Source of the DNA: a virus
Taxonomy: Duplodnaviria > Heunggongvirae > Uroviricota > Caudoviricetes
IMG/VR virus record: IMGVR_UViG_2974695582_000001
Coordinates: 46,918 to 110,917 of that record
Length of the DNA stretch: 64,000 nucleotides
Direction: 5' to 3' (one strand)
Part shown: in pieces, positions 1 to 64,000 of the stretch
How positions within the stretch are numbered: position 1 is the stretch's first letter
Layout of the letters: each line of letters begins with the position of its first letter
Translations under genes and position numbers: made by a program
Notes under the pieces: generated by a model
What the model was told of the DNA's origin: nothing
The model's database searches: none
What the model saw: the letters and a program-made list of their open reading frames with translations, nothing else

Positions 1-1
1 C

Positions 2-382
2 CAGCACAAGCCGGACCTGGTAATCTGTGATTACCACCAGCTATTCCAGTGCAATAGTAAGTCTAATAGCCCTACCGAGCGTGGTATGGCGGTTTCGCGA
101 GAGTTTAAGATGCTCGCTGTTACCAATAATATCCCGCTGATTGATATTACGGCGGCTACTCAGTCTGACCTTTCCGACCGTGACTCTCCTCCGATGATGA
201 GTCAGGTTGCTTGGTCCAAGGCTATCGAATATGATGCCGATATGGCTTTCGCTGTCCACCGTCATGAGGAATCTGACCTGGTGGAGATTGTATGCCGAAA
301 GAATCGTCACGGTAGCATGTTCGACTTCTATCTTGACTGGGATATTGACCGTGGTGTCGTGAACGAGAAGTTTAATCTTTGA
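2..382 (+). CDS. replicative DNA helicase (DnaB-like), C-terminal part; 5' end lies upstream of the window
   Basis: The open frame runs from the window edge. The C-terminal motifs ...EIVCRKNRHGSMFDFYLDWDIDRG... are typical of the DnaB C-terminus. A primase gene lies immediately downstream. Confidence 0.65.
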   Translation, partial: QHKPDLVICDYHQLFQCNSKSNSPTERGMAVSREFKMLAVTNNIPLIDITAATQSDLSDRDSPPMMSQVAWSKAIEYDADMAFAVHRHEESDLVEIVCRKNRHGSMFDFYLDWDIDRGVVNEKFNL

Positions 383-385
383 GAC

Positions 386-706
386 ATGCACAAGACGATT
401 AAGAGATTCGGGCTTGAGGGCAAAATTGGCGACGATGCTGATTTTGCCCGGCTCCGTTCTCAATACGAGAGTATGATTGTTAAAGAAATGAGGGAGCTTG
501 GTTATGTACCTGTACTAGACCTTGGTCCCTATTGGTCAACATCCTATATTCGAGAGGAATCTAGTTACGACTTTATCCTGTCGGTATATGGAATTTACGT
601 CGGAAGGAGGCGTTCATGGGAGGTAGAGGGGATTTCGAATGGGACAGAACTAGGGAGACCTACACCCCCAACCAAGTCGAAGCCACAATCCGGGCCTGCG
701 GAGTAG
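386..706 (+). CDS. hypothetical protein (overlaps the primase start in another frame; uncertain)
   Basis: 106-aa ORF with no strong SD. Its 3' 90 nt overlap the primase ORF. Confidence 0.25.
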   Translation: MHKTIKRFGLEGKIGDDADFARLRSQYESMIVKEMRELGYVPVLDLGPYWSTSYIREESSYDFILSVYGIYVGRRRSWEVEGISNGTELGRPTPPTKSKPQSGPAE

Positions 707-1713
707 ATGTTGAGGGCGAAACACATAACGACTTCCTGTGCTTCTGCCCCTTTCACGGAAATCGATTCAGTCCATCATTTAGTGTTTCCAAGACAAGTGG
801 TGCTTATATCTGCTTCAACCACTCTTGTGGAATGAGCGGAACTCTAATTGACCTAGTCAAGAAGATTCCAAAGAGAGATGGTACATTCAGAAATGAATTT
901 GCTGCTCGTAGGCTTATACTTAAGAAGGGTAGCGAAACGGAACAGGCTTTTGTAGACCAGATTGAAAAGTTGCTTGAGCCTGTTGTGGAGTTTCCTGAAT
1001 TTCCTCAAAAGACGTTGGACCGAATGTATGATGACTTCTGGCAAAATCCGGAGGCGGTTCGGTACATGGTTGAAGAAAGAGGATTTGAAGAGGAGACTCT
1101 AGAATATTTTCGCATCGGATTCTCTGCAAAGAAGGATATTATTGCGGTTCCTATGCATTCTCCTAAGGGAATTCCGGTGGGTGTTATTGGCAGACCAGCC
1201 GACAAAGAGAACAAGTTCTTCAAGAACTCTCAAGGTCTCCCAACAAGTAAGACTCTCTGGAATATCCATAGGGCTAAGAAGCATGGAGAAGTTGTTGTTG
1301 TATGCGAAGCGTCTTTTGATGCAATGAGAATTCATCAGGCGGGCTTTCCGAATGTCGTTGCCTGTCTTGGTGGTAACTTTAGTCCATATCACTTTGAGCA
1401 ATTGAATCGTCACTTTAGTCGAATCATCATCATGACCGACTTTGATAAGAAGGAAAAGCACATCTACAGAAATTGTAGAAAGTGTAAGAGAAAGGGTTTG
1501 AACCTTTGCGTGGGACACAATCCAGGCCGTGACCTTGGTGCTACAATTGCGGCGGGTCTTCACAGAAAAGATGTCCTTTGGGCTTCTTACGAAGAGGGAA
1601 TGGTATACCCTGGTATGGCTAAGGATGCAGGAGATATGACGGATGCAGAAATCCGGCAATGCCTCAAGAATGCAGTCCAGAACTTTGTTTACGAAGGCTG
1701 GCAACTGTACTGA
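616..1713 (+). CDS. DNA primase (DnaG-like, CHC2 zinc finger + TOPRIM)
   Basis: Strong SD (GGAAGGAGG) 7 nt upstream. CHC2 zinc finger C-x-x-H...C motif (FLCFCPFHGNRFSPSFSVSKTSGAYICFNHSCG). TOPRIM-like EASFDAMRIHQAG, and DxD in MTDFD. Confidence 0.85.
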   Translation: MGGRGDFEWDRTRETYTPNQVEATIRACGVDVEGETHNDFLCFCPFHGNRFSPSFSVSKTSGAYICFNHSCGMSGTLIDLVKKIPKRDGTFRNEFAARRLILKKGSETEQAFVDQIEKLLEPVVEFPEFPQKTLDRMYDDFWQNPEAVRYMVEERGFEEETLEYFRIGFSAKKDIIAVPMHSPKGIPVGVIGRPADKENKFFKNSQGLPTSKTLWNIHRAKKHGEVVVVCEASFDAMRIHQAGFPNVVACLGGNFSPYHFEQLNRHFSRIIIMTDFDKKEKHIYRNCRKCKRKGLNLCVGHNPGRDLGATIAAGLHRKDVLWASYEEGMVYPGMAKDAGDMTDAEIRQCLKNAVQNFVYEGWQLY

Positions 1714-1823
1714 GGTATGGGAGGAACCTTCCTCCCAAGCTTGCCTTTGCGGAAGCGAAGGTGGTACAATAGTAAGTAGAAGCCTCGGTAGTAGGCTCAA
1801 ATATATAGGAGATTATAAAACAA

Positions 1824-2531
1824 ATGGCAAAGACGATTAAGGGACTTGCGTCCATTCAGGCAAACCAGAAGGCACAGCAGGAGCGTGCTGAGGCAGGTAA
1901 CCGCCCCAAGGCGGATTGGTTCAAGTTTCCAAAGGGACAGCCGAATGTAGTTGTTCGATTCCTTCAGGAGCTTGACCCTGGTATGGAGAATTACCGTGAG
2001 GACCGTGGTATTGGCTTCATTGCAACCGAGCACAATGCGCCTGGCCCTGATGGCTGGAAGCGTCGTGGACTCTGCACTGTTGATGATGGTGCGTGCTACG
2101 CTTGTGAGCGTCACAAGTTGGATTACAAGGCCGGTTGGAGGCAGAAGCAGAACCTTTACATCAACGTTCTTGCTGACCTAGGCGATGGCCCAAAGGTTTA
2201 CATTCTTACTCGTAATGCGAATTCCGTTTTCGCTCAGAACCTTATTCAGGAGGCTCTTGATGAGGGAAGCATTACGAATGCAAATTACCGTCTGACCAAG
2301 ACTGGTGAGGGAACTCAGACTCAGTGGTCGTTGAAGCGTCTTAAGGACGAGCCTTTCAATGACGAGAAGGCTGAGGTTTGGGACCTTGACCAGGCTGCCG
2401 TCCGTGAGGTAGAGTACGAGAAGCAGCCCGAGTATTACGGTGCTGTTGCGTCTGAGGACGATGCACCTGCTTCGGCTTCTTCTTCACCTTCTATGGCGAA
2501 GCCACAGTCTAACGCTGACGACGAGTGGTGA
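1824..2531 (+). CDS. putative ssDNA-binding protein with acidic C-terminal tail
   Basis: Sits between primase and polymerase. Ends ...SEDDAPASASSSPSMAKPQSNADDEW, an SSB/gp2.5-like acidic tail with terminal aromatic. Has an internal Cys/His cluster CTVDDGACYACERH. Confidence 0.45.
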   Translation: MAKTIKGLASIQANQKAQQERAEAGNRPKADWFKFPKGQPNVVVRFLQELDPGMENYREDRGIGFIATEHNAPGPDGWKRRGLCTVDDGACYACERHKLDYKAGWRQKQNLYINVLADLGDGPKVYILTRNANSVFAQNLIQEALDEGSITNANYRLTKTGEGTQTQWSLKRLKDEPFNDEKAEVWDLDQAAVREVEYEKQPEYYGAVASEDDAPASASSSPSMAKPQSNADDEW

Positions 2532-2532
2532 T

Positions 2533-2578
2533 GTGATTTAGCTGGAACCCCCGCTGTTGATTCGGCGGGGGTTCTTTG
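2533..2578 (+). terminator. Rho-independent terminator hairpin overlapping a promoter
   Basis: aaCCCCCGCtgttgattcGGCGGGGGttctttg: GC stem plus T-rich tail. Confidence 0.55.
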
Positions 2579-2585
2579 CTATGAT
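2557..2585 (+). promoter_or_regulatory. sigma70/HrdB-like promoter (TTGATT-N17-TATGAT), leaderless onto the HNH gene
   Basis: -35 TTGATT at 2557-2562. -10 TATGAT at 2580-2585. The ATG at 2591 is 6 nt downstream. Confidence 0.5.
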
Positions 2586-2590
2586 AGAAC

Positions 2591-2887
2591 ATGTTCGAAT
2601 TTACACCAGAGTACAAGAGGTACATTGAGAGTGACAGATGGAAGCTGGTCTGTGCTCGGTATTGGGCTGTGTACGGCAAAAAGTGCCAGGCATGTGGCTC
2701 ACGTAAAAACCTGCACGTTCATCATAATACGTATGAGCGGTTTGGTCGGGAAGTATTGAAAGACCTCACAGGAGTTTGCCAGGCATGTCACAGAGAGATT
2801 CATAGACTTCATCGGCGGGATAGACGAAAGAGCCTGAGGTCTGTTACACTAAGCTTCGTAAACGCAAAGAAAATTAGACGTCTGTGA
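2591..2887 (+). CDS. HNH endonuclease
   Basis: HNH/zinc motif CQACGSRKNLHVHHNTYERFG...CQACHREIH. Confidence 0.8.
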   Translation: MFEFTPEYKRYIESDRWKLVCARYWAVYGKKCQACGSRKNLHVHHNTYERFGREVLKDLTGVCQACHREIHRLHRRDRRKSLRSVTLSFVNAKKIRRL

Positions 2888-2915
2888 CCCATTAGCCTAG
2901 AAGTGTCACAGCAGA

Positions 2916-5900
2916 TTGTTAGGAGAAAAGGCTTTGGCTTATACAGAACTGCATTTGCACGATTACTATTCAACTCTGGACGGATTGAATTCTCCAGACG
3001 AGTACATGATTCGTGCCAAGGAGTTGGGAATGACCCATCTCGCACAGACAAATCACGGTACCCTGCTTGGTCACCGTGAATTCCAGAAGTCTGCAAAGAA
3101 CGCTGGAATTGTTCCGATTCTCGGTGTTGAGGCGTACATTTCGCCTACCGACCGATTCGACCGACGCGCAAAGAATAAGCGTACTGACGGAACGAACGTG
3201 TACAATCACCTTATCATTCTTGCTCAGGGTGAGACGGGAATGAAGACTCTTCAGACTCTCAATGAGAAGGCGTGGACTGAGGGATTCTATAACAAGCCAC
3301 GTATTGATATGGAGCTTCTTGAAGAGCACAATGATGGCCTTATCATTCTTTCTGGCTGTCTTAACTCGATGCTGTGCAAGGCAATTGAGGCGGGTAACGT
3401 TGAAGAGGCTCACAGGATTGCCCTTGAATTTCGGCGGATTCTTGGTGACAGGTTTTACATTGAAGTTCAGGCTCACAACCCTGTGTATATGAACCAGGCT
3501 CTATTCGAGATTGCTGACAAGAATGGAATCAAGCCTGTTGTTACTTCTGACTGTCACTATGCTCGTAAGGAAGACCTTTGGATTGAAGAGGCTATGCTCA
3601 TTCTGTCTACGAATCCAAAGTTCAGTCGAGACTTTGACTTTACCAAGTCTCAGAAGATGGACATGCTTGAGCGGTTCAATTATCTGTATCCAGACAGGGT
3701 CATGACCTTTGAGGAAATCCAGATTTACCTAAAGTCTGCTGAGGAGCAGCTTACGGATTTCTCAAGGAATGGTTTCGAGCGAGAGGATATTGTCAAGAAT
3801 ACAGAGGAAATTGCTTCTCGAATTGAGGAATACGCTTTCCATCAGAACCTTGACCTTCTTCCTAAGCCTAAGAATGGTAATCCAGACGAGTTGCTAGAAA
3901 AGAAGGCTCGGGCGGGTTTGCGTAATCGTGGTCTGGATAAGGACCCGGTATATGTAGAAAGGCTTGAGGAAGAGCTTGAAATCATCAAGTCAAAGGATTT
4001 CTCGACGTACTTCCTTGTTGTGGCTAATACGATTAAGTGGGCAAAGGACAATGAGATTCTTGTTGGTCCCGGCCGTGGTTCTGGTGCTGGCTCTCTTGTG
4101 AACTATGCTCTTGGAATTACAGAAGTTGACCCGATTAAGTGGGGTCTTCTGTTCTTCCGATTCATTAACCCAGAGCGAAATGACTTCCCTGACATTGATA
4201 CCGACTTTGAGGACCGTAGGCGTAACGAAATCAAGGACTATCTTACGAGAAAGTTCAAGCACGTTGCCTCTATTGCCACGGTTGGTTATTTCAAGGATAA
4301 GGGTGTTGTTCGAGACGCAGCACGAGTGTTCCGAATTGACCCGGCTGAAACAGATGAGGCGTTGAAGACCATCGCCACTTTTGAGGAGTATCAGACTTCA
4401 AAGGCTACTGAGGGGTATCGTAAGAAGTATCCTGAGGTAGAGAAGTTGGCGAATGAGCTTCGTGGTCGTATTCGTCAGACTGGTATGCACGCTGCTGGTA
4501 TTGTTATCTCTAAGGAGCCGATTGCTAACTTTGCTCCGATTGAGACTGCTGCTGACCCAAAGGATAAGACGGCTCCCCGTAGGGCTCTTGTGGCTCTGGA
4601 TATGAATGAGGCTGCTGACCTTGGTCTGATTAAGTTGGATGCACTTGGGCTTAAGACCCTTTCCGTGATGGGTGATGCGGTGAAGATGATTGAGCAGCGT
4701 ACTGGTCGAAAGATTGTCCTGACTGACATTCCTCTTGAGGATAAGAAGGTTTATGACATGATTTCGGCGGGTCACACAAAGGGTATCTTCCAGTGTGAGG
4801 CTGGTCCGTATACAGGACTCATCATGAATATGGGTGGTATCTCCTCCTTCGCTGAACTTGCAGCCTCTAACGCTCTTGTTCGTCCGGGTGCGATGAATAC
4901 CATTGGTGCTGAGTATATCGCTCGAAAGAATGGTGAATCTCCGGTTACGTATCCTCACGAGGATATGAAGTGGTTTACTGAAGAGACTTATGGTGAGATT
5001 CTTTATCAGGAGCAGGTTATGCTTACGATGACCGAACTTGCCGGAATGTCTATGGCAACCGCTGATAAGGTTCGTAAGATTATTGGTAAGAAGAAGGATG
5101 TCAGTGAATTTGAGCAGTACAAGGCTGAATTCGTTGAGGGTGCTTCAAAGAAGGTTTCTAAGGCTGTGGCTGAAAAGCTGTGGCACGACTTTGAGGCTCA
5201 CGCTGGTTACTCCTTTAACAAGAGTCACGCCGTGGCTTATTCCATGATTTCTTACTGGACTGCATGGCTCAAGACGTACTACCCAATTGAGTTCGTTTAC
5301 GCTATGATGAAGAACGAGAACGATAAGGATGTCCGTACCACTTACCTCATTGAGGCTAAGCGAATGGGTGTGAAGGTCAAGTTGCCTCACGTTAACCATT
5401 CCGACCTTGACTTCTCTGTGGAAGAGGATGGTATTCGATTCGGTCTTGCCAACATCAAGTTCATTTCGACCAATCTTGGTACCAAGTTGATTGAGGCTCG
5501 TCCTTATGAAAACTATGCTGCGCTTGAGGCGAAGGTTACTGAGAAGGGCAATGGGCTTAACATCAGGGTTCTCAAGGCTCTGAATGCAATTGGTGCAGCC
5601 ACGTTTGCTGATAATCCTAAGCGAGGAGATGAGCGACACTTCTTCTATGAGTATCTGAGTATTCCCGCTTTCGAAATTCCTGACATGCCTGAGGGTGTTC
5701 GTAATCAGTTCACTCCATTGAGCGCTTTCCGTGAAGATGAAACCAGTATCATTATGGGAATGGTCAAGAATGTGAAGCGTGGAAAGGGATGGTCTCGTAT
5801 TGAAGTTGTTGATGAAACTGGTGAGGCTTCATTCTTCCATAAGGAAGATACTCTGATTGCACCAGGTAATATGTACGCAATGCTGATTGCCAATAAGCGA

Positions 5901-6224
5901 TTGGCTCGGTATGTTGAAATCAGTGATTTCGTGCGGGGTTCTTCGAATACATTCGTAAGATATGTATATTCAAAGAATCTGTCCCATGTGACAGAAGGCT
6001 TCTACTATGTAGTTTCCAATCAGACTCGTAAGACGAGGGCTGGAAAGAACATGGCCGACCTAGTCCTTGCGGATGGGGAAAAGAACCTGTATCCTGTACT
6101 AGTGTTCCCACAGATGTTCCACAAGGCTTATGGCTTCTGCAAGGAAGGTGGAGTTATTGAGGCAACTCTAAAGGAGACTCAGGACGGAGACAGTTACTTC
6201 CTTGACGAAGTAATTCCGCGCTAA
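2916..6224 (+). CDS. dnaE: DNA polymerase III alpha subunit (DnaE-type, PHP + pol domains)
   Basis: 1102 aa. N-terminal PHP motif ELHLHDYYSTLDG. GxGSGAGS finger region. Pol III alpha-like length. TTG start inferred. Confidence 0.9.
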   Translation: MLGEKALAYTELHLHDYYSTLDGLNSPDEYMIRAKELGMTHLAQTNHGTLLGHREFQKSAKNAGIVPILGVEAYISPTDRFDRRAKNKRTDGTNVYNHLIILAQGETGMKTLQTLNEKAWTEGFYNKPRIDMELLEEHNDGLIILSGCLNSMLCKAIEAGNVEEAHRIALEFRRILGDRFYIEVQAHNPVYMNQALFEIADKNGIKPVVTSDCHYARKEDLWIEEAMLILSTNPKFSRDFDFTKSQKMDMLERFNYLYPDRVMTFEEIQIYLKSAEEQLTDFSRNGFEREDIVKNTEEIASRIEEYAFHQNLDLLPKPKNGNPDELLEKKARAGLRNRGLDKDPVYVERLEEELEIIKSKDFSTYFLVVANTIKWAKDNEILVGPGRGSGAGSLVNYALGITEVDPIKWGLLFFRFINPERNDFPDIDTDFEDRRRNEIKDYLTRKFKHVASIATVGYFKDKGVVRDAARVFRIDPAETDEALKTIATFEEYQTSKATEGYRKKYPEVEKLANELRGRIRQTGMHAAGIVISKEPIANFAPIETAADPKDKTAPRRALVALDMNEAADLGLIKLDALGLKTLSVMGDAVKMIEQRTGRKIVLTDIPLEDKKVYDMISAGHTKGIFQCEAGPYTGLIMNMGGISSFAELAASNALVRPGAMNTIGAEYIARKNGESPVTYPHEDMKWFTEETYGEILYQEQVMLTMTELAGMSMATADKVRKIIGKKKDVSEFEQYKAEFVEGASKKVSKAVAEKLWHDFEAHAGYSFNKSHAVAYSMISYWTAWLKTYYPIEFVYAMMKNENDKDVRTTYLIEAKRMGVKVKLPHVNHSDLDFSVEEDGIRFGLANIKFISTNLGTKLIEARPYENYAALEAKVTEKGNGLNIRVLKALNAIGAATFADNPKRGDERHFFYEYLSIPAFEIPDMPEGVRNQFTPLSAFREDETSIIMGMVKNVKRGKGWSRIEVVDETGEASFFHKEDTLIAPGNMYAMLIANKRLARYVEISDFVRGSSNTFVRYVYSKNLSHVTEGFYYVVSNQTRKTRAGKNMADLVLADGEKNLYPVLVFPQMFHKAYGFCKEGGVIEATLKETQDGDSYFLDEVIPR

Positions 6225-6263
6225 AATGGCGGCCCTTCGGGGCCGCAAGCTTTAAGGAGGAAA

Positions 6264-6443
6264 ATGGAAGAAACATTTGAGGTTGACCTTTCTCAATTCC
6301 TGGCTGCTATTATTGAGTCTATGGGTGGAGAAGTCAGGATTCCTTATGACACCCTGCAAAGTGATGCGAAGGGTATTGCCATCGATTTTGAAGAAGATGG
6401 CGCAATTCTTGTTCTAAGTCTAGTTGAGGAGATTCCATCATGA
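6264..6443 (+). CDS. hypothetical small acidic protein
   Basis: 59-aa ORF with AAGGAGG SD 4-10 nt upstream. Its stop overlaps the dut start (ATGA). Confidence 0.45.
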   Translation: MEETFEVDLSQFLAAIIESMGGEVRIPYDTLQSDAKGIAIDFEEDGAILVLSLVEEIPS

Positions 6444-6877
6444 TGGTCGAGTATAAGTTGCTGAGTGAAAAGGCTCAGGCTCCCGTTTTTATGCGGGATG
6501 GGGATGCAGGTGCAGATATCTGTACGACGGAGGCATTTGTTCTAGCCCCTGGTGAGCGCAAGATGGTTCATACTGGGGTGGCTATTGCTGTCCCCGATGG
6601 GTATGCTGCTTTCGTACATCCACGCTCCAGTCTTGCAGCTATACATGGTATCTCTGTTGTAAATGCGCCTGGCACAATTGACGCCGGGTATCGTGGTGAG
6701 GTTTGTGTAATTCTCATCAATCACGGAGATGTTTCTATGGAATTCTCTGAGGGTCAGCGTATTGCCCAGCTTGTATTTCAGCGTGTTGAGCATCCAAGTT
6801 TTGTATTTGTTCGTGAATTTACTGATGACCGAACAGAGCGTGGAACTGGCGGATTTGGCTCGACGGGCACGGTCTGA
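6440..6877 (+). CDS. dut: dUTP diphosphatase (dUTPase)
   Basis: Conserved dUTPase motifs: AGADI, HPRSSLA, VVNAPGTIDAGYRGEV, RIAQLV, GGFGSTG. Confidence 0.9.
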   Translation: MMVEYKLLSEKAQAPVFMRDGDAGADICTTEAFVLAPGERKMVHTGVAIAVPDGYAAFVHPRSSLAAIHGISVVNAPGTIDAGYRGEVCVILINHGDVSMEFSEGQRIAQLVFQRVEHPSFVFVREFTDDRTERGTGGFGSTGTV

Positions 6878-6894
6878 CGTAGTACAATAGAAGT

Positions 6895-7095
6895 ATGATG
6901 AACGGCTACTTCCTCAGGGGAATCACAGAAGACAATATTCTTGTTTTCAGAAGTGATGACCCTGAGGAGCTTCTACGTATTATCAAGCGACTATGCGCCA
7001 GCCGCGATAAACAAATTAGAGCGCTAGCAGAACAACTAGAAATTGACTGGAACAGTCGAGAAAATACAAGAAAAGGTAATAATAAAACTAGATGA
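6895..7095 (+). CDS. hypothetical protein
   Basis: 66-aa ORF in operon context. Confidence 0.4.
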   Translation: MMNGYFLRGITEDNILVFRSDDPEELLRIIKRLCASRDKQIRALAEQLEIDWNSRENTRKGNNKTR

Positions 7096-8117
7096 GTTTC
7101 GAAGATTTTGTTTCCAAACTGGACCCCAAGACAGCTAAGCGTCTTCAGGTTGCTCAGGAGATTGAGACTACTCAGCTCCCATTGGCAAGTATTGGTCTAA
7201 CTCATGCTCTGAATGGAGGAATTGGCCAAGGTCGCGTTTCGACATTCTACGGCAATCAGAGTAGTGGTAAGTCCCTTGTTCTTATGCAGACGATTGGTCA
7301 GCTACAGAAGCAAGGATTTGTATGTGCCTATGGAGACGCAGAGGGCACCTATACAAAGGAATTTGGAAAGCGTCTCGGAATCAACAATGATGAGTTGATT
7401 TACGTTCGTAAGAAGTCTACTGGTGCAATGACGGATAAGATTATTCCGCTAATTGAGGCTGGTGTAGACTTCCTTGTGGTCGATAGTATCAGTGACTTGC
7501 TTCCAGAAGTATTTGTTGGAACTGATGGTAATGTCAAGGAATTTGCTGATATGAAGCAGATTGGTGCTCACGCAAAGTCTATTACAGCAATGTTGAATGC
7601 TATTCACTATGCTAACGAAAAGACGGCGGTGGCCCTTATCAGTCAGACCACAACAAAGATTGAGAACACCTACGTTCAGCAGGTTCCTCACGGAGGCCAG
7701 AAGGTTTTGTTTGGCTCTTCCCAGATTGTTAAGTTGACATCTAGTAATACGGATGCCAAGCAGATTAAGGGAATGGTCCAGCAGGGTGATAGGCTTGTTG
7801 AGAAGCCAATTGGTCGAAAGGTTGATTTGCTTGTAGAGAAGAACAAGTTGGGTCCTCAGCATCGTCGTTGTTCATACGACATGTATTACGACGGCCCGGC
7901 TGTAGGTGTTGACCTTGCTGGTGAGGTCTTTGATATGGCTGTAGACTTTGGTGTTGTAAACAAGTCTGGAGCATGGTACGATTACCAGGATAAGACAATT
8001 TACACTCAGGGTCGTCCAGCGTTCCTTGAGGAGATTAAGAAGGATGATGAGCTGTACTCTCAGTTGAAGAAGGAGGTTAACATCGCTCTAAATGGTGGTG
8101 TTATTGACGACGAGTGA
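7092..8117 (+). CDS. RecA/UvsX-like recombinase
   Basis: Walker A GNQSSGKS in a RecA-like context (GGIGQGRVSTFYGNQSSGKSLV). 341 aa. Confidence 0.75.
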   Translation: MSFEDFVSKLDPKTAKRLQVAQEIETTQLPLASIGLTHALNGGIGQGRVSTFYGNQSSGKSLVLMQTIGQLQKQGFVCAYGDAEGTYTKEFGKRLGINNDELIYVRKKSTGAMTDKIIPLIEAGVDFLVVDSISDLLPEVFVGTDGNVKEFADMKQIGAHAKSITAMLNAIHYANEKTAVALISQTTTKIENTYVQQVPHGGQKVLFGSSQIVKLTSSNTDAKQIKGMVQQGDRLVEKPIGRKVDLLVEKNKLGPQHRRCSYDMYYDGPAVGVDLAGEVFDMAVDFGVVNKSGAWYDYQDKTIYTQGRPAFLEEIKKDDELYSQLKKEVNIALNGGVIDDE

Positions 8118-8305
8118 AGTTTAGTGATTTCGTTGCTCAGGAACAAGAGGCAGAGGCTCCGAAGGGAATTCCTGTTGATGGTGGCTTTAGCTGTCAGACA
8201 TGTTATGAGCAATGCGACGAGGCGGAGTATTTCCGCATTGAAAAGATTTTGAAGTGGAAGTGTTCGGAGGGACACATTTCCTATGTTGAGGACTTTATTC
8301 TCTGA
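8114..8305 (+). CDS. hypothetical Cys-rich protein
   Basis: 63-aa ORF with C-x2-C...C motifs. Confidence 0.4.
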   Translation: MKFSDFVAQEQEAEAPKGIPVDGGFSCQTCYEQCDEAEYFRIEKILKWKCSEGHISYVEDFIL

Positions 8306-8416
8306 GATAGTGGAGAATGTCAGTTTGTTTCTCAGCGGTATGCTTTTGGGGGTGGCTTTGGGAATCATTGCCACCCTCATTGGTGTTACGGCATATATGA
8401 ATAGAGATAAAGAATA

Positions 8417-8644
8417 ATGTGGTGGTCGTGGGTTTTGACCGCAGTAGGTGTCACAGGTCTATATTTTGCTGGCAAGAACAATAAGCTCGGATGGGCTATT
8501 GGAATCTTTGCCCAGACCTTGTGGACAGCATATGCTCTGACTACAGAGCAGTATGGTTTCCTAGTATCAGCCTTTGCGTATGGCTGGGTGTATGTGAAGA
8601 ACTATCTAGCTTGGAGGAAAATTGAGCGAAGCGGAAGAGATTAA
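8417..8644 (+). CDS. hypothetical membrane protein
   Basis: 75 aa with two hydrophobic helices. Confidence 0.45.
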   Translation: MWWSWVLTAVGVTGLYFAGKNNKLGWAIGIFAQTLWTAYALTTEQYGFLVSAFAYGWVYVKNYLAWRKIERSGRD

Positions 8645-8930
8645 GCGAGATGGCGCTATCCCGGTAAAGAATTCCGGCCGGGGTATTCAAAAGGGCGATG
8701 CCATCCTTGAGCCATTTCTGGTAGACTATAAGGAATACAGCAAGTCCTTTGGTGTAACTCAGGAAATGTGGGCAAAGGTTTCTACAGATTCAATCAAGAA
8801 TGGTCGTAGGCAGCCAGCCCTTAAGTTGGTCATCGGTAAGGAAGGCGAAGTTAGAACCCGCCTTTGGGTTATTGGTGACAAGATGTTTCATGAGATGCTT
8901 GAGGCATGGAGGGAAAAGTATGACGTGTGA
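8622..8930 (+). CDS. hypothetical protein
   Basis: 102-aa ORF. Confidence 0.45.
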   Translation: MSEAEEIKRDGAIPVKNSGRGIQKGDAILEPFLVDYKEYSKSFGVTQEMWAKVSTDSIKNGRRQPALKLVIGKEGEVRTRLWVIGDKMFHEMLEAWREKYDV

Positions 8931-9135
8931 GTATGAAGATGGTTGCTGTGATACTTGCGACGGAAAGGGAACATCATATGATGAGCAAACAGGGGGCAAG
9001 TGTTGGGATTGCTATGGCACTGGCCACGTTCATGAGATTGAGGTAACCTTTAAGCAGAGTGGAGTAATTACAGCAGAGCAAATTAACCGAGCAATCGGAC
9101 GTAGTATTCAGCAGAGTCGGAGGTTCCAGGGTTGA
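8920..9135 (+). CDS. DnaJ-type zinc-finger mini-protein
   Basis: ATG after GGAGGG SD. Repeated CxxCxGxG motifs (CCDTCDGKGTSY...CWDCYGTGHV). Confidence 0.45.
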   Translation: MTCEYEDGCCDTCDGKGTSYDEQTGGKCWDCYGTGHVHEIEVTFKQSGVITAEQINRAIGRSIQQSRRFQG

Positions 9136-9461
9136 GTGACGAAAACCCCCTAGAGACTGTGTCGGTCATTACTGAATTCAATGACCTGACTGAGTTTATG
9201 CAGGATGACCAGCTAGATAGAGCACTAGAGCTAGCCATTCGATGCATTGCGCAACCAGATGTTGCAGCGGTAAAGGCTCCGAAGTTGATTGTTGAACTAC
9301 AGGCAATCTCTTTCAAGTTTGCGGTAAAGGCTGTTGAGTATGCGACCATTAAGAAGGACCGGGCTGGTACTGATAACAACCATCGAAAGAACGTTTATTA
9401 TTCAACCAAGGAAGCGCTAGACCGATTGGTTGATGCGCTGAAGTACGCGGCTAGAGCTTAA
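9132..9461 (+). CDS. hypothetical protein
   Basis: 109-aa ORF. Confidence 0.45.
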   Translation: MSDENPLETVSVITEFNDLTEFMQDDQLDRALELAIRCIAQPDVAAVKAPKLIVELQAISFKFAVKAVEYATIKKDRAGTDNNHRKNVYYSTKEALDRLVDALKYAARA

Positions 9462-9524
9462 ACTAGTCAACCAGGATTATGCGTGTTATAATGGTTGTAC
9501 AATAAATAACATTAAGGAAACAAA

Positions 9525-10307
9525 TTGAAGCGAGAGATTGTACAGGGTCTCAAGTTTCGTAAGCAGCCTAAGGGATTTGACGCCAATGAGTTGGCCGATA
9601 TCCTTGAGGCTGCTTATCTGAAGCAGCGACGCCCTGATAAGCATACACAAAAGAAGACCTTTTCCCCGAGTACAATTGGTTATGGGCATGGAACATGTCC
9701 TCGATATTGGTTCTTGGCATTTACTGGCGGGATGTTCATTGATTCCGTTGATGCTCTAGGGATTGCCAATATGTCCAATGGTACTCAGGCTCACGAACGT
9801 ATTGAGAAGTTGTTCGATGATTCAGGTATCCGCCTTGGTAATGAAATTGAAGTCACGATGTCTGACCCGCCTATTCGTGGGTTTGCTGATGTTGAAATCA
9901 ATTGGAAGGGCGAAGAGATTATTGGTGAAATCAAGACAACAAGGCAGGAAGCGTTCCTTGTTCGTCAGGCTACAATGAAGCCTACACCGAATCACCTGTT
10001 TCAGATTCTCATTTACATGAAGGCCCGTGAGCGTAGAATGGGATTCCTTTTGTATGAGAATAAAAATTCTCAGGAATTCCTTATTCTCCCAATTGAGATG
10101 AATGAAGCCAATTCAAAGATTATTGATAATGCACTGAATTGGATGCGAGAAACTTATAAGGCATACACAGAGGGAACGGTTCCTAATCGGCCGTTGCAGA
10201 AGCGCAGCAAGATTTGTAAGGCGTGCCCCTTCTATGAGTGGTGCTGGAGTGACGATTCTCCTGAGGGAACTATTGATATTCCTGTAATGGAGGTTCCAAA
10301 GATTTGA
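9525..10307 (+). CDS. PD-(D/E)xK nuclease, Cas4/RecB-like exonuclease with C-terminal Cys cluster
   Basis: TTG start after AAGGAAA. Motifs GFADVEI / EIKTT / QILIYMKA. C-terminal CKACPFYEWC cluster (Fe-S type). Confidence 0.6.
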   Translation: MKREIVQGLKFRKQPKGFDANELADILEAAYLKQRRPDKHTQKKTFSPSTIGYGHGTCPRYWFLAFTGGMFIDSVDALGIANMSNGTQAHERIEKLFDDSGIRLGNEIEVTMSDPPIRGFADVEINWKGEEIIGEIKTTRQEAFLVRQATMKPTPNHLFQILIYMKARERRMGFLLYENKNSQEFLILPIEMNEANSKIIDNALNWMRETYKAYTEGTVPNRPLQKRSKICKACPFYEWCWSDDSPEGTIDIPVMEVPKI

Positions 10308-10585
10308 GACCGTGTGCATATGCTGAGTGTGGTCGTTTGTTTGAGGCAAAGACGCATAATCAGCGATATTGTTCAGACGAATGCTGCCGCAAGGCAACCA
10401 ATGCTCGCTTGATGGAGCAGTATTATGAAAAGAAGGCTCGAAGGCAGGGCCACATTCGTGTATGCAAGAACGTTGGCTGCGAAACGAGACTGTCTAGATA
10501 TAACGATGACAGTGAATGTCAACGTTGTGCTGCGGCTAAGGAAACAGAGCGCCGTAAGCAGTTGCTGAATCTTGTAGGAATTTAA
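10304..10585 (+). CDS. hypothetical zinc-ribbon protein
   Basis: 93 aa with multiple CxxC pairs. Confidence 0.45.
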   Translation: MRPCAYAECGRLFEAKTHNQRYCSDECCRKATNARLMEQYYEKKARRQGHIRVCKNVGCETRLSRYNDDSECQRCAAAKETERRKQLLNLVGI

Positions 10586-10586
10586 T

Positions 10587-11174
10587 ATGTCACTTTTGGA
10601 TTTGAAGAAAACCAAGGCGAGTAAGGTTATGGGCATCGACTGCTCAACCCACTCGCTGGCTTTTACAATCTTCTTTAATAGGAGACCTGTGAAGTGGGGC
10701 AAGATTAATTTTGAGGGCTCCGACGTTTTTGAGAGGCTGGAGGATGCAGCAAATAAGCTGCGGGCTGTGAAGGACGAGTTTGATGTGGACTACATCGCGT
10801 TCGAGAGCGCCATCCTAGCCAGAACCAAAAATGCTGACGTGACAATCAAACTAGCGATGGTGTATGGTGCTTGTATCGCTGAGCTGATGAGAAAGAACGT
10901 TAAGGTGGTTACGGTGAAGCCGCTAACGTGGCAGTCGTACATTGGTAATCCAAACTTCAAGCCTGCTGAGAAGCTAGCTTTGAAGAAGGAGTTCCCGGAC
11001 AAGTCTGCTTCATGGTATTCTACGAAGATTAGAGAGATGCGTAAGCAGCGTACGATGGACTACTTCAATAAGAAGTGGCCTCACATGGAGCTAACGGATA
11101 ATGATGTTGGTGACAGTGCGGGAATTGCTTACTACGCCTACTACTCCTTGACCACTCGTGGTAGAGTAGATTAA
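10587..11174 (+). CDS. RuvC-like Holliday junction resolvase
   Basis: N-terminal MGIDCSTHSLAFTIF (RuvC motif I-like) and DYIAFE. Lies in the recombination cluster. Confidence 0.55.
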   Translation: MSLLDLKKTKASKVMGIDCSTHSLAFTIFFNRRPVKWGKINFEGSDVFERLEDAANKLRAVKDEFDVDYIAFESAILARTKNADVTIKLAMVYGACIAELMRKNVKVVTVKPLTWQSYIGNPNFKPAEKLALKKEFPDKSASWYSTKIREMRKQRTMDYFNKKWPHMELTDNDVGDSAGIAYYAYYSLTTRGRVD

Positions 11175-11211
11175 AGGTGCTGGGGCTCGTCCCCAAGCTT
11201 TAGGAGGAGAA

Positions 11212-11421
11212 ATGTCAGATTACATGGATTGTGATGCCTGTGACTGGGTTGACATTGAGGTAGGGATGCAAATGGTTCGTCCCGACCATTTTTGCCGGGT
11301 TAAGGCTCATAGAATCGATGCTTATGCATATTATGATAATCTTAGGGGCCAAGAGCTGATTGATGCCGTTGAAGAAAATTGGCCACCGTTTTGGGATGAG
11401 TCATTGGAGAGTATCGAATGA
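11212..11421 (+). CDS. hypothetical protein
   Basis: 69-aa ORF after AGGAGGAG SD. Confidence 0.45.
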   Translation: MSDYMDCDACDWVDIEVGMQMVRPDHFCRVKAHRIDAYAYYDNLRGQELIDAVEENWPPFWDESLESIE

Positions 11422-11927
11422 TTATTGTGGGAACGGGTCATCGGCCCGAAAAGATTACCGATAGAGATTGGCTTCTGGAGCAGATTACCTATGTGTACAT
11501 GCTTGCCGGGGCTGAAAAGGTAATTCAAGGTTGTGCTGCTGGTGCAGACCTTCTTTTGGCCAGGGTTGCATATGTTATGGGAATCCCTTACGTCGCAGCT
11601 AAGCCTTGGGAGAATCATAAGGCCAGAATGGGCGGGTCTTCTGGATTCAAGAATGAAGATGCTGTCGTTTATGACAAGATGATTAAGTATGCTTCTGAGG
11701 TTGTTAATGTGACTGGGGAAATTGACTATCCCGGTCCGTGGGCGTACTTCCGTCGAAATGAATGGATGGTTGACCAAATTACTCCAGAGACGGGAATCGT
11801 TTTGGCTGTATGGGATGGAACCCCTAGTGGTACGTCTCATTGTCTTGAGTATGCTAAGAAAAAGGGGATTCGAGTCTTCCAACTTGACCCCAAAAACAAT
11901 AAGGTGATTGGATGGCTAAAGCAGTAA
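11418..11927 (+). CDS. Rossmann-like DprA/SLOG (DUF2493-type) family protein
   Basis: GTGHRP...GCAAGADLLLARVA...AVWDGTPSGTSH: SLOG/DprA-like nucleotide-binding fold. Confidence 0.4.
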   Translation: MIIVGTGHRPEKITDRDWLLEQITYVYMLAGAEKVIQGCAAGADLLLARVAYVMGIPYVAAKPWENHKARMGGSSGFKNEDAVVYDKMIKYASEVVNVTGEIDYPGPWAYFRRNEWMVDQITPETGIVLAVWDGTPSGTSHCLEYAKKKGIRVFQLDPKNNKVIGWLKQ

Positions 11928-12063
11928 AGAAGTACCTTTCCGAAAAGTGGCTCTATAGACAGCATGTCGTTTTGCGCAGAAGCCCAGAGTCCATTGCGGA
12001 AGAGTGCAGAGTTGCGGTAAGAACTATTTACCGCAAGCTCGAAGACCTAGAGAGAAAGAATAA

Positions 12064-12690
12064 ATGAGATATACAATTTTTAGTGTAGACAATTCACGTC
12101 AACACTATATTGAAAAGATGAGACATCAACTTCGTAACGAGGAATATGTTGAAACGGAAGTTGTTGATGGTCGTGACCCTGACCAATTGAGGCGGGCGAT
12201 GAAGAAGTATCCTTATGAAATTAACTACGATGCCAAGGTAGGTCATCTAGGTATTTGGTACACAGTTCTCAATGCTATGGAACATGCACCAATTGTAACC
12301 TTTGAAGATGATGCTATTCTGAATGATGAGTTTATGACTCATTTTAATTGGCGGATTGGTGAGCTTCCCGGAGACACAGATTTCTTCTCGCTGTTTCTTC
12401 CTAGAGACAGTGACCATCTGTACACTGAAGACAAGTCTAGAGGCAATTTCATTTGTGAGACATATCAGAGATATGGTGGAGTTTCTATGCTTCACACAAT
12501 GCATGGTCGAGATATGATTAAGGAATTGCTCAAGAGGGATGGCATTACGGGACAGTATGATGACACTCTCTATATGTACGCCAAGAAGGGCGAATTGCGC
12601 GGGTATTGTTCAAAGCCTAAATATCCGGACCTAGTTTACATCTCAGGCTTTGAAGAAAGCATTGTTCAGGAAACGGAGAATTATAGATGA
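12064..12690 (+). CDS. putative glycosyltransferase (GT25-like)
   Basis: 208 aa with weak GT25-type N-terminus. Adjacent to a second GT-like gene and a cytidylyltransferase. Confidence 0.3.
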   Translation: MRYTIFSVDNSRQHYIEKMRHQLRNEEYVETEVVDGRDPDQLRRAMKKYPYEINYDAKVGHLGIWYTVLNAMEHAPIVTFEDDAILNDEFMTHFNWRIGELPGDTDFFSLFLPRDSDHLYTEDKSRGNFICETYQRYGGVSMLHTMHGRDMIKELLKRDGITGQYDDTLYMYAKKGELRGYCSKPKYPDLVYISGFEESIVQETENYR

Positions 12691-13343
12691 GAATGCTTGT
12701 AATTGTTCCTACACGTGGTAGGCCAGAGAACATTGTTCGTTTGGACAAGGCCATGCTTGACACAGAGGTCGATGTTGAGGTAATGTACTGTGTTGATGAA
12801 GACGACCCGCGACTGGCAGATTATGTCAGGACCGGAATTCCTCTAGTGGTTGGACCCAGAAAGCGACTCGTTGGAACACTGAATGATGTTGCCACACAGT
12901 TTGCTGACGATTATGATATTGTTGCCTTCCTTGGTGATGATGTTCTTCCTAAGACTCATCGTTGGGACAACATCCTTCGTGACAACTTCAAGCCAAACAT
13001 GGTAGCCTACGGAAACGATGGTCACCAGGGAGAGGGTCTTCCTACGGGAGTGTTTTTGGATGCTCGCATCGTAACTGGACTTGGCTACATGGTTCCGCCA
13101 ACATTTATTCACCTCTTCGCAGATAATTACTGGAAGACGTTGGGTGAGGCTCTTGGAACCTTGACGTATCTTCCGGGGGTTGACATGGAGCATCTGCACC
13201 CTTACGCTGGTAAGGCAGAGCACGACGAAACTTATGCACAGGCGAATGCTGGTCCTGTGTGGGAGAATGATGAGCGTGCATTTAATGAATACGTCAAGAA
13301 TGAATTGGCGTTCGATGTGGAGATTCTACAGCTTAATGAGTAA
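12687..13343 (+). CDS. putative nucleotide-diphospho-sugar glycosyltransferase
   Basis: N-terminal LVIVPTRGRPENI (GT-A-like), with a DD-containing segment. Confidence 0.35.
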   Translation: MRMLVIVPTRGRPENIVRLDKAMLDTEVDVEVMYCVDEDDPRLADYVRTGIPLVVGPRKRLVGTLNDVATQFADDYDIVAFLGDDVLPKTHRWDNILRDNFKPNMVAYGNDGHQGEGLPTGVFLDARIVTGLGYMVPPTFIHLFADNYWKTLGEALGTLTYLPGVDMEHLHPYAGKAEHDETYAQANAGPVWENDERAFNEYVKNELAFDVEILQLNE

Positions 13344-13782
13344 CATTGTTTATACAGGTGGAACATTTGATTTGTTCCATGAAGGACATATTGAGCTTCT
13401 TCGCTCTTGTCATCGAATTGCGGCGGGTGGAGAAGTTATCGTTGGTTTGAATACCGACGAATTTATTGCAGCATTCAAGAACAATCCGCCAATTCAGTCA
13501 TATCGGGAAAGAGCGCTTATGCTTGAATCTTGCCGATATGTTGATAGGGTTGTTCCCAACATCGGAAATGGTAGTTCGACTGTGACTATTCAGGACCAGA
13601 TTGATAATGGTTCTGTAATTGACATTGTGGCTATTGGTTCTGATTGGGCTGGTCGTGATTATTATGGCCAAATGGGGTTTACAAAGAAATGGCTTGATGA
13701 TAGAGATATCATCTTGATTTACATTGACAGAAGGACAGGAATGTCCACAACCAAGATTAAGGATAAGTTGAAGAATGCCTGA
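13336..13782 (+). CDS. cytidylyltransferase (HxGH nucleotidyltransferase, TagD/RfaE-domain-II-like)
   Basis: YTGGTFDLFHEGHIELL is the canonical (T/H)xGH motif. Start chosen at ATG 13336, overlapping the upstream stop. Confidence 0.7.
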   Translation: MSNIVYTGGTFDLFHEGHIELLRSCHRIAAGGEVIVGLNTDEFIAAFKNNPPIQSYRERALMLESCRYVDRVVPNIGNGSSTVTIQDQIDNGSVIDIVAIGSDWAGRDYYGQMGFTKKWLDDRDIILIYIDRRTGMSTTKIKDKLKNA

Positions 13783-13939
13783 AAAGGGACAACACTACGC
13801 TCCCTGGCCTGAGGATGATAACTGGACGTATCGCGGAATTCCAGTTCCGGGTCGTCTAAAGGCTACATGGAATAACGTTTCTGGCCGGTGGTGGAGACAA
13901 GGCGTTGATGACGCTCTTGATAGGGAGGATTCAGAATGA
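13775..13939 (+). CDS. hypothetical small protein
   Basis: 54 aa. ATGA overlaps at both ends. Confidence 0.3.
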   Translation: MPEKGQHYAPWPEDDNWTYRGIPVPGRLKATWNNVSGRWWRQGVDDALDREDSE

Positions 13940-14424
13940 AAGAACTTGTATTTGTTGACACTGAGACTACGGGTCTTGATGCATCGTCTGATAAGTTGGT
14001 AGAGCTTTCTTATGCCACGCTTAACAGTGACATTAAGACTCTGTACTTTGGTGTAACTGAGGTTCCGAGTTTTATTGATGACCTCACTCAATTCTTTAAG
14101 CGTGGTGTTGATAAGATGCCTCGCGCAACGAATGGAGAATTGCTTGAGTTTTCGATGGTTTTGGGAAATAACACAATGGTTGCGGCTAATCCAGCATTCG
14201 ACCAGAGTTTCTTGAAGGTAAATGGGCTTTGGAATGCCCACTACCGAATGCTTGACATTGAGTCTTATGCTATGTCAAAGTTGGACCTGGACCAAATTCC
14301 CTCAATGTTCCAGATTGTTCAGGAACTTGAGAAGCGCGGTTACAGCTTGACACAGCCCGACCATTCGTCATACAATGACGTTAAGGCCCTACGTGAGGCG
14401 TACAACATTTTGAGGTATATGTAA
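13936..14424 (+). CDS. DnaQ-like 3'-5' exonuclease (DEDD family)
   Basis: Exo I motif FVDTETTGLD. Confidence 0.75.
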   Translation: MKELVFVDTETTGLDASSDKLVELSYATLNSDIKTLYFGVTEVPSFIDDLTQFFKRGVDKMPRATNGELLEFSMVLGNNTMVAANPAFDQSFLKVNGLWNAHYRMLDIESYAMSKLDLDQIPSMFQIVQELEKRGYSLTQPDHSSYNDVKALREAYNILRYM

Positions 14425-14973
14425 ATGATTATTGGCTTGGCTGGATATGCTAGGTCAGGTAAGGATTCGGCTGCCGATGCTCTAGAGAGCATCGGCTTTC
14501 GCCGTATTGCCTTCGCTGACAAGTTGAGAGAATTCATGTACGAGATGAATCCCCCACTGAATTGCAATGGAATGATTGTAAGTTTGCGGGATGTCATTGA
14601 TAAGCATGGATGGAATGGATACAAGGAGACCATTTGGGCTCAGGATATTAGAAGGTGGATGCAGATAGTTGGTACTAACTGTGTTCGTGGTATTCTCGGA
14701 AATGAAATTTGGGCGGATGCTACATTTAATTCCATGTATATGGATAAGAATTATGTGGTGACAGATGTTCGTTTCATTAACGAAGCCAATGGTATTAGGC
14801 AGCGTGGTGGAAGAATGTATAGGATTGTTCGAGAAGGCATTGGTCCTGCGAATAATCACGTTTCCGAAACTGCCCTCGACAATTACGATTACGATGGATT
14901 CATTCATAATGATGGAACTCTTGAGGAGTTTCACGATAGTGTAAGGAGAAGGATTCTTGAGGGTAGGAGTTGA
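14425..14973 (+). CDS. P-loop kinase, putative deoxynucleoside monophosphate kinase
   Basis: GLAGYARSGKDS P-loop. Lies in a nucleotide-metabolism cluster. Confidence 0.45.
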   Translation: MIIGLAGYARSGKDSAADALESIGFRRIAFADKLREFMYEMNPPLNCNGMIVSLRDVIDKHGWNGYKETIWAQDIRRWMQIVGTNCVRGILGNEIWADATFNSMYMDKNYVVTDVRFINEANGIRQRGGRMYRIVREGIGPANNHVSETALDNYDYDGFIHNDGTLEEFHDSVRRRILEGRS

Positions 14974-15526
14974 CCTAGATGGAGTGTGCTACGACTTTGC
15001 ACACTCTTTTCGCCGGGCTCTATTTGAGCTAGGCGTATACAATGACTATAAGGTAGTAGAAGGAGAGCCTGACAATTGGCACTTCTACCTTGACTGGGGA
15101 CTGACGCAAGACGAATTTGTACAGTTTTGCCATCAGGGTGTAGACCGTGGTACAGTCTTTGGGTATGGCGGACCAAGGGATGATGCTCCAGCAGCTCTCA
15201 GCTTTTTGAGGGCGATGGGACATTCTATCCATATCGTTACCGACCGCTCTTTTGGTACGGTCCCTGAGAATTCCCACGATGTCACTAGAAAGTGGCTCTC
15301 CCACTTTGGGTTTGAGTATGATACACTTACCTTCTCAGCAGACAAGACGTGTGTTCCTACTGATGTCTTCATTGAGGATAAGTTGGAAAACTATGATGCG
15401 CTTGTTGCTGCGGGTGTTGACTGCTATCTTGTTGACCGACCCTGGAATCAAGATGGTGATGATGGTCGTAAGAGGATTAAGAGCATTCAGCAGTTTGCCA
15501 CTATTGTGGGAAACATGACTGTTTGA
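14957..15526 (+). CDS. 5'(3')-deoxyribonucleotidase (HAD superfamily)
   Basis: VDLDGV HAD motif I at the N-terminus. About 189 aa. Confidence 0.6.
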   Translation: MRVGVDLDGVCYDFAHSFRRALFELGVYNDYKVVEGEPDNWHFYLDWGLTQDEFVQFCHQGVDRGTVFGYGGPRDDAPAALSFLRAMGHSIHIVTDRSFGTVPENSHDVTRKWLSHFGFEYDTLTFSADKTCVPTDVFIEDKLENYDALVAAGVDCYLVDRPWNQDGDDGRKRIKSIQQFATIVGNMTV

Positions 15527-15569
15527 CTTTTCAGTCAACTAAGATTACAATTGTATCAGAAAGGATAAT

Positions 15570-15746
15570 ATGCCAATTTATACATACTGGTGTCAGTGTT
15601 GTGATGATGACCAAGAAAAGATTGTCAGCATTGATGACCGTGATAATCAGAAGTGCGAGGCTTGTGGCAATCGGCTTGTTCGAGCCATTGATAAGCCAGG
15701 CGCAGTTTGGGCACCGACTAGCACAGGCGGAGGTTTGAGGGTATAA
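15570..15746 (+). CDS. FmdB-family zinc-ribbon protein
   Basis: MPIYTYWCQCCD...CEACGN is a classic FmdB CxxC...CxxC ribbon. 58 aa. Confidence 0.55.
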   Translation: MPIYTYWCQCCDDDQEKIVSIDDRDNQKCEACGNRLVRAIDKPGAVWAPTSTGGGLRV

Positions 15747-16054
15747 TGGCACCTAGAGCAAAGCAGCTTGCCAATCCGAATGCGTGGTGGGAGCAAGCAT
15801 ACAAGAATCATCCTGACATTGAGGCTTCATTCGAATACGATTTCAATGGTGATGTGATGGTTCCTGGCACAAAGTTTAAGGTCAAATACCACAGAGGAGA
15901 GTTTAAGTTTCGTTGTTTGGCAACCAATAAGAGGACTGGTAAGGTCTGGATTGATTGTATGGAGATTGGCTCTGCATTCAGGAGCTTCTATCCCGAATCA
16001 ATCAAGGGAGTTGTAAAGCCTAAGGTTAGGCGACGACGAACAAAGAAGGCATGA
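15746..16054 (+). CDS. hypothetical protein
   Basis: 102-aa ORF. Confidence 0.45.
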   Translation: MAPRAKQLANPNAWWEQAYKNHPDIEASFEYDFNGDVMVPGTKFKVKYHRGEFKFRCLATNKRTGKVWIDCMEIGSAFRSFYPESIKGVVKPKVRRRRTKKA

Positions 16055-16269
16055 GGCGTTTTAACCTAGTAAGAAATGAAGATGAGTCCGGTGTCTCAGG
16101 CACCGGAACCGTCGCACAGGGAGTCCAGTTTGGTGATGGAACTTGTGCGATGCGGTGGCTAACCGAAACTGCTTCTACGGCAGTTTATGATAGCATCAGT
16201 GACCTTGAGAAGATTCATGGTCATGGCGGTAAGACCGTCGTAGAATGGATTGATACTGTAAATGTCTAA
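16051..16269 (+). CDS. hypothetical protein
   Basis: 72-aa ORF. Confidence 0.4.
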   Translation: MRRFNLVRNEDESGVSGTGTVAQGVQFGDGTCAMRWLTETASTAVYDSISDLEKIHGHGGKTVVEWIDTVNV

Positions 16270-16804
16270 TGAAATCGAATTGCTCGATAGATACGAGCAA
16301 ATCAACAAGGTAGCCCAGATGTATATCAAGGGCACGACGAACCCAACTACTATTTCTAAGGAGTTGGGTATTAAGCGTGCTCAGGCAATTGAACTCATTG
16401 AAGAGTGGCGTGAAATTGCCAAGAGTAATGATGATATTAAGGACCAGGCTGCGGAAGCGTTGCAGGCTGGTATTCAGCATTACGCCATGATTACAGAGAA
16501 GTTGTGGGAAACCGTTGAGCAGGCTGATGCCGCATTCGATTACAAGACAAAGAATGCTGTGCTTAAGAATGTAGCAGACATTGAGGCTAAGAAGATTGAT
16601 ATGCTTCAAAAGGCCGGGCTTTATGATGATGCTGCCATTGGTGATGAGCTTGCAGAGATGGAAGAAAAGCAGGCTATCCTTATTTCCATTCTTAAGGAAG
16701 TTACCAGTGATTGTGAGCACTGCAAGTATGAAGTAGCCAGACGCCTAGCAAAGGTAACTGGTAAGACTGAACCAGTGAACATTCCTGGGGAGGTGATTAG
16801 CTAA
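16262..16804 (+). CDS. putative terminase small subunit
   Basis: 180 aa with HTH-like N-terminus and coiled coil. Immediately upstream of the terminase large subunit. Confidence 0.4.
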   Translation: MSNEIELLDRYEQINKVAQMYIKGTTNPTTISKELGIKRAQAIELIEEWREIAKSNDDIKDQAAEALQAGIQHYAMITEKLWETVEQADAAFDYKTKNAVLKNVADIEAKKIDMLQKAGLYDDAAIGDELAEMEEKQAILISILKEVTSDCEHCKYEVARRLAKVTGKTEPVNIPGEVIS

Positions 16805-16844
16805 TACCCTGCCACCGAAAGGTGGTGGGGATATTGGCGTTTCT

Positions 16845-18659
16845 ATGTCGAACTTTGATTTTAATGAGCTTCTGAATATGCTGGACGGAGAGGACTTCGA
16901 ACAGCGTCCAGTCTCCATTGAGGAATTTGTACAGAGCGAGGATTACCTTAATCTACCTCCGCTTTCAGAAAATCAGTACAAGCTTATCAAGGCAAGCAGT
17001 CAAATTTACAAGAAGTCAACTTTGGCGGCTTTGTATGGTGAAGAGGCAGCCGAGAAAAGATTTGCCGAAACGATGAATGAGGTCATTTTCCAGCTCGGTA
17101 AGGGAAGTGGTAAGGGATACACGTCCTCTATTGCTTGTGCATATATTGTGTATCTTTTGCTGTGTCTAAAGGACCCGGCCAAGTATTATGGCAAGCCACC
17201 TGGTGACCACATTGCTATTCTGAACATCGCTATTAATGCTGCGCAGGCTCAGAACGTCTTCTTTAAGTATTTCAAGCAGCGTATTACCTCAAGCCCCTGG
17301 TTTGTAGGAAAGTATACTGAGAAGTCTGGAGAGTTCCAGTTCGATAAGAATATCTTTGTTTATTCTGGTCACTCTGAGCGTGAGGCTTGGGAGGGTTATA
17401 ACGTAATCTTCGTAATTCTTGATGAGATTTCCGGTTTTGCTCTTGATTCAACTTCTGGAAATGAGCAAGCCAAGACGGCTTCCGCAGTTTACAAGATGTA
17501 CAAGCAGTCTGTCACTTCACGATTCCCTGAGTTTGGTAAGGTAGTCTTGCTTTCCTTCCCACGATTCAAGAACGACTTTATCCAGCAAAGGTACGCTGAT
17601 GTTATTGCGGAGAAGGAAGTAATTATCAGAAGCCACCGTTTCAAGGTTGACCCTGCACTTCCGGATGGAACTGAGGGCAATGAGTTTGAAATTGAGTGGG
17701 AAGAAGACCAGATTATTTCTTACCGAATTCCTAAGATTTTTGCTCTGAAGCGACCAACTTGGGAAATCAATCCTCTCATCAAGCTTGACGATTTGATGGC
17801 GGCGTTCTACGATGACCCCATTGACTCACTCTCTCGTTTCGCATGTATGCCACCTGACGCGATTGACGCGTTCTTCAAGGACCGTGCGAAGATTGAGCTA
17901 GCTTTTTCTAAGCAGTCCACTCTAAATGAGGACAACAGTTTCCGCCCGAACTTTATTCCGGACCCTGAGAAAAGGTACTACGTCCACGTAGACCTTGCTC
18001 GTGTCCATGACCATGCGGCGGTTGCTCTGGCTCACGTAGAAAAGTGGGAGCAGAGAAATATCGGTGGTAAGATGACGGAACCGGCTCCGGTTGTTGTGGT
18101 GGACCAGGTTCGTTACTGGACGCCTAGCAAGACGAAGAACGTAGACTTTACTGAGATTCGTGAATATATCCTGAGCCTGAAGAGACGCGGGTTCAATATC
18201 CGTCTCGTTACATTTGACCGATGGGAGTCTGCTGACACCATGCAGTACCTTAACGACCGGGGTTTGAAGGCTGAGCGTCTATCTGTAGCAAAGAAGCACT
18301 ATGAAGACTTTGCGATGGTTATTGCTGAGCAAAGAGTAGTCGGTCCTAGTATTGAATTGCTTATCGATGAGCTTCTTCAGCTTAGGATTATGAAGAATGA
18401 CAGAGTTGACCACCCAAGAAAGGGAAGTAAGGACCTTTCTGACGCGGTTTGTGGAGCAATCTATAACGCAATTGCCCATACACCTAGAAACCTAGATGAA
18501 ACAGTTGAAGTGAAGACTCTTGAATCTGTCAGAAAGGAAATCAGAAGAAATTCTATCGAAGAGTATGAGCAGATGAAGAATGATGGAGTCATCCGACCAC
18601 CAAAGAGGAAAATGCCTCAGGAGCTTGAAGAATTTCTTGCCAGAATCTCTACCGTCTAG
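16845..18659 (+). CDS. terminase large subunit
   Basis: ATPase Walker A (LGKGSGKGYTS) and Walker B (VIFVILDEIS). C-terminal RNaseH-like nuclease motifs (YVHVDLARVHDHAA, DLSDAVCGAIY). Confidence 0.8.
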   Translation: MSNFDFNELLNMLDGEDFEQRPVSIEEFVQSEDYLNLPPLSENQYKLIKASSQIYKKSTLAALYGEEAAEKRFAETMNEVIFQLGKGSGKGYTSSIACAYIVYLLLCLKDPAKYYGKPPGDHIAILNIAINAAQAQNVFFKYFKQRITSSPWFVGKYTEKSGEFQFDKNIFVYSGHSEREAWEGYNVIFVILDEISGFALDSTSGNEQAKTASAVYKMYKQSVTSRFPEFGKVVLLSFPRFKNDFIQQRYADVIAEKEVIIRSHRFKVDPALPDGTEGNEFEIEWEEDQIISYRIPKIFALKRPTWEINPLIKLDDLMAAFYDDPIDSLSRFACMPPDAIDAFFKDRAKIELAFSKQSTLNEDNSFRPNFIPDPEKRYYVHVDLARVHDHAAVALAHVEKWEQRNIGGKMTEPAPVVVVDQVRYWTPSKTKNVDFTEIREYILSLKRRGFNIRLVTFDRWESADTMQYLNDRGLKAERLSVAKKHYEDFAMVIAEQRVVGPSIELLIDELLQLRIMKNDRVDHPRKGSKDLSDAVCGAIYNAIAHTPRNLDETVEVKTLESVRKEIRRNSIEEYEQMKNDGVIRPPKRKMPQELEEFLARISTV

Positions 18660-18662
18660 GGG

Positions 18663-18691
18663 TTGACACAATCTGTGAGAGGAGTTAAACT
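18663..18691 (+). promoter_or_regulatory. sigma70/HrdB-like promoter TTGACA-N17-TAAACT
   Basis: -35 at 18663-18668. -10 at 18686-18691. Confidence 0.45.
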
Positions 18692-18723
18692 AGAAACTAA
18701 TTAACCAAATTAGTTGCAAAGAG

Positions 18724-18963
18724 ATGAAGATTACTCTAATTAATACTAATGAAGTATGTGAGTGCGTGAGCAAGCACATCCCGAAGCCCAATAAGATGTA
18801 CAGGGTTGACTACAGCGATGGATACGTGTACGTTTGTCCTACTGCCTACTACAACCTGGTGGCTTTGGAAGAGGAGTACGTCAAGTATGGTGGACTTCCG
18901 CCCGGCTCTGTTCGTAAGCACTTCTCTGAGTTCACACATGACCTATACAGACTCTTGACATGA
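18724..18963 (+). CDS. hypothetical protein
   Basis: 79-aa ORF. Confidence 0.45.
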   Translation: MKITLINTNEVCECVSKHIPKPNKMYRVDYSDGYVYVCPTAYYNLVALEEEYVKYGGLPPGSVRKHFSEFTHDLYRLLT

Positions 18964-19017
18964 GACCCCGTCCGGGGTTAAGCTTCTAGCAAGTCAAACA
19001 ACGGAAGGAATCAAGAA

Positions 19018-19308
19018 ATGTCTAGTGTGGAAGAACGATTCGAGCTTGCACGCAATGCTGTTGAGGCTGTATCTCAGGTTACGAAGGACATGCACGCTAT
19101 TGGTGTGTATGATGAGCCTGAGTATCGAGCGGCTGCGGTATTGCTCATCACCTTGAGTCGTGCTATGGTTGTTCTTGACCCCGAGAAGACGCGGGATTAC
19201 AGCAAGCAGGCTCTTGAAGAGGCTAAGTCTGATATCCTGAAGACTCGTCCTGACCTTGCCGGTTTGCTTGATGGTAAGAAGGACGTTGGGCTTGGTCAGT
19301 ACCTCTGA
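19018..19308 (+). CDS. hypothetical protein
   Basis: 96-aa ORF with GGAAGGAA SD. Confidence 0.45.
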   Translation: MSSVEERFELARNAVEAVSQVTKDMHAIGVYDEPEYRAAAVLLITLSRAMVVLDPEKTRDYSKQALEEAKSDILKTRPDLAGLLDGKKDVGLGQYL

Positions 19309-19371
19309 TTGCGCAAAGCGCGGGGTTGTGGTAGACTAAAAACATGAGAAGGCCACTCAACAAAGGCCACT

Positions 19372-19442
19372 GTGGATATAGTGAAGTGGTATAACGGGTG
19401 TTTTGGGAACATCTGACGTCGGTTCGATTCCGGCTATCCGCA
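19372..19442 (+). tRNA. tRNA-Pro (anticodon TGG)
   Basis: Manual cloverleaf. Acceptor gtggata/tatccgc. Anticodon stem ggtgt/acatc with loop tttggga. T-arm gtcgg-ttcgatt-ccggc. Confidence 0.5.
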
Positions 19443-19569
19443 CGATGGGGGATGTAGAAGACCTCCAGGAGTATCGAAGGCCCCTAAATTAATGGGGAGC
19501 GCACCTGAGGATACGAAAACGATACACAGGGGACGCCCATCGCAGTATTGTGTCTCTTCTACAAGCTTC

Positions 19570-19644
19570 CGGGATGTAGCTCAGCTTGGTCAGAGCGCGC
19601 CGTTTGGGGCGGTGAAGTCGAAGGTTCGAATCCTTTCATCCCGA
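19570..19644 (+). tRNA. tRNA-Pro (anticodon TGG), second copy or variant
   Basis: Acceptor cgggatg/catcccg. D tagctcagcttggtcagagc. Anticodon loop tttgggg. T-loop ttcgaat. AAGCTT lies immediately 5' of the gene. Confidence 0.45.
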
Positions 19645-19679
19645 CTTCCTGAAATAAATGCCATGCAAAGGAAAGAGAA

Positions 19680-20183
19680 ATGAATGACATAATGACACGC
19701 GAGGACCTAATCCTTGCGATTGAGGCTAGAGACGGTTTAGACTGTTTCTTGTGTAAGAAGCCTTTTCTTGAAGGTGAAGAGGTTACTATTGACCACTGGT
19801 ACCCACAGTCTGTAGCATATGCAGAGGGTTGGACGTATGAGCAGGTTAATGACCTTTCTAACCTTAGGAAGGCTCACAGACTCTGCAACACTCAAAAGAG
19901 TGACCTTGTTCCAAATCCTGATGGTACGCTTCCTGAGCGTCCACGCAAGGATAGAACAATCAGGGTGCCTCGTCCAATGTCATGTGATACCTGCATGAAT
20001 GGTAGGATTCTTCTTCTTGGAGAATTCTGTCCGGATTGTAATTCTGGACCACAGCCAGCAAAGTTTCCTAAGACTTTGCAGAAGAGACCAAAGGAGTGTG
20101 ACCACTCAAGGTTCCACTGCTGGATGTGTGTAATTGGACATATCCCTCGCAAGTCTGCAATAGAAGCGATAATTACTGGTTGA
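19680..20183 (+). CDS. HNH endonuclease
   Basis: HNH motif TIDHWYPQS...NLRKAHRLCNTQK, with C-terminal CxxC pairs. Confidence 0.7.
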   Translation: MNDIMTREDLILAIEARDGLDCFLCKKPFLEGEEVTIDHWYPQSVAYAEGWTYEQVNDLSNLRKAHRLCNTQKSDLVPNPDGTLPERPRKDRTIRVPRPMSCDTCMNGRILLLGEFCPDCNSGPQPAKFPKTLQKRPKECDHSRFHCWMCVIGHIPRKSAIEAIITG

Positions 20184-20185
20184 GC

Positions 20186-20213
20186 TTGACACCCCAGTCG
20201 TCAAGTGATAAGG
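20186..20213 (+). promoter_or_regulatory. promoter TTGACAC-N-TGaTAAGGT (extended -10)
   Basis: -35 at 20186-20191. Extended -10 TGATAAGGT. Precedes tRNA-Gln. A near-identical promoter sits at 21168. Confidence 0.45.
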
Positions 20214-20286
20214 TAGTAACACGCCTTAAGGAACCGGCGATAATGTTCCTCGCAGTTACATCTCTGCGACAGCAAAAGATGGCAAT

Positions 20287-20359
20287 GCTCGCTAGCACAA
20301 TTGGCAGTTGCACTCCGCTCTGGACGGAGAGGTTCCAGGTTCGAATCCTGGGCGGGCAG
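20287..20359 (+). tRNA. tRNA-Gln (anticodon CTG)
   Basis: Acceptor tgctcgc/gcgggca. Anticodon stem ctccg/cggag with loop ctctgga. T-arm ccagg-ttcgaat-cctgg. Confidence 0.5.
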
Positions 20360-20387
20360 CAAGGTTGGTGAACCTTAAAATCACTTA

Positions 20388-20458
20388 TGCGTCCGTAGTG
20401 TAGTGGTAGCACACGAGCTTCCAAACCTCTTAGTCCGGGTTCGATTCCTGGCGGGCGT
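20388..20458 (+). tRNA. tRNA-Trp-like (anticodon CCA, weak anticodon stem)
   Basis: Acceptor gcgtccg/cgggcgt. D gtgt-agtggta-gcac. Loop ttccaaa. T-arm ccggg-ttcgatt-cctgg. Confidence 0.4.
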
Positions 20459-20589
20459 GCTTGTAAGGAGGTGTTACGATGAGGCGTATCAAAGCGCTAA
20501 TCAAGACACTAGTTGCTTCTAAGTTGTTCAAGGTAGCCCTTGACAAGTGGAAGCAAAGGAAGTATCGTAGTAATAAGTAAGAACAACGT

Positions 20590-20713
20590 TTTCGGGTCGG
20601 CAGGATGAGGGTTATCTAACCTACTATAAATTACACGCAATGGTAATTCCTGGTGGATTCCAGGGAGTGTGGTGACTATAACACTATCTCCCTCGCCAAT
20701 CACATATCCGAAT
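20590..20713 (+). ncRNA. Y RNA-like ncRNA (Ro60-binding type), locus 1
   Basis: 5' ttCGGGTCGGcaGGATGAGGGTTATCTAACc resembles the hY RNA GGUCCGAUGGUAGUGGGUUAUC motif. 3' cCCTCgccaatcaCATATCCGaat can pair with the 5' end. A TTGACA-N-TAGTAA promoter sits at 20550-20578. Confidence 0.5.
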
Positions 20714-20717
20714 ACAT

Positions 20718-20792
20718 TGGGGTATAGCTCGGTCTGGTGAGAGCACTCCGCTGATAACGGAGCGGTCGTGGGTTCAAATCCCACTGCCCCAA
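20718..20792 (+). tRNA. tRNA-Ile (anticodon GAT)
   Basis: Acceptor tggggta/tgcccca. Anticodon stem ctccg/cggag with loop ctgataa. T-arm gtggg-ttcaaat-cccac. Confidence 0.6.
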
Positions 20793-20793
20793 C

Positions 20794-20897
20794 TTTATGG
20801 GTCGGATGGAAACCTTTATCATAAGTTCAACTCTTATTATTCCCGCTCATGGGAATAGGGCGTGGTGCCCACTGGTTTACTGCAACATACCCATTAT
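20794..20897 (+). ncRNA. Y RNA-like ncRNA, locus 2
   Basis: 5' tttATGGGTCGGATGGaaacctttatca. 3' cATACCCATtat is complementary to the 5' end. Lies between tRNA-Ile and tRNA-Ser. Confidence 0.4.
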
Positions 20898-20984
20898 GGA
20901 AGGTCAATCCGATTGGCGACGGAACTTGTCTTGAAAACAAGCGAGGTGTGAAAGCCCTTAGGAGTTCGACTCTCCTACCTTCCG
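20898..20984 (+). tRNA. tRNA-Ser (anticodon TGA), type II
   Basis: Acceptor ggaaggt/accttcc (perfect). Anticodon stem cttgt/acaag with loop cttgaaa. Long variable arm. T-arm aggag-ttcgact-ctcct. Confidence 0.6.
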
Positions 20985-21167
20985 CTTTACCCTAAGGAGT
21001 AAAATTGACTGAGACAGAAAATGTCGGTCCTTCTTCCTATCAGCTAGCAATCATCCTTGCGCTTCAGAGCAAGCATGTGTATGCTAATACGGTAGATGAG
21101 AATGAGATTGCAAGACGACGTAAGGCAAGCAAGAGGGCGCGACTACAGCGCAGAGTAAATAGAAGGC

Positions 21168-21196
21168 TTGACACGACACGTCGCTCATGATAAGGT
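21168..21196 (+). promoter_or_regulatory. promoter TTGACAC-N17-TGaTAAGGT
   Basis: Same architecture as the 20186 promoter. Precedes tRNA-Asp. Confidence 0.45.
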
Positions 21197-21274
21197 TTTA
21201 ACAGTGCTGAGGGACCGGATGATTTCAGGTAGCACGCTGGTTGGGTATTTCCAGTCCTCACAAAATTCCCACAT

Positions 21275-21351
21275 GCCTCGTGGGGTTGCTAGGTTGTGGC
21301 CACTCCCCTGTCAAGGGAGACATCAGGCGGGTTCGATTCCCGTACGGGGCG
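21275..21351 (+). tRNA. tRNA-Asp (anticodon GTC), atypical D and variable regions
   Basis: Acceptor gcctcgt/acggggc. Anticodon stem ctccc/gggag with loop ctgtcaa. T-arm gcggg-ttcgatt-cccgt. Confidence 0.45.
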
Positions 21352-21376
21352 CTTTCGTAAATGAACAAAAGGAGTT

Positions 21377-21586
21377 ATGCTGATGGCAGCACGAGTTAAG
21401 AAGTTTGACCTTGTTGAGCTTGACAAGGACGGCTGGTTCTCTGCTAAGGTTAGTGGAAAGTTCCGGGGTCTGGTCGAGAAGACTGGACGAAGCAATTACA
21501 CACTTCATCTTGGCAAGGATGATGTAACTAACTTCAAGACTAAGAAGGCTCTTGAGACTTGGCTCACCGAGAAGTGGGCAGTTTAA
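21377..21586 (+). CDS. hypothetical protein
   Basis: 69-aa ORF after AAGGAG SD. Confidence 0.45.
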   Translation: MLMAARVKKFDLVELDKDGWFSAKVSGKFRGLVEKTGRSNYTLHLGKDDVTNFKTKKALETWLTEKWAV

Positions 21587-21610
21587 GTAAAACAACAAAA
21601 TATTGAAAGC

Positions 21611-21683
21611 GTTCGGGTCGGATGCATTCGTTTATCACTCATTGGCGACTAAATAACGATTGCTCTAACATATCCGTGCACAA
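21611..21683 (+). ncRNA. Y RNA-like ncRNA, locus 3 (compact, about 70 nt)
   Basis: 5' gTTCGGGTCGGATGcattcGTTTATCACTCATTGg resembles hY1 GUUAUCUCAAUUG. 3' aaCATATCCGtgcac pairs with the 5' CGGAT. Confidence 0.5.
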
Positions 21684-21687
21684 CTTC

Positions 21688-21849
21688 TAGCCCCTAAAGA
21701 TTTCGGGTCGGATGTTCTTTGGTTAACTCAATTGGAATGAAAAGTTCTGGGTTCGAATCCCAGCGGGTCCACTCTTGGGCCTGTAGTTTAACTGGCAAAA
21801 CTAAAACCCGAGGAACGCTTATATATCCGTGATTATCTTTAGGGGCTAA
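21688..21849 (+). ncRNA. YrlA-like Y RNA with embedded tRNA-like module, locus 4
   Basis: 13-bp terminal stem TAGCCCCTAAAGA/TCTTTAGGGGCTA. Inner TTCGGGTCGGATG...GGTTAACTCAATTGGAATG Y motif. tRNA-like T-arm ctgggttcgaatcccag followed by cgggtcc. 3' partner tATATATCCGtga. Followed by AAGCTT. Confidence 0.55.
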
Positions 21850-21874
21850 GCTTTTGTCTAGAAAAGGAGAGACA

Positions 21875-22060
21875 ATGCCTCGCTACGAAAAGAAGCCCAA
21901 GATTAATGCCAACCTGGTTAAGCGCTATGACGAGGAGTATTACCGAGTGCTTGACGACAACGAAATGATGCTGCTAAAGTGTAAGGGCAATGTTCGGCCT
22001 GAGGGTCGGATGCAGGAAACCAAGACGCATATCATCAGCTATTACATTGAGGTGGATTAA
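21875..22060 (+). CDS. hypothetical protein
   Basis: ATG after AAAAGGAGAG SD. 61 aa. Confidence 0.45.
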   Translation: MPRYEKKPKINANLVKRYDEEYYRVLDDNEMMLLKCKGNVRPEGRMQETKTHIISYYIEVD

Positions 22061-22426
22061 ATGTTGAACTGGCTAGGCCAGGATGTTAAGGTTGGCTCTG
22101 TAGTTTTTCGCGGGGCTCGACAAGGAAACTCTTCCAGTCACAAGATTGGTGTGGTAGAGTCTATTAACGAGAAGACGCGAAAGGCTCGGGTTGCCTGGAA
22201 GTACGAATGTGGTGGTCAGTGGATTCGACCTGATGGGGAAAAGCCCTACTTTGTTGAAGGCCCTTACAAGTTGAGTGACAAGTCAAAGGGGAGTCCTGAC
22301 GTTGGTCCTCTTGTGGTTGTACCTCATGGCCTGCTAGCATCAGCAGAGAACATGATTCAGGGAGTCGAAATGGCCAAGGCACAGAATGTTCCCGCTTCCG
22401 AGTTTGACAACTTTGTTCAAATCTAA
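22061..22426 (+). CDS. hypothetical protein
   Basis: 121-aa ORF. Confidence 0.45.
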   Translation: MLNWLGQDVKVGSVVFRGARQGNSSSHKIGVVESINEKTRKARVAWKYECGGQWIRPDGEKPYFVEGPYKLSDKSKGSPDVGPLVVVPHGLLASAENMIQGVEMAKAQNVPASEFDNFVQI

Positions 22427-22498
22427 TTGAATAGCCGGATGGTCTCCGGCAAGCTTCTAACAACAATATGCCCAGTTTGGGCCGAAAGGATATATAAA

Positions 22499-24115
22499 AT
22501 GTCTAATGCACTTGGTAAGTACGCCGGTAGCCAGAAGGCTGCAAAGGTTGCGACTCCTCAGACAAAGCGGACTCCGGGCCGTACGGATGAGGTAAAGAAC
22601 AACGCGGGCGGGTTTGTGTTTAAGGTTGACGACAAGTCTCGACTTGAGCGTTTCCTTATCCTTGGTACTGATAAGGGTACCTACTACGTTGGTGAGCAGA
22701 AGTTGACGGCTCAGAACGTTTCTTTCCTGAAGAACCTGGTTCAGAAGGATGAGCGTCTGGTTGTGGACACGCTTGTTGACGTTTCTGTAAATGGTCGTGC
22801 GCTTAAGAATTCTCCTGCGCTGTTCGCTCTGGCCACGGTTATGACGGAGGGCAAGGATAAGGCTTACGCTCGTGAGGCCGTTCAGAAGGTTGCTCGTACT
22901 TCTACCCACCTTTTCGAGTACGCACAGTACATCGATGACCTGGGTGGTTGGGGTCGTGCAAAGCGTCGTTCTGTCGCTGAGTGGTACGAGAACAAGTCTC
23001 TGGATACGCTTGCGTATCAGGCTGTTAAGTACCGTCAGAGGAATGGTTGGACGCACCGTGACCTGTTCCGTCTGTCTCACCCTCAGGGTGTGGACCAGGG
23101 TGTTGGTAACTTCATCCTTGGTAAGGACGCAGAGTCTGAGGTGGAAATTCTTAAGGGCTTCGCTGAGATGCAGTCTGCGACTTCGGTCAAGGACGTTATC
23201 AAGACGCTGGAGACTTTTAAGAACCTTCCGTGGGAGACCATCCCTACTCAGTTCCTCAAGGACGTGAAGGTGTGGAAGACTCTCTTCTACAATGGTCAGC
23301 TTCGTGGCCAGGCTCTCATTCGCAACATCACTCGACTCGCTCGAATTGGTGCGTTTGATGACATGGTTTTCGCAACTGACTACGCGAATGCAATTGCTAA
23401 CCAGGAAATGATTCAGAAGACTCGTCTTCACCCAATCAACTTCCTGAATGCGGTTGTTGTTCATGAGTACGGTCAGATTGACCGTAACGGCTACAGCATG
23501 TGGAGTGCCGGACGTAAGAAGGATTGGAAGTCTAATGGAAAGATTGTGGATGCTCTCAATGAGGGATTCCACATGGCGTTCAAGGCTGTCGAGCCTTCTG
23601 GCAAGAGGACTCTTGTTGCGACTGACGTTTCTGGCTCAATGAGTCAGAGCGCTATCGGACTCGACCTTTCTTGTGCTCAGGTTTCTGCGGCTGTTGCTAT
23701 GACGGTTGCTCGCACCGAGCCTTACAGTGACATTGTTGGCTTCTCTAGCAGCATTGTTGACTTGGGTATTACCGCAAAGAGTTCTTTTGCCGACGCAATG
23801 CGTAAGGTGAGTAACAGGAACTTCGGTGGTACGGATGCGGCTGCTGCAATTAAGTACGCTGACCAGAAGGGAATTCAGGTTGACACCTTCGTCGTTATCA
23901 CTGATAACGAGACGTGGGGCGGAAGCCAGAAGCCTTTCCAGGCACTTAAGCAGTACCGTCAGAAGACCGGAATCGATGCGCGTCTAGCGGTTCTTGGTGT
24001 TGCGTCTACGGACTTCAGCATCGCTGACCCAACTGACCGTGGTATGATGGACTTCGTTGGTTTCGATGCCAATGCGCCAAGGGCTCTTGCAGACTTCAGC
24101 GCTGGTCGTATCTGA
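22499..24115 (+). CDS. rsr: Ro60/TROVE-domain ribonucleoprotein (Rsr ortholog) with C-terminal vWA/MIDAS
   Basis: Direct similarity to the Ro60 TROVE core: RLERFLILGTDKGTYYVGEQKL versus human [22 protein letters not shown], plus PALFALA. vWA MIDAS motif VATDVSGSMS. About 538 aa from ATG 22499. Confidence 0.9.
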   Translation: MSNALGKYAGSQKAAKVATPQTKRTPGRTDEVKNNAGGFVFKVDDKSRLERFLILGTDKGTYYVGEQKLTAQNVSFLKNLVQKDERLVVDTLVDVSVNGRALKNSPALFALATVMTEGKDKAYAREAVQKVARTSTHLFEYAQYIDDLGGWGRAKRRSVAEWYENKSLDTLAYQAVKYRQRNGWTHRDLFRLSHPQGVDQGVGNFILGKDAESEVEILKGFAEMQSATSVKDVIKTLETFKNLPWETIPTQFLKDVKVWKTLFYNGQLRGQALIRNITRLARIGAFDDMVFATDYANAIANQEMIQKTRLHPINFLNAVVVHEYGQIDRNGYSMWSAGRKKDWKSNGKIVDALNEGFHMAFKAVEPSGKRTLVATDVSGSMSQSAIGLDLSCAQVSAAVAMTVARTEPYSDIVGFSSSIVDLGITAKSSFADAMRKVSNRNFGGTDAAAAIKYADQKGIQVDTFVVITDNETWGGSQKPFQALKQYRQKTGIDARLAVLGVASTDFSIADPTDRGMMDFVGFDANAPRALADFSAGRI

Positions 24116-24167
24116 AACACTGCCCCCTCTTCGGAGGGGGCAAGCTTGTTTAAGGAGAAACATTTGA

Positions 24168-25118
24168 ATGTTTATGTACAATGATGTAATGGTAAATTAT
24201 CAGCAAAGAGTTGAGCATGATTATATGGACTTCTATGGAGATAGCTTTATGTCTCCAATGAAGTTGAATACGATGTCTCGTGTGGTCCACATCCTTGAAG
24301 TGAGAAGCTTGGATGTTGAGGTTACAGTCAACTGTGAGACTGGTTACGGCTTTTCTACGGCGGTGGTAATTTCAACGCTACTGGCAGCCCTGAAAAATAT
24401 TGATGATGGCTTCATTTACAATCTAGCTCGTAAGAAGATGGAATCTCAGATGGGGTTTCAGGTTGACGATTTGATTCCTGGCTATGTTGCTAAGCCAACT
24501 GACGTAAGTTACAGTATGGACGGTGGAACGAGTTGGGATTTCACCATTGTTGCTTCTGTATGTCGTGGCCCCATTCAAAAGCCCAATCTGGTTTTGATTA
24601 AGCAAGAGGACAAGTTCGGTGGCCTTGTTTTGAGACTCGAATATTATTCCGGGGTTCACAAGGGATACATCGAAATGGATGTAGATGAAGACATTATGAT
24701 TAATGGAAGTCAAGCCATGCTTCAGCAGGCTCAAGAGCTTCTATGGATTAGGGCATATGAGAAGATGCCTATGCTTGCACCAGACCTTTCCTATATGAGA
24801 TACACTGAAGGTTTGCTAAATGGAGGAAAGTATCATACTGGAAAGTATCAGGCTCCGAAGGCTGACCCTTATTTCTCAGGTCCACTTGCACAACCGGCCA
24901 AAAAGGCGTATGGTGGTAAGGACAAGAGGGTTGATGAATTGCCGGGTGTCAAGGAAATGGTAAAGCATCCTGTAACTGGTAGTCGTGATACCCTGGAGAG
25001 AGTCATCATTAGTTTGAATGACTCATATGATTGGTCAAGAGAAGAAATCGCGGATTGGCTTGAGACTCTTGACATTGATATTACCTTTAAGACTAAGGAG
25101 ATAAATGAACAAGATTGA
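24168..25118 (+). CDS. hypothetical protein
   Basis: 316-aa ORF with AAGGAGAAA SD. Confidence 0.5.
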   Translation: MFMYNDVMVNYQQRVEHDYMDFYGDSFMSPMKLNTMSRVVHILEVRSLDVEVTVNCETGYGFSTAVVISTLLAALKNIDDGFIYNLARKKMESQMGFQVDDLIPGYVAKPTDVSYSMDGGTSWDFTIVASVCRGPIQKPNLVLIKQEDKFGGLVLRLEYYSGVHKGYIEMDVDEDIMINGSQAMLQQAQELLWIRAYEKMPMLAPDLSYMRYTEGLLNGGKYHTGKYQAPKADPYFSGPLAQPAKKAYGGKDKRVDELPGVKEMVKHPVTGSRDTLERVIISLNDSYDWSREEIADWLETLDIDITFKTKEINEQD

Positions 25119-25311
25119 CGAGAAGGCTGAGGAGCTTAAGAAGACCATTGACGAGATTGGTATGTCGGTATACACTGGCTACACTCTTGCTGATGCTATT
25201 CGTGAAGGTTCTTCTGTTTCCGAGAAGGAACGTGGTTGGGGAGATGGCGCAACTGCATGTGCTCTGACCGCCGCTGTGATTGGTGCTAAGTCTCGTGGCT
25301 ATGTCGATTGA
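25105..25311 (+). CDS. hypothetical protein
   Basis: 68-aa ORF after AAGGAG. Confidence 0.45.
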   Translation: MNKIDEKAEELKKTIDEIGMSVYTGYTLADAIREGSSVSEKERGWGDGATACALTAAVIGAKSRGYVD

Positions 25312-25405
25312 CATTAGCTGGGTCAGATGATAGTATGTAGTTAGTTGGTCGGGTAGCAGTGGTACTGCTCATAAAGTAGTCCCCTTTGGGACATGCCTGA
25401 CTTAT

Positions 25406-25478
25406 GGTCCCGTAGCTCAGTGGATAGAGCAACGGCTTGCGGAGCCGTGTGTCGGAGGTTCGAATCCTCTCGGGACTA
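25406..25478 (+). tRNA. tRNA-Arg (anticodon GCG)
   Basis: Acceptor ggtcccg/cgggact. D tagctcagtggatagagc. Anticodon stem acggc/gccgt with loop ttgcgga. T-arm ggagg-ttcgaat-cctct. Confidence 0.5.
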
Positions 25479-25482
25479 CTTT

Positions 25483-25556
25483 GCCCCTGTATTGGCCCGG
25501 TCTTCTAAACCAGAGGTGCATAACGGATGATGCTGGTTCGAATCCAGTCGGGGGTG
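25483..25556 (+). ncRNA. tRNA-like element (acceptor + T-arm, non-canonical D/anticodon region)
   Basis: Acceptor gcccctg/cgggggt. T-arm gctgg-ttcgaat-ccagt. No canonical anticodon arm could be folded. Confidence 0.3.
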
Positions 25557-25667
25557 CGCTATGAAAATGCTGCGAAAGAACTCTTCTTGGCAAAATTGGT
25601 CCAAGACATATGGCAGTCCTAGAAAAAGAAACGATAGGGCTTTTGAAAAGAGGCAGTGGGTGAGAGA

Positions 25668-25835
25668 ATGCCAGAGCGAAAGCTGACGGTATATTATGAA
25701 CTGAGTGATTCGGTAGATGAAGATGCTTTCTTTGAGCATGTTCATCAATTTTTTTGTAAAAATCCGAATGACCCTGAGGTGGAAGATTGTCCACTTTACG
25801 CAATGACAGCGCAGGACGTAGTTGAGGAAGAATAA
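25668..25835 (+). CDS. hypothetical small acidic protein
   Basis: 55 aa after GGTGAGAG. Confidence 0.3.
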   Translation: MPERKLTVYYELSDSVDEDAFFEHVHQFFCKNPNDPEVEDCPLYAMTAQDVVEEE

Positions 25836-25848
25836 TAGGCGTGCTATC

Positions 25849-26442
25849 ATGAGACTAAGAAAGTTTCATGGAGGTTGGATGCCAAAGAGAAAGTTTTTCT
25901 ACGATACTGAATTTCATGAAGACGGAAATACCATTGACCTAATTTCAATTGGTATTGTTCGTGGAGATGGAAAAGAATATTATGCAGTATCGTCAGAGGC
26001 AAATTATAAGCGGGTTTATGAGAACAGTTGGCTCATGAATCATGTAATGAATACTATCCCATACATCGTGGTAGAAATTCCAAATGATGGTGGATATACA
26101 ATTATTCCAACTGGTCCTAATGTGAAGACTCGTGCTCAGATTAGGGATGAGATTCTTGACTTCATCGGTGAAAGCCGAGGAGAATTTAATGACCCACATG
26201 GAGAACCGAAGGCAGAGCTTTGGGCGTGGTATGCTGATTATGACCACGTTGCTTTGTGTCAGTTGTTTGGTAAGATGATTGACCTTCCCGAAACCTTGCC
26301 GATGTTCACCAGAGATTTGCGTCAACATTGGGAGTACAAGGGGTATCCTGAGCTTCCAAGACAGCCTGAAGGAGAGCACAATGCTCTTGACGATGCTAGA
26401 CACAATCTGGTAATGTGGAAGTATCTGGAAGGGCTTGATTGA
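25849..26442 (+). CDS. DEDDh 3'-5' exonuclease (RNase T/oligoribonuclease-like)
   Basis: Exo I motif FFYDTEFHEDG. Exo III motif HNALDDARHN (H-x4-D). Confidence 0.7.
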   Translation: MRLRKFHGGWMPKRKFFYDTEFHEDGNTIDLISIGIVRGDGKEYYAVSSEANYKRVYENSWLMNHVMNTIPYIVVEIPNDGGYTIIPTGPNVKTRAQIRDEILDFIGESRGEFNDPHGEPKAELWAWYADYDHVALCQLFGKMIDLPETLPMFTRDLRQHWEYKGYPELPRQPEGEHNALDDARHNLVMWKYLEGLD

Positions 26443-26570
26443 TGTGGAAGAGTACACGCTGACTTTGCAGTTGACTGTTAAGGTCGAAGCACCTAGTCTA
26501 GGAGATGCGCTAGACGCTGTGATGGACACTTTTGGTCCGGGTAGCACATGTGGCGCAGATGTGGTAGAGT

Positions 26571-26795
26571 ATGAGGTACTTAAGCATGTTGAATCTAAGT
26601 GACCTTGAGAAGTCTGGACTGACTGTAAAGAAGTTCTGTGGACTAGACATTCAAGAAAATGTGGGTTGCACGGGAGAGGCTGTTGGTGATATGATTATTG
26701 AGATGGAAGACGAGAAACAAGTATCCATCCCAGTATGTCAGCAACACCTAGACCTGATTCAATCCGAGTTTGACGTCGAGAACCTAAGTATTTGA
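26571..26795 (+). CDS. hypothetical protein
   Basis: 74-aa ORF. Confidence 0.4.
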   Translation: MRYLSMLNLSDLEKSGLTVKKFCGLDIQENVGCTGEAVGDMIIEMEDEKQVSIPVCQQHLDLIQSEFDVENLSI

Positions 26796-26821
26796 CAAGA
26801 CGTACGGACTCTTGCTATGAT
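26792..26821 (+). promoter_or_regulatory. promoter TTGACA-N18-TATGAT
   Basis: -35 at 26792-26797. -10 at 26816-26821. Precedes tRNA-Ala. Confidence 0.45.
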
Positions 26822-26833
26822 AGAAGAGTTCCT

Positions 26834-26908
26834 GGGGGTTTAGCTCATCGTAGGTAGAGCATCTGATTTGCAATCAGAAGGTGGCCGGTTCGAGCCCGGC
26901 AATCTCCA
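26834..26908 (+). tRNA. tRNA-Ala (anticodon TGC)
   Basis: Acceptor gggggtt/aatctcc with G3:U70. Anticodon stem tctga/tcaga with loop tttgcaa. T-arm gccgg-ttcgagc-ccggc. Confidence 0.6.
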
Positions 26909-27012
26909 CTGACCATATTTGGTCTACAAAGGGGGTGTACAGAATGTTGTACACACTACTAGTAATCTTGGTAATCATCGTTATCTTGATGCTTATCTTC
27001 TAAGGAGGTAAG

Positions 27013-27102
27013 ATGAGAGGCAGCGATGTAGTATGGACAATTGCAGGTGTGCTGTTCGCAATTGCTTTGATTGTATGGCTTGCGGACAACGTAAGCTTCT
27101 GA
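27013..27102 (+). CDS. hypothetical 29-aa membrane peptide
   Basis: ATG 6 nt after AAGGAGG. A single hydrophobic helix. Confidence 0.3.
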   Translation: MRGSDVVWTIAGVLFAIALIVWLADNVSF

Positions 27103-27181
27103 TACAGCGAAGCTTGGCTGGACCGATACGAACCCCATCGTATCCTACGAAAGTAGCCCGAGGGTTAGGGACCAGCATTTT

Positions 27182-27254
27182 GCTCCGGTAGCTCAGTTGG
27201 CAGAGCAGGCGGCTCTTAACCGTCGTGTCGGGAGTTCAAGTCTCCCTCGGAGTA
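27182..27254 (+). tRNA. tRNA-Lys (anticodon CTT)
   Basis: Acceptor gctccgg/tcggagt. D tagctcagttggcagagc. Anticodon stem ggcgg/ccgtc with loop ctcttaa. T-arm gggag-ttcaagt-ctccc. Confidence 0.55.
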
Positions 27255-27270
27255 CGTATAATATAATATG

Positions 27271-27302
27271 CCCCCGTTAGAATAATCTGGCGGGGGTTTT
27301 CT
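27271..27302 (+). terminator. Rho-independent terminator
   Basis: CCCCCGttagaataatctggCGGGGGttttctttt. Confidence 0.6.
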
Positions 27303-27324
27303 TTTAACCAAAGGAGAAGTAAAC

Positions 27325-28131
27325 ATGTTTGGTCGTCGTAACAAGCCTGCCTTCGTTGCTGATAACACTAAGCGAGTTCTGAAGACTGTCAAGGTTATTA
27401 AGCGTGACCCTTCTACGGCTGCTGCGCCTGTTGACATGATTAAGAAGGTTGGCGTTTCCTTCGAGAAGAAGGTTGAGTCTGCTGTCAATCTGAATAAGAA
27501 TGTCAGTGGTCCTTCTCGCGGTGTTGTTTGGAATGTAATTGGTCTGCTTGATGAGTCTTACTCTATGGACCCGTTTTTCTATGATGGCACTGTTCAGGAA
27601 ATTGTTGACCGCGTCCTTGCTTGGTCTGCATCCGTTGATGCTGATGGTCTGGTGCCTTTCGGCGGGTTTGCTAACAGTCACGTTTGGCATGGTGACGTTG
27701 ACCTGACGAACGTTAATAACGTCGTTGCTACAAATGGCTGGTCCCCGTGGGGTGGTACCAACCTTGCTGACTCTCTGAAGGCTATCCTTGACATGGTTAA
27801 GGACATGGGAGATGCTTGGCAGGAGAACCCCATCCTTCTGTTCATTGTGACGGATGGTATGCCTCAGAACCAGGCTCTTGTGAAGCAGTACATTCAGGAG
27901 CTTTCTCAGTATCCTGTGTTCATCAAGATTCTGCGGGTTGGAAATGACCCTGGCGCTAAGGCTTTTGTTGAGGACCTTGACAACATGAACACTGGTCGTC
28001 TGGTTGACAATGTTGAGGCTCCGGATGATGGTCTGCACAAGGGTATGTCTGATGACAAGTTCAATGCTGCTATGATTCACGACATGGACAAGTACGTCAA
28101 TGAGGCTACTGCGGCGGGGCTGCTTAGCTGA
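27325..28131 (+). CDS. von Willebrand factor A (vWA) domain protein (TerY-like)
   Basis: MIDAS motif LLDESYSM. Also GGTNLADSL and FIVTDG. Confidence 0.7.
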   Translation: MFGRRNKPAFVADNTKRVLKTVKVIKRDPSTAAAPVDMIKKVGVSFEKKVESAVNLNKNVSGPSRGVVWNVIGLLDESYSMDPFFYDGTVQEIVDRVLAWSASVDADGLVPFGGFANSHVWHGDVDLTNVNNVVATNGWSPWGGTNLADSLKAILDMVKDMGDAWQENPILLFIVTDGMPQNQALVKQYIQELSQYPVFIKILRVGNDPGAKAFVEDLDNMNTGRLVDNVEAPDDGLHKGMSDDKFNAAMIHDMDKYVNEATAAGLLS

Positions 28132-28301
28132 TGACAAACGAGCGACTTGATGATATGGTAGAAGCATGGCATACATCAGGTGATGAAGAAACTCGTAGTC
28201 TCCAGGAGTATCTTGGGATGAACGACTACGAGTTTCGCATCTGGGTTGTCACTGCAAAGATTCCACAGTCTTACCTTGACAGACATCCTGAGATGATGTA
28301 A
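28131..28301 (+). CDS. hypothetical small protein
   Basis: 56 aa. ATGA overlap with the vWA stop. Confidence 0.3.
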   Translation: MTNERLDDMVEAWHTSGDEETRSLQEYLGMNDYEFRIWVVTAKIPQSYLDRHPEMM

Positions 28302-28332
28302 GATATAAGAACAAGGCGTCGAAAGACGCTAT

Positions 28333-28406
28333 GGCGGCTTAGCTCATCTGGTTAGAGCGTTCCCCTCATAAGGGAAAGGCAACTGGTTCGAATCCAGTAG
28401 CCGCTA
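28333..28406 (+). tRNA. tRNA-Met (anticodon CAT; elongator or Ile-lysidine type)
   Basis: Acceptor ggcggct/agccgct. D tagctcatctggttagagc. Anticodon stem ttccc/gggaa with loop ctcataa. T-arm actgg-ttcgaat-ccagt. Confidence 0.6.
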
Positions 28407-28407
28407 C

Positions 28408-28480
28408 TGCGCGGTAGTGGAGTTCGGTTCCACGCAGGGCTCATAATCCTGAAACACCGGTTCGAATCCGGTCTGCGCCA
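28408..28480 (+). tRNA. tRNA-fMet-like initiator (anticodon CAT)
   Basis: 1:72 mismatch (T·C). GGG/CCU-type anticodon stem caggg/tcctg with loop ctcataa. T-arm accgg-ttcgaat-ccggt. Confidence 0.45.
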
Positions 28481-28481
28481 C

Positions 28482-28553
28482 GGTCCTTTAGCTTAGTTGG
28501 TAAAGCGCGGGTGTGAAGTACCTGAGTCTGCGGTTCGATTCCGTGATGGACCA
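28482..28553 (+). tRNA. tRNA-Phe (anticodon GAA)
   Basis: Acceptor ggtcctt/atggacc. D tagcttagttggtaaagc. Anticodon stem cgggt/acctg with loop gtgaagt. T-loop ttcgatt. Confidence 0.55.
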
Positions 28554-28704
28554 CGTGGTAAATACAAAGAAGAATCCATTGCACAAGGCTCAATCAAGAA
28601 TTGAAGCCGAAGCATGGATTGACAGCACTGGTAAGAGTAAGTATCCTGGTGAGAAGCTAATTATTCATCGTCAGGGTTCCGAGTGGCACGTATATAAGGG
28701 GTAA
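28513..28704 (+). CDS. hypothetical protein (5' end overlaps tRNA-Phe; true start may be internal)
   Basis: 63-aa ORF. Confidence 0.3.
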   Translation: MKYLSLRFDSVMDHVVNTKKNPLHKAQSRIEAEAWIDSTGKSKYPGEKLIIHRQGSEWHVYKG

Positions 28705-28840
28705 AGATGGGAATCTTCAGCAAGAGTCCGAAGCCTGTTTCTTCAGGTGATGATTCAACTGAGGAGGAGAAGGCAGACCAGAAGTTGAAGTTTGCTACGG
28801 CATCTGTTAGGTTTGGTCCTGTTGGTAAGAGGGAGAAGAC

Positions 28841-29056
28841 ATGGAAGACATCAGAACAGTAAGTGATGAGCGTCTTAATCGTCCTGGTCCGGGTTCTCTG
28901 ACAGACGAGCGAGCGGCTGAAGCCCTTGGTCTTGACATGGATGAACTTATCCGTATCATGGATGTATGGATGGAGTTCGCTGGTGAGAACGCCAAGGAAC
29001 GAATGAGGCGTCGCAACGAACGACTTGCAAACGCTCAGCGAACTGTGGTAAGGTAA
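28841..29056 (+). CDS. hypothetical protein
   Basis: 71-aa ORF. Confidence 0.4.
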   Translation: MEDIRTVSDERLNRPGPGSLTDERAAEALGLDMDELIRIMDVWMEFAGENAKERMRRRNERLANAQRTVVR

Positions 29057-29060
29057 TCAC

Positions 29061-29222
29061 ATGAGTTGCTTCAAGGTCAGTCAAGAGAAGTTGAAGGAAA
29101 AGATTCCGGCCATCAAGGATATCTTTCTATACATGAAGAGTGAAGAGTTTCAGCGAGAGATGGAAGAAACTCTGAAACATCCGTCAACAAGAGTCAATTA
29201 TCTTGAGTTGATGAAGCGATAA
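29061..29222 (+). CDS. hypothetical small protein
   Basis: 53-aa ORF. Confidence 0.35.
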   Translation: MSCFKVSQEKLKEKIPAIKDIFLYMKSEEFQREMEETLKHPSTRVNYLELMKR

Positions 29223-29244
29223 GTAAGACGCCCGAAAGGGCAAT

Positions 29245-29330
29245 GGATGTATAACACGTAATTGGTAGCGTCGCGGCCTGTAAAGCCGTTGTCCGAAAGG
29301 GCTCTGGGGGTTCAAGTCCCTCTGCATCCA
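29245..29330 (+). tRNA. tRNA-Tyr (anticodon GTA), type II
   Basis: Acceptor ggatgta/tgcatcc. Anticodon stem gcggc/gccgt with loop ctgtaaa. Long variable arm. T-arm ggggg-ttcaagt-ccctc. Confidence 0.55.
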
Positions 29331-29332
29331 CT

Positions 29333-29406
29333 GTGACTGTAGCATAACTGGCTAATGCACTACGTTGTGGTCGTAGCAAATGCGGGTTCAAATCCCGTCA
29401 GTCACC
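29333..29406 (+). tRNA. tRNA-His (anticodon GTG)
   Basis: Acceptor gtgactg/cagtcac. D tagcataactggctaatgc. Anticodon stem ctacg/cgtag with loop ttgtggt. T-arm gcggg-ttcaaat-cccgt. Confidence 0.6.
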
Positions 29407-29408
29407 CC

Positions 29409-29480
29409 GGTCCTTTGTTGCGAGTGGTTAGCAATCGGTCTGCAAAACCGAATACGTCGGTTCGAATCCGACAAGGGCCT
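29409..29480 (+). tRNA. tRNA-Cys (anticodon GCA)
   Basis: Acceptor ggtcctt/aagggcc. Anticodon stem tcggt/accga with loop ctgcaaa. T-arm gtcgg-ttcgaat-ccgac. Confidence 0.5.
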
Positions 29481-29859
29481 CTATACATTCCCCACCTGAA
29501 TGTAGAGGGTAACCGAAAGTGTAAAAGTCAGCTAACTGACTGCCTGTGTAAGTGGAACGGGACGCTTCTAGCAGAGCGATTTGTCTAAAGGGATAGCCCG
29601 TAAAATCCTTTAGTGCCAGAGACTACAATGTGCTAGCATTGCTGGTAGTTCCGGGGAAGAGCCTAGTCAGCTTCAGCCGGTTTTGTTATAGTAGCAATAA
29701 AAGTAATAAGGTGTTTCACCAGTCGTCACCTTGTAAATCTAGGCTGGAGTAGCTAATCAAAGTTAGGGGCGTGGAGCCCAAACCTTTGAGAATGGCCGGG
29801 GATGGTTCTCCCTGCTGCGAATGAACCCTAGAGCGTAAGCTAGTTAATCTTACGCACAT

Positions 29860-29931
29860 TCCCTCGTAGCTCAACGGCAGAGCAGAGAGCTGTTAACTCT
29901 AAGGTTGTTGGTTCGAGTCCAGCCGGGGGAG
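29860..29931 (+). tRNA. tRNA-Asn (anticodon GTT)
   Basis: Acceptor tccctcg/cggggga. D tagctcaacggcagagc. Loop ctgttaa. T-arm gttgg-ttcgagt-ccagc. Confidence 0.5.
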
Positions 29932-30040
29932 CTTGGTGGTATCGGTTGAATACCCACAAAGGATAATCCGTATATCCTGGTAGACGCGCTTTCGCGGCGG
30001 GTTATCTGAATGTAAAGGAGTCACGTCCAATCAACCACTT

Positions 30041-30111
30041 GCCTCTATGGTGTAAAGGATGCACAATAGTCTTCGGAACTATTAGTCCGGGTTCGAATCC
30101 TGGTGGGGGTA
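30041..30111 (+). tRNA. tRNA-Arg (anticodon TCG)
   Basis: Acceptor gcctcta/tgggggt (G·U rich). D gtgt...gcac. Anticodon stem atagt/actat with loop cttcgga. T-arm ccggg-ttcgaat-cctgg. Confidence 0.5.
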
Positions 30112-30131
30112 CTTTAATAGAAGGAGATGAG

Positions 30132-30308
30132 ATGCCGACTGTAAGAGTTGGAGAAATCGTCAAGATTACTGGTGGACAGCGTTCAGGCAACAAGGCTAAG
30201 GTCTTGGCTAACCTGAACGCTTTTGCAATTAAGGCGCAAGTTATCGGTGGTAAGCATGATGGTCAGATTTTAGAAAACGTCAGATTCAACCATTACGAGA
30301 AGGCTTGA
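30132..30308 (+). CDS. hypothetical small protein
   Basis: ATG after AGGAGATGAG. 58 aa. Confidence 0.4.
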   Translation: MPTVRVGEIVKITGGQRSGNKAKVLANLNAFAIKAQVIGGKHDGQILENVRFNHYEKA

Positions 30309-30333
30309 CACCAATCTTGGGCTGAGTTACACT
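30305..30333 (+). promoter_or_regulatory. promoter TTGACA-N17-TACACT
   Basis: Upstream of tRNA-Arg(CCT). Confidence 0.4.
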
Positions 30334-30343
30334 TGGCTCATGA

Positions 30344-30415
30344 GCTTCTGAAGTTCAACGGATGAACAACTCCCTCCTAAGGAGTAGGCTGCTGGTTCGA
30401 ATCCAGTCAGGAGCA
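30344..30415 (+). tRNA. tRNA-Arg (anticodon CCT)
   Basis: Acceptor gcttctg/caggagc. D aagttcaacggatgaac. Anticodon stem actcc/ggagt with loop ctcctaa. T-arm gctgg-ttcgaat-ccagt. Confidence 0.55.
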
Positions 30416-30720
30416 CTTCAGTTCTGGTAAAAATCCAGTCTGAGTTTATACAGAGTTTGGAAGGTAAGCCGGTTCGATTCCGGCAGACTGATGGGTCAGG
30501 GCGCGGTTCGAGTCCGCTATATAAATATGGGTGCAAATAGGGTAGCTCCCGCCGAGTCAGGTTCGAATCCTGGCACTCTGTATAAAGCTTACAAGACACG
30601 GGGGCTTGGCCCGTCCTCCAATCATGAGTCTTGGGTCTCAGTCCAATCGAGATTTAGAGTTAACGGGCTTGCCAGGGGTAGCTTGGTTTCGACTTTGCTG
30701 GATGACATATGAACGCAACC
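30416..30720 (+). other. cluster of degenerate tRNA fragments / T-arm-like hairpins (no intact cloverleaf)
   Basis: Four GGTTCGA(A/T/G)TCC T-arm hairpins, at 30470, 30497, 30560 and about 30690. One has a perfect 7-bp acceptor-like pairing (cagtctg/cagactg) but only about 25 nt between acceptor and T-arm. Confidence 0.4.
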
Positions 30721-30883
30721 CTTCTTGGTCAAAGAAGTAAAACGGGCCAAAACAATAAATGCAAACTCTAAGAATGCATCTGCATACGCCCTTGCGGCGT
30801 AAGAGCCGGGTTTGTCGTTGACCTAGGAACAGAACAACGACTAGACAAAATGTGTAGATAATGTGTAAGACCCTTCAGTGTGA

Positions 30884-30912
30884 TTGACATGGTTGTGTAA
30901 CGGTTATATGCT
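30884..30912 (+). promoter_or_regulatory. promoter TTGACA-N17-TATGCT
   Basis: Drives the downstream small ORF. The 5'UTR contains a T-arm-like hairpin gcgggttcgactcccgc. Confidence 0.45.
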
Positions 30913-30968
30913 AGATAGTAAAGGACGCGGGTTCGACTCCCGCCTACTCCACACAGAAAGATAAGGTA

Positions 30969-31148
30969 ATGAAAGTAAGCAATCTCTACATCTACGGTTC
31001 CAGTGAGTTCCTAAGTAGACTGGAAGAAGAGTACGTATTCATGGGTAGACAAGTGAGGCTTGAGGATGGTAGGCTTATCGTATTCGCTCTTCCAAAGAAG
31101 CGAAAGAAGCGTAATGGTCCTCAGAAGGGTCGTCAGCGGAGACGTTGA
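30969..31148 (+). CDS. hypothetical small basic protein
   Basis: 59 aa. C-terminus is KKRKKRNGPQKGRQRRR. Confidence 0.35.
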   Translation: MKVSNLYIYGSSEFLSRLEEEYVFMGRQVRLEDGRLIVFALPKKRKKRNGPQKGRQRRR

Positions 31149-31595
31149 CAGGCAGGGTCGAAACCTGCTAAGGTATAATCAAGAGGTCAGGCAGTCGGAC
31201 AAGGCTTAGGCGGGTGAGAGTAGTTCAAGCGGTGGTAACTTAAATGCCCACTTAATGATGCTCAACAAACCGGTGGGATGCGAGTGGACTAGTCCTGACC
31301 TCTTAAGCTTCAATCTGTGGATAACGAAAGGGGTCCGGCGTTCTGTGAACTGGCAGTCGGGTAGCCTGGCATGATACAATAAGCCTCTAGCGGGGCTAGT
31401 CACCCAAGAGTAAAGTTCATTGAGGGTGAGCAGATTGAAACCTCGGTTGCGAGAGGGCCAACGGGTATGCTAAGGTGGTGTACAACACCAAAGCACAAAG
31501 GAGATAGGAGCACCAATTAAATGGGTGCTGTGTATCGCAACCAAGCTTCCTTCGTAAGCTGTAATGTAGTAAACAAAAACACGAAGGGTATTAAA

Positions 31596-32483
31596 ATGGG
31601 TTACATTGTTTTCGCTAGCATCTTTATCCTTATTGGACTGATTGCTTTTGGAGTCAGCTTCGCTGCACGAAATGAGCCGGGGGTTCGTAAGGGTGCATAT
31701 GGTGTAGTTGCGGGAATGTTTGTACTGCTTCTGGTTACAACTGCTTTCAATTCTGTTACTAGTGTCGGTGCTCGTAGTGTTGGTATTCAGACCGCTTTTG
31801 GTCGATACCAGGGAACGCTTGACAATGGTCTTCAGATTGTTGCTCCGTGGTCCGAGCATGAGGATTTCTCTACTCGAATGCAGTACCTTGACCTTGACGG
31901 AGAAAAGTGGAGTGATGGTGCTCCGGTAACTTTTAGCGACGGTGGTTCTGGTGTTGTGTTCGCTACTCCTCGTTGGGAGATTAGCGAGAATGGTGCTGGT
32001 GACCTCTGGAAGAAGTACAAGAACTTTGATGCTGTTCGTGACCAGCTCGTTAAGTCTTCCGCTAAGGATTCTTTCCGTGCAGTCATGACTGACTACAGCC
32101 CGAATGAGGCTCGTGCGAAGGTGCGTGAGGTTACTGCTAAGGTGAAGGATGACCTTCAGAGTACCCTTGGCAAGTACGGTATCAAGGTTGACTCCATTAG
32201 CATTCGTGACATCGGTCTGAACAAGCGTGCTCAGGATTCTCTTGACAAGGTCGTAGAGGCTAAGAACAAGATTGAGCGTGCAAAGGCAGAGCAGGAGCAG
32301 GCCAAGATTGAGGCTGAGACTGTGAAGATTCGCGAGAAGAGTGGTCAGCTTACTCCTGAGGCTCTTGCTAACAGGTGTCTTGACATCATGGACAAGTGGA
32401 GTAAGAACAACAACGGTACTGCTCCCGCTGCTGGCTTCGGCTGTGGTAGTGTGGGTGTTCCGTTCACTGTCACCAACAAGTGA
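31596..32483 (+). CDS. SPFH/Band-7 (prohibitin/HflK-like) domain membrane protein
   Basis: N-terminal TM helix. SPFH core VGIQTAFGRYQGTLDNGLQIVAPW. Ala/Glu-rich coiled coil. Confidence 0.7.
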   Translation: MGYIVFASIFILIGLIAFGVSFAARNEPGVRKGAYGVVAGMFVLLLVTTAFNSVTSVGARSVGIQTAFGRYQGTLDNGLQIVAPWSEHEDFSTRMQYLDLDGEKWSDGAPVTFSDGGSGVVFATPRWEISENGAGDLWKKYKNFDAVRDQLVKSSAKDSFRAVMTDYSPNEARAKVREVTAKVKDDLQSTLGKYGIKVDSISIRDIGLNKRAQDSLDKVVEAKNKIERAKAEQEQAKIEAETVKIREKSGQLTPEALANRCLDIMDKWSKNNNGTAPAAGFGCGSVGVPFTVTNK

Positions 32484-32531
32484 CGGGTGCGGGCTTCGGC
32501 CCGCAAGCTTATTACTAACGAGGGAGTTGAA

Positions 32532-32825
32532 ATGGCTACCGGTAAGGAACGCGGCTTTAAGGACTGGCACGGAAGTAAGGGTTTCCGTCGTAGCGCTCGT
32601 AATTACACTGAGCCTGACGAAATTACTCGCTCTCCTTCTAAGCCCAAGAACACTAAGAAGTGGTGTAAGGGTGTTGTAGGACGTAAGCACACGCTTGCTC
32701 TTTACAACAAGTACACCTTTACTCACAACTACAAGTGCCTGAAGTGCGGAAAGGAATTCTGGGGTAAGCTTAACCTGGACAATTTCGATATGGTTGAAAT
32801 GACCTGGGAACAGGTCAATGGCTGA
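32532..32825 (+). CDS. hypothetical zinc-ribbon protein
   Basis: ATG after GAGGGAG. Contains CKG...CLKCG. Confidence 0.45.
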   Translation: MATGKERGFKDWHGSKGFRRSARNYTEPDEITRSPSKPKNTKKWCKGVVGRKHTLALYNKYTFTHNYKCLKCGKEFWGKLNLDNFDMVEMTWEQVNG

Positions 32826-32904
32826 TTTCCTAGTTGACTAGTTGGACATGGATTTCCTCCCAAGATATAATGGTTATACAATCCATCAAAGTTGGGAGGA
32901 AATT

Positions 32905-33321
32905 ATGAGCGATACTTTCCTAGAACAAATGGGATTTAAGTTCATCTCCGACCTTTTGACGGAAATCCGAGATGGCCAAAAGAGATTGGAGGATAAAATG
33001 GCAGACCTACAGACTGAAGTTGTAGAACTTCGTGAAGCAGTTTCAGGCGTTTCAGCACGTGTTGACGCTCTCGTTGGTCCACTCACGGACGCCGTTAGAG
33101 AGGCACAGGATGCTCTAGCAGCCGAAAGAGAGGCAGCAGCTAATCTTGCAGCAGCGGAGGACCAGGAGGACGTTGAGCAGAACCAGGCTCTTGCAGACGC
33201 CAAGGCAGCGACAGACGCAGCCCTAGCAAATGCTCAGCAGGCCGCTGATGAAATCAGTGCCGAGACTGACCGCCTTAATGCAGTTGCTCAGCCAACAACC
33301 CCAGAAGAGCCTCAGGCTTGA
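32905..33321 (+). CDS. hypothetical coiled-coil protein (Ala/Gln/Glu-rich)
   Basis: ATG after GGAGGAAA. Low-complexity coiled coil. Confidence 0.45.
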   Translation: MSDTFLEQMGFKFISDLLTEIRDGQKRLEDKMADLQTEVVELREAVSGVSARVDALVGPLTDAVREAQDALAAEREAAANLAAAEDQEDVEQNQALADAKAATDAALANAQQAADEISAETDRLNAVAQPTTPEEPQA

Positions 33322-33348
33322 TTCTGATACGATAACTAAATAGCTTGG

Positions 33349-33372
33349 GAACCCCGCTTCGGCGGGGTTTTC
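33349..33372 (+). terminator. Rho-independent terminator
   Basis: CCCCGCttcgGCGGGGtttt. Confidence 0.6.
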
Positions 33373-33390
33373 CTGTTCTAAGGAGAATTT

Positions 33391-33648
33391 ATGAAGAGTC
33401 GTAAGAAGTTTCTCTGCCTTGATTGTAAGGTGGACACGGGTAAGATTGGTGAGCACTACATGCTTGTTGATGAGACCTGGCACTTGACTGGTCTCCGAAA
33501 GTATGGGATGCTCTGTATTGAACACGTTGAGAGCCGGATTGGAAGAGAGCTTGTTCCGTCTGACTTCAACAACAGTTATTTGAACAATGCCCGAACGGGC
33601 ATCATTAGCCAGAAGCTTGCTAGCAGGATGGGCCTTCTGGTATCATAG
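33391..33648 (+). CDS. hypothetical protein
   Basis: 85-aa ORF after AAGGAGAA. Contains CLDCK. Confidence 0.45.
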   Translation: MKSRKKFLCLDCKVDTGKIGEHYMLVDETWHLTGLRKYGMLCIEHVESRIGRELVPSDFNNSYLNNARTGIISQKLASRMGLLVS

Positions 33649-33656
33649 ATTTATCG

Positions 33657-33810
33657 TCCCTGTAGCTTAAAAGGAAGAGCGCAGTAAAAACGGAGACTGG
33701 TCATGATAGGATGGTTGCAGAAGCACCGAATGGCTTTAGCGGGTCTGTAGGGAAGCGCGTTATCCAAGCCTATCTAACATTGGGTGTGAGTTCGAATCTC
33801 ACCAGGGACA
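33657..33810 (+). ncRNA. tRNA-like RNA with about 80-nt insertion (YrlA-like Y RNA candidate, or intron-containing tRNA)
   Basis: Perfect 7-bp acceptor gtccctg/cagggac. D-arm tagcttaaaaggaagagc. T-arm gtgag-ttcgaat-ctcac. The insert carries GATAGGATGG and CCTATCTAACATTGG, which are Y-motif-like. Confidence 0.45.
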
Positions 33811-33981
33811 CATGGGTATTTTAAGAGTTGGTGCACAGGTAATTGTATGTGAAAATCATACACACAATGGTAGAAATTGGAAGGACGTAACGGGATACGT
33901 TTTGATGATTACCCGCAAGACAGTGACAATTTCAACTTCTCATGGTCAGATTAACCTTCCTAGAAATAAGGTGGTTGCAGT

Positions 33982-34260
33982 ATGAGTTACATTGTTTACC
34001 GAGATGTATTTGGAATGGAACAGGAAGATACTCTTCTGGATAAGATTGATAAGCTGGATGACGAAATCATCAAGAGGTATCAGCAAGGATATGTTGATGA
34101 TGAATTCGGGCCGGGTATGAGTCTTGAAGAGGCTGAGGCTTATGTAAAGGAGAAGGGTTATCATTGCTATCCATTCCCTGAGCCTCGTAGTTTTGATACT
34201 CTTCTCATCCTGTATAAGATGATTGAGAATGGAGAGATTAATTTTGAATTTCCGAAGTAA
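33982..34260 (+). CDS. hypothetical protein
   Basis: 92-aa ORF. Confidence 0.45.
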   Translation: MSYIVYRDVFGMEQEDTLLDKIDKLDDEIIKRYQQGYVDDEFGPGMSLEEAEAYVKEKGYHCYPFPEPRSFDTLLILYKMIENGEINFEFPK

Positions 34261-34264
34261 GACA

Positions 34265-34846
34265 ATGATTGGTTTGAGTGCACTGGTTGCTGCTGTTATT
34301 CCGGCAACATTTATGGCTACTGCTGAAGGTGCAACTCCCAAGACGTTGAAGGCTTATACGACTGGGTATTCGTGGTATGATAATACTCCTGCGGGTTCTG
34401 GTGATATCAGCCACCCTGTTCTGCATAGGAAGGCTGGTGGTAAGGGAACATATACCGACCCTGTAACTATTGCGGTTGGTCATTCCATTATTAATGGAAA
34501 GGATATTCTGGATTACCCCAAGGGTACTAAGTTTTATATTCCAAATGTTCGCAAGTATTTCATTGTTGAAGATACTTGCGGGGACGGAAGGACTCCTCAA
34601 AATGGGCCATGTCACAGCTTGACCAAGGCTCCAAAGGGTGTTACAGTATGGCTAGACCTTTGGATTGGTGGTGGGTCTTCTACTCGCAAGCAGGCAGATG
34701 ACTGTATGTCCAAGGTGACAGATGGAAACGGAGCAATCCACACAGCCATCTTGAATCCTCGCAAGGACTATGTTACAGTCAGTGGAGACATTCTTCTCAA
34801 TGGCAAGTGTCGTGCTAGTTACGGAAACACAGCAAAGGTGAGGTAA
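34265..34846 (+). CDS. secreted protein, possible RlpA/3D-domain-like cell-wall binding or hydrolase
   Basis: Signal peptide MIGLSALVAAVIPATFMATAEG. Mature region YTTGYSWYDNTPAGSG...CGDG (DPBB/3D-like). Confidence 0.35.
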   Translation: MIGLSALVAAVIPATFMATAEGATPKTLKAYTTGYSWYDNTPAGSGDISHPVLHRKAGGKGTYTDPVTIAVGHSIINGKDILDYPKGTKFYIPNVRKYFIVEDTCGDGRTPQNGPCHSLTKAPKGVTVWLDLWIGGGSSTRKQADDCMSKVTDGNGAIHTAILNPRKDYVTVSGDILLNGKCRASYGNTAKVR

Positions 34847-35014
34847 TGGGACTCTTTAATCGTACTGGTTTTAGCAAGGGTCAGAAGGTTTATGTTGTAA
34901 AGAAGGCCGAATACGGCCGGATTACCGAAATCAAGCGTGATGGCATGATTAAGGTAGATGGATACAAGACTGGGGAGATGTGGGTTCGAGCAACCGACAT
35001 TGAGTCAGGTAATT
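34847..35014 (+). CDS. hypothetical small protein (KOW-like)
   Basis: 55 aa. ATG overlaps the upstream stop. Confidence 0.35.
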
Positions 35015-35034
35015 GATAAAGCCCTTCGGGGCAT

Positions 35035-35124
35035 GGAAGTGTGGCTGAGTCCGGTTTAAGGCGCTTCACTGCTAATGAAGTGGTTTCGTAAAGAGGCCCG
35101 CAGGTTCGAATCCTGTCACTTCCG
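35035..35124 (+). tRNA. tRNA-Ser (anticodon GCT), type II
   Basis: Acceptor ggaagtg/cacttcc. Anticodon stem cttca/tgaag with loop ctgctaa. Long variable arm. T-arm gcagg-ttcgaat-cctgt. Confidence 0.6.
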
Positions 35125-35143
35125 CGTATTGTATAATAGTTCC

Positions 35144-35455
35144 ATGAGTCTATTTCAAGGAACACCTAAGTATCAGCAGAGCGGGTTCATCAAGAAACAT
35201 TCCTTGAGCCTTGCTCTGCTGACTCTTTTTGTGGTACAGTCAATCATTGTCTGGTGCAGTGGCTACTCCGACTGGAGAGCTGACCAGATTACACACAAGC
35301 AGGATGTTGCAATCTGGCCGGGGTTCGTGGTTTACTATCTCTACCAGATGTCAGTCAGCATCGTAGCTGATACATACGGGGCTCTCCTTCTGGTACTATT
35401 TGCTAAATGGTTCTATGAAAAGGGAAGCCCAGAGTCAAACGACGAGGAGAAGTAA
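35144..35455 (+). CDS. hypothetical membrane protein
   Basis: 103 aa with three predicted TM helices. Confidence 0.45.
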   Translation: MSLFQGTPKYQQSGFIKKHSLSLALLTLFVVQSIIVWCSGYSDWRADQITHKQDVAIWPGFVVYYLYQMSVSIVADTYGALLLVLFAKWFYEKGSPESNDEEK

Positions 35456-35734
35456 TTGCTAACATGGCTTTTGAGCAGCGCCGTACTCGGTGTTATGCTA
35501 GCCATTCTTAGGTTGGGTTGGAAGGTTATTCGCGGATATGATAAGGCTCGAAAAGAGCTTATTCCGGCAGTTTCTTCAAATAGAGCTGGGGTAACCATTC
35601 TAAGACGCAAAAAGTTCAGAGCGGTTAAAACAGCTCTAGGCTTCAAAGAGCTTGCTGGGGGTCATATCAACTATAAAGAATATGAACCTCAACGCAATAT
35701 GAGCATTATGGAATACAACCTTACACTCAAGTGA
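35456..35734 (+). CDS. hypothetical membrane protein
   Basis: 92 aa with an N-terminal TM helix. Confidence 0.45.
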   Translation: MLTWLLSSAVLGVMLAILRLGWKVIRGYDKARKELIPAVSSNRAGVTILRRKKFRAVKTALGFKELAGGHINYKEYEPQRNMSIMEYNLTLK

Positions 35735-35770
35735 TTTGCATTTTAACTACACGGCATGTATAGTTAAAGT

Positions 35771-36232
35771 ATGACAGAGAAAAGATGTAGCTTTCCAGAT
35801 TGCGAATACCCCTTCCTAGCGAAGGGGTATTGCAACAATCACTATCAGCAATCAAGGTCTGGTAGAGAGCTTGTTCCAGTAAGGCCAAGGTCAAAAAATG
35901 GTTCTGGAACGATTAACACAGATGGCTATAGAATCGTCTATAAGCCTGGCCATCCCAATTGCCAATCAAATGGTAGGATTGCCGAACATCGTTGGGTCAT
36001 GTCGGAAAGTCTTGGAAGACCTCTTGAGGAGTATGAAGAGGTTCATCACAAGAATGGTGACAGACTTGACAATCGCCTTGAGAATCTGGAACTATGGGTT
36101 CGTAGGCAGCCGCCTGGACAACGGGCGGAAGACTTGCTAGAGTGGGCATACGAAATCATTAGACGATATGGAGATGAAAATGACTCACGTTTCAGCAATC
36201 TTTTCAGTGGACGACCTGAACAAGGCAATTGA
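35771..36232 (+). CDS. HNH homing endonuclease (HNH_3-like)
   Basis: GYRIVYKPGHP...GRIAEHRWVM...EVHHKNGDRLDNRLENLEL. Confidence 0.65.
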   Translation: MTEKRCSFPDCEYPFLAKGYCNNHYQQSRSGRELVPVRPRSKNGSGTINTDGYRIVYKPGHPNCQSNGRIAEHRWVMSESLGRPLEEYEEVHHKNGDRLDNRLENLELWVRRQPPGQRAEDLLEWAYEIIRRYGDENDSRFSNLFSGRPEQGN

Positions 36233-37247
36233 GGACGGTTGGGTCAGGGTCCAGACGAATGAGGATAATACCCTCTCTATTTACAATTATACAGAAGCGA
36301 GCCAGTATAAGCGTTACTGGAATGATGTGACGCTGAATTGTCGGGGTTTGATTCTCGACAGCTACAATCACATTGTGGCACGTCCTTGGAAGAAGTTCTT
36401 CAATTTCGGTGAGCGTCCGCTTCTGTTTTCTACGGATGACCCAGTTGAGGTAACGGATAAGAAGGATGGCTCATTGGGTATTCTTTACCAGCACCCAATG
36501 ACTGGTGATTACCGAATTGCAACTCGTGGCTCTTTTCTTTCTGACCAGGCAATTCACGCAACAAACGTCTGGGATAACAAGTACAGCCACATTGCAGACC
36601 CGTGGCACGGAGTAACCTTCTTGTTTGAGATTGTGTACCCTGAGAACCGCATTGTTTTGGATTATGGTGAGACTGATGACCTTATCCTTCTTGGTGCAGT
36701 TCAGAATCAGTACGGTTGGTACTACGGTCCCAACGAGGCTGCGGGTATGCTCAACTGGACTGGCCCGGTCACAGAGGTCTTTGAGTACCGCACCACGAAC
36801 GACTGCTTCAAGGTGCATCGCTCAAATGCTGAGGGTCTGGTAATTCGGTGCGGTAGTGAGATGGTCAAGTTGAAGCAGGAGGACTACGTAGCTTTGCACA
36901 AGCTAGTTACGGGTCTGAACGAGCGGGCTGTGTGGGAGCGCTTGATGGCAGGTGAGAGTCGTGATACTATCTGTTCATCGCTTCCGGATGAGTTCCACGG
37001 ATTTGTTGACAAGGTGGCCGATGAGCTGGAGACTCAGTTCAAGGAGATTTACCACTCTTCTCACGTGAGTTACTGCGAGATTCTTAACAAGATGCCTGGA
37101 AAGTCGGCACTTCCTAAGAATGAGTGGCGTAAGTTGTTTGCATCATATGCGGTAAAGATGCCCAACTACGACCTTATATTCAATTACTTGGACAACCGTC
37201 CGGTTGCTGAGTCAATTTGGAAGATGATTCGTCCGAAGGGTGAGTAA
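36180..37247 (+). CDS. ATP-dependent RNA ligase, Rnl1 (T4 RnlA)-like
   Basis: Nucleotidyltransferase motif I VTDKKDGSLGILY (KxDGSL as in T4 Rnl1). 355 aa. A Pnk-like kinase lies downstream. Confidence 0.6.
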   Translation: MTHVSAIFSVDDLNKAIEDGWVRVQTNEDNTLSIYNYTEASQYKRYWNDVTLNCRGLILDSYNHIVARPWKKFFNFGERPLLFSTDDPVEVTDKKDGSLGILYQHPMTGDYRIATRGSFLSDQAIHATNVWDNKYSHIADPWHGVTFLFEIVYPENRIVLDYGETDDLILLGAVQNQYGWYYGPNEAAGMLNWTGPVTEVFEYRTTNDCFKVHRSNAEGLVIRCGSEMVKLKQEDYVALHKLVTGLNERAVWERLMAGESRDTICSSLPDEFHGFVDKVADELETQFKEIYHSSHVSYCEILNKMPGKSALPKNEWRKLFASYAVKMPNYDLIFNYLDNRPVAESIWKMIRPKGE

Positions 37248-37269
37248 TTAAATGTGGTCCCTGATTCCC

Positions 37270-37310
37270 CCGGCATATCTGTTACTTGGAATTGCCGGGG
37301 GTTCTTGGGT
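37270..37310 (+). terminator. Rho-independent terminator
   Basis: CCCCCGGCAtatctgttacttggaatTGCCGGGGGttctt. Confidence 0.55.
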
Positions 37311-37406
37311 TAACTTTTCGTTCTGGTCTGGTCTACTGACACTATGTGTGGTAGGGTGGGTCAAGTTAAGTTAACCGCTGCGGGCTAGTCCCGCAAGCTT
37401 GGAGGT

Positions 37407-37679
37407 ATGATGGATTACGAAAAGATTATTGATGGATATAACGACCTTCGTGAAACATGTCTTGTAATTGCTAAGCTTAACGATGAATTGATGGGTCCAG
37501 ATAGATGGCTGAAGTTTGCCATTCAGGATTCTGACATCACGCTGATGTTTACAGAGCGAGGCATCGTGTGCTATGGTAGTGCTTACACGACACAGACTAT
37601 GGACAACGAACACTTCAGTTTCATGATTCCGTTTGAATACATAGAGGAGTTTGAGGCAAATGCTAGAGCTGGTGATTAA
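37407..37679 (+). CDS. hypothetical protein
   Basis: 90-aa ORF after GGAGG. Confidence 0.45.
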   Translation: MMDYEKIIDGYNDLRETCLVIAKLNDELMGPDRWLKFAIQDSDITLMFTERGIVCYGSAYTTQTMDNEHFSFMIPFEYIEEFEANARAGD

Positions 37680-38085
37680 CCGGGGGATTCCGGGAAGCGG
37701 TAAGTCAACGTATGCTCGCAAGTGGGTATTCGATGGAACTCCGCTCAATCGTCGTGCTAGAGTTAACCGTGATGACATCCGTAAGCAGCTTTACGGAGTT
37801 GACTTCGGGGTTCCAGTTGAGGAGACTGCTGTAACTGCTGTCGAGTACGCTATGATTCGCTCTTTGCTTGAGCGCGGAGTGTCTGTTATTGTTGACGACT
37901 GCAACATCAGTCAGCGATACATTACTGCATTTACAAAGATTGCAAAGGAGTTTGATGCTGAGGTGAGGGTAAACCTTATCGATGTTGAGCTTGATGTTGC
38001 AATCCAGCGTAATCAGGGCAGGGAGCGTTTCGTTCCTGTCCATGTAATTGAGGACATGTATAGGCGACTTCAGGAGCAACTGTGA
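37651..38085 (+). CDS. polynucleotide kinase-like P-loop kinase (Pnk/zeta-toxin fold)
   Basis: Walker A GIPGSGKST. Walker B-like IVDDCN. 144 aa. Confidence 0.55.
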   Translation: MRQMLELVINRGIPGSGKSTYARKWVFDGTPLNRRARVNRDDIRKQLYGVDFGVPVEETAVTAVEYAMIRSLLERGVSVIVDDCNISQRYITAFTKIAKEFDAEVRVNLIDVELDVAIQRNQGRERFVPVHVIEDMYRRLQEQL

Positions 38086-38276
38086 TGATTCTTGGAATTC
38101 TCGGCGGGATTCTGGTAACATGGTTTCTCGCCGGGTTTGTCCTTGCAGGAGTATGGACTATTCTTGCAAGTGAACCTGCTGACAAGTTTATCGGAGTAGT
38201 TGTAATCGTAGTTGCTTCTGTGATATGGTGGTTCCTAGTAGGAACACACATTAATTGGGATGGTCTAATTGAATAA
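38082..38276 (+). CDS. hypothetical membrane protein
   Basis: 64 aa with two TM helices. Confidence 0.4.
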   Translation: MMILGILGGILVTWFLAGFVLAGVWTILASEPADKFIGVVVIVVASVIWWFLVGTHINWDGLIE

Positions 38277-38493
38277 TATTCCAGAAGCAGATTATTTCGA
38301 TTCGATTGAGGTCCTTCCACACGAAGAAGATTTCACCATGTGGAAGGTTGTTGGAATCAGAATTGATATGGACAACATCAAGTCCACCATCTTGAAGGAT
38401 TACATCGCGAACAAGGCCCTTGCGGAAGCGTTCGTAAGATGGTACACTGATAAGTATTGGTTGGACATGTTCGGTGGGGCGCAAGACTGCTGA
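38269..38493 (+). CDS. hypothetical protein
   Basis: 74-aa ORF. Confidence 0.4.
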   Translation: MNNIPEADYFDSIEVLPHEEDFTMWKVVGIRIDMDNIKSTILKDYIANKALAEAFVRWYTDKYWLDMFGGAQDC

Positions 38494-38515
38494 ACGATGC
38501 GGCTTCGGCCGCAAG

Positions 38516-38546
38516 CTTGACAACATCTGATGTTGTCTGTTAAGAT
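38516..38546 (+). promoter_or_regulatory. promoter TTGACA-N19-TAAGAT with operator-like inverted repeat
   Basis: AAGCTTGACAACATCtgaTGTTGTC: the -35 lies within a 9-bp inverted repeat. Precedes tRNA-Leu. Confidence 0.4.
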
Positions 38547-38561
38547 AGAATACATAAGCAA

Positions 38562-38644
38562 GCCCGTGTGGTGGAATTCGGCAGACACGCTAGTCTTAGG
38601 AACTAGTCTCTTCGGGGGTGCAGGTTCAAGTCCTGTCACGGGTA
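38562..38644 (+). tRNA. tRNA-Leu (anticodon TAG), type II
   Basis: Acceptor gcccgtg/cacgggt. Anticodon stem ctagt/actag with loop cttagga. Long variable arm. T-arm gcagg-ttcaagt-cctgt. Confidence 0.6.
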
Positions 38645-38673
38645 CGTAAAGATTAACAATCAAGGAGTTAATA

Positions 38674-38868
38674 ATGGGTTACAAGTTTGGTCAGGGCGCT
38701 AAGGTTAAGTCTAAGAAGACTGGCAATGAGAGCACTGTCCGGATGCGAGACAATTCGCATCCCAAGGGAAATCGATATATTCTCGCTAATGGTGAGAATC
38801 TTTTCGAGAGTGAAGTGACTGTTCCCGACCCGCCTGCGAAGAAGAAGGGTCTTTTCCGCAGGAAGTGA
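38674..38868 (+). CDS. hypothetical protein
   Basis: 64-aa ORF after AAGGAG. Confidence 0.45.
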   Translation: MGYKFGQGAKVKSKKTGNESTVRMRDNSHPKGNRYILANGENLFESEVTVPDPPAKKKGLFRRK

Positions 38869-38906
38869 TAAATCTGGGGCTTCGGTCCCAAGCTTAGGAG
38901 GTCATA

Positions 38907-39107
38907 ATGGCTAGAAAAGTTGCTAACGAAACTCCAGTCAGAGTTCATGACCCAAGACAACTAAATGCAGCTCATAGAAATAAGCTAGGAATCATCAAGG
39001 ATAGTGAAAAGAAAATCGGTGGTGTCTGGTCATATAAGGTGAAGTTGAACAATGGTCCTGAACTTTGGTTTGATGAGGGAGAGCTAAGAGTTCTCAAGAA
39101 CACATGA
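38907..39107 (+). CDS. hypothetical protein
   Basis: 66-aa ORF after TAGGAGG. Confidence 0.45.
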   Translation: MARKVANETPVRVHDPRQLNAAHRNKLGIIKDSEKKIGGVWSYKVKLNNGPELWFDEGELRVLKNT

Positions 39108-39292
39108 AACTACCACATTATATTAGTAGGAAGTCTTGGTCTCAGGGAGACCGAGTTGTTGTAGCAGTTGGACAACACAAGGGTAAGCATGGTACAGTGA
39201 AGCTGTTCGCCACGAAGCACAATTACTTGGTGCTTCTTGATGGTGAAGATAGACCAAGACAATTTCATAAAGGTGCTCTAGACCCAGAATAG
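39104..39292 (+). CDS. hypothetical protein
   Basis: 62-aa ORF. Confidence 0.4.
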   Translation: MKLPHYISRKSWSQGDRVVVAVGQHKGKHGTVKLFATKHNYLVLLDGEDRPRQFHKGALDPE

Positions 39293-39306
39293 GGGGATAA
39301 ATTAAT

Positions 39307-39468
39307 ATGGCTAACGAAAAGAATCCAGTACCCAAGTCAGCTAAGTATTCCGTGAAGTGCGAAAAGTCTAATACGGGCAAGCACAAGCCACAGACATATG
39401 AGGGCAAGTACCAGGGTAAGGCTATTAAGTGGAAGGCTTGCACTGAGTGCGGCGGTACGCTAAAGTAA
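39307..39468 (+). CDS. hypothetical small zinc-ribbon protein
   Basis: 53 aa. Contains CEKS...CTECGG. Confidence 0.35.
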   Translation: MANEKNPVPKSAKYSVKCEKSNTGKHKPQTYEGKYQGKAIKWKACTECGGTLK

Positions 39469-39489
39469 CACCAAGCCCTTCGGGGCAAT

Positions 39490-39561
39490 GCCGGTTTAGC
39501 TCAGCGGAAGAGCGTCTGCCTTACAAGCAGAGGGCCGGGGGTTCAACTCCCTCAACCGGTA
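39490..39561 (+). tRNA. tRNA-Val (anticodon TAC)
   Basis: Acceptor gccggtt/aaccggt. D tagctcagcggaagagc. Anticodon stem tctgc/gcaga with loop cttacaa. T-arm ggggg-ttcaact-ccctc. Confidence 0.6.
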
Positions 39562-39653
39562 CGCTATGAGAAAGTTTAAGATTGAGGAATGGTGTGGCCC
39601 ATTCCTCATCATCTTTGTAGCTATAATGATTATCTATAGTGAAAACAAATAAT

Positions 39654-39727
39654 GGCGGTGTAGCCCAATGGCAGGAGGCGGCAGATTCAAAACCTGTACA
39701 GTGTGGGTTCGAATCCCACCACCGCTA
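39654..39727 (+). tRNA. tRNA, class I, apparent anticodon CAA (Leu-like, unusual)
   Basis: Acceptor ggcggtg/caccgct. T-arm gtggg-ttcgaat-cccac. Best anticodon fold gcaga/cctgt with loop ttcaaaa and a short variable arm. Confidence 0.4.
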
Positions 39728-39831
39728 CATGTCTCTTGGAAGACCACCGGGCGAAGTCCCGAATCCAAGTGGTGGTACAAAACCACGACAGCCGCGACCT
39801 TCTACAGGTCCTAAAAGATAAAAGGAGAATC

Positions 39832-40020
39832 ATGATGAAGTTTGTTAAGGTTGATGAAGACGCTTACGAGGTTACCGTTAATCTCGACACCATTCGTAGG
39901 ATTGGTGAACTTCAGGGTGATGAGCGAAATGAGGTCATTGGTACCAGTTTCCAAAATGCCCATGAGCGACTTTCGCAGCCTGAGGCAACTGAGGTTGCTG
40001 AGGAAGTAACCGCAGCATGA
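39832..40020 (+). CDS. hypothetical protein
   Basis: ATG after AAAAGGAGAA. About 62 aa. Confidence 0.45.
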   Translation: MMKFVKVDEDAYEVTVNLDTIRRIGELQGDERNEVIGTSFQNAHERLSQPEATEVAEEVTAA

Positions 40021-40067
40021 TGAACGGCCCCGGAAACGGGGCCAAGCTTTTGAGAGAAGGTGGTTAA

Positions 40068-40292
40068 ATGTCCAAGTGGATTCAGCCGGGTAACCGGATT
40101 ATGGACAAGGCGTATTTGCGCGATGGCAGCGTGACATATACTGGTGAGCAGCTAGTGCTAGCACTTTTGTTGCACACCAAGGGTCGAACTAAGCGAGGCT
40201 CTGGTGAGCTTGAGCAAGTTGCTAAGATGCTTGATGACCCAAACATCAATCGAAAGAGGACACCCCGTAGGAAGCCTAAGAAGGCAGCCTGA
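40068..40292 (+). CDS. hypothetical protein
   Basis: 74-aa ORF after GAGAAGG. Confidence 0.45.
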   Translation: MSKWIQPGNRIMDKAYLRDGSVTYTGEQLVLALLLHTKGRTKRGSGELEQVAKMLDDPNINRKRTPRRKPKKAA

Positions 40293-40327
40293 CGGGGTTT
40301 TCCCGTTTTACGATAAAGGAGAATGAA

Positions 40328-40681
40328 ATGGCACAGATAATTATTAACCGTTCTGAATCCCGCTGCGGTAATTGTGGAAGGCAAGCCTTTATGGAAGAGA
40401 CTGGCCATTATACAGTTGCTGGATATAAGGACAATGGTGAGCCTGGTTGCGGAGAGGTCTGGGATAGTGTAAGCTCTGACTATCTGAACATTCCGGCGAT
40501 GCTTGTTGCTGGTGAAGATGGATACTGGTTCGCAGAAAATTTGCGAGGGCTTCCTGTTTATGATGCTAGCAGTCCAGAACCGATTGGAGTTTATGGTGGC
40601 CCGTCAAGAAAGGATGCGGAAGTGTCAGCGCTGCGGCGTCAAGCGGATATCCCCGTTTCTTCAGACGACGATTTGCGGTGA
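40328..40681 (+). CDS. hypothetical protein
   Basis: 117-aa ORF after AAAGGAGAA. Confidence 0.45.
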   Translation: MAQIIINRSESRCGNCGRQAFMEETGHYTVAGYKDNGEPGCGEVWDSVSSDYLNIPAMLVAGEDGYWFAENLRGLPVYDASSPEPIGVYGGPSRKDAEVSALRRQADIPVSSDDDLR

Positions 40682-40716
40682 ATGCAAGGCTCTCGATATT
40701 ATTTTGGAGGTAACTA

Positions 40717-40884
40717 ATGGCAGATTGGTACAGGACACACAATGTGAGTCCGGAAGCAGTGAGTGAAGAAGAGTATCGTGATTGGCTTGCTGTGAATGTG
40801 AGTGTTGAAGAGGCAGACCGTTTCTGGTATGGTGTTGAAGACGCAGAGTTTCTAGGGGATGATGACTATGGCCGGACTTCCTAA
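40717..40884 (+). CDS. hypothetical small acidic protein
   Basis: 55 aa after GGAGG. Confidence 0.35.
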   Translation: MADWYRTHNVSPEAVSEEEYRDWLAVNVSVEEADRFWYGVEDAEFLGDDDYGRTS

Positions 40885-41095
40885 GAAACTGTACTATGTT
40901 CTTATCAAGCCTGGTGGTAAGCCTCTTGGGTATGGTAAGAAGGGTGGCGGTAAGTACACAAGTCGTTCCGCTGCTGAATCTCAGGCAGAAGATTTGAAGA
41001 AGCAAGGTGTCAATGTGACTTTGTGGGAATCTTCAGAGATTGATTGGACTGAAGTTCCAATTTCGGTTCCAGAGAACCAGGAACCTCTATGGTAA
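40859..41095 (+). CDS. hypothetical protein
   Basis: 78-aa ORF. Confidence 0.4.
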   Translation: MMTMAGLPKKLYYVLIKPGGKPLGYGKKGGGKYTSRSAAESQAEDLKKQGVNVTLWESSEIDWTEVPISVPENQEPLW

Positions 41096-41772
41096 AGGTA
41101 CTATTCGTAACTGGTGCCGGGATTTCTGCTAATGCGGGAATCCCAACATACCGTGACGGAGGTTCATCATGGAAGGATGCCGACCTTGAGAAAAAGTCTC
41201 ACGCGTCCCGTTATGGCAACCACCTAGATGAGCTGTGGGATAAGCATTGGGGGCCTGTAGCAAAGGCTATGGGGCAGGCTGAGCCGACACAGACTCATCG
41301 TGCGATTGCTGAGTTTCAGAAGGACAACCCCAGCATCGTAGCAACTCAGAACATCGATGACTTGCACGAACGGGCGGGGTCTGATAACGTAGCTCATGTG
41401 CACGGAAGTATGGTCATTAAGTGCATCCGATGTAAGCGAAGCCACCTTGAAACAAAGTGGTTTGGCAAGGGTGCACCTGTATGTCCTCACTGTGGAAAGT
41501 CTAAGACTCGTCCAGATGTGGTACTCTTTGGTGAGAAGTTGGACCTGAAGATGTTTGCTGCACTTGAGTCTTTCGCTAAGCATGATGCAGATGTTATTGT
41601 TGCTGTTGGAACCTCACTGAATGTGTTTCCTGCGGCGGGTTTGGTAATGGATAATATCGCAAAGTCTGTCATCATCAATAAGGAGAAGACACCTTTCGAC
41701 AAGTTCGCGTACAAGGTCTACAATGATGATTGTGATTCCGTAATTGATGAAGTCCTAGGAGGACTAAACTAA
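41089..41772 (+). CDS. Sir2-family NAD-dependent protein deacylase / ADP-ribosyltransferase (sirtuin)
   Basis: Sir2 family motifs: GAGISANAGIPTYR, QNIDDLHERAG, catalytic HG (AHVHGS). Zn ribbon CIRC...CPHC. Also RPDVVLFGE. Confidence 0.85.
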   Translation: MVKVLFVTGAGISANAGIPTYRDGGSSWKDADLEKKSHASRYGNHLDELWDKHWGPVAKAMGQAEPTQTHRAIAEFQKDNPSIVATQNIDDLHERAGSDNVAHVHGSMVIKCIRCKRSHLETKWFGKGAPVCPHCGKSKTRPDVVLFGEKLDLKMFAALESFAKHDADVIVAVGTSLNVFPAAGLVMDNIAKSVIINKEKTPFDKFAYKVYNDDCDSVIDEVLGGLN

Positions 41773-42249
41773 ATGGTAACGTATGTCAAGGGTGATGCGA
41801 CCAATCCTCAGGGTGATGGTCCAAAGATTATCGCTCACGTCTGCAATGATGAGGGCGGATGGGGAGCAGGATTTGTTCTGGCAGTTGATAAGTTGTCTCC
41901 GCGCCCGAAGAATTTTTACAAGAATGAGTACGCGTTCTATATGAACGCTGGTTATGCATTCATGCCTCTTGGCGTGATTGACGTTGTTCCTGTTGGTGGG
42001 GATGTTTATGTGTGCAATATGGTTGCCCAACATCGCACAATTCGTTCAGTTGAAAAGCCTATCTGTTACAAGTCTCTTGAGATTTGCCTGACTAAGTTGG
42101 CTGAGTATGCTGTTGCTGAAAACGCAACAGTTCATATGCCTCGCATTGGCTGCGGTCTTGCGGGTGGCAACTGGGATGTGGTAGAGTCAATTATCAACCG
42201 CACACTGACTCTTCGAGATGTGGATGTCACTGTGTATGACCTTCCGTAA
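41773..42249 (+). CDS. macrodomain protein (ADP-ribose binding/hydrolase)
   Basis: Macro-fold motifs: VKGDATNPQGDGPKIIAHVCNDEGGWGAGF and IGCGLAGGNW. Lies immediately after the sirtuin gene. Confidence 0.65.
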   Translation: MVTYVKGDATNPQGDGPKIIAHVCNDEGGWGAGFVLAVDKLSPRPKNFYKNEYAFYMNAGYAFMPLGVIDVVPVGGDVYVCNMVAQHRTIRSVEKPICYKSLEICLTKLAEYAVAENATVHMPRIGCGLAGGNWDVVESIINRTLTLRDVDVTVYDLP

Positions 42250-42306
42250 GGAGGGTGCGGGGAAACCCGCAAGCTTCATTGGTTCGAAAACAAAGGAGAA
42301 TAACCA

Positions 42307-44232
42307 ATGCGACCTAATGCAAATGTTGCTGAACGCCAGGGTGACCTTGGTGGACAGAAGATTGCAATGACGTTCGACCAGAATAGCCTTGCGCATCTTA
42401 TGAGGGTTATGACTGACCTGTATTCTGACCCTGAGCTTGCAGTTATTCGCGAGTATAGCACAAATGCGTGGGATTCCCACAAGGCCGCTGGTGTTACCCG
42501 CCCAATTGAGGTTACGCTTCCTAATGGTCTCTCGCCTTTCTTCAAGGTGAAGGACTTCGGTCTTGGTATGGATATCTCTGATATTGAGAATATCTATTCT
42601 CAGTATGGTGCTTCTACTAAGCGTGACACTGATGACCAGGTTGGTATGCTTGGGCTTGGTTGTAAGTCTGCTCTTTCTTACACTCAGCAGTTCAATGTTG
42701 TTGCTGTAAAGAATGGCCGGAAGTACAATGTGGCTGTAAGTCGTACCGAAGATGGTTCTGGAATGATGGAAATTGTTCTGGACACTGAAACTGATGAGCC
42801 AAATGGTGTTGAAATTATTGTTCCGGTAAAGCGTGGACATAACTTTCAGCGGAAGGCCATTGAGTTCTATCAGTTCTGGGAAAAGGGCAGTGTCCTGGTT
42901 GATGGAACTGAGCCGAATTACATTTCTGGCCGGGAGGTCAAGGATGGTATTCTGATGGTTCCTGACCTGTCCAAGGATTATCTTGTTATGGGTAATGTTG
43001 GATACCCTCTAGCTGATAATTATCAGCTTGGTAATCGTAACTACTACTCAAAGTATGGTGTTGTGGCTCGTGTGGACATTGGAGATGTGAATTTCACTCC
43101 TTCCCGTGAGTCTCTGCACTACACTAAGATGACTGAGGCAACGATTAACCGGATTCGTGAGGAATTCAAGGCTGGTTTGGACGGAATCGTTGAGCGTGAT
43201 GTTGCTGCATGTAAGTCTCAGGAAGAGGCTCTGAATACTTATCTTGAGTGGTACAATCTTCTTGGTGGTGGCTATAATCGCTATCCATTCCCTGACTGTG
43301 AGTACCAGGGTAAGAAGGTTCCTCTGAAGATTAACCATCCGTTCCTGTCTTACAAGGTGAATCACACGCGGTATGCTGTTGATTCTCATGCATGGATTGA
43401 CATTAAGACTGCCCGCGATACTCCGATTATTTATGGATTCGCTGGAGAAAAGATTAGTGGTCATCAGCGTGAGAAGATGCGTACATGGCGAACGATGAAT
43501 GGCTTTGAGTCCAACAACATTCTTATTTGCGACGAGCTTCCTGAGATTCTTGAGGAAGACTGGATTCCTGAGTCTAAGATTTATTCTTGGGAGGATGTTA
43601 AGAAGGCTAAGGCTCCGGGACAGAAGACTGGTCGTCCGAAGGCTATGTTTGATGTGTGGCTTCCGGGGGCTGTCAGAATCAAGTCGGTAACGGCTGACGA
43701 TTTTCCTGACGACGCTAGGATTGCTCTGGTGGCTCCGAGGGACGTTCCTAATAACAAGGTGGTTCTAAAGTTTATTGAAGAGCATGACGATGTCATGATT
43801 GTTCGCCTTCAGTCTTATCGTTGGGAGAAGTTCAGGAAGTCGTACCCGCAGGCATTGAATCTTGGTGACATGCTTGCTAAGATGTACAACGAGTCGGTAG
43901 AAGCACTGACCGATGATGACAAGTTCAACTTGGGCCTTGACTATCGGGTGCGAAGTCTGCTACAGTCACTTAATGAGGCAGAAATCAATGACCCTGAGCT
44001 TGTGAAGGCTATCATTGCTGCAAAGGAGGTCACTCCTAGTGCTACGCTCAAGCGATATGAGCAGATGAATGACCTGTTTTCCGGGCATTACTTTGTCCGA
44101 AGGTCTAGTCTGAACATCAATAGGATTAACCCGCTTGAGAAGTACACTCTGCTTCAGAATTCGTACTACAATTACGATGTGAAGCACGCTACTGTTTACA
44201 TTAATGCCGCTTATGAGGCTTTCGTAAAGTGA
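42307..44232 (+). CDS. GHKL-family ATPase domain protein (possibly rIIA-like)
   Basis: GHKL motifs: N-box EYSTNAWDS, G1 DFGLGMD, G2 GMLGLGCKSALSY. 641 aa. Followed by a 336-aa partner ORF. Confidence 0.6.
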   Translation: MRPNANVAERQGDLGGQKIAMTFDQNSLAHLMRVMTDLYSDPELAVIREYSTNAWDSHKAAGVTRPIEVTLPNGLSPFFKVKDFGLGMDISDIENIYSQYGASTKRDTDDQVGMLGLGCKSALSYTQQFNVVAVKNGRKYNVAVSRTEDGSGMMEIVLDTETDEPNGVEIIVPVKRGHNFQRKAIEFYQFWEKGSVLVDGTEPNYISGREVKDGILMVPDLSKDYLVMGNVGYPLADNYQLGNRNYYSKYGVVARVDIGDVNFTPSRESLHYTKMTEATINRIREEFKAGLDGIVERDVAACKSQEEALNTYLEWYNLLGGGYNRYPFPDCEYQGKKVPLKINHPFLSYKVNHTRYAVDSHAWIDIKTARDTPIIYGFAGEKISGHQREKMRTWRTMNGFESNNILICDELPEILEEDWIPESKIYSWEDVKKAKAPGQKTGRPKAMFDVWLPGAVRIKSVTADDFPDDARIALVAPRDVPNNKVVLKFIEEHDDVMIVRLQSYRWEKFRKSYPQALNLGDMLAKMYNESVEALTDDDKFNLGLDYRVRSLLQSLNEAEINDPELVKAIIAAKEVTPSATLKRYEQMNDLFSGHYFVRRSSLNINRINPLEKYTLLQNSYYNYDVKHATVYINAAYEAFVK

Positions 44233-44292
44233 GTAGTGGCCCCCGAATGGGGGCAAGCTTCTGCAAATAACTAATATTAGGAGAAAATACAG

Positions 44293-45303
44293 ATGAAGTA
44301 TAATCTCGTTCAGGTTGAGGATGGCGGAGAAGCGAACCTTACCGTCGTTCACGATGGAGAGATGTACGTCGCTACGGACAGTCACCCCAATTTTCAGCGA
44401 ATTGTTGCTGGTCTGGCTGTAGGAGATGAAAGTGTAGTCGAACTCTTTGATGTTCAGAAGACTGCACAGAGGCGATTCGACCGGCTTTCCGAGCGGGTTA
44501 CTGTCGCAAATGGCAAGGTGTACCTTGATGGTGAAGAGGCTGACAATGCTCTTACTCAGCAGGTTATTCACTTTGTAAATCAGGGTGTTGAGGATTTCAA
44601 GCCTCTTGTTGCCTTCTTTGAGAAGGTTGAGACTAACCCAAACAGTCACAGTCGAGAGCAGCTTTACACTTGGCTTCGTGACCGCAACATTACCCTTACT
44701 GAGGATGGTAACTTCATTGCTTACAAGGGTGTTCGTGTTGAGAACGATGAGTATTTCAGCATTTCTACCGGAAAGGCTATTTCGAATGGCGTAGAGTACA
44801 ATGGCGCAATTCCTAACCCTCTCGGTGCTATCGTTGAGATGCCTCGTTCTGAGGTTCAGCACAATCCTGCGGTTGGCTGTCACACTGGTCTGCACGCTGG
44901 TACGTGGGGTTACGCGTCCGGGTTTGCTCGTGGTGCTGTTCTGACCGTTGAGATTAATCCTCGCGACGTGGTTTCTGTTCCTACGGACTGTGATGCTGCT
45001 AAGTTGAGGGTCTGTCGATACATTGTCAAGGACGTTACTGAGACTGAGCTTGACGCAGCAGTCTACAGCACGTACCCTGACCTTGATGGTTACGACGACG
45101 AAGAGTATGACGACTACGGCTATGAGGACGACGACGAGCCGGATGTTGACACGGAAGAGACTCCTCAGGTACAGTCTGAGGAGAAGGAAGTAACCGAGTC
45201 AACTGGTGTCGTGACTGCTGATGTGTCTAGTGCAATTACCTGGCGTCCTGTAGAGTCCAACTGGGCTCCGGAGGACCCTGACGCACCTTGGAACCGAGTC
45301 TAA
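44293..45303 (+). CDS. hypothetical protein (putative rIIB-like partner), acidic C-terminus
   Basis: 336 aa. Acidic C-terminal region (DLDGYDDEEYDDYGYEDDDEPDVD), lying about 60 residues before the end. Adjacent to the GHKL gene. Confidence 0.3.
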   Translation: MKYNLVQVEDGGEANLTVVHDGEMYVATDSHPNFQRIVAGLAVGDESVVELFDVQKTAQRRFDRLSERVTVANGKVYLDGEEADNALTQQVIHFVNQGVEDFKPLVAFFEKVETNPNSHSREQLYTWLRDRNITLTEDGNFIAYKGVRVENDEYFSISTGKAISNGVEYNGAIPNPLGAIVEMPRSEVQHNPAVGCHTGLHAGTWGYASGFARGAVLTVEINPRDVVSVPTDCDAAKLRVCRYIVKDVTETELDAAVYSTYPDLDGYDDEEYDDYGYEDDDEPDVDTEETPQVQSEEKEVTESTGVVTADVSSAITWRPVESNWAPEDPDAPWNRV

Positions 45304-45345
45304 TCGGTTCGGCCCTTCGGGGCCAAGCTTTGAAAGGAGAATGTC

Positions 45346-45513
45346 ATGTTTGACCCTGAAGACTGGTTTCCTGAGGATGTTCTAGAGGAGCTTGAGGAAA
45401 GCGACACAAGCCTTGTTGACATTCTCCCTGAGGAACTGCTACAGTATCTGCAAGACGAAGATGATGACCGAAATCATTGGGACCGATACGACGAGATGCC
45501 TTGGAATGGGTGA
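45346..45513 (+). CDS. hypothetical small acidic protein
   Basis: 55 aa after AAAGGAGAA. Confidence 0.4.
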   Translation: MFDPEDWFPEDVLEELEESDTSLVDILPEELLQYLQDEDDDRNHWDRYDEMPWNG

Positions 45514-45518
45514 TATTA

Positions 45519-46298
45519 ATGTCTAAGATTATGATTCTTGGTGACGTTCATGGCGAGACTAAGTGGCTTGTCAACATGATTAACAAGGCAAAGCGGGCGG
45601 GTGTCAAGAAGATTGTTCAGGTTGGTGACTTCGGAATGTGGACTCACGAGGCTGAGGGTCACCGGTTCCTTGACCGCTCGAATGAGGAGCTTCGTAAGCA
45701 TGGAATTAAGCTCTATTTCGTTGGCGGTAACCATGAGAACTGGGACCACCTAAATTGGCATGAGAAGAATGGCGCAAAGGACTGGAATGGACATACGTTC
45801 ATTCGGTCTCACATCCTTTACACTGGTCGAGTTAATCGCTGGGTTTGGGGTGAGAAGGGTGAGGAGAAGGTTTTCCAGGCCGTTGGTGGCGCATGGTCAA
45901 TTGACCGTCGTCGGCGGGTTGTGGGAAAGACTCTTTGGCTTGATGAGACTATTCCAGACCAGGTTGTTTATGGACTGGAGAAGGCCAATCGTAAGTGTGA
46001 CTATCTGTTCACTCATGATGGTCCTACCTGTCTTCCCTATGCCAATCTGAAGCCTGACCCTGACTCTCATATCCATCGTCAGAAGATGGACCGAATTGGA
46101 CTTGCAACCCGGCCGAATCTGTGGTTTCATGGTCACTATCACAAGTGGATGGAGTACAGCTTTGAGCACACGCAGAGGAGCGATTTCGCCTTTGTGTATG
46201 GTCTTGACCGGGATTACCAGTTCTATTCTTATGTGATTCTGGACACAGTTTCCGATGATGTGGAGACTGCAACAGGTAAGGTTATTGAGCACAGTTAA
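45519..46298 (+). CDS. calcineurin-like metallophosphoesterase (Ser/Thr phosphatase fold)
   Basis: Motifs ILGDVHGE, VGDFG, GGNHE and HGHYH. Confidence 0.75.
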   Translation: MSKIMILGDVHGETKWLVNMINKAKRAGVKKIVQVGDFGMWTHEAEGHRFLDRSNEELRKHGIKLYFVGGNHENWDHLNWHEKNGAKDWNGHTFIRSHILYTGRVNRWVWGEKGEEKVFQAVGGAWSIDRRRRVVGKTLWLDETIPDQVVYGLEKANRKCDYLFTHDGPTCLPYANLKPDPDSHIHRQKMDRIGLATRPNLWFHGHYHKWMEYSFEHTQRSDFAFVYGLDRDYQFYSYVILDTVSDDVETATGKVIEHS

Positions 46299-46387
46299 GT
46301 CATTTGCCATTTGAAAGTATTTCCAATACAATAAAATGTATGGAGGTCAAAGCCTCCGACAGATTTTTGAGGAGGTGTACAATTCAA

Positions 46388-46825
46388 ATGGCAAATGAAG
46401 AGAAGAACGAGCCTCGTATCCTTTCTGATGACGAGCGTGCTGCTTCCCTAAAGGAGGCTGACGCAAAGGCTGCAAAGGCAGATTACAAGCCTGTTACTGC
46501 TCAGTCTGCTGTTGCGGTTCACGGACCACACGGTGTTGAGGAGGCTGCTGCTAAGCGTGCGAAGGATGCTGGGGTTACTGACCCTGCCTTCGTTAATTAC
46601 GCTGAGGCTCTGGAGAATTACCAGGCCCGTCCAGACGTTGAGCCACTAGATGAGCGTCGCGCTCGTGAGGGTGGACGTGATTTCCAGGCTGCTGCATTCC
46701 GTCGTGAAATCGGTGGAACTGACAATTCTGGAGTTACCACTTCTGAGGACGTTACTACTGGTGCGGCTGAGGATAACAAGGACAACAACAAGACTGTTGC
46801 TGCTCGTAAGCCTGCTTCCAAGTAA
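46388..46825 (+). CDS. hypothetical Ala/Lys-rich protein
   Basis: ATG after GAGGAGG. 145 aa. Confidence 0.45.
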   Translation: MANEEKNEPRILSDDERAASLKEADAKAAKADYKPVTAQSAVAVHGPHGVEEAAAKRAKDAGVTDPAFVNYAEALENYQARPDVEPLDERRAREGGRDFQAAAFRREIGGTDNSGVTTSEDVTTGAAEDNKDNNKTVAARKPASK

Positions 46826-46837
46826 GGTTAACGATTT

Positions 46838-46883
46838 TGCTAAAAACCCGGTGTTGACAAAACACCGGGTTTTTGCTTATACT
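46838..46883 (+). promoter_or_regulatory. terminator hairpin overlapping promoter TTGACA-N18-TATACT
   Basis: aaaaACCCGGTGTTgacaAAACACCGGGTttttg. -35 at 46854-46859. -10 at 46878-46883. tRNA-Lys(TTT) lies downstream. Confidence 0.55.
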
Positions 46884-46894
46884 AGGTAAACAAT

Positions 46895-46967
46895 GATTCG
46901 TTAGCTCAGTTGGCAGAGCGGGGAACTTTTAATTCCACGGTCCTCGGTTCGAGTCCGAGACGAATCA
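46895..46967 (+). tRNA. tRNA-Lys (anticodon TTT)
   Basis: Acceptor gattcgt/acgaatc. D tagctcagttggcagagc. Loop cttttaa. T-arm ctcgg-ttcgagt-ccgag. Confidence 0.6.
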
Positions 46968-47037
46968 CTATTGACACAGCAGTGTCAAGAATGTTAAGAT
47001 GTTTGTATAATGCAACTTAAGCGAAAGGTAAGGACTA

Positions 47038-47271
47038 ATGCCTAATCTCGATTACAAGGCAGCACACCGATTTGTTCGTGAGCAGCGTAGGGCTGGTAAT
47101 GATGTCAGGTGGGAGCAGTGGGACATGGTTTTCTGGAAGCCCACTCGTCATGGATTTACTAGCACTAATGGTGCTTTTCGGAATGGGCGTTGGGGCGTAG
47201 AGTCTCGAATTGCCGTCAATTCTGATGGAGTGTGGATGGTCCCTAAGAAGAATGTCAAGACTACTCGATGA
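47038..47271 (+). CDS. hypothetical protein
   Basis: 77-aa ORF. Confidence 0.45.
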   Translation: MPNLDYKAAHRFVREQRRAGNDVRWEQWDMVFWKPTRHGFTSTNGAFRNGRWGVESRIAVNSDGVWMVPKKNVKTTR

Positions 47272-47560
47272 ACTAGGTCTGGACCCTGAAGATTTTGAAT
47301 GGCAAGACTTGGCTCTGTGCTCTAATATGCCGACGAGTTTCTTTTATGACCAGTATGAGTCAGACCAAGAAACGGCAAGAGCTACAGACCAAGTCTGTCT
47401 TCATTGTCCAGTTCAGAAGCAGTGCTTTTTCGCAGGAGCCGAAGGAGAGCACGGTGTTTGGGGCGGGGTATACTGGAATGGCGCTGGTAAACCCGACAAG
47501 AACAGAAACTCACATAAGACTGAAGAAGTGTGGGAAGATATACGGAATAAGGTAGCATGA
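47252..47560 (+). CDS. WhiB-like (Wbl) Fe-S transcription factor
   Basis: C-x26-C-x2-C-x5-C (ALC...VCLHCPVQKQC) followed by a GVWGG turn. Actinobacteria/actinophage-specific family. Confidence 0.75.
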   Translation: MSRLLDELGLDPEDFEWQDLALCSNMPTSFFYDQYESDQETARATDQVCLHCPVQKQCFFAGAEGEHGVWGGVYWNGAGKPDKNRNSHKTEEVWEDIRNKVA

Positions 47561-47817
47561 GTCTATACACAAACAATGTAAGAAAGATTTTCAAGACCAT
47601 GCGAGCCCCGTATCCCAACTTTGTGGTTGACATTGTTGAATATCCTGACTACCTCTCTTTGAGAGTGTACAAGGACAATATCGAATCTTTCAGTGAGCCA
47701 CAGAAGGTGGCACTTGCTGAATATCTCTATCAAGTAAGAGATGCAATTAGGTCCGAATGTAAATGTCACATTGAAGGAGTCGAGAATGCGCCACCGTCTA
47801 GAGGAAGACAGGGATAA
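47557..47817 (+). CDS. hypothetical protein
   Basis: 86-aa ORF. Confidence 0.45.
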   Translation: MSLYTNNVRKIFKTMRAPYPNFVVDIVEYPDYLSLRVYKDNIESFSEPQKVALAEYLYQVRDAIRSECKCHIEGVENAPPSRGRQG

Positions 47818-47983
47818 CTATCCTCTGATTTACATCATTCAGGAGGGTGTTTGGGGGTTTCTCGTTCAAGAGAACGCCTTCTACTCTCAGGTGAAGTATA
47901 GCGTTGACGGATTTGAATATAATACCAGTTTGGACAATGATGAGTTCATCATTCCAAACCAGATTGGATACGAGAGAGGTTAA
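47786..47983 (+). CDS. hypothetical protein
   Basis: ATG after AAGGAG. 65 aa. Confidence 0.4.
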   Translation: MRHRLEEDRDNYPLIYIIQEGVWGFLVQENAFYSQVKYSVDGFEYNTSLDNDEFIIPNQIGYERG

Positions 47984-48222
47984 TGAGCCAAGCGGAATGC
48001 AGTTCTTGCGGGAAGCAGCACAATGACCTGAGAGCACATAAGTCGAAATTGCTAGTTGGTACTACGTTTCTTATGTGCCCTACCTGTCGCGCTGGGAAGA
48101 TGGAGCCTAGATTTGCCATCATCCTTGCTGGCAGGTCTCAGGGAGTGGATGTTGTTTCAGAGTATGTTAGGAATAGGCGATATTGTGGCGCTGATATCCT
48201 GGCTAAGGAACTAATGGTCTAA
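47983..48222 (+). CDS. hypothetical Cys-rich protein
   Basis: 79 aa. Contains CSSCG...CPTC. Confidence 0.45.
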   Translation: MSQAECSSCGKQHNDLRAHKSKLLVGTTFLMCPTCRAGKMEPRFAIILAGRSQGVDVVSEYVRNRRYCGADILAKELMV

Positions 48223-48261
48223 CAACTAAAAATGGGCGGGTTTGGAGACAAATCCCGCTGA

Positions 48262-48334
48262 CCCTGGTTAGTTTAATTGGTAAAACGGTCGATTTATAGT
48301 CGGCTATATACAGGTTCGAATCCTGTACTGGGGA
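48262..48334 (+). tRNA. tRNA-Ile (apparent anticodon TAT, AUA-reading)
   Basis: Acceptor ccctggt/actgggg. D tagtttaattggtaaaac. Anticodon stem gtcga/tcggc with loop tttatag. T-arm acagg-ttcgaat-cctgt. Confidence 0.45.
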
Positions 48335-48385
48335 CTTTCAAAAGGCAAATTGGACTTTTAAGTTCTACAGATATATACTTTAAAC

Positions 48386-48817
48386 ATGTCCAGACTAGTG
48401 AATCTAGCTAAGACTGCGGCTGAAAGACCAACGGAGACAATTGAGGGTATCATTGGTACTGCGGTTCTCTTGGTTGGTCTTTGGTTCGTAAGTCCATTTT
48501 ACAAGGCATCTACGTCCGTTTCGGCACAGGCTTGGGCAAGTGGAACTATTCCACAGTACATTGGTGCTGCTCAAGCAATTGTAGGTGCTTTGCTTCTTTA
48601 CGCACTGGTCAGAAAGAATTGGACAAGGAGGCAAGCGGTTCGTCGTCAGACAACGTTTGCCATTTTTGTTCTCTACCTCTTTTATGGATTCTCTTCTACA
48701 ATCATCCTAGGGATGGGGAGGGTGTCATGGATTGCCACATTCGCGCTTGCGCTAATTTCAGGTGTGGCACATCTGAGGTTGAAGTGGGAGGAGGGTGAAG
48801 CTAATGCCCGAAATTAG
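48386..48817 (+). CDS. hypothetical membrane protein (4 TM)
   Basis: 143 aa, hydrophobic. Confidence 0.45.
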   Translation: MSRLVNLAKTAAERPTETIEGIIGTAVLLVGLWFVSPFYKASTSVSAQAWASGTIPQYIGAAQAIVGALLLYALVRKNWTRRQAVRRQTTFAIFVLYLFYGFSSTIILGMGRVSWIATFALALISGVAHLRLKWEEGEANARN

Positions 48818-49106
48818 TCAGGCTTGGCTTGCCCTGCTAGGTGCTGTCATTGGTGGTTCGGGTCTTAAATTCGTTGAACATTGGCTAAGTCGCTCTAAGG
48901 TTAGAGAAGATGCCGCTCTACAAATGCGTACTGAACTTAGGGATGAAATTAAGGTCCTTCGTGAAGAATTGCGCACAGTAGAAGATGAGCTTGATAAGTG
49001 GCGAGGCAAGTATTACGAATTGATGGATGAGTTCATGAAGGCCAAGGGTGACCTAGCGGAAGCTTTGCGTAAAGCGCAGAGTAAAATCAATAATGAGGAT
49101 TCCTGA
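48795..49106 (+). CDS. membrane-anchored coiled-coil protein (holin/lysis-accessory-like)
   Basis: N-terminal TM helix plus a charged coiled coil. Confidence 0.4.
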   Translation: MKLMPEISQAWLALLGAVIGGSGLKFVEHWLSRSKVREDAALQMRTELRDEIKVLREELRTVEDELDKWRGKYYELMDEFMKAKGDLAEALRKAQSKINNEDS

Positions 49107-49176
49107 CCGGTACTCAATGCGAGCGGGGCGCAATATCCCCGCACCCTAAACGATTGTGTAGTACAATGGTTACGGA

Positions 49177-49467
49177 TTGGAGGTGTCGAATTTGGCATTT
49201 TTTGTTGTAAACTCATTTTACTACAATGAGGAAACTGGGAACATGTTTCTCTATCTGACTAAGCCAACAGAGGTTTCATACGAACACTCTGCTGAATATG
49301 CTGCTGAGGATATTTACGAAGCTCAGATTTTCCTAGATGGTGGAATTAGTCTTATTGGTAAGAACAGACCACCTTCTGAGGATGGTACGATTCCTGGTGG
49401 AATGTACGGTCGTACTGCTAACCCTTCCGGTACAGTCACGGCCCCTCTCGAAGAGGCTCCCGAGTAA
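49177..49467 (+). CDS. hypothetical protein
   Basis: 96-aa ORF. Confidence 0.4.
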   Translation: MEVSNLAFFVVNSFYYNEETGNMFLYLTKPTEVSYEHSAEYAAEDIYEAQIFLDGGISLIGKNRPPSEDGTIPGGMYGRTANPSGTVTAPLEEAPE

Positions 49468-49470
49468 GAC

Positions 49471-49500
49471 TTGACAGAGGCTTGACGCTTCTGGTAAGGT
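49471..49500 (+). promoter_or_regulatory. promoter TTGACA-N18-TAAGGT (tandem -35 boxes)
   Basis: Upstream of the tRNA-Glu pair. Confidence 0.4.
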
Positions 49501-49608
49501 ATTAAGTACAAGGTAAGGCAACCGCCCAAGAGTTGCCGACTGTGTTGGACTAAGGAACCAACATAGAGGGTGCGGCATCACTACTTTATCTACATGCATG
49601 GCACTCAT

Positions 49609-49684
49609 GCTCCGGTGGTCTAGTCTGGTCTAGGATACTTGACTCTCAATCAAGAGGGCACGGGTTCGAATCCCGTTCGGAGTA
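49609..49684 (+). tRNA. tRNA-Glu (anticodon CTC)
   Basis: Acceptor gctccgg/tcggagt. D gtctagtctggtctagga. Anticodon stem cttga/tcaag with loop ctctcaa. T-arm acggg-ttcgaat-cccgt. Confidence 0.55.
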
Positions 49685-49789
49685 CAAGCATTGACAATCG
49701 AGCGTACTAGCGCTAGTATTGAGAGAAACCGCAAGATTGTTAATGACTAGGTTGAGTAGCTACCATTACGAACGCTCAATAACCGACAT

Positions 49790-49864
49790 GCCCCGTTAGT
49801 CTAGTGGCCTAGGATTCCGGATTTTCACTCCGCGAGAACATCGGTTCGAATCCGATACGGGGTA
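49790..49864 (+). tRNA. tRNA-Glu (anticodon TTC)
   Basis: Acceptor gccccgt/acggggt. D gtctagtggcctagga. Loop ttttcac. T-arm atcgg-ttcgaat-ccgat. Confidence 0.55.
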
Positions 49865-49865
49865 C

Positions 49866-50054
49866 ATGGGTATTACAGGAAACACACCAAAGTATAAGCG
49901 TGGAGACAGAGTTTACTCAAAGACTTATGGCAGCAATGCTACGGTAGTCGCGGTAGACAACGACAACGCTGTACCGATTTACATTATCAGAATTGACGGC
50001 TCAAAGAAGGACAGCTACAATATTTACGAGCGTCAACTAGGTAATGCACGATAA
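49866..50054 (+). CDS. hypothetical small protein
   Basis: 62-aa ORF. Its start abuts the tRNA-Glu 3' end. Confidence 0.4.
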   Translation: MGITGNTPKYKRGDRVYSKTYGSNATVVAVDNDNAVPIYIIRIDGSKKDSYNIYERQLGNAR

Positions 50055-50258
50055 AATTATTGGGCTTCGGCCCAAGCTTTGTAAGTGGATGGAATGCGAT
50101 AGAGATAAAGGCCGTAAGTAACGTACGTATCTTCAGCGGTGGGGACTCTAACGATGCTGTTCTCCCGTCCCCAAGGGTCCAGATTGGCAGCGAAACTTAC
50201 AAATGTGAGGTTGCATCACGGCTTCGGGCCTCCAAAAATAATCATGAAACCGTGACCC

Positions 50259-50332
50259 TCCGTAGTAGTGAAATGGTATCACTTCTGCTTGCCAAGCAGA
50301 CAGCGCGAGTTCGATTCTCGTCTACGGGACCA
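50259..50332 (+). tRNA. tRNA-Gly (anticodon GCC), genomically encoded CCA
   Basis: Acceptor tccgtag/ctacggg. D gtga-aatggta-tcac. Anticodon stem tctgc/gcaga with loop ttgccaa. T-arm gcgag-ttcgatt-ctcgt. 3' ACCA. Confidence 0.6.
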
Positions 50333-50335
50333 TGA

Positions 50336-50378
50336 ACAGGCACACCGGGTAAAGCCGCACTGCCTGTCTTTTTTATCC
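50336..50378 (+). terminator. Rho-independent terminator
   Basis: ACAGGCAcaccgggtaaagccgcacTGCCTGTcttttttat. Confidence 0.55.
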
Positions 50379-50400
50379 ATAAACAAAGTTAGGATTAGCA

Positions 50401-50922
50401 ATGATTCAGATTGGTATTCGCGTCCGAGTTCTCGATAACTATTCTGGTGGTCTTGGAAATACGATTGGTCGTACTGGCAAGGTTCTTCGTGCTAGCTCGG
50501 AAGGTCTCTACCTCCTTGACATCAAGGGCAGTCGTAAGGCTTCCTGGGGTGACTACACCTACGAGCGAGACGTTATTGTGAAGGCTGACGAAATTGAGCC
50601 GGTCTCCTTCGACCTGAAGGATGCTCAGGGACGTAAGATTGAGCTTGGCGACAAGGTTGCTTACGGTCCTCTCGGTGGTGGTGTTACTATCGGTACTGTT
50701 GTTGATATCGATGAGCGCGAGGGGCGATACGGTTACAAGACTACGAAGTTCCGTCTTGAGACTAATGGTAAGGATTATTTCAACGATGGTGGTGACCGAA
50801 CGATTTCGGGCGGTCACCTTAAGACTTATCGTTGGTATGAGCACTCTGGACGATGTGTTATCATCGAAAAGAATCCGATTAATGCGGATGTGTTTGAACT
50901 GCGCTCGGTTCCTATGCCATGA
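50401..50922 (+). CDS. hypothetical protein (tandem KOW/SH3-like repeats)
   Basis: 173-aa ORF. Confidence 0.5.
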   Translation: MIQIGIRVRVLDNYSGGLGNTIGRTGKVLRASSEGLYLLDIKGSRKASWGDYTYERDVIVKADEIEPVSFDLKDAQGRKIELGDKVAYGPLGGGVTIGTVVDIDEREGRYGYKTTKFRLETNGKDYFNDGGDRTISGGHLKTYRWYEHSGRCVIIEKNPINADVFELRSVPMP

Positions 50923-51086
50923 AGAAGCCAAAGCCACTAGGAAAGGGAAACTACAGAGTTTGCCCTACTTGCGGAGGCCAAGGCGTTAAGGCTAATATGC
51001 GTAAGTATCCAAAGAGTCCAACAAATGATGCTGTCGTTTGGGAAGACTGCAAAACTTGCAAGACTGTTGGTTGGATTGAGGCTTGA
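50919..51086 (+). CDS. DnaJ-type zinc-finger mini-protein
   Basis: ATGA overlap. Contains CPTCGGQG...CKTCKTVG. Confidence 0.45.
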   Translation: MKKPKPLGKGNYRVCPTCGGQGVKANMRKYPKSPTNDAVVWEDCKTCKTVGWIEA

Positions 51087-51112
51087 CAGCCCTGGTCTGA
51101 CTGTGTTACAGT
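51084..51112 (+). promoter_or_regulatory. promoter TTGACA-N17-TACAGT driving a Y RNA plus tRNA-Gly
   Basis: -35 at 51084-51089. -10 at 51107-51112. The Y-RNA motif begins about 10 nt downstream. Confidence 0.45.
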
Positions 51113-51121
51113 AGATATATC

Positions 51122-51224
51122 GGGTCGGACGGATAGGGTTATCTAACAATCAATTGATGATGAGCCTTCGGGCAACCCTGCGGCGGGTATAGCCGCATCT
51201 CCCTTCCTCAACATATCCGATGTA
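51122..51224 (+). ncRNA. Y RNA-like ncRNA, locus 5
   Basis: atCGGGTCGGACGGATAGGGTTATCTAACAATCAATTGATGatgag resembles hY4 GGUCCGAUGGUAGUGGGUUAUC and hY1 ...AAUUGAUUG. Has an internal gcc-ttcg-ggc hairpin. 3' ACATATCCGATG pairs with the 5' TCGGA. Confidence 0.55.
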
Positions 51225-51227
51225 TTT

Positions 51228-51298
51228 GCGGGTGTAGTTTAATGGTAGAACAACAGACTTCCACTCTGTTAGCGGGGGTTCGATTCCCCCTACCCGCT
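51228..51298 (+). tRNA. tRNA-Gly (anticodon TCC)
   Basis: Acceptor gcgggtg/tacccgc. D tagtttaatggtagaac. Anticodon stem acaga/tctgt with loop cttccac. T-arm ggggg-ttcgatt-ccccc. Confidence 0.6.
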
Positions 51299-51310
51299 CG
51301 AAACGAATGT

Positions 51311-51345
51311 CCCCGCTGGTAAAAACTGGCGGGGCTTCGTTGTTT
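51311..51345 (+). terminator. Rho-independent terminator
   Basis: CCCCGCtggtaaaaactgGCGGGGcttcgttgtttc. Confidence 0.5.
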
Positions 51346-51363
51346 CTATGGTAAGATGGAGTC

Positions 51364-51561
51364 ATGGAAGAAATCGTATCCTACAGCTTTGCTGTAGACA
51401 TCTACAAGAATGATTCTGGAACCTTCACCTATGGTGTCTTCCAGGAGATTGAGTCAGATGAGGATGACGAGCTACAGTTGCTTGAGACTGGTGAAGCTGA
51501 TACACTTGCTGAAGCAGCCGAGATTGCTGGTCGTAGCATCAAGACATTGTTCGTCGTCTGA
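51364..51561 (+). CDS. hypothetical acidic protein
   Basis: 65-aa ORF. Confidence 0.4.
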   Translation: MEEIVSYSFAVDIYKNDSGTFTYGVFQEIESDEDDELQLLETGEADTLAEAAEIAGRSIKTLFVV

Positions 51562-51604
51562 ATTTTATGGCAAATTTTGACGAGGGTTCGTAAAGGGCCT
51601 TCTA

Positions 51605-51676
51605 TCCCCCTTAGTGTAATTGGCAGCACGACTGTCTTTGGAACAGTTAGTTCGAGTTCGAGTCTCGCCGGGGGAG
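51605..51676 (+). tRNA. tRNA-Gln (anticodon TTG)
   Basis: Acceptor tccccct/cggggga. D gtgt-aattggca-gcac. Anticodon stem actgt/acagt with loop ctttgga. T-loop ttcgagt. Confidence 0.5.
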
Positions 51677-51700
51677 CAACCATAACAAAAGGAGAAGTTA

Positions 51701-51937
51701 ATGGTTATCGCAGCAACTATCATTTGGATTATCGGAATGGTAATGGTTCTTGTCTTCGGATTTGCAGTTGCCCTTACTGGGGAACTTCATGAAGAGGAAC
51801 CTCTTGATGGGCTTTTCAAGAGTTGGGGCGGAACGAGGTTTTACAGTCTGTACTTCCTTATCCTGATTCTTTGTCTGCCCATTTGGCCACTCATCCTGGT
51901 TTCTATCTGGATTGTTGCCCTGGTTAGGGGATGGTAA
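51701..51937 (+). CDS. hypothetical membrane protein
   Basis: 78 aa with 2-3 TM helices. Confidence 0.45.
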   Translation: MVIAATIIWIIGMVMVLVFGFAVALTGELHEEEPLDGLFKSWGGTRFYSLYFLILILCLPIWPLILVSIWIVALVRGW

Positions 51938-51938
51938 G

Positions 51939-52154
51939 ATGATTTTCCTGTGGATTTATCTGGCCGGGTTGACGTTCTGCTTGCTCGGTGGTACAGTTAC
52001 TGCATTCATTGAGAAGCGTAGGTTCAAGGAAGACAGGGTTTCTGCTACCGCATGGGCTTCAATTGCTCTTTATTCTATCTGGTGGCCGTTCATTGTCGTT
52101 CTTAATATTATCTGTCTTCCATTCGAATTCTTCGACAGAAGGAATGGTCGATAA
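51939..52154 (+). CDS. hypothetical membrane protein
   Basis: ATG after AGGGGATGG. 71 aa with two TM helices. Confidence 0.4.
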   Translation: MIFLWIYLAGLTFCLLGGTVTAFIEKRRFKEDRVSATAWASIALYSIWWPFIVVLNIICLPFEFFDRRNGR

Positions 52155-52204
52155 GATTTCGGGGAGTTTACTCCCCAAGCTTCCATTACAAAAAGGAGAA
52201 GATA

Positions 52205-52663
52205 ATGGATATTCTGTTCTGGATTTGGGTAGTACCGGCAGGATTTTTCACCGCTCTGTTCTTGCTGATTGTACTATTCGCATCACTGATTAACATTCAG
52301 ACAGGAGCGGTGGTTGGTGGACTTGCAATTGGTGTTTTCGGTCCGCCTGTTGCTGTAGTTCTTGGCGCTCTTTGGCCAGTTACTTGGCCTCTCTTCTCTC
52401 TGTTTGGTCGTCTCGATGACAAGCGAACTGAGAAGAGGAATGCTGAATATGAGAAGCGTCTTTCTGAAGGGGAGGGTTATGGTAAGCTGATGAAGATTAC
52501 TGAAGTTTACTCTCACCTTGAGGACAAGGGTTATCTCGGTTCGGTGGTCAAGGTTATTCAGTGGAATGACCCCGCCAAGGAAAAGGCTTACGTCGAGTTT
52601 GTTGACCAGAGCATTCGTTCTGGCCGATTCTATTGGTCGCATGACATGATGGAAGAGGTCTGA
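52205..52663 (+). CDS. hypothetical membrane protein
   Basis: 152 aa. N-terminal TM helices plus a soluble C-terminus. Confidence 0.45.
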   Translation: MDILFWIWVVPAGFFTALFLLIVLFASLINIQTGAVVGGLAIGVFGPPVAVVLGALWPVTWPLFSLFGRLDDKRTEKRNAEYEKRLSEGEGYGKLMKITEVYSHLEDKGYLGSVVKVIQWNDPAKEKAYVEFVDQSIRSGRFYWSHDMMEEV

Positions 52664-52705
52664 TACAGTTGGGGCGAAAGCCCCAAGCTTTCGTAAAGGA
52701 GGACA

Positions 52706-53017
52706 TTGATGAATGTGCTGATTGGTCTTGCGATTCTGGCTGTCATCCTGTACAGTTATGAACGCAACCGAGGAGTCCAGGCGGCTCGAAAGTCTCGCGA
52801 GAGGTTGGAAGCTCTGAAGAAGGGTGAGAATTATGGCCGGTGGTTTACCATCGCTAGCTCCCTTGACTCAGACCGAGTGTACTATGGTAAGGTAATCAGG
52901 TGGGAAGTTCCTGAAGACCCTAATGATGTTGCCGAACTGTACTGCGTAGAAGGTTCTAACCCTGATGGCTGGACTCCTTCGTTTGTTTGGCCGAAGGATG
53001 ACCTTATTCTTCAGTAG
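52706..53017 (+). CDS. hypothetical membrane-anchored protein
   Basis: 103 aa after AAAGGAGG. Confidence 0.45.
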   Translation: MMNVLIGLAILAVILYSYERNRGVQAARKSRERLEALKKGENYGRWFTIASSLDSDRVYYGKVIRWEVPEDPNDVAELYCVEGSNPDGWTPSFVWPKDDLILQ

Positions 53018-53058
53018 TATCTCTGCCCGAAAGGGCAAGCTTTCAAAAAGGAGGAAGT

Positions 53059-53259
53059 ATGATTGCGCTTCTCATGACTATTTATCTCATCGGATTCCTT
53101 GGCATGGCAGGCTTTATTCTGTTCGCCTTGGGTGTTGGTGCGATGTTCGGTAGTTTTCCCACATCAGATGTTTGGAAGGCTTTCGCTTATGCTTCCGTCT
53201 GGCCAGTTCTTATTGTGTGGGGTTTTTGCAATTTCGTTATTTACAAGATTAGGAACTAA
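53059..53259 (+). CDS. hypothetical membrane protein
   Basis: 66 aa after AAAGGAGG. Confidence 0.45.
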   Translation: MIALLMTIYLIGFLGMAGFILFALGVGAMFGSFPTSDVWKAFAYASVWPVLIVWGFCNFVIYKIRN

Positions 53260-53874
53260 ATGGATTTCAATCAACTGCGTGAAATGATTCCTCTTGCAAC
53301 TGGAGAGAAACTTCACGTAATGGAAATGAAGCCATATCCAAACATTACCCTCGCTATGCCGGGTAGGCATCAGAATGATACTACTCCAATTGGCGGGGAT
53401 TTTGTTGTTATGGTGGACGATGATTCAATGGGTTGGGTCAGGCATCAGTTCACTCACGGTGACCTTTGGGATGACCTTGAAAAGAAGATGCAAACGGACC
53501 TTGAAGGTGCTACAGTGCTTATGCGGGACTACGCAAAGGTGGTTCGTGGCTCTGACCCTGTAATGCCTGGTTGGGATTTTCAGCGGGGTGGTTATGATGG
53601 AGAGGGCTCAGACCCTTGGGAAACTACCATGCATCCTCAGACTTTTCTCTACGCAGTTCAGTGTCTTGCTGTAGCTGAGCATCGTCGGTACTGGCAGCAT
53701 GAGTGTCAGGGTGGTGGAAGGTACTTGCCAGCACGGTTCTCTATGGGTATCATAGAACGCAAGTGGACAGCAGCAGACGCTAAGTCTTATCAGTATCGTG
53801 GTCGTCAAGGTCTTGAGAATCTGATTAAGGAGAAGGGTCGTCCTACGCCACTTAAGAAGTTTGCTGAGTCGTAA
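53260..53874 (+). CDS. hypothetical protein
   Basis: 204-aa ORF. Confidence 0.5.
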   Translation: MDFNQLREMIPLATGEKLHVMEMKPYPNITLAMPGRHQNDTTPIGGDFVVMVDDDSMGWVRHQFTHGDLWDDLEKKMQTDLEGATVLMRDYAKVVRGSDPVMPGWDFQRGGYDGEGSDPWETTMHPQTFLYAVQCLAVAEHRRYWQHECQGGGRYLPARFSMGIIERKWTAADAKSYQYRGRQGLENLIKEKGRPTPLKKFAES

Positions 53875-53931
53875 AACCCGGCAAAATTTGGGGGCCTTTC
53901 GTAAAGGCTCTCAAGCTTGTATACTAGACCT

Positions 53932-54195
53932 ATGAGAGAAATTTGCGAAGAACTAGCGCACTGGTTTTTGGTGCATGACTATAAATGGAAGTTTGATTAT
54001 GGCCACGGAAATCCGGATGCGGATGACATTGAGGCTGTAGTTAACCGAGCAATGCAATTGCTGAGTGTTGAAGATACTGATACCAGACTTGAAGTTGGTC
54101 GTCTTATCTTCATGAAGAATGCTGAGCTGGGTTTGGTAGACATCTTTGTCCACGCTGGAACAATTGGAGAAAATGATGAAGACAGCAACGTTTGA
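53932..54195 (+). CDS. hypothetical protein
   Basis: 87 aa. Confidence 0.4.
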   Translation: MREICEELAHWFLVHDYKWKFDYGHGNPDADDIEAVVNRAMQLLSVEDTDTRLEVGRLIFMKNAELGLVDIFVHAGTIGENDEDSNV

Positions 54196-54598
54196 TTACA
54201 CTGAGATGGCCGTAGTTGACAGCAGCTTTATTGACGCTGTTTACTACAACGACAAGACGAGTGAACTTGCGGTAAGTATGCTTAACGGAGACACGCATTT
54301 CTATGGCGCTGTCCCCGCCCGCACCTTCTACAGCCTTGTTGATGGTCCATCCGCTGGTGCTGCTTACAACCGTGAGGTTAAGGACCAGTTCACGAACCTT
54401 GGCAACGGGCCAGTTCATGAGGTACAGTTTATTTCATACGAGCCTGGCGTTAACAAGCGCTTCCAGGTTCATGCTACAGTAAAGTATCAGCAGTTCTTTG
54501 ACGCTGAGACTGCTGCGGACGCTGCCAAGCAGATGGAGAAGTACATGGCTCCAAACTATGGTAACGTATCAATCACGGAGGTAAAGGAAATTGGGTGA
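54173..54598 (+). CDS. KTSC-domain protein
   Basis: SSFIDAVYYNDKTSELAVSMLNGDTHFYGAVPARTFYSLVDGPSAGAAYN matches the KTSC (lysyl-tRNA synthetase C-terminal-like) signature. Confidence 0.55.
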   Translation: MMKTATFDYTEMAVVDSSFIDAVYYNDKTSELAVSMLNGDTHFYGAVPARTFYSLVDGPSAGAAYNREVKDQFTNLGNGPVHEVQFISYEPGVNKRFQVHATVKYQQFFDAETAADAAKQMEKYMAPNYGNVSITEVKEIG

Positions 54599-54902
54599 CG
54601 TTCGTAAGGTCCGTACACTAACGGAACTTCACGAAATTATGAACAACCATGATAAGGTTGTTCTTGACTTGGCTGCACCTTCTTGGTGTGTTCCTTGTCA
54701 GAGACTTTCCCCGCATTTTAAGAAGGCTGCGGAAAAGTCGGACGCTGCTTTTGTTGAGGTAGATATTGAGGATGCTGAAGAGGATATTCTCAACACCTAT
54801 CCAACTCAGTCGGTTCCTACGGTTCTCCTCTTGCAGAAGGGTGAACCAACGGTTACACTGAAGGGACGAACTTCGGTCGCACTGCTTAAGGAGATTGCAT
54901 AA
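54591..54902 (+). CDS. thioredoxin
   Basis: WCVPC active site in a roughly 100-aa thioredoxin-fold context. Confidence 0.8.
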   Translation: MGDVRKVRTLTELHEIMNNHDKVVLDLAAPSWCVPCQRLSPHFKKAAEKSDAAFVEVDIEDAEEDILNTYPTQSVPTVLLLQKGEPTVTLKGRTSVALLKEIA

Positions 54903-54954
54903 TCTCGGCGGGTATCGTAAGGTACCCGCAAGCTTCCAACAAAGGAGAAATGAC

Positions 54955-55134
54955 ATGACCGCTCAGGACCTTGGTGCTACTCCTCAGCAGCTCATTAATA
55001 AGGCTGAAGGAATGCTCAATCAGATTTCGGAATATCCCACAGAGCGTGATGAGCCTCGAATTATTAAGGCTCGTGCTCTTATCGAACTGGCTCAAGCTAA
55101 GATTGCTCTAAAGGAATTCCACAGGGCTCGATAA
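54955..55134 (+). CDS. hypothetical small protein
   Basis: 59 aa after AAAGGAGAAA. Confidence 0.4.
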   Translation: MTAQDLGATPQQLINKAEGMLNQISEYPTERDEPRIIKARALIELAQAKIALKEFHRAR

Positions 55135-55191
55135 AGAGCCGGGCCGAAAGGCCCAAGCTTCCTACCAACTAAACAGAAAAGGATTAGGAAA

Positions 55192-55428
55192 ATGGTTGAG
55201 ATTACCGCTGAGCAGGAGAAGCAGAGCCGGGATTTCGTTAAGGCTGCGACTCTCCTTGCCGTTCATGTTCACGCTGTGAATGAGGCAATTGCTCTTAACG
55301 ATATGGACCTTCTTAAGGGCAGTGTTGAGTTTGGCACTGAGTTCTCTCAGAAGATTCTTGCTCAGGTTCCTGAGGACATTCAGATGGAAGTTATGCTCGA
55401 AGTTCTCGCGGGTGCGATGGGTCTCTGA
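55192..55428 (+). CDS. hypothetical protein
   Basis: 78-aa ORF after AGGAAA. Confidence 0.45.
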   Translation: MVEITAEQEKQSRDFVKAATLLAVHVHAVNEAIALNDMDLLKGSVEFGTEFSQKILAQVPEDIQMEVMLEVLAGAMGL

Positions 55429-55485
55429 TGTACAATTAGGCTAGGGGAGAAATCCCCTAGCTTTTTTGTATTGGAGGAAGCTTGT

Positions 55486-55710
55486 ATGTCCATTGAATCA
55501 TGGGAGAATGAAGGAGGTTTTATCCAGATGACTCATTCATACATTGATGGAATGGGTTTTGAAGAGATGCACGAGGGTAGCCAGCAAGATTGTCTAACTA
55601 AGCAGTGTCGTAGGGAGCGACGGTATTACCGCAGCATCCCGTCAATCGACCCGTGGCCCGAGGGTTCAGGACCCTACGGAACTGACCCGTGGATGCAGGA
55701 AGGTATCTGA
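55486..55710 (+). CDS. hypothetical protein
   Basis: ATG after GGAGGAAG. 74 aa. Confidence 0.4.
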   Translation: MSIESWENEGGFIQMTHSYIDGMGFEEMHEGSQQDCLTKQCRRERRYYRSIPSIDPWPEGSGPYGTDPWMQEGI

Positions 55711-55714
55711 GAAA

Positions 55715-56209
55715 ATGCATGTCGTACCTAAATTTGAAGGTGACCATAGATTCCTCAGCAACTTTTACCACGCGCCTACACGTTTTGTTTTGGCCGATGA
55801 CATCATAGTCATGCCGACTGGCGAACACGCTTTCCAGGCTGCCAAGTGCAACGCGATGCTTGACAAGTCGGAAAAGTTGGAGTACGTTCGTCGTGTTGCA
55901 ACTGCTGAAACTCCCGGCATCGCCAAGCAGGAAGGGCAGAAGGTCAAGATTGACCTTGACCATTGGGAGTCGGTTCGTGTAGATTGTATGCGTGAAGTTG
56001 TCTTCCAAAAGTTCTTGCAGCATCCTGACTTAAGAACACAGCTTCTTAAAACAGGCGATGCTATGCTTGTGGAAGGAAATACCTGGGGTGATAAATTCTG
56101 GGGAAGAGTAGATGGCAAGGGTTTTAATAAGCTCGGTGTCATTTTGATGGAAGTGCGTGGATACTGGCTTTGGCAGACACGCAGAAATAGCCCGGAGATG
56201 GGGTCATGA
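55715..56209 (+). CDS. NADAR-domain protein (YbiA-like; putative ADP-ribose processing / DNA-ADP-ribose glycohydrolase)
   Basis: FLSNFY, EHAFQAAK, W..VR...M, LLKTGDAMLVE, DKFWGRVDGKGFNKLGVILMEVR: canonical NADAR/DUF1768 signature. Confidence 0.8.
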   Translation: MHVVPKFEGDHRFLSNFYHAPTRFVLADDIIVMPTGEHAFQAAKCNAMLDKSEKLEYVRRVATAETPGIAKQEGQKVKIDLDHWESVRVDCMREVVFQKFLQHPDLRTQLLKTGDAMLVEGNTWGDKFWGRVDGKGFNKLGVILMEVRGYWLWQTRRNSPEMGS

Positions 56210-56367
56210 GCGACAGACAACCTAATTTTGCTGTGCGAGATGAAGTAGTGTATCTGGGAATGCTTGGTATTGTAAGACGAGTTCTTCTTGGCAAGAATAT
56301 CAGATACGTTGTGGAATTTGAGCATGGCAGACAGACAATTCCCGAAGGAAAGTTGAAGAGGGCATGA
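56206..56367 (+). CDS. hypothetical small protein
   Basis: 53 aa. ATGA overlap. Confidence 0.35.
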   Translation: MSDRQPNFAVRDEVVYLGMLGIVRRVLLGKNIRYVVEFEHGRQTIPEGKLKRA

Positions 56368-56489
56368 GTCAGAGGTATCGTAAGGCTCAGCGTCTTATTG
56401 CATCCCGCCGTTATTTTCGGCGGGTTCGTAATAGATGGCGCAAATATGGATGTTCGTGTGGAAAGCACAACATGAGAGGCAATAAGTAA
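56364..56489 (+). CDS. hypothetical small basic Cys-containing peptide
   Basis: 41 aa. ATGA overlap. Confidence 0.25.
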   Translation: MSQRYRKAQRLIASRRYFRRVRNRWRKYGCSCGKHNMRGNK

Positions 56490-56491
56490 AT

Positions 56492-56650
56492 ATGGAACCG
56501 AAATACAAGGTCGGGCAAAGAGTAAAGTATGACAATCGAACAGGCATCATTCGTAAGGTCTGGACTACAGACCCCAATGAGACTAAGTATACTGTTGACT
56601 TTTTGCCTGGTAAGCACATTCTGAAGGAAACTCAGATTACAAAGGCTTAA
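56492..56650 (+). CDS. hypothetical small protein (KOW-like)
   Basis: 52-aa ORF. Confidence 0.35.
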   Translation: MEPKYKVGQRVKYDNRTGIIRKVWTTDPNETKYTVDFLPGKHILKETQITKA

Positions 56651-56668
56651 AAATCTTGTTGGGAGGGG

Positions 56669-56697
56669 TTGACAACTTCTCCCAAGCTCGTTAAACT
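56669..56697 (+). promoter_or_regulatory. promoter TTGACA-N17-TAAACT
   Basis: Lies within a gggaggGGTTGACAACTTctccc hairpin context. Confidence 0.45.
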
Positions 56698-56773
56698 AGA
56701 AAAAGAATAAATAATTAATAGCAAAGAGAAGAATATCTAATAACTAAACAATTAGGATAACTGGGGATAAATA

Positions 56774-56962
56774 ATGAGTCTATCAGTAATCGTGATTCTG
56801 GCTATTGCTCTTGTCATCTTCATCACCAAGGACGGAATGAATAAGATTCATGCGTTCATCGCTGTTCTTTTTGGTGTATATCTTGGTGGAACAGAATGGG
56901 GTGGCAACCTTAAGGGTTGGACAGACAGTTTTGCGGAAATGATTTCTCAGATTCAATTCTGA
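56774..56962 (+). CDS. hypothetical membrane protein
   Basis: 62 aa with two TM helices. Confidence 0.45.
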   Translation: MSLSVIVILAIALVIFITKDGMNKIHAFIAVLFGVYLGGTEWGGNLKGWTDSFAEMISQIQF

Positions 56963-57037
56963 GAAAATTATGGCAGATTTTCGGGAGGGTTCGTAAAGGA
57001 CCCTCCTAAGCTTTTGTACCTAACAAAGGATAATAAC

Positions 57038-57286
57038 ATGAATGAAACTGTTACTCTCGACAAGGAATTGGTTGTCGATATGTTTTCCGCTCTCCTTGCA
57101 ACTAAGTCTTTGCTTGAGTCTATCTTTGCAGGAGAAAGGCCCGGCCCTGAGCTTGGTCAGGCTGTGGTAAACACGATTCAGCAGGCTCTTGACAGCACCC
57201 CTGAGGATGTGAGAGGGTTGGTCATCGAAGCAATCGTCAAGAACATCGGTAGTGACAACCTGCTTGAAACTGTTGAGCCTGAGTGA
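57038..57286 (+). CDS. hypothetical protein
   Basis: ATG after AAAGGA. 82 aa. Confidence 0.45.
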   Translation: MNETVTLDKELVVDMFSALLATKSLLESIFAGERPGPELGQAVVNTIQQALDSTPEDVRGLVIEAIVKNIGSDNLLETVEPE

Positions 57287-57335
57287 TACAGTTGGCCTTC
57301 GGGCCAAGCTTCCAATTAGGAAAAGGAGAGATAAG

Positions 57336-57983
57336 ATGCGTGAGTATTCAAAGACCGATAACCTTTACAAGCGCAACCCGAAGAAGAAGTCTGAGCTGCT
57401 TGTTGGAGAGTACACCCGTCCTGAGTTCGCTCTTATCAATTCTTGGTGGGTTACTGAGAAGGTTGACGGTACCAACGTACGTCTTTGGTTTGACAAGGAC
57501 GAGAACACCAATTATGGTGGTCGCACAGACAATGCACAGTTCAGCCCGGTTCAGCAAGAGTTTATGTCTAACCTTGTTGATTCTATCAAGGAGGATGCGG
57601 TAAGTCTTATTCATCGTCATGGATTGAATGAGCTGCTTATCTTCGGTGAGCTTTATGGACCGAAGATTCTTTCTGGCGGGAATTATTCTGACAGTCTAGA
57701 CTTTCGAGCGTTTGACATGATGGTCAATAACCGGGTATGGTTGAATCCTGATTCGGTGAACCAGAATGCGTCAGACCTTGGTCTGAAGATGGTTCCTAAT
57801 TTTGGAATGATGACCACTGCTCAGATTTTCTTGATGGTTGCGGGTGGCTTTAAGTCCACCTTTGCGAAGAACCCTGAGTTTGATGCTGAGGGTGTAATTG
57901 CTCAACCTCCAGTTAATCTTTATGACCAGCGTGGTGAGCGTGTTAAGTTCAAGTTGAAGACAAAGGATTTGAGGCACGTCTAA
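57336..57983 (+). CDS. RNA ligase Rnl2-like nucleotidyltransferase domain protein
   Basis: N-terminal YSKTDNLY...WVTEKVDGTNVRLWF parallels T4 Rnl2 YSSLENHY...REKIHGTNFSL, with a KxDG motif I. 215 aa (no C-terminal domain). Confidence 0.5.
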   Translation: MREYSKTDNLYKRNPKKKSELLVGEYTRPEFALINSWWVTEKVDGTNVRLWFDKDENTNYGGRTDNAQFSPVQQEFMSNLVDSIKEDAVSLIHRHGLNELLIFGELYGPKILSGGNYSDSLDFRAFDMMVNNRVWLNPDSVNQNASDLGLKMVPNFGMMTTAQIFLMVAGGFKSTFAKNPEFDAEGVIAQPPVNLYDQRGERVKFKLKTKDLRHV

Positions 57984-58031
57984 GGTCTTAATGCCCCGAA
58001 AGGGGCAAGCTTCCCAACTGATGGAGAGATA

Positions 58032-58304
58032 ATGAATTACATTCAGGAAATGCTTGATGAGCTTTCCGAAACTTTGCCGGGTCTGCCTGATGAGCTTCTT
58101 GACCTCTACGCTTTGCTTGTGGCTGTCAAGGGTGATAAGGTGACTCTGAAGGATGTGCATGAGGCTTGGGCCATCTGGAAGAATCGTATTCGACCCGACC
58201 ATAAGTCACTCATTCCATTTGATGAGCTGACTTTTGAAGTGCAAGAGCTTGACCGTAAGTATGCTGATGGAATCGCAAAGGTGAGTGAGAATTACAATGG
58301 CTGA
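58032..58304 (+). CDS. hypothetical protein
   Basis: 90-aa ORF. Confidence 0.45.
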   Translation: MNYIQEMLDELSETLPGLPDELLDLYALLVAVKGDKVTLKDVHEAWAIWKNRIRPDHKSLIPFDELTFEVQELDRKYADGIAKVSENYNG

Positions 58305-58503
58305 GATGCCCGAAGAGATGAAGAATCTCGGTGTTCTTATCGCAGTATCCAAGATTATTGAGGTCTTCAGTGACCTTGTTCAGGCTGCTGACAAGGCTAG
58401 CCCTGAAATTAAGGCTTTCGTAAAGCCGTTCGAGAATGAAGTTGACAAGACTGCAAAGGCTCTTGAGTCTCTGTTTGGCAAGGATTTTCTCGAAGGTAAG
58501 TGA
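58285..58503 (+). CDS. hypothetical protein
   Basis: 72-aa ORF. Confidence 0.4.
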   Translation: MRITMAEMPEEMKNLGVLIAVSKIIEVFSDLVQAADKASPEIKAFVKPFENEVDKTAKALESLFGKDFLEGK

Positions 58504-58547
58504 AATTCTGGCGGGTTCGTAAGAGCCTGCCAAGCTTAGGAGGAATC

Positions 58548-58751
58548 ATGGAATCTAACTATAAGTATGAGATTACCGTAATGGAATCTGAAAGGGGTTG
58601 GGGTCGGAATTCTTGGACAGAAGAATTCGATACCCCAGAAAAGGCACAGGAACGCATTGATGAAATCAATGGTCGTAATAAGCCTGGTCCTGCCCCTGAC
58701 TATTACATGCAGGCGTATGCAGAGATTCGTGCCGTCCTGAAGACAGCTTGA
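58548..58751 (+). CDS. hypothetical protein
   Basis: ATG after AGGAGGAA. 67 aa. Confidence 0.45.
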   Translation: MESNYKYEITVMESERGWGRNSWTEEFDTPEKAQERIDEINGRNKPGPAPDYYMQAYAEIRAVLKTA

Positions 58752-58776
58752 CACAACCATGGAAGGTTGGTAGTAT
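58748..58776 (+). promoter_or_regulatory. promoter TTGACA-N17-TAGTAT, leaderless onto the next ORF
   Basis: The ATG at 58784 is 8 nt after the -10 element. Confidence 0.45.
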
Positions 58777-58783
58777 CTGAATC

Positions 58784-58963
58784 ATGAGATACGAAGTGAA
58801 AGAAGAGGTTACAAAGGATGGCCGAAAGGCAATAGTCAATTGGGTCATCTGGGATAACATCGAAGGACGCGTTTTTGCCCGGTTTAAGGACAAGGAGACG
58901 CCTGACAGCATCCTTGCAAAGTGGTATGCTGCTCAAGAGGCAGCCGAAGCAAAGGGAGAGTAA
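58784..58963 (+). CDS. hypothetical small protein (probably leaderless)
   Basis: 59-aa ORF. Confidence 0.4.
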   Translation: MRYEVKEEVTKDGRKAIVNWVIWDNIEGRVFARFKDKETPDSILAKWYAAQEAAEAKGE

Positions 58964-58966
58964 AGC

Positions 58967-59347
58967 ATGATTGAGTACAACACTACATGTAATGTAAACG
59001 GAACTAACATTCTTTGTGATTTGAAGTATGACAAGGCGAATCCGGCCGAAGTCAGCTTTACATTCCATGTTAACGAGAACTCTCCCGAATGGGTCTTTTC
59101 CAGGGACCTTCTTGGTGAGGTAATGTCTAGTCGTGGTAAGGCTGGTCAGGGTGACGTTCTTCTTTATGACCACGGTGACGCAGTTAGCTTGCTTTTGCGT
59201 TCACCTGAGGGAAAGGGTCTCGCTATTTTCCAGCGAGAGGTCATTAAGGAATTCGTTGATGAGATGTACAATGAAGTTCCAAAGCATGATGATGTCCTTC
59301 CTCTCGATGATGACAGCTTGCAGGAATGGCTAGAGGGTTTGGTTTAA
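58967..59347 (+). CDS. hypothetical protein
   Basis: 126-aa ORF. Confidence 0.5.
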   Translation: MIEYNTTCNVNGTNILCDLKYDKANPAEVSFTFHVNENSPEWVFSRDLLGEVMSSRGKAGQGDVLLYDHGDAVSLLLRSPEGKGLAIFQREVIKEFVDEMYNEVPKHDDVLPLDDDSLQEWLEGLV

Positions 59348-59365
59348 TAAGCTCTTGGGGGTACA

Positions 59366-59551
59366 ATGAACTCAGGAGGAAATATGTATCTGGATTTCAG
59401 CATGAACCCCGGCCTAGATGTTTGGCTAGGCATTCGTCCACCTGAGTGGGACGAAGATGATTTCGATGATTGGGAGGACGAAGAGTTCAAAGTAAACCAG
59501 AAGCGTCGAATCATTCGGATTCGGAAGTCAAATTTCCGGCGAGAATTTTAG
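59366..59551 (+). CDS. hypothetical acidic protein
   Basis: 61-aa ORF. Confidence 0.4.
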   Translation: MNSGGNMYLDFSMNPGLDVWLGIRPPEWDEDDFDDWEDEEFKVNQKRRIIRIRKSNFRREF

Positions 59552-59613
59552 AGGGTTCGTAAAGGACTCTTTTGCCCCTTCGGGGGCAAGCTTACTAGGG
59601 TTGAGGTGAAGGG

Positions 59614-59642
59614 TTGACAACAGGTCCCCGCTCCCCTAGAGT
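59614..59642 (+). promoter_or_regulatory. promoter TTGACA-N17-TAGAGT
   Basis: Streptomyces-type -10 TAGAGT. Confidence 0.45.
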
Positions 59643-59657
59643 ATGTGAGGTAGGCGC

Positions 59658-59843
59658 ATGAAGATTGAAGAGGGAGACTACCGTTTCAAGGATGGTGTGG
59701 ACATGCGCATCGTCGGGTTTGAGCGGCGGGTCTTGACAACCTACGTAAAGTTTGTTCCACTACATAACGGCAAGGTGTGCGGTCCAGTACGGGTCATCAC
59801 TCTTGAGTACGCGAGAGAGCGACTGGAGAGGTTGACAGGCTAG
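59658..59843 (+). CDS. hypothetical protein
   Basis: 61-aa ORF. Confidence 0.4.
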   Translation: MKIEEGDYRFKDGVDMRIVGFERRVLTTYVKFVPLHNGKVCGPVRVITLEYARERLERLTG

Positions 59844-59892
59844 ACAGACTCAGGTAAGGTAGTAACCACAACGACAGCCAAGGAGGCAAAAA

Positions 59893-60243
59893 ATGAAGGT
59901 TTCGACTCGCGTTTCTCGCAACGGTGGCATCTCCATTAAGAAGCTTGGCCGTGACAATCAGTCGCACAAGGCTGGTACGGTGGTCATGCGTAACGTGCGC
60001 TTCAACGGCTCCATCCTGGGTGACCTGATTGAGGAGTCCAAGAACCGCTACGTGCCTCGCGTCAAGTCCAGCGTTGGTTTCTCTTCTGATGGTGACCTGG
60101 TGGTTACTCAGGGTATCTCTGACTGGGGTCAGGCTCGTTACATCAAGTCTCTTGGTGGTTACTACAACATCAAGAACGGTCAGCGTGTCGAGTCTGCTGC
60201 TTACGTCTACATCGTTGGCTCCAAGATTTACTACACCAACTGA
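59893..60243 (+). CDS. hypothetical protein
   Basis: 116-aa ORF after AAGGAGG. Confidence 0.5.
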   Translation: MKVSTRVSRNGGISIKKLGRDNQSHKAGTVVMRNVRFNGSILGDLIEESKNRYVPRVKSSVGFSSDGDLVVTQGISDWGQARYIKSLGGYYNIKNGQRVESAAYVYIVGSKIYYTN

Positions 60244-60273
60244 TTGACAGTTCTGGCAAGCATCCTGTAGAGT
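60244..60273 (+). promoter_or_regulatory. promoter TTGACA-N18-TAGAGT
   Basis: Upstream of the Lsr2-like gene. Confidence 0.45.
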
Positions 60274-60302
60274 CTTAACTACCAACCAAGAGGGAGAACA
60301 AA

Positions 60303-60875
60303 ATGACTGAGCGTGAGTACCTGATTTCACTCGGACTGGCCAAGGCTGGTCGTGGCCGATACTCCAAGGATGCCCGTGAGGCTCTGGACAAGGCAAAGGC
60401 TGATGGTATGCAGTTTGACCTTACCCCGGCCGATGTCGCCAAGCTGGAGCGCAAGAACAAGCCTACCCGTAAGGCGGTAGCTGTTGCTCCGAAGGAGTCT
60501 CGTCCGTCTCAGGATTCGTACAACGCTAAGGCGGTTCGGGCATGGGGTGAGCAGACTGGAGCCATCGAAAAGGGCAAGCGTGGTAAGCTGCCTACGGCTC
60601 TCATCAACGCTTACCTTGCAGCGAACAAGTCTGAGCCTGCGAAGAAGGTGGTGCGGGTTTCTGGTAGTCGTCAGAAGGTCCGTGACGTGGCTGTGGGCTA
60701 CACTTACGCTCGTCGTGGCCCGAAGGACCCTGCCTTTGTTTCTGAGCCTCTGGTAGCTGTACAGAGCTGCGGCGGGTGCTCTAAGGGTATCTCGTTCTGT
60801 GGCTGCAAGTCTGGCCCGACTGCCCCGAAGTACCTTGGTGGTGAGGTTCTGCTGTTGACTCGACCGTCTGAGTGA
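60303..60875 (+). CDS. Lsr2-like nucleoid-associated DNA-binding protein (tandem RGR DNA-binding motifs)
   Basis: AKAVRAWGEQTGAIEKGKRGKLPTALINAYLAANK matches the Lsr2 C-terminal AT-hook-like domain (...IREWAR.NG..VS.RGRIP...AY). There is a second AGRGRYS motif near the N-terminus. Confidence 0.65.
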   Translation: MTEREYLISLGLAKAGRGRYSKDAREALDKAKADGMQFDLTPADVAKLERKNKPTRKAVAVAPKESRPSQDSYNAKAVRAWGEQTGAIEKGKRGKLPTALINAYLAANKSEPAKKVVRVSGSRQKVRDVAVGYTYARRGPKDPAFVSEPLVAVQSCGGCSKGISFCGCKSGPTAPKYLGGEVLLLTRPSE

Positions 60876-60884
60876 TGTACAGTA

Positions 60885-61256
60885 GTGGTCAGTGGGGGAG
60901 AGAAAAGCTCTCCCCCCAACCTAAGGAGATTTATGTACGACTCTTCAGCACGTCGTCGCGGTGAGGATACTGGCGTTCGTCTTGCCAATTCAAATCACCG
61001 GGCAGACCGACTTTATCGCGCGGTGGCCAATAAGCTGCTTGACGCTATGGAAAACTACACTTTCAATGTCCAGACGTTCGCTAATTTCCTGGTAAAGACT
61101 TCTCCTGATGTCATTAAGCACCGACTTATGCAGTTCGCACTCGCTATTGCAGATGCAAATGCTGATGAGTACATGGGCGGTAACATGACTGATGGACCTA
61201 TCAATGGTATGCGTGTGAAGGAAGCTGTAGAAGTGTACAACCTTCCCAGGGGTTGA
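60885..61256 (+). CDS. hypothetical protein
   Basis: 123-aa ORF. Confidence 0.45.
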   Translation: MVSGGEKSSPPNLRRFMYDSSARRRGEDTGVRLANSNHRADRLYRAVANKLLDAMENYTFNVQTFANFLVKTSPDVIKHRLMQFALAIADANADEYMGGNMTDGPINGMRVKEAVEVYNLPRG

Positions 61257-61282
61257 CAGAAGCTTCTCCAGCCTGCTAGTCT
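61253..61282 (+). promoter_or_regulatory. promoter TTGACA-N18-TAGTCT
   Basis: Upstream of the DUF932-like gene. Confidence 0.35.
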
Positions 61283-61323
61283 TTAGACATCGAGCAAGAC
61301 ACACCAACTAAGGAGACGTAAGA

Positions 61324-62346
61324 ATGCCCGCTGGTATCGAGACGTACAAGGAAATGGCCGCTTTCGCTTCTCTCCGTCAGCCTGCATGGCATGACCTCGG
61401 AACGGTTTTTGACAAGCCTGTTTCGACTGAGGAAATGCTTAAGCTGGCTCACATGCACAACTGGAATCTGCGATTTGAGGATGCATCCGACTGGATGCCT
61501 GGCTTCACTTTCGTGGATGAGACGCTTCACGTGGTTCGTGATAATCCGTTCATTCCCGGTCAGAAGGATGTTCTGGGAACTGTCGGTGGTCGGTATAACA
61601 TCTTCTCGAATGAGCAGATTTTCGACTTCGCTGACACTCTGACGGATGGTCGGCGTCGGTGGGAAACGGCCGGAAGCATTAAGAATGGTCAGAAGGTTTT
61701 CGCTACTCTTGTGGCAACTGATGACCTTGTCCTTGACCCGAATGGTTCTGCTGACACCATCAAGCGCTATATCATGCTGGTTTCCAGCCATGACGGTTCT
61801 ACCACCATGATTATCAAGATGGTGAATACCCGAGTGGTTTGCCAGAATACCCTTAACATTGCTCTTGGTGAGAAGGGTGCTGAGTTCAAGATTCGCCACA
61901 CTCAGGGAATGGAAACCAAGATTCAGGATGCTAAGAAGGCTCTGAGTCTGGCGACTGTTTACGACGAGGCTTTCGAAAAGGGAATGCAGGCTCTCTTTGA
62001 GGCTGAGATGACTCTTACTCAGTTTGAGAAGATTGTTATGGATATCTTCCCGGAGCCGGAAGAGGATGTTCGTGGAAGCCAGAAGAAGTGGGACACCAAG
62101 ATGGACACCATTCTGAACATCTGGCAGAATTCCACTGGTGAGGTTGAGAATCTGCCGAATTCCGCTTACAAGGGATTCAATGTTCTCACTGGATGGAACC
62201 AGTGGCACCGTGGAATCCGAAAGGACAAGAGCGGTAACCCGAACACGGAGAACTTCCTTGCGGCTGGTGCTGGATTCGATGTCAAGACGAACGAATTCCG
62301 CACTGAGGTTTTTGAGCGTATGCAGGAATTCGCTCTGACTGTCTGA
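61324..62346 (+). CDS. phage/plasmid-like protein, possibly DUF932 (TIGR03299) family
   Basis: 340 aa. The N-terminal PAWHDLG-like segment recalls the DUF932 VPWHGLG motif. Tentative. Confidence 0.3.
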   Translation: MPAGIETYKEMAAFASLRQPAWHDLGTVFDKPVSTEEMLKLAHMHNWNLRFEDASDWMPGFTFVDETLHVVRDNPFIPGQKDVLGTVGGRYNIFSNEQIFDFADTLTDGRRRWETAGSIKNGQKVFATLVATDDLVLDPNGSADTIKRYIMLVSSHDGSTTMIIKMVNTRVVCQNTLNIALGEKGAEFKIRHTQGMETKIQDAKKALSLATVYDEAFEKGMQALFEAEMTLTQFEKIVMDIFPEPEEDVRGSQKKWDTKMDTILNIWQNSTGEVENLPNSAYKGFNVLTGWNQWHRGIRKDKSGNPNTENFLAAGAGFDVKTNEFRTEVFERMQEFALTV

Positions 62347-62398
62347 GGCTTTACGGCGGCCCCTTCGGGGGCCGCAAGCTTTTATCTAAGGAGATAAC

Positions 62399-62563
62399 AT
62401 GAATGAATTCGGCTGGTCTGTTTTCGGTTCTGCTGCGATTGGCGGGATTTCGACGGCAGTTGCCAATGGAGCTTTTGACCAACACTGGAATTTCTTTGTA
62501 GTATGGATTCTGTTGTTCTTGCTGTATTGGGCTATCCGATTCGGTCTTGACTTGGATTGGTAA
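62399..62563 (+). CDS. hypothetical membrane protein
   Basis: 54 aa after AAGGAGATAA. Two TM helices. Confidence 0.4.
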   Translation: MNEFGWSVFGSAAIGGISTAVANGAFDQHWNFFVVWILLFLLYWAIRFGLDLDW

Positions 62564-62576
62564 GGAGGTAGGATAT

Positions 62577-62825
62577 ATGGAAATGATTAACCTGTCCAAG
62601 GCAATGCGGACAGAGGTGGTTGACGGTAGGATTTATTTCGACCTTGAGCAGTTGCTAGGAATCATGTACGACGTTTGCAATAAGTCGGCTGTCATGGCAA
62701 CAGACCACCAAGACCCTGTCTTGGGCACGATGACTCTAGGCGTAGCCAACATGTGTAAGGCTCTGGACGACGTTCTGACGCTCCAGAAGGAAGCACATGG
62801 GCTGACTCACCCGAAGGCTACTTGA
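62577..62825 (+). CDS. hypothetical protein
   Basis: ATG after GGAGG. 82 aa. Confidence 0.45.
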   Translation: MEMINLSKAMRTEVVDGRIYFDLEQLLGIMYDVCNKSAVMATDHQDPVLGTMTLGVANMCKALDDVLTLQKEAHGLTHPKAT

Positions 62826-63047
62826 AGCGCTCACAGAGCGATTTTCGGGGGTTGCCCTGACCAAGCAAACATGCTACACTAATTACATGTTCGTTAGGTG
62901 ATAAGGACACCTTTTCTCTTAAAGGATTCCGGTACCTCTATCAGTCAGGTCAGGCGAGAGGCTAAGTAACAGTCGGCAGTTATGCCGGAATCCCTTCACA
63001 ATTAGATAGTTGTTTACAAATGTCCAATTAACAGAAGGAGAATTAAG

Positions 63048-63152
63048 ATGCCTGAGGTTTACGATTACGATGACGAGTCGCAGGATGTTTTCGTTGAATC
63101 GGATTCTCCTGTTGACAGCGTTTACATTCCGGATGGACTGACCGATTTTTAG
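63048..63152 (+). CDS. hypothetical small acidic peptide
   Basis: 34 aa after GAAGGAGAA. Confidence 0.3.
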   Translation: MPEVYDYDDESQDVFVESDSPVDSVYIPDGLTDF

Positions 63153-63162
63153 GAGTTAACTT

Positions 63163-63432
63163 ATGCGCACCGGACTTGAGAACACTAAGCAAGAGACGCT
63201 TGAAATCTTGATTACAAACCTTAAGTCCGGTGTGCTTAAGGTTATTGATATGGGTCCGGCCGCTTTGGTTTCCGACAATCCAAAGGAATGCCCGCCCGCA
63301 GCAGCTTTTGAAACCAACATGATGATTCTTCAAGCCTTTGAGGCGGAATGCCTCAGGCGTGGAATCGATTTTGATTCCATTGGTCCAAACATTCGAGAAA
63401 TTGAGGACCGCTGGCTTGAAGCCCGACAATAA
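63163..63432 (+). CDS. hypothetical protein
   Basis: 89-aa ORF after AGGAG. Confidence 0.45.
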   Translation: MRTGLENTKQETLEILITNLKSGVLKVIDMGPAALVSDNPKECPPAAAFETNMMILQAFEAECLRRGIDFDSIGPNIREIEDRWLEARQ

Positions 63433-63448
63433 GGAATAGGTAAAGACA

Positions 63449-63658
63449 TTGGCAATTGTTCGTATCAGCACTGTACTTAAGAATGCTCCGTCCGTTGGCA
63501 TTCAGGCTTGCGTCTATGGCGTTGAGTGTGAAACCATTGAGTCTAAGGACCCGGCTGGAATTGTTTTTGAACTAATGGGAAGCCGTGAGAAGATTGCCAA
63601 CGTCGTTGGCCGCACTGGTTCCCGCATTCTGAGTATCGCTGAGCCTGTAGGTAAGTAA
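63449..63658 (+). CDS. hypothetical protein (TTG start)
   Basis: 69-aa ORF. Confidence 0.35.
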   Translation: MAIVRISTVLKNAPSVGIQACVYGVECETIESKDPAGIVFELMGSREKIANVVGRTGSRILSIAEPVGK

Positions 63659-63663
63659 GAGAT

Positions 63664-63692
63664 GCCCCGTCAGAAATGGCGGGGTTTTCTCG
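63664..63692 (+). terminator. Rho-independent terminator
   Basis: CCCCGtcagaaatggCGGGGttttctcg. Confidence 0.55.
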
Positions 63693-63762
63693 TCCCTGGT
63701 AGCTTCTTGACAGGGCTACCAAGCTTGATGTACAGTCTTAGCAGAAGGAAGGGAGAGCCAGA

Positions 63763-64000
63763 GTGGCTAAGGCAGGGTCTACCATCGAAAAGGTTTTTGT
63801 CAAGGACAGGGGAATTTGCTGGCTATGCCGCAAGCTTGTTGACAAGGAAGAGGCTACGCGTGACCATGTCATTCCGTACTCTCTTGGTGGTCCGAACAAT
63901 GAGCCTAATCTAAGGCTGGCACACAGGAAGTGTAACGAGAAGCGAGCGAATCAAATCAGGATTTCTAAGAAGGAAAGCCTGAAGATTCTTATTGAATGTC
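63763..64000 (+). CDS. HNH endonuclease (partial, continues beyond the window; GTG start inferred)
   Basis: CWLCRKLVDKEEATRDHVIPYSLGGPNNEPNLRLAHRKCNEKRANQ is an HNH motif. The overlapping 63662 ORF in another frame is judged spurious. Confidence 0.5.
   Translation, partial: MAKAGSTIEKVFVKDRGICWLCRKLVDKEEATRDHVIPYSLGGPNNEPNLRLAHRKCNEKRANQIRISKKESLKILIEC

What the first reader, a model, noticed from the sequence alone, without database searches (positions are those of the whole stretch)
20590..20897. Two Y-RNA-like loci flanking tRNA-Ile, carrying a metazoan-like Ro-binding motif
Locus 1 starts ttCGGGTCGGcaGGATGAGGGTTATCTAAC. Locus 2 starts ATGGGTCGGATGG...TTTATCA. The core GGUC(G/C)GAUG...GGGUUAUC is strikingly close to the conserved 5' strand of human Y RNAs (GGUCCGAUGGUAGUGGGUUAUC). 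Each locus ends in a complementary 3' strand just before the next tRNA (CATATCCGA or CATACCCAT). That predicts the long, bulged terminal stem that Ro60 binds. Locus 1 has its own TTGACA/TAGTAA promoter.
Basis: seen in the sequence. Interest (0 to 1): 0.85.

Follow-up and report, generated by a model that had tools for sequence, protein, structure and literature searches.

The report
Phage Y RNA genes beside Ro60
The two spacers around tRNA-Ile in this Streptomyces phage are very probably genes for Y RNAs, the small RNA partners of the Ro60 protein that the phage encodes 1.6 kb downstream. They are unannotated, but they belong to a system already known from bacteria and mycobacteriophages.

Summary
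The window is Streptomyces phage Comrade (cluster BE2). Both described loci exist exactly as written. They are two of five same-strand loci in the window that share one architecture. The 5' strand reads YGGGUCG-N8-13-UUAUC, the 3' strand reads AYAYCC, and the two ends pair into a closing helix. A scan for this architecture gives 5 hits against 0.045 expected. A Ro60 ortholog (TROVE + vWA_Ro60) lies 1.6 kb downstream on the same strand. One sister locus (21704-21829) carries a T arm, an acceptor-like hairpin and a D arm. It matches Rfam YrlA at 28 bits, about what the mycobacteriophage Bxz1 YrlA-type locus scores (32.5). Across 43 distinct copies from 11 phages the closing helix covaries (C-G 28, U-A 15, none unpaired). 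BillNye, a relative with no detected Ro60 gene, has no such loci. Actinobacterial YrlA RNAs carry the same 5' strand (GGGCCGGAG...UCGGUUAYC), so the motif is the general Y RNA motif and not a specifically metazoan one. Rfam Y_RNA gives no hit. Locus 2 is a Comrade-specific hybrid left by a 299-bp deletion between two Y genes. Verdict: the finding is real, and these are new, unannotated members of a known kind. Expression and Ro60 binding are untested.

The parts
20540..20568 (+). Promoter-like site TTGACA-17 nt-TATCGT upstream of Ya. It lies inside a conserved 33-codon ORF (20479-20580).
   Evidence: One search gives 10 of 12 matches. Phages with Ya have TTGACA or TTGATA here; the Ro-less BillNye and Wakanda have TTGCCA. 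Function is not shown.
20591..20712 (+). Ya, locus 1 of the finding: a Y-like RNA gene without a tRNA-like module. The closing helix pairs 20591-20597 with 20706-20712. The 5' strand is GGGUCGGCAGGAUGAGGGUUAUC and the 3' strand is CACAUAUCC.
   Evidence: The ortholog and paralog alignment keeps an 8-bp closing helix and an AGGG/CCCU upper helix, with compensatory pairs.
20718..20793 (+). tRNA-Ile(GAT). Its 5' end lies 5 nt after the Ya helix and its 3' end lies 3 nt before the Yd' helix. No CCA is encoded.
   Evidence: 66.5 bits; sequence.
20797..20894 (+). Yd', locus 2 of the finding: a Y-like RNA gene with a closing helix (20797-20802 with 20889-20894), an upper helix and three hairpins. It is a hybrid. 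The 5' flank comes from Yb, the body comes from Yd, and the junction is TGGGTCGGAT at 20798-20807.
   Evidence: Belfort keeps Yb and Yc, 299 bp more. In one search, 14 relatives (15 records; Gilson is listed twice) have the longer spacer. In one search, 96.6% of cells are paired and 4 pairs carry compensatory changes.
20898..20985 (+). tRNA-Ser(TGA), which starts 3 nt after the Yd' helix.
21614..21676 (+). Ye: a short Y-like RNA gene (GGGUCGGAUGCAUUCGUUUAUC ... AACAUAUCCG).
21688..21701 (+). 5' arm of a 14-bp outer helix that encloses Yf (TAGCCCCTAAAGAT).
   Evidence: a perfect 14-15 bp complement in 8 phages, with compensatory changes. The stem sequence equals that of the simple terminator hairpin at this site in BillNye and Wakanda; z = -3.69.
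21704..21829 (+). Yf: a YrlA-type Y RNA gene with the same 5' and 3' strands plus a T arm, an acceptor-like hairpin and a D arm (the tRNA-like module is at 21742-21802).
   Evidence: RF02553, 28.2 bits, E=3e-4; gathering score 69; fold.
21835..21848 (+). 3' arm of the outer helix (ATCTTTAGGGGCTA), followed by AAGCTTTTGT.
22499..24115 (+). Ro60 ortholog (Comrade gp103, 538 aa).
   Evidence: annotated as a Ro-like RNA-binding protein; vWA_Ro60 3.2e-56, TROVE 2.6e-38; D. radiodurans Rsr 2NVO 2e-99, X. laevis Ro60 1YVP 1.3e-88, human RO60 9NEN 9.6e-88.
51083..51112 (+). Promoter-like TTGACA-18 nt-TACAGT, placed so that a transcript would start at about the first base of Yg.
   Evidence: Read directly. 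A similarly placed TTGACA element precedes tRNA-Gly in BillNye, which has no Yg.
51118..51222 (+). Yg: a fifth Y-like RNA gene, ending 5 nt before tRNA-Gly(TCC) at 51228. It is a paralog of the Ya of phage Faust.

Best explanation
Loci 1 and 2 are genes for phage-encoded Y RNAs, the small non-coding RNAs that bind the phage's own Ro60 protein (gp103, window 22499-24115). They belong to a family of five such genes in Comrade and seven in most close relatives.

Every member has the same Ro-binding module. The 5' and 3' ends pair (N-N-Y-G-G-G-U with A-Y-C-C-R-N-N). An internal loop follows, made of the invariant 5' CG and the conserved 3' A-Y-A. Then comes an upper helix that ends at GGUUAUC. The apical module differs between members. 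Yb and Yf carry a tRNA-like T/acceptor/D module (YrlA type). Ya, Yd, Ye and Yg carry other hairpins, comparable to Salmonella YrlB.

Shown here by computation: the shared motif, covariation in the helix, linkage to Ro60 on the same strand, and co-occurrence with Ro60 across phages.

Inferred:
- The RNAs are transcribed together with the tRNA array from sigma-70-like promoters.
- Their ends are set largely by tRNA processing. RNase P would cut at the 5' end of tRNA-Ile and tRNA-Ser, giving the 3' ends of Ya and Yd'. RNase Z-type cutting behind tRNA-Ile would give the 5' end of Yd'.
- Ro60 binds the GGGUCG/AYAYCC helix on its outer surface.
- By analogy with D. radiodurans, Salmonella and Thermus phage phiLo, the apical modules gate Ro60 or tether it to a partner such as host PNPase, directing decay or quality control of structured RNA during infection.
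For: (1) A Ro60 gene lies 1.6-1.9 kb downstream on the same strand. Chen et al. 2014 found that nearly all of the best-matching YrlA candidates lie within 4 kb of Ro60 on the same strand.

(2) The same 5' and 3' strands occur on sister loci with a full tRNA-like module. Yf in the window scores 28.2 bits on RF02553 and Belfort Yb scores 29.5 bits. The Yb loci of Faust, Blueeyedbeauty and Gilson score 30.8-36.5 bits. The Bxz1 YrlA-type locus scores 32.5 bits; Bxz1 belongs to the mycobacteriophage group for which Chen et al. reported YrlA.

(3) Motif enrichment: 6 hits against 0.31 expected. The full architecture gives 5 hits against 0.045 expected, all on the strand that carries Ro60 and all 32 tRNA/tmRNA genes.

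(4) Of 56 copies in 11 phages, 43 have distinct cores. GGGUCG and A.A.CC are invariant. The pair next to GGG/CC is C-G in 28 copies and U-A in 15, and is never unpaired. The next pair is U-A 13, G-C 9, A-U 6. For both percent paired and covariation score, 0 of 500 shuffles reach the observed value, and the slid controls are much lower.

(5) Yd orthologs: 96.6% of cells paired, with 4 compensatory pairs. Ya/Yg orthologs show a conserved long-range helix with compensatory pairs.

(6) BillNye has no Ro60 (tblastn over 108 of its 127 kb) and no intergenic Y locus, and its tRNA-Ile and tRNA-Ser are 3 nt apart. Wakanda is the same in the 9-kb syntenic stretch.

(7) Actinobacterial rsr loci carry YrlA RNAs whose 5' strand is GGGCCGGAGA...UCGGUUAYC at the same spacing. 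Bxz1, Trina and Jay2Jay show related motifs.

(8) No plausible ORF covers the loci.
Against: - There are no expression or binding data.
- No Rfam family hits loci 1 or 2, not even Y_RNA or YrlA at E<=10.
- Loci 1 and 2 lack the tRNA-like domain that defines YrlA.
- Single-sequence folding energies are not better than shuffles (z -1.1 to -1.6).
- A 27-nt profile of bacterial YrlA 5' strands does not retrieve the loci significantly (best E=6.7; Ye reaches E=14).
- The motif departs from the published GNCGAAN0-1G by 1-2 bases.
- Annadreamy keeps four intact Y loci although it has lost Ro60.
- Comrade has lost two Y genes and is still viable.
- In the covariation test, where several 3' motifs were available I picked the one giving the most leader pairs. 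This favours pairing in the outer columns. It does not affect the C-G/U-A column, which sits next to the fixed motif.
- Co-occurrence with Ro60 is confounded by phylogeny.
Confidence: 0.8

Rival explanations
1. Loci 1 and 2 are decayed, non-functional relics of YrlA-type genes. They keep the end motifs but have lost the tRNA-like module and no longer serve Ro60.
For: They lack T and D arms. Locus 2 in Comrade is a product of an accidental deletion. Comrade tolerates the loss of Yb and Yc. Copy number and position vary between phages.
Against: The apical hairpins of Yd and Ya are kept by compensatory changes. The end motifs are invariant in all 56 copies. Non-tRNA-like Y RNAs that do bind Ro60 are known, such as YrlB. 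Bxz1 also has two short copies beside its YrlA.
Confidence: 0.09
2. They are spacer structures that serve processing or stability of the tRNA array (leader and trailer hairpins, nuclease entry sites) and have no relation to Ro60.
For: They sit within 3-5 nt of tRNA ends. Jay2Jay and Trina show the same juxtaposition.
Against: BillNye and Wakanda have the same tRNA-Ile and tRNA-Ser genes 3 nt apart with no such spacer. Ye and Yf are not next to any tRNA. The same motif is fused to YrlA modules and is linked to Ro60 in bacteria that have no tRNA array at the locus.
Confidence: 0.06
3. They are copies of a small mobile or recombinogenic DNA repeat (MITE-like, with terminal inverted repeats) that spreads among tRNA-flanking sites.
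For: The distribution is patchy (Yg in only some Gilsonviruses; Yd only in Gilsonvirus). The ends are complementary. The repeat has mediated a deletion.
Against: All 56 copies face the transcribed strand. Interiors are unrelated between paralogs, and only the Ro-type module is shared. Compensatory changes point to selection at the RNA level.
Confidence: 0.04
4. The resemblance of two AT-rich spacers to Y RNA is due to chance.
For: The motifs are short, there is no Rfam hit, and the folding z-scores are weak.
Against: 5 hits against 0.045 expected, plus covariation, Ro60 linkage and conservation across 11 phages.
Confidence: 0.01

Closest known systems
Bacterial and mycobacteriophage YrlA RNAs (Rfam RF02553; Chen et al. 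2014, PMC4201824)
   Same: Encoded within 4 kb of a Ro60 ortholog on the same strand. A stem is formed by the 5' and 3' ends. The 5' motif is G-N-C-G-R followed by the conserved YUAY (here UUAUC). Several copies per locus. The sister loci Yf (in the window) and Yb (in relatives) have the T arm, acceptor-like hairpin and D arm.
   Different: Loci 1 and 2 have no tRNA-like module and do not hit RF02553. The motif is GGGUCGG(A/C), not GNCGAA. The 3' strand (AYAYCC) is conserved as well, whereas Chen et al. could recognise only the 5' strand in Salmonella and M. smegmatis. The genes are interleaved with a tRNA array.
Ro60-bound Y RNAs without a tRNA-like module (S. Typhimurium YrlB)
   Same: A second, shorter Y RNA encoded beside YrlA and Ro60 that shares only the Ro-binding 5' motif.
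   Different: No sequence homology was tested or is expected. YrlB is known only in S. enterica serovars. The apical modules here are different (three hairpins in Yd; a long-range helix plus two hairpins in Ya).
Metazoan Y RNAs (human Y4; Rfam RF00019)
   Same: The 5' strand is GGUC(C/G)GAUGG...GGGUUAUC with the same spacing (9 of 10 and 16 of 22 identities). The overall plan is lower stem, internal loop, upper stem, loop.
   Different: No RF00019 hit at E<=10. The pairing register differs: GGGU pairs with AYCC, where vertebrates pair GGUC with GACU by my recollection of the vertebrate helix. There is no 3' oligo-U tail. The similarity is no greater than to actinobacterial YrlA 5' strands (15 of 22 for Ye against L019, hand count).
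Thermus phage phiLo Yrl1/Yrl2 with phiRo60 (PMC12135203)
   Same: Phage-encoded Ro60 with two Y-like RNAs upstream. They have a 5'-3' stem flanking a bulge that carries a CGAA-type motif. Binding to the phage Ro60 and assembly with host PNPase were shown in vitro.
   Different: A different phage lineage and host. The sequences were not compared here. In Comrade nothing has been tested experimentally.

Membership tests
Metazoan Y RNA (Rfam RF00019) | Covariance-model score at or above the gathering score | tested here: not met
   No RF00019 match even at E<=10 in 20460-21000 or 21580-21880, and none at gathering level in the whole window.
Metazoan Y RNA (Rfam RF00019) | Conserved 5' strand GGUCCGA in a bulged helix with a conserved 3' strand | tested here: inconclusive
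   The 5' strand is GGUCGGA or GGUCGGC (1-2 mismatches). A helix with an internal loop is predicted and covaries. The pairing register and the 3' strand (AYAYCC) differ from the vertebrate form.
Metazoan Y RNA (Rfam RF00019) | 3' oligo-U tail (RNA polymerase III terminator, La binding) | tested here: not met
   The 3' ends abut tRNA genes (...GAAUACAU|tRNA-Ile...CAUUAU|tRNA-Ser) and have no U run.
Bacterial/phage YrlA (Rfam RF02553) | Encoded within about 4 kb of a Ro60 ortholog, on the same strand | tested here: met
   Ya lies 1.9 kb and Yd' 1.6 kb upstream of gp103 on the + strand. The criterion is from Chen et al. 2014.
Bacterial/phage YrlA (Rfam RF02553) | 5' motif GNCGAAN0-1G and the conserved YUAY | tested here: inconclusive
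   GUCGGAUG has one mismatch and GUCGGCAG has two. YUAY is present as UUAU in both loci. Jay2Jay and Sham copies read GUCGAAAG, an exact match.
Bacterial/phage YrlA (Rfam RF02553) | tRNA-like domain: T arm, acceptor-like hairpin, D arm | tested here: not met
   Loci 1 and 2 have no GGUUCGA T loop, no D arm and no RF02553 match at E<=10. The feature is met by the sister locus Yf at 21742-21802 (28.2 bits) and by Yb in relatives.
Bacterial/phage YrlA (Rfam RF02553) | Covariance-model score at or above the gathering score (69 bits) | tested here: not met
   No copy reaches it; the best is 36.5 bits. The Bxz1 YrlA-type locus also reaches only 32.5 bits, so this threshold is not informative for phage sequences.
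Y RNA in the functional sense (Ro60-bound ncRNA) | Terminal stem formed by the 5' and 3' ends, kept by covariation, and a motif shared with co-resident YrlA-type RNAs | tested here: met
   (C-G 28, U-A 15, 0 unpaired; 0 of 500 shuffles).
Y RNA in the functional sense (Ro60-bound ncRNA) | Present where Ro60 is present, absent where it is absent | tested here: inconclusive
   All 10 Ro60-positive Streptomyces phages examined have 1-7 copies. The Ro60-negative BillNye (108 kb scanned) and Wakanda (9 kb scanned) have none. Annadreamy has lost Ro60 but keeps four intact copies, with Yf truncated at the deletion. The sample is small and phylogenetically structured.
Y RNA in the functional sense (Ro60-bound ncRNA) | Expressed as a discrete small RNA and physically bound by Ro60 | not testable with these tools
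   No transcriptome or binding data are available. This needs RNA-seq or Northern blots and a gp103 pull-down.

The most novel reading that the evidence does not exclude
The phage carries a toolkit of five to seven Y RNAs. They share one Ro60-binding handle but have unrelated apical modules: tRNA-like, three-hairpin, long-range helix. Each would direct the single phage Ro60 to a different partner or RNA target during infection. New specificities would arise by recombination within the 10-nt handle itself, as the Comrade Yb/Yd hybrid shows. On this reading Ro60 is a programmable, RNA-guided platform in a virus.
Probability: 0.2. Interest if true: 0.7.

Novelty: new member of a known kind. Interest (0 to 1): 0.45.

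Why it matters
Ro60 genes are annotated in 359 phage records of the collection, 115 of them Streptomyces phages. In the records examined here their RNA partners are not annotated, and Rfam does not detect them at its thresholds.

This locus gives a compact rule for finding them in BE-cluster phages: YGGGUCG-N8-13-UUAUC ... AYAYCC with complementary ends. It also shows an unusually large and modular Y RNA family, most of it without the tRNA-like domain.

It offers natural experiments. Comrade lacks Yb and Yc compared with Belfort. Annadreamy lacks Ro60 but keeps Y RNAs. BillNye lacks both. The host-phage pair is tractable, so the still unclear question of what the apical modules of bacterial Y RNAs do could be studied here. 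The tight interleaving with tRNA genes suggests that Y RNA ends are made by the tRNA-processing machinery, and this is directly testable.

Tried and rejected
1. I do not count this as refutation. That model covers metazoan sequences, and even the Bxz1 YrlA-type locus reaches only half the gathering score of the bacterial model.

2. A sequence profile (nhmmer) built from 58 actinobacterial YrlA 5' strands and run on the window: no significant hit (best E=6.7; Ye at E=14, Yg at E=35). The profile is too short and too GC-rich to be informative.

3. Single-sequence folding significance: z -1.1 to -1.6 for all five loci, so no support on its own. Only Yf with its outer helix stands out (z -3.69).

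4. RNAalifold on the Yd orthologs preferred a local hairpin (GAUGGA/UUUAUC) over the long-range upper helix. The long-range helix has a compensatory C-G to G-C change and was used. The two are alternatives, and six sequences cannot settle it.

5. Pfam on the genes flanking Ro60 (gp101, gp102, gp104, gp105), looking for a partner nuclease: nothing informative.

6. Two reviews on bacterial Y RNAs (PMC10870794, PMC6047535) are not held.

7. The paper on human sweat vesicles that mentions both Streptomyces phages and Y RNA is unrelated to this question.

8. Other motif hits were treated as chance: 34439-34461 (- strand) lies antisense inside a 207-codon ORF, and GGGTCGGATG at 22003 lies inside the gp101 coding sequence.
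Full report
**Identity of the window.** Bases 20000-22000 are 100% identical to Streptomyces phage Comrade (NC_048728.1, 66917-68917). Window position therefore equals record position minus 46917. Comrade is a 129-kb siphovirus of genus Gilsonvirus; its close relatives belong to actinobacteriophage cluster BE2. The window holds 31 tRNA genes and a tmRNA gene, all on the + strand. In the GenBank record the two loci of the finding are unannotated spacers between tRNA-Trp, tRNA-Ile and tRNA-Ser.

**The observation.** In the minimum-energy folds the ends pair: 20591-20597 with 20706-20712, and 20797-20802 with 20889-20894. Neither fold is significantly more stable than shuffled sequence (z about -1.6). 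Locus 2 matches GGUCCGAUGG at 9 of 10 positions. Locus 1 matches the 22 nt from GGUC to UUAUC at 16 of 22 positions without gaps. The named promoter needs a correction: TTGACA at 20540 is followed at the canonical 17 nt by TATCGT, not TAGTAA. It also lies inside a small conserved ORF.

**What surrounds it.** A 538-residue Ro60 ortholog lies at 22499-24115 on the same strand, 1.6 kb downstream of locus 2. It is annotated as a 'Ro-like RNA binding protein'. It matches Pfam vWA_Ro60 (3.2e-56) and TROVE (2.6e-38). It also matches the solved structures of D. radiodurans Rsr (2e-99), Xenopus Ro60 and human RO60. In bacteria, the best YrlA candidates lie within 4 kb of Ro60 on the same strand (Chen et al. 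2014).

**More copies.** The 5' pattern GGGTCG-N8-13-TTAHC occurs six times in the window against 0.31 expected. I then required a 3' AYAYCY motif and complementary flanks as well. This leaves exactly five hits, all on the + strand, against 0.045 in shuffles:
- Ya, 20591-20712 (locus 1)
- Yd', 20797-20894 (locus 2)
- Ye, 21614-21676
- Yf, 21704-21829
- Yg, 51118-51222

Yf is decisive for the interpretation. Between the same 5' and 3' strands it carries a T arm (CUGGGUUCGAAUCCCAG), an acceptor-like hairpin and a D arm (UAGUUUAACUGGCAAAACUA). These match Rfam YrlA at 28.2 bits, E=3e-4. That is below the gathering score of 69. However, the YrlA-type locus of mycobacteriophage Bxz1 scores only 32.5 bits, and Bxz1 belongs to the phage group in which Chen et al. 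reported YrlA.

**Relatives.** Fourteen close relatives (Belfort, Stigma, SparkleGoddess, Karp, Moab, Patelgo, Gilson and others; 15 records) carry about 200-300 extra bases between tRNA-Ile and tRNA-Ser. In Belfort the extra DNA is two further genes of the same kind. Yb is a full YrlA-type RNA (29.5 bits on RF02553). Yc has a T-arm-like hairpin.

Comrade's junction TGGGTCGGAT (20798-20807) is the 10-nt stretch shared by the starts of Yb and Yd. Locus 2 is therefore a hybrid made by a 299-bp deletion between two Ro-binding motifs. It has the 5' flank of Yb and the body of Yd.

The more distant Ro60-positive phages Blueeyedbeauty, Faust and Sham have Ya, Yb, Yc, Ye and Yf at the same three sites. 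Jay2Jay (Ro60 59% identical) has one copy directly behind a tRNA-Asp.

**No Ro60, no Y loci.** BillNye and Wakanda have no Ro60 gene in the syntenic region. There, tRNA-Ile and tRNA-Ser are 3 nt apart, the spacer before tRNA-Ile has no motif, and the Ye/Yf site holds only a simple terminator hairpin. I read 108 of BillNye's 127 kb. tblastn finds no Ro60. The only strict motif hit lies inside the thioredoxin coding sequence. The site before tRNA-Gly(TCC) has a similarly placed TTGACA promoter-like element but no Yg.

Annadreamy is an instructive exception. Ro60 is missing (no hit in the 9-kb stretch, and it is absent from the ranked tblastn list where its sister Blueeyedbeauty appears). Yf is cut off after its T arm. 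Ya, Yb, Yc and Ye remain intact. This looks like a recent deletion.

**Structure.** I took 56 copies from 11 phages and joined 14 nt of each 5' end to 13 nt of each 3' end, which gave 43 distinct cores.
- GGGUCG and A.A.CC are invariant.
- GGGU pairs with AYCC.
- The next pair outward is C-G in 28 cores and U-A in 15, and is never unpaired.
- The pair after that is U-A 13, G-C 9, A-U 6, and unpaired in the 15 copies with short helices.

Percent paired and covariation score exceed all 500 shuffles and all slid controls. One caveat applies. Where several 3' motifs were available I kept the one with the most flank pairs. This favours the outer columns but not the C-G/U-A column.

Six Yd orthologs support a closing helix, a 7-bp upper helix (one C-G to G-C exchange) and three hairpins. 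In that alignment 96.6% of cells are paired and four pairs carry compensatory changes. Ya, its Faust and Sham orthologs and Yg share an 8-bp closing helix and a long-range AGGG/CCCU helix, with compensatory pairs between them.

**Is the motif 'metazoan-like'?** I fetched 80 rsr loci from bacterial genomes, mostly Actinomycetes, and found 88 T-arm/acceptor/D-arm modules in 60 of them. Their 5' strands read GGGCCG(G/A)(A/C)GA...UCGGUUA(C/U)C, with the same distance from GGG to UUA as in the phage. Bxz1 has three Y-like loci with GGCCGA...UCGGUUAYC. Trina has several with GARCCG...UCGKUUAUC. Chen et al. describe the same two elements as GNCGAAN0-1G and a conserved YUAY, and note the likeness to vertebrate GGUCCGA.

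Identity to an actinobacterial YrlA (15 of 22 for Ye) is about the same as identity to human Y4 (16 of 22 for Ya). One feature is unusual. The 3' strand is also strongly conserved here, whereas Chen et al. could recognise only the 5' strand in Salmonella and M. smegmatis RNAs.

**Mechanism.** Three steps are shown by others:
- Y RNAs bind Ro60 through the stem formed by their ends.
- In D. radiodurans and Salmonella they tether Ro60 to PNPase.
- In Thermus phage phiLo, two phage Y-like RNAs bind the phage Ro60 and assemble with host PNPase in vitro.

The rest is inferred for Comrade. Ya and Yd' bind gp103 through the GGGUCG/AYAYCC helix, and their distinct apical modules gate or tether it.

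The positions suggest how the RNAs are made. Ya ends 5 nt before tRNA-Ile. Yd' begins 3 nt after tRNA-Ile and ends 3 nt before tRNA-Ser. Yg ends 5 nt before tRNA-Gly and starts at about the predicted start site of a TTGACA-18-TACAGT promoter. RNase P and a 3' tRNA endonuclease would therefore release them from the array transcript; tRNA-Ile encodes no CCA. None of this has been tested.

**Yf and the terminator.** Yf sits inside a 14-15-bp perfect outer helix (21688-21701 with 21835-21848). The helix is kept in eight phages through several compensatory changes. Its sequence equals that of the terminator stem at the same site in BillNye and Wakanda (AGCCCCTAA...TTAGGGGCT). With this helix the fold stands out from shuffles (z = -3.69). 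The helix may be an RNase III site, a remnant terminator, or both.

[quoted passage not shown] The phiLo work adds another phage. I found no paper on Y RNAs of Streptomyces phages. BE2 genome reports mention only the Ro-like protein, and none of the GenBank records examined here annotates these RNAs. Rfam does not reach threshold on any of them.

I file the finding as new members of a known kind. The points of interest are:
- the size of the family (five to seven genes);
- the predominance of copies without a tRNA-like domain;
- the interleaving with tRNA genes;
- conservation of both strands of the handle;
- the evidence that the handle itself mediates recombination.

Interest is moderate at 0.45. 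A specialist would expect Y RNAs here, but would value the modular family and the natural deletion variants.

Noticed in passing
window 21688-21701 and 21835-21848: Yf is nested in a perfect 14-bp helix. The stem sequence equals the simple intrinsic-terminator hairpin at the same site in the Ro60-less phages BillNye and Wakanda. The helix covaries in eight phages. It looks as if a Y RNA gene sits in the loop of a terminator.
   Followed up: partly
window 20798-20807 (junction); Belfort L002 1295-1598: Comrade alone lacks 299 bp that 14 relatives have. The deletion lies between the identical TGGGTCGGAT starts of Yb and Yd. It removes a YrlA-type gene and Yc and creates a hybrid Y gene.
   Followed up: yes
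window 20479-20580: A 33-codon ORF (MRRIKALIKTLVASKLFKVALDKWKQRKYRSNK) with a strong Shine-Dalgarno sequence (AAGGAGGTG). It is annotated in Belfort and Faust but not in Comrade, and is conserved at the protein level even in BillNye and Wakanda. The putative Ya promoter lies inside it.
   Followed up: partly
window 20186-20214 and 21168-21196: Two near-identical promoter-like sites, TTGACA-17 nt-TAAGGT, upstream of tRNA-Gln and tRNA-Asp. They are possibly the promoters of the tRNA/Y RNA array transcripts. The consensus scan did not list them because the second hexamer is atypical.
   Followed up: no
L009 (Faust) 4039-4194; similar sequence in Annadreamy L007 about 4086-4260: A match to the manA RNA motif (RF01745, 46.3 bits, E=1e-8, gathering score 55.2) between tRNA-Gln and a degenerate tRNA-Trp. 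Comrade has no counterpart; its tRNA-Gln and tRNA-Trp are 28 nt apart.
   Followed up: no
L007 (Annadreamy) 5676-5858: Annadreamy has lost Ro60, the neighbouring genes and the 3' half of Yf, but keeps Ya, Yb, Yc and Ye intact. This is either a very recent loss or a sign that the Y RNAs can act without the phage Ro60, for example with a host Rsr.
   Followed up: partly
L015 (Bxz1) 4564-4636, 4662-4806, 4839-4910: Mycobacteriophage Bxz1 has three Y-like loci directly upstream of its Ro60 gene: one YrlA-type and two short ones. All have GGCCGA...UCGGUUAYC at the 5' end and CAYNAUGUCU at the 3' end. None is annotated in the record.
   Followed up: partly
L014 (Trina) 1402-1500, 3649-3800, 4300-4400, 4540-4960: Rhodococcus phage Trina has several Y-like loci (GARCCG...UCGKUUAUC ... 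AACAUGUUC), often directly behind tRNA genes. One region is annotated as a 209-nt pseudo 'tRNA-OTHER'.
   Followed up: no
L016 (contig CAINGU010000031.1, labelled as an uncultured cyanobacterium MAG): A 110-kb contig with a Ro60 62% identical to Comrade's, many tRNA genes and Y-like loci (CGAGUCGGCAGACUUUCGGUUAUC). It is probably a phage genome binned into a bacterial MAG.
   Followed up: no
window 22003-22035: GGGTCGGATG...CATATCATC occurs inside the gp101 coding sequence. The GGTCGG scan found no counterpart in Moab. It is probably chance or a fragment.
   Followed up: partly
window 24168-25118: A 316-codon gene with no Pfam match follows Ro60 in all eight Ro60-positive Streptomyces phages for which I read the downstream annotation (Comrade, Moab, Gilson, Francob, Phredrick, Blueeyedbeauty, Faust, Sham). 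It could be a partner of the Ro60/Y RNA particle.
   Followed up: partly
window 20898-20983: Rfam labels tRNA-Ser(TGA) as tRNA-Sec (47.1 bits, exactly at threshold). ARAGORN calls it an ordinary long-arm tRNA-Ser, so the Sec label is an artefact of clan competition.
   Followed up: no

Follow-up and report, generated by a model that had tools for sequence, protein, structure and literature searches.

A Ro60/Rsr orthologue and five Y-RNA-like modules in the tRNA island of Streptomyces phage Comrade

The Ro60/Rsr orthologue gp103 and its surroundings

The window analyzed here is a 64-kb stretch of Streptomyces phage Comrade, a member of cluster BE2. Its + strand carries a tRNA island of 31 tRNA genes and one tmRNA gene (19372–51677). 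Inside the island lies gp103 (22499–24115, + strand), and five Y-RNA-like modules without annotation (E1, E2, E3, E4, and E7) are all found on the same strand, in agreement with a preliminary description that had placed the gene within a tRNA island near Y-RNA-like loci. The open reading frame begins with an ATG at 22499, preceded by a ribosome-binding site (AAAGGA), and ends with a TGA at 24113–24115. It encodes a protein of 538 amino acids (59.3 kDa, pI 9.35) in which a TROVE HEAT-repeat ring (approximately residues 30–320) is followed by a vWA/MIDAS domain (residues 370–533). These coordinates are identical to those of the annotated CDS gp103 in the Comrade record (MH651172.1, 69416–71032), where it is labelled "Ro-like RNA binding protein". 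Homologues were found in 359 of 50,697 phage records (about 0.7%), nearly all from large actinobacteriophages, and 355 of them are full length. The earlier remark that Ro60 orthologues are rare in phages holds only as a fraction of records. In addition, the gene is already annotated in this genome, and a Ro-like gene is listed as common or typical in BE2 phages (PMC13191466, 2026). The gene is thus already known, and the novelty is on the RNA side, in the five modules that lack database annotation.

Similarity to the TROVE core had been proposed from two peptides, both of which are present in gp103 (RLERFLILGTDKGTYYVGEQKL at residue 48 and PALFALA at residue 106), and the HMM search upheld it: Pfam TROVE (PF05731) matched residues 32–319 with 132.8 bits against a cut-off of 23 (E = 2.6e-38). 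The C-terminal vWA/MIDAS module was recovered by Pfam vWA_Ro60 (PF25045) with 190.2 bits against a cut-off of 27.7 (E = 3.2e-56). Moreover, gp103 is collinear with Deinococcus radiodurans Rsr (PDB 2nvo; E = 2e-99, residues 19–537) and with Xenopus Ro60 (PDB 1yvp; E = 1.3e-88, residues 26–534), and it matches PHROG 850, 'RNA-binding protein' (E = 2.5e-99). Its score of 437.4 bits misses the equivalog cut-off of 900 for the NCBIfam model 'RNA-binding protein Rsr'; gp103 belongs to the family without being an equivalog of the bacterial Rsr proteins curated there.

The AlphaFold model of gp103 (pLDDT 86.3, pTM 0.84) contains a closed α-helical repeat ring capped by the vWA domain. Superposition on Ro60, suggested earlier as a check, gave TM scores of 0.86–0.90 with Xenopus and human structures (1yvp, 2i91, 9nep; rmsd 2.4–3.4 Å over about 540 columns), 0.67–0.72 with D. 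radiodurans Rsr, and 0.54–0.64 with Ro60 of Thermus phage phiLo. The vWA domain has a complete MIDAS, defined as DxSxS...T...D (PMC11277228), in the form D376-x-S378-x-S380...T445...D469, and all five residues are invariant across 35 phage homologues. The same invariance was found for K177, R181, and H194, which align to K170, R174, and H187 of Xenopus Ro60. K170 and R174 were reportedly assigned RNA-contact roles by Fuchs et al. in 2006. As for H187, the H187S substitution in Ro60 reportedly eliminates the binding of Y RNA (PMC11277228). Neither of the two outcomes named beforehand as refuting the assignment, a missing TROVE match or a model lacking the HEAT-repeat ring, was obtained. Taken together, gp103 is a genuine full-length Ro60/Rsr orthologue, in which HEAT-like repeats form a ring that the vWA/MIDAS domain closes.

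Directly upstream of Ro lies gp102 (22061–22426, + strand; 121 amino acids, phrog_2596), which is conserved in both Stanwilliamsviridae subfamilies (35–36% identity to its Daubenski and Coruscant counterparts) and is absent beside Ro in Bxz1 and Magritte. The neighbouring genes gp101, gp104, and gp105 have no relatives in Pfam, PHROG, or the PDB. Between gp102 and the Ro leader there is a hairpin (GCCGGA...UCCGGC) followed by AAGCUU (22434–22456, + strand), and a terminator-like hairpin of 9 bp, 7 of them G-C, followed by AAGCUUGUUU, starts 6 nt after the Ro stop codon (24121–24147, + strand). The leader element itself (22470–22488, + strand) is found 11–29 nt before the Ro ATG. In it a hairpin (GCCCA-GUU-UGGGC) leads into GGGCCGAAAG, a sequence that agrees with the canonical 5' motif of bacterial Y RNAs, GNCGAAN0-1G (Chen et al., 2014; PMC4201824). 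The element is a candidate Ro-binding, autoregulatory site; its core is invariant in nine phages of two subfamilies, although its flanks vary, as does the location of the ribosome-binding site. A second exact GGGCCGAAAG at 55141 was rejected, being part of a GAAA-loop hairpin (GGGCC-GAAA-GGCCC) with no Ro-type motif.

Y-RNA-like modules of the tRNA island

The five modules share a strict signature, GGGUCGG...UUAUC...AUAUCC, which occurs five times on the + strand compared to 0.77 expected per strand. In a set of 41 modules from nine phages and one metagenomic contig, UUAUC or UUAAC was found at a fixed distance (+17/+18 nt) from GGGUC in 38. A looser scan (GGGTC...A[TC]CC with two closing pairs) was at background, with 34 matches compared to 16.5 expected; only the strict signature is informative. 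Two further occurrences of GGGTC[G/A]GATG, at 22003 (inside gp101) and 25320, were dismissed as chance because relatives do not conserve them and the remaining parts of the signature are missing. The pattern scan of IMG/VR set its criteria too loosely: of 120 matching stretches, most were chance or ordinary tRNAs, and it left five usable homologous loci (L030, L054, L061, L088, and L044). With respect to the canonical bacterial motif, the Comrade modules carry GUCGGAUG or GUCGGACG, one substitution away from GNCGAAN0-1G, and in E1 the motif is interrupted (GUCGGCAGGAUG). Exact matches are present in homologous modules from Sham (GUCGAAAG), Daubenski (GUCGAAAG), and Coruscant (GUCGAAG and GCCGAAGG).

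Three of the modules sit directly 5' of tRNA genes. E1 (20588–20716, + strand) ends 2 nt before tRNA-Ile (20718) and has a promoter-like site nearby (20540–20568). E2 (20794–20897, + strand) occupies the whole spacer between tRNA-Ile (ending at 20793) and tRNA-Ser (starting at 20898), and is homologous to module M3 of the Gilson-type phages. E7 (51114–51227, + strand) is a paralogue of E1 that ends directly before tRNA-Gly(tcc) at 51228; Patelgo, Moab, and Francob conserve it at 85–96%, and its similarity to the E1 module of Faust is 79%. Across the E1/E7 homologues, compensatory changes were seen at five pairs. E3 (21609–21686, + strand) is a short module with GGGUCGGAUG...UUAUC on its 5' side and AUAUCCG on its 3' side. 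It is kept in eight phages with an invariant outer helix, and by eye its inner stem is retained with differing sequences in two clades. No covariation was counted by the tool among these eight phages because MAFFT misaligns the inner stem between the clades, and the single-sequence fold is no better than shuffles; E3 is the weakest of the five modules. As E1, E2, E3, and E7 have no tRNA-like domain, they are YrlB-like.

Only E4 (21689–21849, + strand) has a tRNA-like domain. This YrlA-like Y RNA candidate fills an annotation gap and ends 650 nt before the Ro ATG. It has a terminal stem of 13–14 bp and a bulged helix resembling a Ro site (CGGGU/AUCCG, in which one C bulges out). A T arm, an acceptor-like hairpin, and a D arm make up its core, a tRNA-like domain in permuted order, and AAGCUU follows. 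The MFE z-score is -5.0, and covariation supports the fold. Among 11 homologues, eight pairs change on both sides while 98.8% of the cells remain paired; none of 500 shuffles reaches this and slid controls give at most two. The covarying pairs include three in the T arm, one in the D arm, and one in the acceptor-like stem. Moreover, the E4-Ro arrangement is syntenic in eight Loccivirinae phages. At gathering thresholds, Rfam reports only tRNAs and the tmRNA in the window, and Y-like RNAs appear only below threshold. The YrlA match within E4 (21742–21802) has 28.2 bits (E = 3e-4 locally) where the gathering score of RF02553 is 69 bits, a score reached by no module; other sub-threshold YrlA matches are Gilson M1 (30.8 bits, model positions 1–114) and IMG/VR locus L044 (43.5 bits). 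An ungapped comparison of E4 with human Y1 (nt 5–31) gave 19 of 27 identities, the best site in the window, which is insufficient alone because shuffles reach 21, and it is the spacing-constrained motif test that carries the weight.

Alternatively, the modules may not be Ro partners at all but debris derived from tRNAs, processing spacers, or terminator structures sharing a motif by chance. Such an origin would fit the sub-threshold Rfam scores, modules that abut tRNAs, the tRNA-like T arm of E4, and the 'hairpin + AAGCUU' punctuation at its end, which is found genome-wide. In fact, at least one GenBank record names the E4 core a tRNA, which is a mislabel. However, GGGUCG...UUAUC...AUAUCC is not a tRNA feature and some modules have no tRNA-like part at all, while the closing base pairs covary between paralogues. 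Modules also track Ro across phage families, being found upstream of Ro in Coruscant and Daubenski, with the same multi-module layout in Bxz1 and Magritte. Furthermore, at 65 bacterial Ro loci a matching 5'-strand motif, GNCG[A/G]A-N8-12-UUA[U/C]C, was counted 70 times on the Ro strand compared to five times on the opposite strand. Such an origin is therefore considered highly improbable, and the five small Y-RNA-like genes probably form the RNA partners of gp103.

A proposed Ro-Y RNA particle

During infection, gp103 likely works within a Ro-Y RNA particle that serves the turnover of RNA or its quality control. The full reading, in which gp103 and the five modules make up a particle that carries out nuclease-tethered RNA degradation or quality control, is held with good confidence. 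In the proposed mechanism, the modules would be transcribed together with the tRNAs, and E1, E2, and E7 would be released through tRNA-end processing, since they abut tRNA genes. The outer surface of Ro (the His194/Lys177/Arg181 patch) would then bind the GGGU-C-GG/AUAUCC helix of the modules, and each RNA would tether the ring to a host partner through its variable domain, which is tRNA-like in E4. The likeliest partner would be PNPase, the 3'-5' exoribonuclease that is coupled to Ro in D. radiodurans, Salmonella, and Thermus phage phiLo. The 64-kb window has no annotated PNPase gene, so the host enzyme would be needed. There is precedent in phiLo, whose Ro was shown in vitro to bind host PNPase as well as two Yrl RNAs encoded by the phage (PMC12135203), and by analogy the Comrade particle may bind PNPase of its own host. 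The 3' ends of structured or misfolded RNAs would be threaded through the ring toward degradation or quality control, in a phage expressing about 31 tRNAs and a tmRNA.

That same setting may also be read without a dedicated nuclease. Here Ro would be mainly a chaperone or quality-control factor for phage tRNA and tmRNA precursors, catching misfolded ones through its cavity, and the modules would only gate that cavity. The Ro60 cavity does bind misfolded non-coding RNAs with 3' tails (PMC11277228), the basic residues of both cavity and outer surface are conserved, gp103 lies amid the 31-tRNA and tmRNA island, and three of the modules physically belong to spacers between tRNA genes. Set against this, a Y RNA couples Ro to an exonuclease in D. 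radiodurans and S. Typhimurium (PMC4201824) and, in vitro, in phiLo (PMC12135203), and the elaborate, conserved tRNA-like effector domain of E4 suggests a partner. A role mainly as a chaperone is thus regarded as possible but doubtful.

A further explanation is that the system belongs to an RNA-damage or anti-defence toolkit; E4 mimics the T, D, and acceptor parts of a tRNA. Ro-stabilised tRNA-like Y RNAs would play the part of decoys, or of sensors, for host nucleases that attack tRNAs, working together with the repair enzymes encoded in this window: an Rnl1-type RNA ligase (36207–37247), a second RNA ligase (57336–57983), and an annotated polynucleotide kinase (37660–38085; Pfam AAA_33). The rsr-yrlBA-rtcBA RNA-repair operon of Salmonella offers a parallel (PMC7790460; PMC9879122). 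However, the Comrade repair genes are 12–33 kb away and share no operon with Ro, and E4 has no anticodon-loop mimic because the Ro-binding stem replaces the anticodon arm. This explanation is considered unlikely.

Wider significance

It may be proposed, tentatively and with considerable doubt, that a common 22-nt 5'-strand unit, GG[G/U]C[C/G]G[A/G][A/U]G-N7-[G/U]UUA[U/C]C, is shared by phage modules, bacterial Y RNAs of many phyla, and human Y1 and Y4, and that the Ro leader carries a minimal copy of the Ro-site motif (hairpin and GGGCCGAAAG) through which unbound Ro would repress translation of its own mRNA. The unit would include the UUAUC loop motif, which has been known so far from the Y RNAs of vertebrates and the sbRNAs of nematodes. 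If the proposal is true, UUAUC would not be animal-specific and would be part of an ancient unit of Ro60-Y RNA recognition or assembly. Only a conserved 'YUAY' was mentioned by Chen et al. (2014), and the equivalence with UUAUC may already be in the literature.

Knowledge of Ro60 in phages goes back to Bxz1; Y-like RNAs of phages followed in 2014 and the structure of a phage Ro in 2025. Comrade adds a plaque-forming phage with a genetically tractable host, combining Ro with a compact, diversified set of candidate Y RNAs. It is therefore a convenient system for examining the role of a Ro-Y RNA particle in infection and which Y RNA domain recruits which partner. The five RNA genes should enter BE-cluster annotations.

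Comparison with known Ro-Y RNA systems

Mycobacteriophages of the Bxz1 type (cluster C) encode a Ro-like protein, gp220, together with YrlA-like RNAs (Pedulla, 2003, cited in PMC4201824; Chen et al., 2014). Bxz1 resembles Comrade as a large actinobacteriophage with many tRNAs and a tmRNA, a full-length TROVE and vWA protein, and several Y-like modules directly upstream of Ro on the same strand, one of which has T and D arms. The proteins share 40% identity, no gp102 homologue lies beside the Bxz1 Ro, and the Bxz1 motif is AGGCCGA...GGUUACC...CAUGUCU in contrast to GGGUCGG...UUAUC...AUAUCC in Comrade. Moreover, Comrade has three modules interleaved with tRNA genes, and one module lies 27 kb away.

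Thermus phage phiLo (9KOP, 9L5Y) also has a phage Ro ring with more than one Y-like RNA upstream (Yrl1/Yrl2); these RNAs were found through a CGAA motif, and binding of host PNPase was seen in vitro (PMC12135203). gp103 is very distant from this protein (17% identity, TM 0.54–0.64); the Ro60 structures from Xenopus and human are far more similar to it (34%, TM 0.86–0.90).

Among bacterial systems, Rsr-YrlA/YrlB of S. Typhimurium and Rsr-Yrn1-PNPase of D. radiodurans share the two-domain protein (2nvo, E = 2e-99). They also match the Comrade set in combining a Y RNA that has a Ro-binding stem and a tRNA-like effector domain with shorter Y RNAs that lack the effector. The differences are that gp103 falls below the NCBIfam equivalog cut-off and the modules below the YrlA gathering score, that Comrade has no adjacent rtcBA operon, and that the module is present in five copies (six near Ro in Gilson-type relatives), some of them in tRNA operons.

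The vertebrate Ro60-Y RNA RNP (1YVP) has effector domains unrelated to those of Comrade, and the Rfam metazoan Y_RNA model had no match at E ≤ 10 in 21560–21880. Conversely, it is the best structural match to gp103, which keeps the equivalents of H187, K170, and R174. The RNA sites are also alike, each being a helix in which one C bulges out of one strand and a larger bulge sits on the other (PMC4726728), and human Y1 and Y4 share the 5'-strand pattern of the Comrade modules.

The Ro gene and its protein

The open reading frame at 22499-24115 (+) encodes a protein of 538 aa (59.3 kDa, pI 9.35), and its ATG is preceded by AAAGGA. Over the 1,689 bases around it, identity to Streptomyces phage Comrade (MH651172.1 / NC_048728.1; Stanwilliamsviridae, Gilsonvirus, cluster BE2) is 100%. 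After coordinate conversion (record position - 46,917 = window position), the frame coincides exactly with gene 103 of Comrade, which carries the annotation "Ro-like RNA binding protein". The preliminary description had called it a Ro60/TROVE orthologue, and both observation and interpretation were correct. The two peptides it quoted were found in the translation, and Pfam supports TROVE membership (E 2.6e-38, 132.8 bits against a cut-off of 23) as well as a Ro60-specific vWA domain (E 3.2e-56). The product, gp103, aligns end to end with Rsr of D. radiodurans (2nvo; E 2e-99) and with Xenopus Ro60 (1yvp; E 1.3e-88), and is a member of PHROG 850, "RNA-binding protein". Its 437 bits do not reach the NCBIfam Rsr equivalog cut-off of 900. 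Judged by its sequence, gp103 is a member of the Rsr family but does not count as an "equivalog" of the curated set of bacterial proteins.

An AlphaFold2 model of gp103 was built with 35 homologues (pLDDT 86.3, pTM 0.84). The predicted fold is that of Ro60, superposing on the Xenopus and human proteins with TM 0.86-0.90 and rmsd 2.4-3.4 Å; against Rsr, TM was 0.67-0.72. The vWA/MIDAS ending proposed earlier has a complete motif (D376-x-S378-x-S380...T445...D469). Residues K177, R181, and H194 are the alignment counterparts of Xenopus K170, R174, and H187, and these three, like the MIDAS residues, are invariant across the 35-sequence alignment. A protein with the H187S substitution reportedly no longer binds Y RNA (PMC11277228).

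Ro homologues were found by tblastn in 359 of 50,697 phage records (212 with Mycobacterium hosts, 115 with Streptomyces, and a few with Gordonia, Microbacterium, and others). All except four (355/359) are full length, and nearly all already carry a Ro-like annotation. NCBI holds the identical gp103 protein under a Ro-like name, and "Ro-like RNA binding protein" is one of the functions that an announcement from 2026 gives as common across BE2 phages (PMC13191466). The gene is thus already known and annotated, not new. A 62% identical Ro protein is encoded on a 110-kb contig labeled 'uncultured cyanobacterium' MAG (L136, CAINGU010000031.1), with three A+T-rich Y-like modules upstream; the contig appears to derive from a Stanwilliamsviridae-like phage and to have been placed in a bacterial MAG by binning.

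Y-RNA-like modules

The Y-RNA-like loci suggested next to Ro belong to a set of five modules with a strict signature (GGGTCG, 40-200 nt, then [A/C/T]ATA[T/C]CC), all on the + strand, where 0.77 are expected per strand. The window has four exact copies of the 10-mer GGGTCGGATG, each on the + strand and all within 20799-22012. Module E1 (20588-20716, +) ends 2 nt 5' of tRNA-Ile, and E2 (20794-20897, +) occupies the whole spacer between tRNA-Ile and tRNA-Ser. E3 (21609-21686, +), the weakest of the five, lies directly 5' of E4 (21689-21849, +), which ends 650 nt before Ro. E7 (51114-51227, +), directly next to tRNA-Gly(tcc), is a paralogue of E1; of the relatives, just some (Patelgo, Moab, Francob) have kept it. 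A tRNA-like core is confined to E4, and E1, E2, E3, and E7 resemble the short YrlB class.

Genes 100 and 101 of the Comrade record are separated by 288 nt (21587-21874) that carry no annotation, and E4 lies there. In a local search the Rfam YrlA model matched 21742-21802, spanning a T arm, an acceptor-like hairpin, and a D arm, with 28.2 bits (E 3e-4), below the gathering score of 69. The 161-nt module (folding z = -5.0) has a terminal stem of 13-14 bp, followed by a CGGGU/AUCCG helix, a single bulged C facing a 5-nt bulge, and a multiloop with a permuted tRNA-like core. Across 11 homologues (eight phage genomes and three IMG/VR contigs) the consensus structure comprises 44 pairs with 98.8% of cells paired, and eight pairs are altered on both sides. 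These values were reached in 0 of 500 shuffles, and slid controls gave at most 2. In Sham (ON645339.1) the tRNA-like core of the E4 homologue is annotated as a 62-nt 'tRNA-Ser(cga)' (2252-2313 of the Sham locus, L003). Sham names its tRNAs as though the anticodon were the codon, and its 'tRNA-Leu(ctg)' and 'tRNA-Pro(cca)' occupy the places of tRNA-Gln(ctg) and tRNA-Trp(cca) in relatives; all three labels are probably annotation errors.

Two further T-arm-containing modules, M1 and M2, lie between tRNA-Ile and tRNA-Ser (1076-1478 of the Gilson locus, L002) in Gilson, Jada, Forrest, Kenrey, and Patelgo. Comrade has lost both. M1 scores 30.8 bits against the whole YrlA model.

Among 41 modules, closing base pairs vary between paralogues yet remain complementary, and 38 have UUAUC or UUAAC at a fixed +17/+18 nt from GGGUC. 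The published Y-RNA 5' motif, GNCGAAN0-1G (PMC4201824), is present exactly in the homologous modules of Sham, Daubenski, and Coruscant. From their own features and the exact motifs of relatives, the modules are therefore read as Y RNAs of the YrlA/YrlB kind, and we read the Rfam YrlA model as too narrow to score them. An unlikely alternative is that they are unrelated to Ro.

The 5' strand and the Ro leader

Across 65 Ro loci of bacteria from many phyla (L136-L200), GNCG[A/G]A-N8-12-UUA[U/C]C had 70 matches on the Ro strand and 5 on its complement, against 9.7 in shuffles for both strands together. The gap from CGRA to UUAYC peaks sharply at 9 nt (62 cases). A stricter pattern, GG[G/T]C[C/G]G[A/G][A/T]G-N7-[G/T]TTA[T/C]C, has 29 sites on the Ro strand of these loci, zero on the other strand, and 0.13 in shuffles. 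E4 of Gilson, E4 of Sham, and one Coruscant module (L002, L003, and L005) match it as well; the Comrade modules are off by one base or one position. The pattern also fits the 5' termini of human Y1 and Y4. The strings used for these termini occur verbatim in human small-RNA data (PMC5839159). The raw ungapped similarity score between E4 and hY1 was not significant. The UUAUC loop motif has been reported to matter for the function of vertebrate Y RNAs and of nematode sbRNAs (PMC4726728), and at the UUAYC place of bacterial Y RNAs Chen et al. described only "YUAY" (PMC4201824). The pattern connects the 'YUAY' of bacteria with the UUAUC loop motif of metazoa, the spacing being the same in both.

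A related element precedes Ro itself (22470-22488, +; 11-29 nt 5' of the ATG). The hairpin GCCCA-GUU-UGGGC is followed by CGAAAGG, giving GGGCCGAAAG 11-20 nt 5' of the ATG, which fits the canonical Y-RNA 5' motif. At homologous positions in related phage loci (L002-L011) the hairpin takes the form GCCCA-NNN-UGGGC. Its core does not vary among nine phages from two subfamilies, while the flanks and the position of the ribosome-binding site do. This element is a candidate site of Ro autoregulation.

Genome surroundings

The tRNA island in which Ro had been placed comprises 31 tRNA genes and one tmRNA on the + strand (19372-51677). Given this setting, Ro may alternatively serve tRNA/tmRNA quality control independent of a nuclease. 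Just past tRNA-Arg(gcg), by 3 nt, begins a tRNA-like sequence (25482-25556, +) with acceptor-like pairing CCCCUG/CGGGGG and the T arm GCUGGUUCGAAUCCAGU; it has no ARAGORN call and only 23 bits on the Rfam tRNA-Sec model. A similar tRNA match below threshold lies in Gilson (L002 6172-6245). The match of tRNA-Ser(tga) (20898-20985) at the tRNA-Sec gathering threshold (47.1 vs 47) and a marginal 'permuted tmRNA' match in the tmRNA region 30560-30802 (49.5 vs 47) are probably model cross-talk, not real features.

Ro is flanked on both sides by "hairpin + AAGCUU" elements (22434-22456 and 24121-24147). AAGCTT occurs 47 times in the window against about 17 expected from composition (for example at 1737, 6247, 22451, 24142, 40044, 55155, and 62376), and of these at least 27 stand immediately 3' of a stable G+C-rich hairpin. 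The element, also used by the terminal stem of E4, looks like genome-wide intergenic punctuation, either a terminator or a processing site.

Immediately 5' of Ro is gp102 (22061-22426, +; 121 aa, phrog_2596, weak SH3-like Pfam match). It holds this place in both subfamilies of Stanwilliamsviridae (Loccivirinae, Boydwoodruffvirinae) at 35-36% identity and has no homologue next to Ro in Bxz1 or Magritte; gp102 may be a lineage-specific partner of Ro. A search for relatives of gp104 in Pfam, PHROG, and PDB detected none. With an Rnl1-type RNA ligase (36207-37247, +), a kinase annotated as polynucleotide kinase (37660-38085, +; Pfam AAA_33), and a second RNA ligase (57336-57983, +), Ro, the tmRNA, and the tRNAs look like a broad RNA-repair/maintenance toolkit. 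A role of Ro in RNA damage or anti-defence, alongside the ligases and kinase, is a further alternative.

Proposed role and comparison with known systems

Comrade has a conserved Ro60 and five conserved structured RNAs with a Ro-site-like helix. In the mechanism proposed here, in which the modules act with Ro, they would be co-transcribed with the tRNAs and freed by tRNA-end processing; a promoter-like site lies just 5' of E1 (20540-20568). The His194 patch of Ro would then bind their bulged helix, and the module would tether Ro to a host effector, by precedent most likely PNPase. Structured RNAs would therefore be degraded or checked during infection.

The overall significance of the finding is modest. 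Phage Ro60 was reported in 2003 and phage Y-like RNAs in 2014 (PMC4201824), and the structure of a phage Ro60, together with two Yrl RNAs and binding of host PNPase, was described in 2025 (PMC12135203). The only solved phage Ro60 structure is that of Thermus phage phiLo (9kop/9l5y), with which the gp103 model shares TM 0.54-0.64 and 17% identity. In each of Bxz1 and Magritte, Ro is preceded by three modules that show motif variants of their own, and the Ro leader of Magritte likewise carries its own module motif, AGGCUGA. The Comrade modules were previously unannotated and are read as new members of the known YrlA/YrlB type.
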